NCBI GenBank assembly: GCA_038320275.1
Contig: JBBQEB010000050.1
Span: 1 to 23,452, forward strand
Length of the DNA: 23,452 nucleotides
Source of the DNA: Myxococcales bacterium
GTDB taxonomy: Bacteria; Myxococcota; Myxococcia; Myxococcales; Anaeromyxobacteraceae
Direction of reading: 5' to 3'
In this document: one piece after another, positions 1-23,452 of the stretch
How the letters are laid out: the number at the start of each line of letters is the position of its first letter
Position numbering within the stretch: the stretch's first letter is position 1
Position numbers and translations under genes: made by a program
Notes under the pieces: model-generated
Seen by the model: only the letters and a program-made list of their open reading frames with translations
Database searches by the model: none
Told to the model about the DNA's origin: nothing

Positions 1-1
1 C

Positions 2-352
2 GATGCCGTCCGCAAGGTGGTGCTCACCGGGCTGGGCGCGGTGTTCCTCACCGAGGAGGGCGCACGGCGGCTCGCCCGGGAGTGGAAGCTGCCGCGCGAG
101 CTGGTGGGCTACGTCACCTCCCAGGCCGGCACCGCCAAGGACGAGATCCTGCGGGTGGTGACGGAAGAGGTTCGCAAGTTCTTCGAGTCGGAGACCCTGC
201 GCCGCGAGTTCCTCCGGCTCGTGTCCTCCATGTCGATCGAGGTCACCGCCGAGGTGCGCCTGAAGCCCTCCAAGAACGGGTTGGAGCCCGAGGTCAAGGT
301 CTCCGCGGTGAAGCCCCGCATGAAGGTGAAGGGGGAGGAGGAGAAGGATTGA
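2..352 (+). CDS. 5'-truncated hypothetical protein, phasin-like (starts upstream of window)
   Basis: Frame is open from base 2 (DAVRKVVLTGLGAVFLTEEG...). The LTGLGA motif resembles the PhaF/PhaI-type phasin N-terminus. Codon usage is typical high-GC3. Confidence 0.7.
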   Translation, partial: DAVRKVVLTGLGAVFLTEEGARRLAREWKLPRELVGYVTSQAGTAKDEILRVVTEEVRKFFESETLRREFLRLVSSMSIEVTAEVRLKPSKNGLEPEVKVSAVKPRMKVKGEEEKD

Positions 353-370
353 GGTGCGCCACAAGGCACC

Positions 371-751
371 GTGCCCGGTGACCAACCTCGCCCCGCGCCG
401 CCCAGGCGCGCGCGGCCCCTCGCCCGGATCGTGTTCTTCGCGGGCGCGGTGGCCATCGGCCTCTTCCTGTTCCGCGCCTCGCCGCGCGAGGTGACGCTCG
501 TCTACCCCCTGGCCGGCGCGCCGGCGGAAGCGCGGCGGCTGGAGGTCGAGGTCCGGCGTGGCGACGAGGTGATGCGCCGGGCGGAGTTTCCCCTCCCCGC
601 GGTGCGGCCGCCCACCGTCAGCCACGCCATCCGCCTGCCGGACGGAGCGTATGGCCTGCGCGCGGTCTTCTCGGGAGGGCCAGGGGAGGCGCGGGTGGTC
701 CTCCGGGAGTTCACGGTGAGCGAAGCGGGCGCCATCGTGCTGCCGCTGTGA
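371..751 (+). CDS. hypothetical protein with one N-terminal membrane anchor
   Basis: Hydrophobic stretch IVFFAGAVAIGLFLF followed by a beta-rich domain. Lies 18 bp after the previous gene on the same strand. Confidence 0.65.
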   Translation: MPGDQPRPAPPRRARPLARIVFFAGAVAIGLFLFRASPREVTLVYPLAGAPAEARRLEVEVRRGDEVMRRAEFPLPAVRPPTVSHAIRLPDGAYGLRAVFSGGPGEARVVLREFTVSEAGAIVLPL

Positions 752-768
752 CCCGCGGCCAAAGCTGC

Positions 769-2658
769 TCACGCGCCCGCGGGTGGCGGGAGCGACACGC
801 GGAAGCAGGTGCCGTGGCCCATTCGAGAGCGGACCGCGATGGTTCCCCCGTGGGCCTCGACGATGCCCTTGGCGATGGAGAGGCCGAGGCCCAGGCCCGC
901 CGCGCCCTCCCTCCGCGGCGCCGCGTCGCCCACCTGGTAGAGCCGCTCGAAGATGCGCTCCAGGTGCTCCGGCGCGATCCCCGGCCCGTCGTCCCGCACC
1001 GCCAGGAGGAGCCCTCCTTCGCGGCTCCCCGCCGCGGCCACCCGCACCTGGGTGCCCTCGGCGCAGTGCTTCCCCGCATTCGAGAGCAGGATGGCGAGCA
1101 CCTGCAGAAGCCGCTCGCGATCGCCCCAGCCGGCCGGCGCGCCGGGACCGACCCGGGCCCGCAGGCTGATGTGGCGCTCCCCGAAGCGCGGCGCGATCGC
1201 GAGCGCCGCCTGCGCCACCAGTTCGCGCGGGTCGAAGCGCTCCAGCGACAGCCGGTCGCGGGTGAGCTCGTAGCGCGACAGCTCCAGCAGCTCGTCGATG
1301 AAGGAACGCAGCCTGCGGGCGCTGCTCGCCACCACCTGCAGGCACTCCCGAGGCCGAGGACCGAGCTCGCCCAGCTTTCCGGAGAGGAGCAGGTCGGTGT
1401 AGCCCATCACCGTCACGAGCGGCGTGCGCAGCTCGTGCGACACGTTGGCGAGGAAGTTGTCCTTCCGCCGATCCGCCTCGCGGAGGGCCTCCACCGCCCG
1501 CGTGAGGTCGGCCGTGCGCGCCTCCACCTGCGAGGCCAGGCGCGCCTGGTGCCCGCGCAGCTCGGCGAAGAGGCGCGCCTTCTCCAGCGCGATGGACGCC
1601 TGCAGCGCGAAGGCGTCGATGGCGGCCGGATCGGCGCGGCGCAGCCGCGGGCTCGCCACCACCAAGAGGCCCGAGACCCCGCCGCCGTAGCGGAGCGGCG
1701 CGAGCACGACGTGCCGGAGCCCGAGCAGGCGATCCAGGCGCCGGACCCGCGCGTCGCTCGCCCCGCCGAAGATCTGCCGCGCCACCTCCTTCGCGCGCGC
1801 CGTGTAGACGGTGCGCCCCGCCCGCAGCACGCGGGCGACGAGGGGCGCCCCGGCGGGATCGACCCGGAGCTCGTCGAGGCGCTTCCCCAGCACGCGCTCG
1901 GTGGCGCGCTGGAGAGGTGCATGGAAGCTCGTTGCGGCGAAGCCCAGCGGCATGGGCGCGCCGCCAGGCGAGGCGCCGGCCGGGATGGCGAGCACCGCGG
2001 AGTGGAAACCCAGCCGGACGAGCTCGTTGCAGATGACCGCCTGGATGGCGGCCCCGTCCGTCTCCACCATCAGGCGGGTGCCCGCGAGATTCAGCGCCGC
2101 GAGCACGTCCTTGGCCTGTCCCAGCGCCTCGGCCGCGCGCTGGCGCCGAGAGGCCTCCCGCGACGCGCCCCGGTGCCGCGCCGCCAGCTCGTCGCGCAGG
2201 GACTCCGCCTCCAGCCGGCCCGCCGCCTGGCGCGCCAGCGCCCGGTAGAGCCGGAGCGTCGCGCGGCTGGGCGGCTCCTCCGCCACGATGCGCAGCCAGC
2301 CCGACACGGCGCTCGTCCCCCCCACCGGCACGAACGCCTGGCGTAGGAGGCGGGGGCGCCGCGCCTCGAGGCAACGCGCGAGCTCCGCGTCGCAGGCACC
2401 GAGGCGGAGCGGCGTGCGGCGGTGCGGTTCGGGCAGCTTCGAACGGGCCGACGACCGCGCCAGCTCGCGCGCCAGCTCCGCCCGGCGCGGGCGGTCGAGC
2501 CCGGGAGCCGCGAAGGCCGCGCATTCCCAGCCCGCCCCGTCCTCCGGGGCGACGAGCAACTCGACCAGTCGAGCCTGGGCGGCCTCGGCGGCGTCGCGGA
2601 CCACGGCTCCGCACCCACGCCTCAGCGCGCGTCGACTGCGTTCGCGGCCCTCGCGCAT
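769..2658 (-). CDS. cytoplasmic sensor histidine kinase (GAF-like + HisKA + HATPase_c)
   Basis: H-box FLANVSHELRTPL, N-box LLSNAGKH, G1 DDGPGI, G2 GLGLGLSI, and GAF-like segments (APLRYGGGVSGLLVV, FALQASIALEKARLF). Start is uncertain; ATG 2658 chosen. Confidence 0.9.
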   Translation of the reverse strand: MREGRERSRRALRRGCGAVVRDAAEAAQARLVELLVAPEDGAGWECAAFAAPGLDRPRRAELARELARSSARSKLPEPHRRTPLRLGACDAELARCLEARRPRLLRQAFVPVGGTSAVSGWLRIVAEEPPSRATLRLYRALARQAAGRLEAESLRDELAARHRGASREASRRQRAAEALGQAKDVLAALNLAGTRLMVETDGAAIQAVICNELVRLGFHSAVLAIPAGASPGGAPMPLGFAATSFHAPLQRATERVLGKRLDELRVDPAGAPLVARVLRAGRTVYTARAKEVARQIFGGASDARVRRLDRLLGLRHVVLAPLRYGGGVSGLLVVASPRLRRADPAAIDAFALQASIALEKARLFAELRGHQARLASQVEARTADLTRAVEALREADRRKDNFLANVSHELRTPLVTVMGYTDLLLSGKLGELGPRPRECLQVVASSARRLRSFIDELLELSRYELTRDRLSLERFDPRELVAQAALAIAPRFGERHISLRARVGPGAPAGWGDRERLLQVLAILLSNAGKHCAEGTQVRVAAAGSREGGLLLAVRDDGPGIAPEHLERIFERLYQVGDAAPRREGAAGLGLGLSIAKGIVEAHGGTIAVRSRMGHGTCFRVSLPPPAGA

Positions 2659-2690
2659 CGCGAGCGGAATCGTCCTCCGCCTGGCGCGCG

Positions 2691-2719
2691 TTGACAAGGG
2701 CGGACCGCACCCCTAAACC
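2691..2719 (+). promoter_or_regulatory. sigma70-type promoter of the hbd operon
   Basis: TTGACA (2691-2696), N17, TAAACC (2714-2719). GGAGG RBS at 2728-2732 before ATG 2740. Confidence 0.65.
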
Positions 2720-2739
2720 CGCCCCGGGGAGGCGGGACG

Positions 2740-3594
<855 letters not shown>

Positions 3595-3608
3595 CCTGCG
3601 GAGGCGCC

Positions 3609-4394
3609 ATGGAGGAGCTGCAGCACCTTCTGCTCCGGGTGGAGGAGGGCATCGCCATCCTCACCGTGAACCGGCCGCGCGCCATGAACGCGCTCGACGC
3701 GCCGACGCTCACCGAGCTGGGTGGGGTGCTCGACCGCCTCGCCGGCGACAGGTCGGTGCGGGCGCTGGTGGTCACCGGGGCGGGGACGAAGGCGTTCGTC
3801 GCCGGCGCGGACATCGCCTCCATGGCCGCGCTGGGTCCGGAGGCGGGGCGCCGCTTCGGCGAGCTCGGCCAGCGCACGTTCGCCCGCCTCGAACGGCTCG
3901 GCATTCCCACCGTGGCGGCGGTCAACGGGTACGCGCTGGGGGGCGGCTGCGAGCTCGCCATGGCCTGCGACCTCGTCTACGCGAGCGAGAACGCCCGCTT
4001 CGGGCAGCCCGAGGTGACGCTGGGGCTCATCCCTGGCTTCGGCGGCACGCAGCGGCTGGCGCGGCGGGTGGGGCTGATGCGGGCGAAGGAGCTGGTGCTC
4101 ACGGGCGAGCTCGTGGACGCGGCGAAGGCCAAGGCGATCGGGCTCGCCCTGGAGGTGCTGCCCGCCGCCGAGCTCGTTGCCCGGGCGGTCGCGGTGGCCC
4201 GCACCATCGCCTCGCGCGCCCCGCTGGCGGTCGCGGCGGCAAAGCGCGTGATGGAGGCGGGCGCGGGGACGGACCTCGCCACCGGCTGCGCCCTCGAGCT
4301 GGAGGCCTTCGGGCTCATGTTCGGGACGAAAGACGCCCGCGAGGGCATGCAGGCGTTTCTGGAGAAGCGGCCGCCCACCTTCACGGGAGCGTAG
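3609..4394 (+). CDS. crt: enoyl-CoA hydratase (crotonase)
   Basis: NRPRAMNAL, AFVAGADI, VNGYALGGGCELAMACD, FGQPEVTLGLIPGFGGTQRL. GGAGG RBS before ATG 3609. Confidence 0.93.
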   Translation: MEELQHLLLRVEEGIAILTVNRPRAMNALDAPTLTELGGVLDRLAGDRSVRALVVTGAGTKAFVAGADIASMAALGPEAGRRFGELGQRTFARLERLGIPTVAAVNGYALGGGCELAMACDLVYASENARFGQPEVTLGLIPGFGGTQRLARRVGLMRAKELVLTGELVDAAKAKAIGLALEVLPAAELVARAVAVARTIASRAPLAVAAAKRVMEAGAGTDLATGCALELEAFGLMFGTKDAREGMQAFLEKRPPTFTGA

Positions 4395-4477
4395 ATCCGT
4401 CCGAACGGCGCGAGGCGCCGTGCCGCTGCCCCTACCAGGTGCGCCCGGGAGACGCGGACCGGGGTACGATGGCTCCC

Positions 4478-5620
4478 ATGAACATCGAGCTCACCGAGGA
4501 GCAGCGCCAGGTCCGCGACCTCTGCCGGTCCTTCGCCGACGAGGAGCTTCGGCCCAACGCGAAGCGCTGGGACGAGGAGCACCACTTCCCGCGCGAGGCG
4601 GTCGCGAAGCTCGGCGAGCTGGGGCTCATGGGAGTCTCCGTGCCGGGCGAGTGGGGCGGCTCCGGCATGGACGCGGTCTCCTATGCCATCGCCATGGAGG
4701 AGATCTCGCGCGGCTGCGCCGGGACGTCCGTCATCATGAGCGTCAACAACTCGCTCTACTCCGACCCGGTGCTGAAGTACGGCACGGACGAGCAGAAGGA
4801 GGAGTTCCTCCGCCCCTTCGCCGCCGGGCAGAAGCTCGGCTGCTTTGCCCTCACCGAGCCCATGAGCGGCTCGGACGCGGCCGAGATGCAGACCACCGCC
4901 GTGGCGCGCGGCGACGACTACGTGCTCGCCGGCTCGAAGAACTTCATCACCAACGGCCCGCAGGCGGACGTGGTGCTGGTCTTCGCCATGACCGACAAGC
5001 CCAAGGGGCACAAGGGCATCAGCGCCTTCCTGGTGCCCACCACCACCAAGGGCCTCACCCGCGGCAAGGGTGACGACAAGCTGGGCATCCGAGCGTCGGG
5101 CTCGTGCACGCTCTTCTTCGAGGACTGCGTCATTCCCAAGCGGTACCGGCTTGGGAAGGAGGGGGAGGGCTTCAAGATCGCCATGTCCACCCTCGACGGC
5201 GGGCGCATCGGCATTGCCGCCCAGGCGCTCGGCATCGCGCGGGCCGGCTACGAGGAGGCGCTTGCCTACGCCAAGGAGCGGAAGGCTTTCGGGAAGCCCA
5301 TCGCGACCTTCCAGGCCATCCAGTTCATGCTGGCCGACATGGCCACCGAGATCGACGCCGCCCGCCTCCTGATCTGGCGCGCCGCCACCTTGAAGGACAA
5401 GGGGGTGCGCTACAGCGCCGAGGCCGCCATGGCGAAGCTGTTCGCCTCGGAGATGTCGGAGCGGGTGACCTCCAAGGCCATCCAGATCCACGGCGGCTAC
5501 GGGTACGTGAAGGAGTACGGCGCCGAGCGCCACTGGCGCGACAGCCGCATCACGCAGATCTACGAGGGGACGAGCGAGATCCAGCGCATCGTCATCTCGA
5601 GCGCGCTCTTGAAGGAGTAG
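4478..5620 (+). CDS. short-chain/butyryl-CoA-type acyl-CoA dehydrogenase (canonical)
   Basis: [69 protein letters not shown]. Confidence 0.95.
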
Positions 5621-5676
5621 CGGGCCGGGCGCCGCGCCTCCGCCGCCCGCGAGCGGCTTCCTCCCAGGGAGTGGCC

Positions 5677-6804
5677 ATGGAGCTCGAGCCCACCGAGGCG
5701 CAGGCGCGGATCGCCTCCCTGGCCCGCACCGCGGCGCGCGAGGTGCTGGCGCCGGCCGCAGACGAGGGCGACCGGACCGGCCGCTTCCCCGCGGAGGCGA
5801 TCCGGGAGCTCGGCAGGCGCGGGCTCCTCGCGCTCAAGGTGCCGCGAGAGCTGGGGGGCGCGGCCGCCGGCCCGGTCGGCTACGCCCTCGCCATCATGGA
5901 GCTCGCGCAGGCGGACGCCGCGGTCGCGGTGACCGTCGCGGTCACCAACATGGTGGGCGAGATCATCGCTCGCTACGGCACGCCCGCCCAGCGGGAGCGC
6001 TGCTGTCCTCGCCTCGCGTCCGGGGCATGGCTCGCCGGGTCCTTCGCGCTGTCCGAGCCCCAGGCCGGCAGCGACTCGGGGGCCATGGCGAGCCGCGCCG
6101 ACCGCCGAGGTGAGTGCTGGGTGCTCCGGGGCGAGAAGGCCTGGATCACGAGCGGCGATCACGCGGGCGTGTTCGTGGTGTGGGCCAGAACCGAGGCGGG
6201 AGCGCGCACGAAAGGGATCACCGCCTTCCTGGTCGAGGCGGGCACACCGGGGCTCCGCGTGGGCCGGCGCGAGAAGAAGACGGGGATCCGCGCCTCCTCC
6301 ACCGTCTCCCTGACCTTCGACGAGCTGGAGCTCCCCGGGAGCGCCGTACTGGGCGAGGTGCACGGTGGGTTCCGCGTCGCGATGAGCGCGCTCGACGGAG
6401 GCCGCAGCGGGATCGCGGCGCAGGCCACCGGGACGATCGCCGCCGCGCTGGCGGAGGGAACCGCCGTCGCCCGGGCCTGGGAGGGATCCGCGCCGGAGGC
6501 GATGCGCTTCGCGCTGGCGGACACGCGCACCGACCTCTGCGCGGCGCGCCTCCTCACGCTGCGCGCGGCCGCCCTGGAGGAGGCGGAACGTGCGTTCACG
6601 CGCGAGGCTTCCATGGCCAAGCTGTTCGCGAGCGAGGCCGCCCAGCGCGCCGTGGACGTCGCGGTCCGCATCGAGGGGTGGCGAGGTCGGCTCGCGGGCG
6701 GCTCGACGGCAGCGCGGCTCTTTCGCGACGCCAAGGTGCAGACGATCTACGAGGGCACGAGCGAGATCCAGCGGCTGGTGATCGCGCGGGACTTGCTGAG
6801 GTGA
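5677..6804 (+). CDS. second acyl-CoA dehydrogenase with divergent C-terminal FAD-contact motifs
   Basis: FALSEPQAGSD, KAWITSG, LDGGRSGIAAQA and [10 protein letters not shown] are retained. ATG 5677 follows AGGGAG. The longer 5104 ORF start is spurious. Confidence 0.9.
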   Translation: MELEPTEAQARIASLARTAAREVLAPAADEGDRTGRFPAEAIRELGRRGLLALKVPRELGGAAAGPVGYALAIMELAQADAAVAVTVAVTNMVGEIIARYGTPAQRERCCPRLASGAWLAGSFALSEPQAGSDSGAMASRADRRGECWVLRGEKAWITSGDHAGVFVVWARTEAGARTKGITAFLVEAGTPGLRVGRREKKTGIRASSTVSLTFDELELPGSAVLGEVHGGFRVAMSALDGGRSGIAAQATGTIAAALAEGTAVARAWEGSAPEAMRFALADTRTDLCAARLLTLRAAALEEAERAFTREASMAKLFASEAAQRAVDVAVRIEGWRGRLAGGSTAARLFRDAKVQTIYEGTSEIQRLVIARDLLR

Positions 6805-6911
6805 GCCCAGGTCCTGGGGCTCGGGGGGGCGGCCGGGACGCTTGCCGCCAGCAGGTGAGGAACTGGTGGGAACGGTGGCGCCGCGGGAAGGGTTCGCGGC
6901 CGGCCGCTCCG

Positions 6912-6940
6912 TTGACACTGCGGGTTGGGACCGTTACCTC
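6912..6940 (+). promoter_or_regulatory. sigma70-type promoter of the MerR-family gene
   Basis: TTGACA (6912-6917), N17, TACCTC (6935-6940), 11 nt before ATG 6952. Confidence 0.55.
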
Positions 6941-6951
6941 CCGACCACGGC

Positions 6952-7470
6952 ATGGCGGACGCGGAGCGTGGGCGCGAGAGCACGACGGAGTACTCCTCCG
7001 GAGACCTGGCGCGGGCCACGGGCAACACCGTCCGCACGATCAGGTTCTACGAGGAGCAAGGGCTCTTGCGCGCGGCCCTGGTGAGCGAGGGCGGCCACCG
7101 CCGCTACACGGCCGGGGATCTCGAGCGCATGCTGTTCATCGGCGACCTCCGGGAGCTCGGGCTTCCGCTCTCCGAGATCCGCGCCGTCCTCGACCTGCGC
7201 GCGGGCTGCCTCTCGGCCGGTGAGTTCGCGGAGCGGTTCAGGGACGTGCTGCGCGGCCACGTCCGGCAGGCGGAGGAACGGCTCGAGAGGCTCCGCCGGG
7301 TGAAGCGCGAGCTCCTGGAGGCGCTGGGAGTCGTGGAGGCGCGCATCGGCTCGCCCGCGGCCAGCCACTGCCCGTGCGAGCTGGGGGAAGGGTCGGTGGC
7401 GCGCATGGTGAAGGTGCTCGCCGATGCCGGGTCGTGCCGACACCGGAAGCGAGAGGGCGAGGGAAGTTGA
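6952..7470 (+). CDS. MerR-family transcriptional regulator with Cys-rich C-terminus
   Basis: YSSGDLARATGNTVRTIRFYEEQGLL...GGHRRY HTH, coiled-coil dimerisation helix, and Cys in GCLS, HCPC and SCRH. Confidence 0.9.
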   Translation: MADAERGRESTTEYSSGDLARATGNTVRTIRFYEEQGLLRAALVSEGGHRRYTAGDLERMLFIGDLRELGLPLSEIRAVLDLRAGCLSAGEFAERFRDVLRGHVRQAEERLERLRRVKRELLEALGVVEARIGSPAASHCPCELGEGSVARMVKVLADAGSCRHRKREGEGS

Positions 7471-7543
7471 GCCGGCGCGGGCGGGCAGGCGTGATGGCCG
7501 CCCGCGCCGCGCTCCGCGACGATCGGATCGAGGGGACCCCCAC

Positions 7544-7969
7544 ATGCCGCATCTCCAGTTCGACCTGAGCTTCCGGCCGCCGGCCGAGGCCAAGCGGCGG
7601 TTCAGCGCCGCGGTGGTGAAGCACTTCGCCGAGGCCATGGATACCGGTACCGACCACGTCGCGGTGGTGCTGCGCTGTCATGAGCCCGAGGACCTCGCGC
7701 TGGGGCGCGCCGCGCATCCCGAGCGCGGCATCGCCTTGCTCAACGCCGACATTCGCGATGGCAGGACGCCCGCCCAGCGCCGCCAGTTCGCCCTGGCGGT
7801 GATCGGCGAACTGGAAACGGCTTTCAGCGTGCCCAGGGAGAACGTGTACGTGGTCTACGGCGATCACGACGGCGAAGCCTTCCAGTTCTCCGACCGGGTG
7901 CTGCCATCGTGGACGCCGGGCGAGGATCCGCTGGCGGGGGACGGGTCGGGGGGCGCGGGCCAGGGGTGA
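7544..7969 (+). CDS. tautomerase-superfamily protein (Pro-1, two beta-alpha-beta units)
   Basis: Starts M-P-H-L. GRTPAQRRQFA and VPRENVYVVY are typical tautomerase motifs. GAGGGG RBS before ATG 7544. Confidence 0.8.
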   Translation: MPHLQFDLSFRPPAEAKRRFSAAVVKHFAEAMDTGTDHVAVVLRCHEPEDLALGRAAHPERGIALLNADIRDGRTPAQRRQFALAVIGELETAFSVPRENVYVVYGDHDGEAFQFSDRVLPSWTPGEDPLAGDGSGGAGQG

Positions 7970-7977
7970 TCCTCGGC

Positions 7978-8016
7978 GGGGCGCGCGAGCACCTCGCGGT
8001 ACTCGTCGAGGATCTC
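7978..8016 (-). pseudogene. tiny remnant resembling a PIN-domain (TIGR00305-like) toxin
   Basis: Minus-strand frame reads EILDEYREVLARP, recalling the conserved (S)xEILxEYxEVLxRPKF helix of this PIN family. No surrounding ORF. Confidence 0.4.
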
Positions 8017-8116
8017 GCGGCGCCACCGCGACGGCTCGCGTACGCCGCCGTCGTGGGTTCTCTGGGAACACTGGCAGGCGAGTCAGTTGCAGTACGCTCG
8101 TACCCGGGCCGCGCCC

Positions 8117-8144
8117 AGTTGACATAATCTTCATTATCAGACGC
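8117..8144 (-). other. dif-type XerC/XerD recombination site
   Basis: Minus strand reads GCGTCTGATAA-TGAAGA-TTATGTCAACT. It has the 11-6-11 layout with an ATAA/TTAT inner palindrome, and the XerD arm matches E. coli TTATGTTAAAT at 9/11. It is an AT-rich island in a GC-rich intergenic region. Confidence 0.85.
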
Positions 8145-8266
8145 ACCGGCTGGGCCGATCAATTAGCTCGAGCTGGCTCGAGCAGCCGGTGTTGCGATGG
8201 GTGCGGACCGGCATGGCCGCGGGCTCCAACGCCCGCCTCGCGCGATGAGGCCACGCGCGCCCACGC

Positions 8267-8365
8267 CCGGCCGAGCTGGTGCGCCGCGGCGTGGTCCGCT
8301 CGCTCCAGATCGCGGCCGTGTTCGCGAAGCTGCCGGCGCTGGAGAACGTGCGCGTCGCCGTGCAG
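8267..8365 (+). pseudogene. internal fragment of a LivG-type branched-chain amino acid ABC ATPase
   Basis: PAELVRRGVVRSLQIAAVFAKLPALENVRVAVQ resembles LivG (PxEIARxGIxRSFQxxxVFxxLTVLENVRVA). No Walker A/B motifs are present. Confidence 0.65.
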
Positions 8366-8416
8366 AGCTCGCGATTCTTCGGGAACCGCGCGGACGGGAG
8401 CGCTAACCTCGTCCGC

Positions 8417-9010
8417 ATGCGCTTCCTGTTTCGTTCGTCCGGATTCTCGTGAGGCCCCGTGGCGGGCCTCGGTTGAGGCTCCGTTCTCGCGCCCGTGCTG
8501 GCGCGCTTGCAGGCGCTCCCAGGGATCGCTGACGTGCGTGTCGATTCCACAGGGAGCCTGTTCCTCGTCGAGGCGAGCCGCGAGGCCGCGGAGGCCGCCG
8601 GCCGCTTGCTGGGCGCGGACGCGCGCGTCGTGGCCGAGCCCGCCGCGGAGCAGGCCCTGTCGCGAAGGAACCGCGGTGAAGCGTGGTTCGGTGCGGACGA
8701 CATACGCACCCTGTCGTACCTCGAAGGACGCATGCTGGGCTTCCGGTTCGCGGCCGCGGTGACACGTTCCCTGCGCCTGGAGCGGCCGGTGGGCGACGCG
8801 GCGCACGACGTCATCACCGCCGCCATCCTCGACGAACTGGACCGAGCGCACGACTGCGGTGGGCACCCCACGAGCGAGTGGTTCTGGGCTGCATGGCCCG
8901 ATATCGTCGCGAGGGTTCGGGGCGCGCTGGAACGCCATCCAGCCTGGGCCGCGCTGGCCGGTCCGATCGCGGACGCACTTCGACCGGGCAGGCCTCTGAT
9001 CGATCGCTGA
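8417..9010 (+). CDS. candidate selenoprotein with two Sec (U12, U20; U-x7-U) in an HMA-like N-terminal domain, 197 aa
   Basis: ATG 8417 is in frame with ORF 8495-9010 through two TGA codons (8450-8452, 8474-8476), each followed by a SECIS-like hairpin. The N-terminus GFS-U...LARLQALPGIADVRVDSTG resembles HMA domains (GMxC...LxxLPGVxxVxVD). Confidence 0.75.
8464..8481 (+). promoter_or_regulatory. bacterial SECIS-like hairpin 1 (for UGA 8450)
   Basis: GGGCCUC-[GGUU]-GAGGCUC forms a 7-bp stem (one G-U pair). It starts 11 nt after the UGA and has G first in the loop. Confidence 0.65.
8488..8505 (+). promoter_or_regulatory. bacterial SECIS-like hairpin 2 (for UGA 8474)
   Basis: CGCGCC-[CGUGCU]-GGCGCG forms a 6-bp stem. 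It starts 11 nt after the UGA and has GU at loop positions 2-3. Confidence 0.6.
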
Positions 9011-9059
9011 GGGCAGTCGTGCTCCCACGTAGCCCCGATGGCCTCGAACAACCAGGTCG

Positions 9060-9082
9060 TTACGTTACGACGCGTAGCGTAA
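9060..9082. promoter_or_regulatory. 23-bp palindrome copy A (putative TetR operator)
   Basis: TTACGTTACG-ACG-CGTAGCGTAA. Confidence 0.6.
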
Positions 9083-9313
9083 TGTATTCCTCGAGATGCT
9101 ACCCCGGCACCCGGGCCCGCACGATCGATGGCGAACCACGAAGCGTTGATCCGCGAAAAGCGCCGCGTGGATCTGGGGCTGGAAGTCATCCTGGAACGCG
9201 GACAGGCAAGCTCACCCGTTCGGCGCCCGCCCCTGAAAGTGCATCCCGATGGCCGCAGCCCAAGGCTGCTGCGCACGGATCCGTCGCGCGGGTCGCGCAG
9301 CCAAGAACCGTCC

Positions 9314-9365
9314 TTGACCCCGAGCTCACCGCGAAGTATTAACTGCGACCTGGGAGGTGCGAGTT
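9314..9365 (+). promoter_or_regulatory. Rrf2 promoter with overlapping 11-3-11 inverted repeat (putative auto-operator)
   Basis: TTGACC (9314-9319), N17, TATTAA (9337-9342). The repeat AACTGCGACCT-GGG-AGGTGCGAGTT (9341-9365, 8/11 symmetric) overlaps the -10 box, RBS and start codon. Confidence 0.6.
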
Positions 9366-9915
9366 GGGTGTTTCGCTTCATGGGCCTGGCGCCGAGTACG
9401 CGTTGCACTCGCTGCTCTTCGTGGCTGCGCGTTCAGGGCCCGTCAGCGTGCGGGACCTGGCTCGTTTCCAGAAGCTGCCCGAGCGATTCCTCGCGAAGAT
9501 CTTCACGCGCCTCGAGAAGGCCTCGATCGTCGAGGCGATCGAGGGCGTCCGCGGGGGATTCGTGCTGGCCAGGTCTCCGGACAGGATCTCGGTCCGGGAC
9601 GTCCTGGAGGCCGTCGATCCGGACAGGACGCTGTTCGCGTGCGCCGAGATCCGGCAGCACTGCGCCCTGTTCGGCAAGGCTCCGCCGGGCTGGAGCGTCT
9701 CGGGAATGTGCCGGATTCACCTCTTCATGCGGGAGGCAGAGGCCGCCCTCGAGCAGGTCCTCGCCTCGAAGACGCTTCACAGCCTGAGCCGTGAGCTCTC
9801 AACCAAGGCACCCGACCAGTTCCTGCGCGATGCCGAGGACTGGTTCCAGCACCGCAGAGGCGAGCGCGCCACGGGGGCCCGGCCGAAGCGAGCCAAGGCC
9901 AGGATCGGTCCATAG
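9364..9915 (+). CDS. Rrf2-family regulator, RsrR-like putative [2Fe-2S] redox sensor
   Basis: GAEYALH (E-x3-H), wHTH with GVRGGFVLARSPDRISVRDVLEAVD, and C-terminal CAEIRQHC...MCRIH. TTG start 6 nt after GGAGG. Confidence 0.9.
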   Translation: MGVSLHGPGAEYALHSLLFVAARSGPVSVRDLARFQKLPERFLAKIFTRLEKASIVEAIEGVRGGFVLARSPDRISVRDVLEAVDPDRTLFACAEIRQHCALFGKAPPGWSVSGMCRIHLFMREAEAALEQVLASKTLHSLSRELSTKAPDQFLRDAEDWFQHRRGERATGARPKRAKARIGP

Positions 9916-10014
9916 GCATCGACCAGGTGTTGCACACCGGGTACGTCGCCTTCCACGTGCGCCCGACCGTCACTGGACGCACCGCACACACAGCAGGACA
10001 AGAGGGAACGAAAC

Positions 10015-10743
10015 ATGAACAGGTGCATCTTTCTCGCGGGCGCGTCCGGGGCCGTTGGCCGGCGCCTCTCTCCCCTTCTCGTCGCAGCCGGCTGGCGGGT
10101 GATCGGAACGACGCGGTCCGCTGACAAGGCGACCGGCCTGCGCGACCTCGGGGTGGAGCCGGCGGTGGTCGACGTGTTCGACGCCGCCGAGCTGCGGCGG
10201 ATCGTGGCCGCAGCCCAACCAGAAATCGTGGTCCACCAGCTCACGGACCTGCCCTACGGCCTCGACGAAAAGGAGTTGCCGGCGGCGCTGGTTCGAAACG
10301 CCCGGTTGAGGGACGAGGGTACGCGCAACCTGGTGGCTGCGGCGGTCGCGGCGGGCGCGAAGCGGATGATCGCGCAGAGCCTCTCCTTCGTGTATGCAGA
10401 TGGGCCGGAGCCGCACCCCGAGGAGGACGCGTTGCTCCCCGAAACACACCCCGTCTATGGAGAGACGGCGCGTGCCGTGGCGAGCCTCGAACGACAGGTG
10501 CTGGGCGCCTCCCTCGAAGGGATCGTCCTCCGCTACGGATTCTTCTACGGACCGGGCACCGGCTTCGACGCGCCCATCGCTCCAGGTTCCGTGCACGTCG
10601 ACGCGGCTGCGAAGGCGGCCGAGCTCGCGATCACCAAGGGCGCACCCGGCGTCTACAACATCGCCGAGCCCGGAGGCGCGGTGCTCAGCGACAAGGCGGC
10701 GCGCATCCTGGGCTGGGACGCGGGCTGGAGAGCCGACGGGTGA
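10015..10743 (+). CDS. NAD(P)-dependent epimerase/dehydratase-family (atypical SDR) oxidoreductase
   Basis: IFLAGASGAVG Rossmann motif, VVHQLTDL, GTRNLVAAA, VLRYGFFYGPGT, VHVDAAA. Confidence 0.9.
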   Translation: MNRCIFLAGASGAVGRRLSPLLVAAGWRVIGTTRSADKATGLRDLGVEPAVVDVFDAAELRRIVAAAQPEIVVHQLTDLPYGLDEKELPAALVRNARLRDEGTRNLVAAAVAAGAKRMIAQSLSFVYADGPEPHPEEDALLPETHPVYGETARAVASLERQVLGASLEGIVLRYGFFYGPGTGFDAPIAPGSVHVDAAAKAAELAITKGAPGVYNIAEPGGAVLSDKAARILGWDAGWRADG

Positions 10744-10770
10744 GCTCGCGCGGAGACGTGCGCGCCGGTA

Positions 10771-10905
10771 CTCGACGAGCGTGACCCGGGGGCGATGTCC
10801 GGGTGCCCGCGCGAGCGTGCAGTCGCACGTGAGCACCGCGGCTCCGAGCGCCTCTCCCAGCGTCACGTACATGGTGTCGTGCGCGGTCAGGCTGAAGCTC
10901 CTCAC
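10771..10905 (-). pseudogene. vapC: C-terminal remnant of a VapC (PIN) toxin
   Basis: SLTAHDTMYVTLGEALGAAVLTCDCTLARAPGHRPRVTLVE matches the VapC C-terminus (NLTAYDAAYVALAEALxAPLLTxDxRLARAPG). The N-terminal two-thirds and the antitoxin are absent. Confidence 0.75.
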
Positions 10906-10919
10906 CGCGCGCTATCGAT

Positions 10920-10942
10920 ATACATGACGAGGCGTTACGATA
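10920..10942. promoter_or_regulatory. 23-bp palindrome copy D (degenerate)
   Basis: ATACATGACG-AGG-CGTTACGATA. The right arm is 9/10 identical to that of copy C. Confidence 0.45.
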
Positions 10943-11068
10943 GTGCCGCGCCGGCGTCGGGTGCCTCGCCCGTCTCCCTGCCCTGCCCGCTCGCAGAGTC
11001 CGACGAACTCGTGAGGCCGCTCCCGCTGGCAAATCAGGTTTTCAACAGGCATTGGCACGATTGCTTCT

Positions 11069-11091
11069 TTACGTTACGATGCGTGCCGTTA
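11069..11091. promoter_or_regulatory. 23-bp palindrome copy B overlapping the TetR start
   Basis: TTACGTTACG-ATG-CGTGCCGTTA, ending on the A of ATG 11091. Confidence 0.6.
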
Positions 11092-11786
11092 TGAGTTCGC
11101 TCCGAGGTAAGAAGCCTGCTGCCCCCCGACCCCGCGGTCGCCCCCGCAGCGAAACCGCTCGCCTCGCGATCCTGCGGGCGGCGCGCGCTCTCCTCTCGGA
11201 GGGAGGACCCGAGGCGGTGACCATGGAGGCGGTCGCCGCACGTGCTGGAGTGGGGAAGCCTACGCTCTATCGGTGGTGGCCGGACAGGCGCGCCGTTGCC
11301 ATGGCCGCACTTCTCGAGACGGACCCGCTCGGCCCCGCCGCGTCTCGAGACGGCTCGGCGCTCGCCGAGCTCCGCCAGCAGTTGCGGCTCCTGGCGGTCC
11401 GGCTCGGAACACCCACGGGGCGCCACGTGCTCTCGATGATCGCAGCCTCCGACCCCGCCTCGGACCTCTCGAAGGCTTTCCGAGAGCGGTTCGCGCTCGG
11501 CCGGCGCGCGGAGGGCAAGGTGCTCCTCGAGCGCGCCGTGCGTGAGGGCGAAGTGAGAGCGGATCTCGACATCGAGGTCGCGCTCGACATGCTGCACGGT
11601 GCCCTCTTCTTCAGGCTGCTCCTCGGCCACGCGCCACTCGAGGAGCACTTCGCCAACCGCGCCCTCGCCGTCGCGCTCCGCGGTATGGTGCGACCGCGCC
11701 GGAGCGCGGGCCCTGTCAGGCCGAAGCCTACGCGCGCGCCCGCAGCGGCGGGGCGAGGCATCAGGAGTCATCGAGATGAAACCTGA
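11091..11786 (+). CDS. TetR/AcrR-family transcriptional regulator (TetR_C_11-like)
   Basis: RGRPRS...AILRAARALL...VTMEAVAARAGVGKPTLYRWW HTH, and LERAVREGEVRADLD. Alternative start at 11079. Confidence 0.92.
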   Translation: MSSLRGKKPAAPRPRGRPRSETARLAILRAARALLSEGGPEAVTMEAVAARAGVGKPTLYRWWPDRRAVAMAALLETDPLGPAASRDGSALAELRQQLRLLAVRLGTPTGRHVLSMIAASDPASDLSKAFRERFALGRRAEGKVLLERAVREGEVRADLDIEVALDMLHGALFFRLLLGHAPLEEHFANRALAVALRGMVRPRRSAGPVRPKPTRAPAAAGRGIRSHRDET

Positions 11787-12852
11787 GTTCCCAGCGGTGG
11801 GGCGCGCGACGAGGCTCCTCTTCGCCCTGGCGATGCTCGCTTGCGGTCGTGCGCCAGCCGGCAGCGCGGCCCGCCCGCTCGTGGTCGCCTCGGTGCGCGA
11901 TCTCGGCGCGCTGGCCAAGCCGGACAAGGTGGTTGGCCGGGATGGCGGCGGATCCGCGCTCATCGGAGGCAAGATCCTGTGGACCTTCGGGGACACCTTC
12001 TGGGTGGGGCCGGCTGCGGACGGCGCCACGTACCGCACCAACACCGGCGCGCTCTCCGACCCGGCCGCCCCGACGCTGACCACCGAGCCGGCGGATGCGA
12101 CGGGTGCTCCTTTCCAGTTCGTTCCGTTCACCGTCGAGGAGCAAGACTACAATCGCTCGACCGGCAAGCCGGACGACAGGATCGCGCTCTGGCCAGGCTC
12201 CATCGTGCCGCTCGCGGGGGCCGGCGTGGTGCTCGTCCAGAAGCTTCACGTCCGCGCCGCGTTCAACCTCGAGTTCCTGGGAATCGCCACCGCGAAGGTC
12301 GCGGCTGGCAGCACCGTTGCGGTGCGAGACGCGGGGCTTCTCTTCGGGAGCGCCGATCCGCACTTCCACCAGGCGCTGGTGGACCGCGACCAGCTCTACC
12401 TGTACGGCGGGCTTCCAGGGACGCAGAGCTACGGCGTGGCCAGGGCGCCGCTGGCGAACCTCGGCGATCGAAGCGCGTACCGCTTCTGGAACGGAAGCGC
12501 ATGGGTGGAGGACTCCGGCGCCACCGCCGCCGTTCTGGGCGGCATCCCAGGTGGCGTCACCGTCTCCTACAACCCCTACCTCGGCGCGTACCTGGCCGTT
12601 CACAGCCGCCTGCTCTCGAGCGATGTGGTCCTCCGTACAGCGCCTCGGCCGGAGGGACCCTGGAGCGACCCGGTCCGCGCGTACACCGGCCTGCCACCTG
12701 GGTCGACCGGCGACTTCGCCCTCGACTACGCCGGAGCGGAGCATCCCGAGCTCCGCTCGGCCGATGGCCGCACCATCGTGACGAGCTATTCTCACCCGCT
12801 GGCCGGATTTCTGGCAGGAGAGGTGAGACTCGTCGAGGTGAGCTTCAAATGA
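11776..12852 (+). CDS. exported (probable lipoprotein) DUF4185-family beta-propeller glycoside hydrolase-like protein
   Basis: Signal with LAMLAC lipobox, plus GRDGG...LWTFGDTF, LYLYG, VARAP, YRFWNGSAW, VSYNPYLGAYLAVH, APRPEGPWS and YAGAEHPEL motifs. Confidence 0.75.
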   Translation: MKPEFPAVGRATRLLFALAMLACGRAPAGSAARPLVVASVRDLGALAKPDKVVGRDGGGSALIGGKILWTFGDTFWVGPAADGATYRTNTGALSDPAAPTLTTEPADATGAPFQFVPFTVEEQDYNRSTGKPDDRIALWPGSIVPLAGAGVVLVQKLHVRAAFNLEFLGIATAKVAAGSTVAVRDAGLLFGSADPHFHQALVDRDQLYLYGGLPGTQSYGVARAPLANLGDRSAYRFWNGSAWVEDSGATAAVLGGIPGGVTVSYNPYLGAYLAVHSRLLSSDVVLRTAPRPEGPWSDPVRAYTGLPPGSTGDFALDYAGAEHPELRSADGRTIVTSYSHPLAGFLAGEVRLVEVSFK

Positions 12853-12875
12853 GGGGACCCGCGGCGGGTCCCCTC
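12851..12875. terminator. perfect hairpin between convergent genes (putative bidirectional terminator)
   Basis: GAGGGGACCCG-CGG-CGGGTCCCCTC, 11-bp stem, no U-tract. Confidence 0.6.
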
Positions 12876-12889
12876 CCCGCCTTCCGCTG

Positions 12890-14062
<1,173 letters not shown>

Positions 14063-14258
14063 GCGGTGAGCTCCTTCGGGTGCGGGTGGAGAGAAGATCG
14101 GAAGGTTCCAAGTTGCGACAGCGGGGAGCCGTCGGCAACGGCCTCCGCACGAAGGGATCGAGCCGGCGAGCGGTGGCTCAGCGCTGCTCCATCCCAGGCT
14201 GGCGCTCGGCCGGCGTCGCCCTCTCGCCGGCTTCGTCCCTACCCGTCGGCCCGTCGAG

Positions 14259-14281
14259 TTACGTTACGAATCGTAACGATA
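14259..14281. promoter_or_regulatory. 23-bp palindrome copy C
   Basis: TTACGTTACG-AAT-CGTAACGATA. Confidence 0.6.
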
Positions 14282-14295
14282 TATCGGACCCGCGT

Positions 14296-14898
14296 CTACC
14301 GTTCCGCTGCTCGATGGGCGACGTGGAGCCCCTTGCCGAGGCGCAGCGTCGTGCCCGTGAACCCGGGCAACCGCTCGCAAGCGGCGAGGTACCCTTTCAC
14401 CTCTTCCGGGTGGGAAAGGACGTTGTCGCAGACGAGGAGCGCGTCTGGATCGAGCTTGGGCATGAGGAGCGCGAGCTGCTCGGGGGCGCTCACCCGGTCT
14501 GCGTCGAAGAAGACCGCATCAAAAGGGCCGGCCAGATCCCTCGCGGCCTCGGTGGCCCCCGCATGGATGAAGGTCACCTCGCCGGCCAGCCCCGCGCTCT
14601 CGAGGTTCGTCCGCGCCTGGGCGAGCTTGGCGGCGTCGCGTTCCACGGTCCAGAGGTGCCCGCGGTGTGCTTGGAGCGCCGCCGCGATCCAGACCGCGCT
14701 GTAGCCGTTGGAGGTCCCGATCTCGAGCACGCGCCGCCGTCCCGAAGCCCTGAGCAGGAGGAATAGCAGCTCCGCCGAAGGCGTCTCGAGGTTCAGCATC
14801 TTCCGGCTGCGGTCGGTCTCGCGCGCGTCGTTGTCAACTCCCAGCCGCTCCAGCTCCGCGGCCACCGTTCTCGCCGGCTCTTCCAGCAGTGTCGTCAT
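14296..14898 (-). CDS. class I SAM-dependent O-methyltransferase (YrrM/Methyltransf_3-like)
   Basis: VLEIGTSNGYSAVW, FDAVFFDADR, LVCDNVLSH. AAGGAGG RBS before ATG 14898. Confidence 0.9.
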   Translation of the reverse strand: MTTLLEEPARTVAAELERLGVDNDARETDRSRKMLNLETPSAELLFLLLRASGRRRVLEIGTSNGYSAVWIAAALQAHRGHLWTVERDAAKLAQARTNLESAGLAGEVTFIHAGATEAARDLAGPFDAVFFDADRVSAPEQLALLMPKLDPDALLVCDNVLSHPEEVKGYLAACERLPGFTGTTLRLGKGLHVAHRAAER

Positions 14899-14987
14899 GC
14901 GCTCCTCCTTCACTCGCGTTGTTTCAGACCTGTCGTTTCACGGGCTGTGCTTCGCGGGGTTGAGCTCGCGGCGGTCCGATCGACGTT

Positions 14988-15689
14988 TCAGGCGCACCCG
15001 TCCGGCCCGCAGGTGGCGCCTTCGGCCGCGCCACCCGGAGCGACCTCGGACAGCGCCGTCTGAAGCGCCTGGTGCAGACTTTCCACGGGCTGCGCGCCCG
15101 AAACGGCGTACCTCCCTCCCAGCACGAAGAAAGGCACCCCTCGGATGCCAAGCCGGCGCGCCTCCTCCTCGTCTGCGCGGACGTCCTTCGCGAAGGCGTT
15201 GCCGGCGAGCGCCCGCCGCACCTCCTCGGCGTCGAGTCCGGCCTCGGAGCCGAGCCGGGCGAGGACCTCGGGGTCGCCGATGGCCTCGCCTTCCGTCAGG
15301 TACGCGCGCAGGAAGCGCTCCTTTGCCGCCCCCTGCACCCCGCGCTCGCGCGCGAGGTGCAGCACCCGGTGCGCGTCGAAGGTGTTGCCGGGCCGAGCCC
15401 GATCGAAGCGGAAGGTGAGGCCGTCCTCCGCCGCCACCGAGGTCATCCGGTCGATCATGCCCTGGGCCTCGAGCATGGACGACCCGTACTTCGCCGCGAG
15501 CCGCTCCGCATAGGAGGTGCCGGCAGGCTGCTCGCGCGGTGCGCCGGGATCGAGCTCGAAGGCGCGCCAGACGACCTCGATGGCTACCGGGTCGCGCAGG
15601 CGCGCGATGGCGCCCTCGAGCCGGCGCTTGCCCACGTAGCACCAGGGGCAGGCGATGTCCGACCACACGTCGACGCGGAGGTGTTCCAT
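14988..15689 (-). CDS. frnE: FrnE-type DsbA-family oxidoreductase
   Basis: VDVWSDIACPWCYVGKRRL, WRAFELDP, NTFDAHR, GVPFFV, VSGAQP and C-terminal CGPDGC tail. Confidence 0.9.
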   Translation of the reverse strand: MEHLRVDVWSDIACPWCYVGKRRLEGAIARLRDPVAIEVVWRAFELDPGAPREQPAGTSYAERLAAKYGSSMLEAQGMIDRMTSVAAEDGLTFRFDRARPGNTFDAHRVLHLARERGVQGAAKERFLRAYLTEGEAIGDPEVLARLGSEAGLDAEEVRRALAGNAFAKDVRADEEEARRLGIRGVPFFVLGGRYAVSGAQPVESLHQALQTALSEVAPGGAAEGATCGPDGCA

Positions 15690-15750
15690 GACGCGTTCAT
15701 AATCGCGGCGCGGCAGGCGCTCCCGCGCGGCCATGGTAGCGTCCGTCGAT

Positions 15751-16368
15751 GTGACCACCTCTGCGCCCCGGGCGCTCGCAGCGGCCTGTGCGCTCCTCGC
15801 CTGTTCGGGAGGGGGCTCGCCCCCGACCTCGACGCCCACCTCGCCCTCGACCGCGACCTCGACGCCGAGCGCGACCCCCGCCCTACCCCCGACCCGGGAG
15901 CCCACCCCCGCTTCGAGCACCGGCCCCGCCGCCGCGCCGCTTCCCGATGCGGGCGCGGCCACGGACGTGGCGTCCACCGTTCCCGTGAATGCTGCCAGCA
16001 GCCTGCTGCAGGGCGTTGCGACGGCGCTCTCCCCCGACGAGAAGAACCGGGTCGCTCCTGGCGCCCGCTTCCGCATGGAGGCCCCGCTGCGCCTCGTGGA
16101 CGCCCGGCTCTCGTTGCTCGACGAGTCCGACGCGCTGGTCGTCTCGACTGCGACCACGGAGGTGGGGAGCGGCTGGACCCGCTTCGAGGTGGCCCCGTCG
16201 GAGGATCTGCGGCCCGGCTCGGCCTACCTGTTGCGGCTGGAGGGTGCGGTCACGCGGGAGCTGCACGACGAGGGAGGCCATGCGTACGGTCCATACGTGG
16301 TGCGCTTCGAGACCTCCGGCGAACGCCCGCCGCGGCCGGTCGAGAAGAAGCTGCGGCGGCGGCGCTGA
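15751..16368 (+). CDS. putative lipoprotein with Ser/Thr/Pro-rich linker and Ig-like (Big_5/SbsA-like) domain
   Basis: ALAAACALLAC lipobox, PTSTPTSPST low-complexity linker, and PSEDLRPGSAYLLRL...VRFETS Ig-like motif. Start is GTG 15751 or ATG 15733. Confidence 0.7.
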   Translation: MTTSAPRALAAACALLACSGGGSPPTSTPTSPSTATSTPSATPALPPTREPTPASSTGPAAAPLPDAGAATDVASTVPVNAASSLLQGVATALSPDEKNRVAPGARFRMEAPLRLVDARLSLLDESDALVVSTATTEVGSGWTRFEVAPSEDLRPGSAYLLRLEGAVTRELHDEGGHAYGPYVVRFETSGERPPRPVEKKLRRRR

Positions 16369-16456
16369 ACGAGCCCGGACCCGAGGCTCCCGATGAGCCC
16401 CAGCATCACCGCACGAGAGAACATCTGTCGAGGGTAAGGAGCCCAGCCGCGGGCCC

Positions 16457-16852
16457 TCAGGATCTCGCCAGCGCGCCGAGCACCGGCAGGTCCGCCTCGC
16501 AGAAGGGGTAGCTCGGGAGCGCCCCCGGGTCGGCCCACTCCAGCGCCGCGACGCCGATCGGCCGCGGCTCTCTGCCTGCGAGCACGCAGGCGTAAAAGGC
16601 CAGCTCGACCTCCAGGTCGGGGTAGCGATGCGTGTGCCGCACGAGGAGCCGGCCCACCACGACCTCGCAGGCGAGCTCCTCGTACACCTCGCGCCGCAGC
16701 GCGGCCGGCTCGTCCTCCCCCGCCTCCACCTTGCCCCCGGGAAACTCCCACAGGCCGCCGCGGGGCACGTCATCTCGCCGGCGGGTGACGAGGATGCGAT
16801 CTTCGCGCCGGATCACCGCCGCCACCACCCGCACCCGCCGCAACGGCGTCAC
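16457..16852 (-). CDS. mutT: NUDIX hydrolase, MutT/NudG-type (d)NTP pyrophosphohydrolase
   Basis: WEFPGGKVEAGEDEPAALRREVYEEL Nudix box. The GTG start overlaps the bamB-like stop (GTGA). Confidence 0.88.
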   Translation of the reverse strand: MTPLRRVRVVAAVIRREDRILVTRRRDDVPRGGLWEFPGGKVEAGEDEPAALRREVYEELACEVVVGRLLVRHTHRYPDLEVELAFYACVLAGREPRPIGVAALEWADPGALPSYPFCEADLPVLGALARS

Positions 16853-17928
16853 CGGAAGTCGAGCGCGAAGAGGTCGCCCGCGTTCGAGAGCGCGTAGGCC
16901 CGGTCTCCCCGCGCGGCGAGCCCCGCCGAGACGCCGGTGCCCGGGTCGAACACGCGCAAGAGCCGCCCGCTGGCGGCCTCCAGCCACAACAGCCCCTTCG
17001 TGTTGGGTACGATCACCCGGCCCGCCGCGATGATGGGGTCGCCCGCCGGCTGGCCCTGCAGAGGCGTCGTCCAGCGCGTCGAGCCGTCCTGCGGCGAGAT
17101 GCCGATCACTTGGGTGGTGGTGACGGCCACCAGGAGCCCGCCGCCGAGCGCGAGCCGCGCCGCGCCGGGGGTTCGGAGCTCCCAGAGCTGGCGCCCGGTC
17201 TCGCTGTCGAGCCCGAGCACCGCCCCGGAGTAGGCGGCCGCGAAGACGCGCGAGCCCTGCGCCCGCAGCGCATCGACGTCCATGAAGTCTGCCTTCGGCG
17301 CGACCTTGCGCTCCCAGCGGACGGCTCCCGTCGCGACCTCCAGCGCCGCGACGGTGCCATCGGCGTAGGCGGCCAGGGCGAGCCCGCCGGAGAGGGTCAC
17401 CGCGGCCGCTCCGCGGATGGTGAAGCCCTCCCGCACCTCCCGGCGATGGTGCCACTTCCAGGCGCCGCTGGCCGCGTCCACCGCCACCAGCGTGTCCTGC
17501 AGCGTCATGACGAGCACGGTGCCCTGGGAGACGGCGGGAGTCGTGCCCACCTCCTCGCCGGCGTCGTAGCTCCACCGCACCTTGCCTGTCCCGAGCTCGA
17601 CCGCGTAGAGCCGGCCATCGGCCGAGCCGACGTACGCGGTGGAGGCCTCGATGCGAGCGGGTGCATCGAAGCGCCCCCCCGCCTTGACGTCCCACAGCCT
17701 GCGCCCCTCCTGGTCGAGCGCGTGCAGCCAGCCGTCGCGCGTGCCTACCACCACGGTGCCGGTCAGCGCGTCGACGGCGGGGCCGCCCAGCTCGGCGGGC
17801 CGATACTCCAGGAGCCCCGGCGGGACGAGCTGGCGATGCCAGCGCACCTGCCAGAGCATCACCGGAGGCGGCGGGAGCTGCGTGACCAGCCCGGCCTGCG
17901 CCGCCAGCACCAGCGCGAGGAGGGTCAT
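16849..17928 (-). CDS. bamB: PQQ-like beta-propeller protein, BamB-like
   Basis: Repeated DGxLxAL/VDxxTGxxxW blades, and position directly downstream of a yfgM-like gene. Confidence 0.75.
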   Translation of the reverse strand: MTLLALVLAAQAGLVTQLPPPPVMLWQVRWHRQLVPPGLLEYRPAELGGPAVDALTGTVVVGTRDGWLHALDQEGRRLWDVKAGGRFDAPARIEASTAYVGSADGRLYAVELGTGKVRWSYDAGEEVGTTPAVSQGTVLVMTLQDTLVAVDAASGAWKWHHRREVREGFTIRGAAAVTLSGGLALAAYADGTVAALEVATGAVRWERKVAPKADFMDVDALRAQGSRVFAAAYSGAVLGLDSETGRQLWELRTPGAARLALGGGLLVAVTTTQVIGISPQDGSTRWTTPLQGQPAGDPIIAAGRVIVPNTKGLLWLEAASGRLLRVFDPGTGVSAGLAARGDRAYALSNAGDLFALDFR

Positions 17929-18651
17929 CTACTTCGCCCCGAGGCGGGCCAGCCGCTCCTGCACCTCGCCCGCCAGCGGCGAGGTCTTCGAGATCGCGTC
18001 CAGCGACTTGCGCGCTTCCTCCACCTTGCCCGCCTTGGCGAGCAGGCGCGCGCGCTCCAGCGCCGCGCGGTCGCGGAAGAGCTCGAGCCCCCCGGCCGCC
18101 TCGTAGGCCTTGGCGGCCCCATCCAGATCGCCCTTGCCCTCCAGCGCGCGGGCGAGGCCGTCGCTGGCGCTGAACCGCAGCGAGTCGCCTTCGCCCGCGC
18201 CGTCCAGAAAGGCGCGGTAGGCCGCCGCCGCCTCGTCCCACTTGCCCATCCCGAGCTGCGCGTCGCCCTCGAGCAGCGCAGCGGTGACTGCGGCGCGAGA
18301 CCCGCCGTGCTCCTTGCGCACCGCCTGCGCGGCGGCGAGCAGCGCAGCGTTCTTGTCGGCAGCCGTCTTGTAGATGGGCCGGCCCGCGTTCGGGAGCGGG
18401 ATGCTCGACACGTCGCCGCCCGCGATCTCGAGCGCCCTGGAGAGCTGGGCTCCGGCCGCCGCGCGGCTGCTCTCCCGGTAAGACGAGATGCCGACCACCG
18501 CCGCCAGCACCGCGACGAGCGCCACCACCCCGGCCAGGATCACCTTCTGCCGCTTGCCCGCCCACTCCGCGGCCTCCGCCAGGGCGAGCTGGAAGTGATC
18601 GGGGCCCTTCATCTCCTTGCGGGTGAGCTCGTGGGTGGGCTTCTGCGGCAT
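17929..18651 (-). CDS. yfgM: membrane-anchored TPR protein, YfgM-like
   Basis: N-terminal ELTRKEMKGPDHF, single TM helix (VILAGVVALVAVLAAVVGI) and TPR helices. yfgM-bamB synteny. Confidence 0.75.
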   Translation of the reverse strand: MPQKPTHELTRKEMKGPDHFQLALAEAAEWAGKRQKVILAGVVALVAVLAAVVGISSYRESSRAAAGAQLSRALEIAGGDVSSIPLPNAGRPIYKTAADKNAALLAAAQAVRKEHGGSRAAVTAALLEGDAQLGMGKWDEAAAAYRAFLDGAGEGDSLRFSASDGLARALEGKGDLDGAAKAYEAAGGLELFRDRAALERARLLAKAGKVEEARKSLDAISKTSPLAGEVQERLARLGAK

Positions 18652-18688
18652 GCGTCCTCAGGGGTGCGAAAAGGGGCGAAAGCGGGGC

Positions 18689-18718
18689 AATCTAGGCGTG
18701 TGCGGCGGGAAGGGTCAA
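18689..18718 (-). promoter_or_regulatory. sigma70-type promoter of yfgM-bamB-mutT
   Basis: Minus strand TTGACC (18718-18713), N18, TAGATT (18694-18689). Confidence 0.6.
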
Positions 18719-18911
18719 GCGCGCGAGGTCACAGCGGAGCCCGCTGGGTGTGAGCACGTCGCGAGGCACACGATGCCGTCGACGAGCCGGGCGCACGAGG
18801 AGGGAGCAGCGGAGGCGTACCTGGAAGGTACGTCGAGCAGCGGACCGAAGAGTCTGCCCGGCGCAGGCAGGCAGCGTGAGCCGCAGCAGGGATCATATCA
18901 AGCGGTCTCCG

Positions 18912-19808
18912 CTATCCATCGCGGCTCCATCCACCGTGCTTCGCCCACTCCTCCTCGTCGTCCAGCGTGAAGCGGAGCACGTCCACCACCTCGCTCGGCG
19001 CGGCGGGGATCACGAGCTTGCGGCCGTCGATGTACAGGGTCGGCGTCCCCTGCAGGCCCGCCGCGCGCGCCTCGGCCTGCGAGGCGAGGATGCGGTCCTT
19101 GTGTTTGCCGGACGCGAGCGCCTTGGCGAGGTCGTCCGGGTCTCCGCCCGCCTCGCGCGCGCGGGCGGCGAGGTCCTCGTCGGAGAGCTCGTGCGGATGC
19201 TCGAAGAGCCCGTCGTGCATCTTCCAGAAGACCCCCGCGTCGCGGGCCCACTCGGCCGCGAGGGCCGCCTCCATCGACCGCTCGTGCGAGGACAGCGGGA
19301 AGGGCTTGAAGTACAGCCGCACCCGGCCCGGATTGTCGGCCACGAACCGCTCCAGCTCGGGGCGCAGCGCCTGGCAGAAGGGGCAGGTGAAGTCGGAGAA
19401 CTCGACGATGGCGACGCGCGCGTCCGGTTTTCCGAGGGCCGGCCCGAAGGCGGCCACGTCGAGCTTGGCGCGCTTCTTCCTGTCGAAGCCAGCGTAGTAC
19501 TCGGTGAGGATCTTCTCCACCTCGGGCGCGCCGAGATTCTGTGCCGCGAGCCGCGCAGCGAGCGAGGCCATCCTGGGCGCGTGCTTGCAGCTCCGGTGCT
19601 CGCGCACGCAGCCGCCGAGGGTGTGAGGGCAACCGCAGTGGCAGAAGGCGTGCTTCGCCACCTTGGCGAGCACCTCGCGCTGCGGCGCGGTGAGCGCGCT
19701 CGCGTCGACCCCGGGAAGGTCGGTCTCGATTGGGTCGGCCGCGCGCGCGTGCGGCGGGAGCAGGGCGAGGACGAGCCCGGCGGCGAGAGCCTGGAAAGCG
19801 ACGTTCAT
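18912..19808 (-). CDS. exported DsbA/thioredoxin-fold protein with Cys-rich N-terminal domain
   Basis: Signal peptide ending ARA-A, FCHCGC...GGC...SC domain, IVEFSDFTCPFC, FPLSSH, GLQGTPTLYIDG. GGAGG RBS and a TACAAT -10 box (19834-19829). Confidence 0.88.
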   Translation of the reverse strand: MNVAFQALAAGLVLALLPPHARAADPIETDLPGVDASALTAPQREVLAKVAKHAFCHCGCPHTLGGCVREHRSCKHAPRMASLAARLAAQNLGAPEVEKILTEYYAGFDRKKRAKLDVAAFGPALGKPDARVAIVEFSDFTCPFCQALRPELERFVADNPGRVRLYFKPFPLSSHERSMEAALAAEWARDAGVFWKMHDGLFEHPHELSDEDLAARAREAGGDPDDLAKALASGKHKDRILASQAEARAAGLQGTPTLYIDGRKLVIPAAPSEVVDVLRFTLDDEEEWAKHGGWSRDG

Positions 19809-19904
19809 GGAGCCTCCGACGGCGGGGGATTGTAAGGCGCTCGGATGCGCTCCGCCCTGCTCGTCGCACGGCGGGCATGGCGCCGTCCCGATAGATCGAG
19901 GCGC

Positions 19905-21677
19905 ATGCAGCGGTTGGAGGGACGAGGCGAGCGGGGTGCCGTTCACAAGGAGCGGGGCGGCCGCTTGCGCGTCGCGCTCGTGTATCCCAATGCCTATCGG
20001 CTGGGGATGGCGAACCTCGGCTTTCACGCCGTCTATCGCCTCTTCAACGACCATCCGCGCGCGCTGTGCGAGCGTGCCTTCCTCCCGGAGGAGCCCGGTG
20101 CGGAGCCGCTCACCCTCGAGTCCCGGAGCCCGCTCTCCGCCTTCGACGTGGTGGCCTTTTCCCTCTCCTTCGAGGAAGACTACGGGCACGTGCTCGCCCT
20201 GCTCGACCGCGCCGGCCTGCCGCTCCGGGCCGAGGCGCGCGGGGCGGGGCACCCGCTCGTGGTCGGGGGCGGCATCGCGGTGCAGATCAACCCGGAGCCC
20301 GTCGCCCCTTTCTTCGACCTCTTCCTGGTGGGGGAGGGCGAGGAGCTGTGCGGGCCGCTGGTGGAGCGGCTCCTCGAGCTGGGCGGCCAGGACCTCGCCC
20401 GCGGCGAGCTGCTCGCCGGGCTGACCAGTGTGCCCGGCGCGTACGTGCCCTCCCTGTACGATGTGGCGTACGCCGACACGCGCGCGGGTGCGGGAGAGTG
20501 GGTCACTCGCTTCCAGCCGCGAGGGGACGCGCCTTGGCGGGTGAAGCGGCGCTACGTCGCCGACCTGCGCCAGATCGCCACCTCGCGCGTGCTCGACTCG
20601 CCAGACGCCCAGTTCGGCGACCTCTTCCTCACCGAGGTGGCCCGCGGCTGCCTGTGGGGCTGCCGCTTCTGCGCCGCCGGCTTCGTGCAGCGGCCCTATC
20701 GCGAGGTGGACCTCGAGGTGCTGCGGCGCGAGGCGCGCAAGGGCATCGCCCAGGGCATGCGGGTGGGGCTGGTCGGGCCGGACACCAGCGACTACACAGG
20801 GCTCGACGCGCTCACCTGCACCATCGGCGCGGAGGGGGGCTCCTTCAGCCCGTCGTCCTTGCGCGTCGATGCCATCACGCCGGAGCTGGCGGGCCGGCTC
20901 GCGGCAGGCGGCGAGCGCTCCATCACCATCGCCCCCGAGGCCGGGACCGAGCGGCTGCGCCGGGTCATCAACAAGGACTTCCCCGACGACATGGTGGTGC
21001 AGGCGGCCGCCAACGCGCTCGGGAAGGGGATGCAGCACGTGAAGATGTACTTCATGTGCGGGCTCCCCACCGAGACCGAGGAGGACGTGCTGGGGATGGC
21101 GCGCCTCGCGGTGCGCATCCGTGAGGAGGTCATGCTGCCGAAGGCGAAGGTCACCGGGCGCATGGGCCGCATCACCCTCTCGGTGAACCCGTTCATCCCC
21201 AAGCCGTGGACCCCGTTCCAGTGGGCACCCATGGAGGACCGGGGCTGCCTGGAGGCGAAGCGGCGGCTGCTCGAAAAGGAGCTGCGGCCCAAGGGCATCG
21301 CGGTCGAGCTGTTCAGCCCGCGGGAGGCCTTCCTGCAGGCGCTCCTCTCCCGCGGCGACCGGCGCTGCGCCGACCTGCTCGAGCTCGCGCACCGCGAGAC
21401 GGGGGGTGACCTCAAGAAGGCGCTCGCGCTCTGGCCGCACGACCCGAAGTTCTTCGCGTCGCGGGAGATCGGCGTGGACGAGGCCCTGCCGTGGGACTTC
21501 CTCGACCAGGGGCTGACGAAGCGATACCTCGCGCGCGAGCTGCGCCGCGGTCTCGGCTCGCAGGTCACGCCCAAGTGCGCGCTCGACACCTGCCGCGCCT
21601 GCGGCCTCGCCTGCGCGGACCACGCCGAGCTGGCCCTCCCGCCCCGAGCTCCTGCGGAAGTGACCGCGGCAGGCTGA
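19905..21677 (+). CDS. radical SAM protein (TIGR03960/YgiQ-like)
   Basis: VALVYPNAYRLGMANLG, EVARGCLWGCRFC (CxxxCxxC), SLRVD, TIAPEAGTERLR, YFMCGLPTE, FIPKPWTPFQW. Confidence 0.9.
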   Translation: MQRLEGRGERGAVHKERGGRLRVALVYPNAYRLGMANLGFHAVYRLFNDHPRALCERAFLPEEPGAEPLTLESRSPLSAFDVVAFSLSFEEDYGHVLALLDRAGLPLRAEARGAGHPLVVGGGIAVQINPEPVAPFFDLFLVGEGEELCGPLVERLLELGGQDLARGELLAGLTSVPGAYVPSLYDVAYADTRAGAGEWVTRFQPRGDAPWRVKRRYVADLRQIATSRVLDSPDAQFGDLFLTEVARGCLWGCRFCAAGFVQRPYREVDLEVLRREARKGIAQGMRVGLVGPDTSDYTGLDALTCTIGAEGGSFSPSSLRVDAITPELAGRLAAGGERSITIAPEAGTERLRRVINKDFPDDMVVQAAANALGKGMQHVKMYFMCGLPTETEEDVLGMARLAVRIREEVMLPKAKVTGRMGRITLSVNPFIPKPWTPFQWAPMEDRGCLEAKRRLLEKELRPKGIAVELFSPREAFLQALLSRGDRRCADLLELAHRETGGDLKKALALWPHDPKFFASREIGVDEALPWDFLDQGLTKRYLARELRRGLGSQVTPKCALDTCRACGLACADHAELALPPRAPAEVTAAG

Positions 21678-21695
21678 CCGCGGACCCGGTCGCGC

Positions 21696-22643
21696 TCAGC
21701 TCACGTCCAGCACCACCCGCCCGGTGGGGTGGGCGCCCGCGAGGTAGGCCTGGGCCGCGGCGGCCTCGGCGAGCGGAAAGACGCGGTCCACCACCACCCG
21801 CAGCTTTCCGGCATCTGCCAGCGCCGCCAGCTCCTCGAGGTCCTTGGCCCGCGGCCGCACCATTGCGATGTGCCCGCGCAGCCCCGACCGCCGAAGGCGT
21901 AGCACCTTGGCGAAGGAGCCGGGCGTGGGCGTGGTGCTCATGTAGATGCCGCGGGGGGCGAGGAGCCTCCGCACGCTCGCGAGCGAGAGCGTGCCGGCGG
22001 CGTCCAGGATGACCTCCACCGGCCCGGCAGCGCCCACGTCGTCCTCCGCGTAGTCGAGCGCCCGGTTCGCGCCGAGCTCCCGGACGAGGGCGCCGTTGCG
22101 GGCGCTGGCGACGCCGATCACCTCGCAGCCGCGCGCGCGGGCGAGCTGCACCGCGAGGCCTCCCACCGCCCCCGAGGCGCCGTTCACCAGCACGCGCTGC
22201 CCCGCCTCGACCTGCGCCACGTCGCGCAGGAGCTGGAGCGCGGTCACCCCGCCCACCGGAAGTCCCGCAGCCTCGATGAAGGACAGCCTCACGGGCTTCC
22301 TCGCCAGCCAGCCCTCGCGCAGGCAGGCCCACTCGGCGTAGGCGCCGCCGTTCAGGGTGGAGGGGAGCGCCCCGTACACCTCGTCGCCCGGGATGAAGCG
22401 CGCCGCGCCCTCGCCCAACTCGTCCACCACCCCGGCCAGCTCCAGCCCGGCGATGGCGGCGCCGCGCAGGAGGCGCAGCCCGGCGATGAGCAGGCGCGAG
22501 CTGCGGATGAGCCGGTCGGAGGCGTTCACGCCCGCGGCGCGCACCCGCACCAGGACCTCCCCTTTGCGCGGTCGCGCCGTCGATACCTCGGCCAGCTCCA
22601 GGACCTCCGGGCCTCCGCTTCGGCGGGCGACGATGGCTCTCAT
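21696..22643 (-). CDS. NAD(P)H:quinone reductase-like MDR oxidoreductase (zinc-free)
   Basis: GGPEVLEL, VLVRVRAAGVN, GAYAEW, VLVNGASGAVG, VVDRVFPLAEAAAA, GRVVL. Confidence 0.9.
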   Translation of the reverse strand: MRAIVARRSGGPEVLELAEVSTARPRKGEVLVRVRAAGVNASDRLIRSSRLLIAGLRLLRGAAIAGLELAGVVDELGEGAARFIPGDEVYGALPSTLNGGAYAEWACLREGWLARKPVRLSFIEAAGLPVGGVTALQLLRDVAQVEAGQRVLVNGASGAVGGLAVQLARARGCEVIGVASARNGALVRELGANRALDYAEDDVGAAGPVEVILDAAGTLSLASVRRLLAPRGIYMSTTPTPGSFAKVLRLRRSGLRGHIAMVRPRAKDLEELAALADAGKLRVVVDRVFPLAEAAAAQAYLAGAHPTGRVVLDVS

Positions 22644-22723
22644 GGCCGCGCTCGTAACGCCGCCCACCCCCGGGAGGCAAGGCGCCACGGTGACGGAGGA
22701 TGCGCGGCGGTTAGAAAGGCTCG

Positions 22724-23173
22724 GTGACCCTCGACGACGCCATGGAGGAGGCGCTCTCCATGGCGCGGGCAGCCGGCGAGGCGGGCGAGGTGCCGGTCGG
22801 CGCGGTCGCGCTGCACGGGGGCGAGATCGTCGGACGCGGCGCCAACCGGCGGGAGGGCGCGCGCGATCCGACCGCACACGCGGAGCTCCTGGCCTTGCAG
22901 GAGGCGGCCCGCGCCCTCGGGCGCTGGCGGCTCTCCGGGGTGACGCTCGTCGCCACGCTCGAGCCCTGCGCCATGTGCGCGGGGGCGATGGTGCTCGCGC
23001 GCATCGACCGGCTCGTCTACGCCGCCGCGGACCCGAAGGCCGGCGCGGTGGGATCGCTCCTCGACCTCTCGCAGGACGCCCGCCTCAACCACCGCTTCCC
23101 CGTCGAGCGGGGCCTGCGGGCAGATGAAGCAGGGAGGCTCTTGCGGGCGTTTTTCAGGGGGAGGCGGGGTTAG
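22724..23173 (+). CDS. tadA: tRNA-specific adenosine deaminase
   Basis: GEVPVGAV, DPTAHAE, WRL, TLEPCAMCAGA, DPKAGAVGS, LNH, LLRAFF. Confidence 0.95.
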   Translation: MTLDDAMEEALSMARAAGEAGEVPVGAVALHGGEIVGRGANRREGARDPTAHAELLALQEAARALGRWRLSGVTLVATLEPCAMCAGAMVLARIDRLVYAAADPKAGAVGSLLDLSQDARLNHRFPVERGLRADEAGRLLRAFFRGRRG

Positions 23174-23225
23174 CGCGGGGCGTCGCGCTTGCGCTTCCCC
23201 TGTCCGATCGGCTACATCCGCGCGC

Positions 23226-23313
23226 GGAGAGCTGGCCGAGTTGGTCTAAGGCGCCTGACTCGAAATCAGGTGTACCGGCAACGGTACCGTGGGTTCGAAT
23301 CCCCCGCTCTCCG
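23226..23313 (+). tRNA. tRNA-Ser (anticodon CGA)
   Basis: Acceptor GGAGAGC/GCTCTCC with G discriminator, anticodon arm CCTGA-CTCGAAA-TCAGG, long variable arm GTACCG-GCAA-CGGTAC, T-loop TTCGAAT. CCA is not encoded. Confidence 0.95.
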
Positions 23314-23318
23314 TATTC

Positions 23319-23452
23319 GAACGATCAGGCGGCAGTGCGGTTCGTGAGAGATTCGCCAGGATCTTGCGAGTGAAGGGGCAGCCGGATGAGGCTGCCCCGG
23401 AACGAGCGGGCGGCAGTGCGGTTCGTGAGTGAGTCGCCAGTATCTTGCGAGT
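23319..23452. repeat. 53-bp direct repeat (period 81) with a hairpin between copies; may continue beyond the window
   Basis: 23319-23371 and 23400-23452 match at 48/53. The spacer contains GGGGCAGCC-GGATGA-GGCTGCCCC (23375-23398). Confidence 0.85.

Follow-up and report, generated by a model that had tools for sequence, protein, structure and literature searches.

Does the 171-aa ORF that standard ORF calling starts at GTG 8495 represent a complete gene, or is it the downstream part of a longer frame in which two UGA codons are read as selenocysteine (Sec), and what would such a protein do? The DNA analysed here, hereafter the window, is a stretch of 23,452 nt, in which the frame from ATG 8417 (+ strand) stays open to the TGA at 9008-9010 when two internal UGAs are read through. 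The preliminary description had placed TGA at codons 12 and 20 of this frame, both in phase with the 8495 ORF, and the sequence confirms this arrangement. The full coding sequence (8417..9010, +) would encode a 197-aa double selenoprotein, with UGA1 (8450..8452, +) specifying Sec12, UGA2 (8474..8476, +) specifying Sec20 and the final TGA acting as the true stop; TAG is found at the equivalent position in some orthologues. Our comparative analysis suggests that the window gene is very probably a real, uncatalogued double selenoprotein belonging to a mercury-linked family.

Two In-Frame UGA Codons Alternating with Cysteine

A search with the read-through protein gave matches in 30 of 101 relative genomes (29 of 60 within the host family and none of 40 beyond it). 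Although this was a protein search that did not require TGA at either site, two in-frame TGAs were present in 34/34 matches, and none had TAA or TAG at these sites, the outcome that the preliminary description had named as evidence against Sec. Thirty-three of these matches were scored as having two TGAs and one as having three, because its alignment overruns the true stop. The motif shared by 20 relative loci is G(F/Y)xUGPVxG(L/F)GUG(S/T)xLAPVLAR. A 301-genome sample of the phylum added one U/U copy in another family and one stop-free copy.

It had also been anticipated that homologues would carry Cys at positions 12 and 20. Among 94 distant representatives (50% clustering), Cys occupied both sites in 37, as C-x7-C in 36 and C-x8-C in one; a further 48, including the window ORF, start right behind the second site, the outcome that unrecognised Sec would give. 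GTDB genomes and metagenomes were then searched with a DNA pattern accepting TGA or TGY at both sites. As this pattern fixes codon positions 1-2 of the motif, Cys forms are under-sampled and the resulting U:C ratio is not the true ratio. The 86 GTDB matches included two (L086 and L111, E>1e-5) that were discarded as chance, leaving 84 true homologues with 75 U/U, 4 U/C, 1 C/U and 4 C/C forms, distributed over Myxococcota/deltaproteobacteria (32), Chloroflexota (25), Planctomycetota (23), Acidobacteriota (2), Actinomycetota (1) and one unclassified genome. The metagenomes contained at least 120 homologues, and the 120 matches listed were all true (103 U/U, 3 U/C, 5 C/U and 9 C/C). Among these GTDB and listed metagenome matches to the TGA/TGY pattern, TGA swaps solely with TGY at both sites, across five phyla.

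The U and C forms were interleaved on a quick tree, on which the window protein lay nearest to Anaeromyxobacteraceae; as the tree is quick and unrooted, no direction of Sec/Cys change is claimed. The idea that Cys forms are confined to Sec-less hosts was rejected, since selB was found in all four C/C genomes. On these comparisons, UGA12 and UGA20 are almost certainly decoded as Sec.

Paired Hairpins Downstream of the UGA Codons

As the preliminary description had proposed, each UGA has its own hairpin starting 11 nt downstream. SECIS-1 (8464..8481, +) has a 4-nt loop beginning with GG at +19, and SECIS-2 (8488..8505, +) has a 6-nt loop with GU at +19/+20. The GTG in the SECIS-2 loop is the false start (8495) chosen by ORF callers. 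A point absent from the preliminary description is that the GA of UGA2 belongs to the 3' arm of SECIS-1 and is paired in its stem. Both hairpins lie within the bacterial SECIS constraints drawn in Fig. 2A of PMC13188914 (stem of 4-16 bp, loop of 3-9 nt with G in its first two positions, UGA 16-37 nt away); unlike that consensus, the window has tandem elements 24 nt apart with the second UGA inside the first stem, and no description of a second UGA within a first SECIS stem was found in the literature searched.

The hairpins follow the Sec codons across homologues. In the GTDB loci, SECIS-1 was SECIS-like in 69/74 U/U versus 1/4 C/C loci, and SECIS-2 in 74/74 U/U loci. Among the metagenome matches listed, the stem 1 core was kept in 101/102 U/U versus 0/9 C/C forms, and stem 2 was complete in 102/102 U/U, 4/5 C/U, 3/3 U/C and 0/9 C/C forms. 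Third codon positions in the 74 U/U loci were frozen where they take part in pairing or the loop (Pro26 CCC 74/74, Val27 GTG 74/74, Ala29 GCG 69/69, Leu18 CTY 72/72), and those of Gly13, Ala14, Val15, Gly19 and Arg30 took all four nucleotides. Over 73 distinct sequences, 91.5% of cells were paired versus 35-52% with slid partners. The covariation score was 0.097 versus 0.065 in shuffles (0/500), although kinship can inflate this score, and one stem-2 pair showed five double (compensatory) changes, which turn Ala29 into Glu or Val.

The 29-nt segments of the window fold at -15.3 and -12.4 kcal/mol; folded alone, the window hairpins are no more stable than shuffled sequences (z -0.61 and +1.27), and the minimum free energy fold that includes UGA1 is a different hairpin that hides UGA1. 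At the Rfam gathering threshold, the window gave one tRNA only and no SECIS. The support for putative SECIS function at this locus is comparative, not energetic. The conserved TGA pairs, their alternation with TGY and hairpins that track Sec bear out the earlier view that the double TGA represents a Sec pair and not two chance nonsense mutations.

Seven U/C forms (L064, L067, L070, L072, L213, L235 and L259) all keep stem 2 without a second UGA, and their stem 1 is mismatched; in these forms, either Sec20 was lost recently or SECIS-2 aids the reading of UGA1.

Probable Translation Start and Selenocysteine Machinery

The start codons of the orthologues lie 11-16 codons ahead of U1. In the window, the -10-type box TAACCT noted earlier is indeed present 7 nt before ATG 8417 (8404..8409, +), with no Shine-Dalgarno sequence at the usual distance. 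A TANNNT sequence 5-9 nt ahead of the start codon was found in 13/20 orthologues versus 2/400 control positions, an enrichment that suggests leaderless transcripts; the mRNA from ATG 8417 is probably leaderless, with its transcription start placed from this pattern. Scanning for promoters revealed no complete sigma-70 promoter on the + strand. A start further upstream in frame was dropped, since that frame is an ABC-ATPase-like fragment. This gene fragment (8249-8365, +), in frame with ATG 8417, shares 73% identity across 37 aa with a segment of contig C42, resembles a LivG-type ABC ATPase and probably represents a scar of recombination immediately ahead of the -10 box.

Further upstream lies a dif-like XerCD site (8117-8144, +) with two 11-bp arms flanking a 6-bp core, recognised by the dif consensus and the sole pattern match in the assembly; the selenoprotein gene lies 270 nt from the probable chromosome terminus. 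In the window, genes for a MerR-family regulator and a tautomerase precede the selenoprotein gene and one for an Rrf2 regulator follows it, a set of neighbours that is not conserved. The MerR-family regulator (6925-7470, +), 1 kb upstream, has several C-terminal Cys and scored below cut-off with all CadR/ZntR/MerR/CueR-like models.

The preliminary description had asked for Sec machinery in the genome, and most of it was found. Both selA and selD were above cut-off, with selD itself containing one TGA, and two tRNA-Sec genes were present on contigs C89 and C231. For selB, the host assembly (90.7% complete) contained only an N-terminal fragment (49 model positions) at a contig end, without a detected wing domain. 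Among family genomes, 59/61 have selA, and selB was above cut-off in 27/29 carrier genomes of other groups, including the four C/C genomes.

Predicted HMA Domain and Relation to Catalogued Families

An HMA-like fold with GFS-U at the position of GMx-C had been suggested earlier, and the structural analysis agrees on both points. The AlphaFold2 model (67 sequences, Sec as Cys) had a pLDDT of 95.9 and a pTM of 0.89. Residues 1-75 (8417..8641, +) are predicted to form a beta-alpha-beta-beta-alpha-beta ferredoxin-like HMA domain, whose structural matches were an ATP7B domain (Z 8.2, rmsd 1.9, 65 aligned), ZntA (7.5), CsoZ (7.4), Ccc2a (7.1), CopZ (6.9), NmerA (6.0) and also MerP; each of these Z scores is middling, yet the matches to the model agree on the HMA fold. 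A profile comparison by hhalign with nine HMA-region sequences taken from the loci, including a misaligned one, gave 96% (E 3e-9) and aligned U12 with the first Cys of GMTCxxC, so that UGA1 is the counterpart of that Cys in the GMxCxxC motif. U20 sits just before helix 1, at its start, and the CxxC loop is thereby widened by five residues to U-x7-U. The PF00403 score was 14 bits against a cut-off of 24.8, with U-x7-U in place of the CxxC spacing, and no Pfam family reached its cut-off for the window protein. The short form starting at 8495 would lack strand 1 and the metal loop of the predicted HMA fold.

Residues 76-197 (8642..9007, +) are predicted to be all-helical, with conserved W90, L99, S100 and E103; the W..LS.E motif named in the preliminary description proved to be the most conserved part of this domain. 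It gave non-specific helical matches only (Z up to 8.5) and no clear structural relative. A Foldseek search with the predicted model returned nothing at E<=0.001, and no solved structure was related by sequence (best E 0.11).

Lipoprotein-type (lipobox-like) or hydrophobic leaders are present in many Planctomycetota and some Myxococcota homologues, and no signal peptide or leader was seen in the window protein or in the Chloroflexota forms. Several divergent architectures were observed. Two Pirellulaceae paralogues (L061 and L114) extend about 130 aa past U1, and in L061 a hydrophobic helix with a basic tail, resembling a sorting signal, replaces the full helical domain. In P0068 (352 aa), a truncated-type homologue is fused to a DSP/tyrosine-phosphatase-like domain. 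In the database protein P0118 (198 aa), the Sec loop is replaced by an unrelated N-terminus, presumably HdrA-like, and this protein is probably a chimeric assembly.

The statement that this is not a described selenoprotein family holds for the catalogues searched, none of which contains it; Haft & Tolstoy 2025 and the groundwater candidates of Deng et al. 2026 lie outside this comparison, and either could mention the family. The U-x7-U motif is absent from the 119 selenoprotein families in Table 1 of a 2026 review (PMC13188914). In NCBIfam 20.0, no model approached its cut-off, whether with the window protein or with 29 varied Sec homologues. The best score among the Sec forms was 22 bits against a cut-off of 95, with NF041115 (UxxU metal-binding (seleno)protein, labelled putative mercuric reductase in Table 1 of PMC13188914). 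NF041115 likewise combines an HMA fold with a pair of Sec in its metal loop, but its motif is UxxU and its model covers a single domain of 74 positions, compared with U-x7-U and 197 aa including a helical domain here; it gave no match to the window protein at E<=1. A word-indexed protein search found the window's own truncated ORF alone, and an alignment search found six more proteins, Cys-type or partial, annotated at most as 'hypothetical protein'. The RefSeq entries WP_242340308.1 and WP_242392132.1 are truncated 'hypothetical proteins'.

With MerP, NmerA and CopZ (PF00403; TIGR02052; PDB 1osd, 2kt3, 1cpz), the family shares the fold, the first ligand at the GMxC position, the place of homologues in mer operons and the occurrence of exported and cytoplasmic forms; it differs in having Sec, a loop five residues longer and an extra domain, and TIGR02052 (MerP) matched neither the window protein nor the 29 Sec homologues. 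NF045683 (MerT/CopZ fusion-like selenoprotein) and NF033556 (MerTP) resemble it in that MerT is joined to an HMA-type Hg-catching domain, and such modules occur in some Cys homologues; however, these matches cover the fused MerT/HMA part only and fall below cut-off, leaving the C-x7-C domain unmatched. According to 10.1101/2022.07.06.499078 and Table 1 of PMC13188914, SaoL (NF040728), the HgcA/HgcB selenoproteins and MbdU (NF045648) have Sec at mercury- or metal-contacting sites and are truncated in databases. As far as these sources describe them, they have both properties in common with the window family, but their motifs are CU or GVGU, and their NCBIfam models matched neither the window protein nor the 29 Sec homologues. 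Likewise, Pfam and NCBIfam scans gave no sequence match to MerB (PF03243) or SaoL. From these comparisons, the protein would work like an HMA metallochaperone, yet it lies outside PF00403, NF041115, MerP and MerB by defining motif or score. Sec within HMA loops of canonical spacing has precedents (NF041115, NF045683).

Linkage to Mercury Genes

Several homologues are physically joined or coupled to mercury genes. Five Cys homologues (P0053, P0058, P0075, P0087 and P0094) carry a MerT-like module; three of them also have an HMA domain, and two further Cys homologues carry HMA alone. In L194, the gene order is merR-like, merT fused to the C-x7-C domain, and merA, which places the domain in the MerP slot of a mer operon. 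A merA gene passing the TIGR02053 cut-off stands beside the gene in L063, L083, L119, L132, L064 and L069, with a partial one in L125, and the merA stop overlaps the gene's start codon in L063, L119 and L125. The MerA encoded in these loci has a CCAE terminus and lacks NmerA, the domain that normally recruits Hg and hands it on to the C-terminal Cys pair, as outlined in PMC10587081.

Overall, merA, merT or hgcA lay within 5 kb in 12/84 GTDB loci (74 of which extend at least 3 kb), where neighbour ORFs were called with a custom caller and the profile scan covered a subset of the 602 called; no mer/hgc neighbour was seen in the other 72, and most Anaeromyxobacteraceae copies stand in unrelated contexts. 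A merA-like sequence was found in 14 of the 120 metagenome loci listed, whose median length is 1.9 kb, and 5/5 of those checked passed the TIGR02053 cut-off. Among family genomes, merA was above cut-off in 1/61, located 2.5 kb from one of its three gene copies in an island that also contains parAB, merT and genes of the HMA and CopZ-N types; a second family genome has a similar island with no merA within the stretch read. The hgcA gene was present in 3/61 family genomes, all three of them carriers, and adjoins the gene in two. In the host genome (90.7% complete), no merA, merT or hgcA was found. Across 43 carrier genomes, merA was above cut-off in five, four of which had been chosen knowing that merA was adjacent; in all five, merA is in the same cluster as the gene, in one case by contig overlap, and that one has its own NmerA. 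The protein is therefore not simply an NmerA substitute, and the proposal that the gene always stands in for a missing NmerA was rejected.

The mer/hgc link recurs in clades of Chloroflexota, Planctomycetota and Myxococcota, in which related genomes are not independent. ArsR/ArsC/Acr3/ArsM neighbours occurred in 14/84 GTDB loci, as frequently as mer/hgc, so that part of the mercury link could be due to metal islands of any kind.

Two mobile-looking islands, L141:5590-10487 (parA/parB) and L143:6350-9408 (parA-like, radC), contain a MerR-less mer cluster, in which an input-less sigma-54 activator and the selenoprotein gene are divergent from merT and from genes of the HMA and CopZ-N types, with merA in L141. 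The intergenic gap of L141 contains a 9-bp inverted repeat.

Possible Function

The preliminary description had left the motif open as metal-binding or redox. Gene context sharpens this towards mercury and mer genes. As homologues are fused to MerT, coupled to merA and located beside hgcAB, the family is best read as capturing Hg(II) and handing it on, and we consider it reasonably likely that the protein is a two-selenolate Hg(II) scavenger, MerP-like when exported and NmerA-like or a sink when cytoplasmic. Under this proposal, SelB and tRNA-Sec would decode UGA12 with SECIS-1; the ribosome would then melt SECIS-1, which contains UGA20, and UGA20 would be decoded with SECIS-2 in the same register. 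The product would be an HMA domain with its CxxC widened to U-x7-U, packed against the helical domain. Selenolates bind Hg more tightly than thiolates, and the two selenolates would most likely bind Hg(II) as a chelating pair, and perhaps organomercurials or further soft metals as well. Exported and MerT-fused forms may catch Hg outside and feed MerT, and cytoplasmic forms may trap it inside and deliver it to MerA in hosts with merA; in genomes such as that of the host, where no merA was found, the protein could serve as a high-affinity Hg sink.

The mercury assignment has to be weighed against a broader one, in which a real double selenoprotein binds soft metals or metalloids in general (Cu(I), Ag, Au, As(III)) or works as a diselenide redox protein, and its mer linkage stems only from residence in metal-resistance islands. 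Many metals are bound by HMA folds, merA was not detected in most carriers, and the ars/ArsR neighbours in 14/84 loci are accompanied by CusBA in L087 and thioredoxin-like neighbours in L069 and L094. However, the MerT fusion in the MerP slot of a merR-merT-merA operon, the merA stop/start overlap and the hgcAB adjacency are Hg-specific, and we regard the broader assignment as unlikely. There is a slim chance that the protein is catalytic, either as a MerB-independent organomercurial lyase/demethylase or as an HgSe-forming enzyme using the two selenolates together with the conserved polar S100 and E103. Such a role would give a purpose to the second conserved domain, which is superfluous for a plain chaperone; the gene adjoins the methylmercury-forming hgcAB, no MerB match was found among the neighbour ORFs scanned (the subset of 602 called), and Sec takes the place of an Hg-contacting Cys in the MerB-like SaoL, as reported in 10.1101/2022.07.06.499078. 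Against catalysis, the protein matches no MerB family in Pfam or NCBIfam, the MerB fold is absent among the structural matches listed, and the lipoprotein and MerT-fused forms are exported like MerP. A related combined reading, to which we give a small chance, is an unrecognised branch of mercury chemistry in which two selenolates break Hg-C bonds or lock Hg away without MerB/MerA, joined with a cooperative tandem SECIS whose downstream hairpin, from +43, helps to decode the upstream UGA. Chemistry of this kind would explain the place beside hgcAB and the presence in many genomes without detectable merA, and the cooperative element is suggested by the retention of stem 2 in 7/7 U/C forms.

It is very unlikely that the protein senses Hg and acts in trans on a sigma-54 activator lacking a sensory domain, with the two together replacing MerR. 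In L141 and L143, the gene is immediately preceded by an activator devoid of an N-terminal input domain; the two are transcribed divergently from merT-merP-copZ(-merA) and occupy the MerR position, and the activator stop in L141 overlaps the gene's GTG start. This arrangement is nevertheless limited to two loci; L070 has the same activator type but with an exported copy, at other loci ArsR or MerR-like regulators precede the gene, which there takes the place of a regulated one, and the window copy has no such activator beside it. Absence of recoding, with a start at GTG 8495 or a pseudogene carrying two nonsense codons, would agree with the truncated form being the only one in databases, with unremarkable single-sequence hairpin energies and with the incomplete selB of the host assembly. 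It is scarcely tenable in the face of the exclusive TGA/TGY exchange at both sites across five phyla, the TGA-only outcome in relatives retrieved by a protein search that did not demand TGA, the hairpins that track Sec versus Cys, and the loss of strand 1 and the metal loop from the 8495 form. We retain the two-selenolate Hg(II) scavenger as the working interpretation.

Significance

This analysis adds a selenoprotein family that is absent from the catalogues searched and is found in at least five phyla. The gene occurs in about half of the Anaeromyxobacteraceae genomes searched (29/60), including cultured soil and paddy isolates. As a candidate new mer gene, it would tie Sec to loci of mercury reduction (merA) and methylation (hgcAB), and the natural U/U, U/C, C/U and C/C forms offer a ready series for investigating the contribution of selenium to Hg binding. 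The two hairpins provide a compact model for the reading of UGAs that lie eight codons apart, the second within the first recoding element.

The Sec-bearing end is cut off in the RefSeq entries of the family. Neighbour ORFs in three loci (L060:4566-4886, L078:8412-8900 and L132:8572-9180) resemble the DF family, WAxxUGC and ArsM double-Sec models, all below cut-off, and are possibly truncated at UGA. In the host genome, a second hidden selenoprotein was observed, with an HMA domain, an N-terminal hydrophobic leader and an in-frame TGA in place of the first Cys of its motif, giving UxxC (G000:C125:1518-1691, +).
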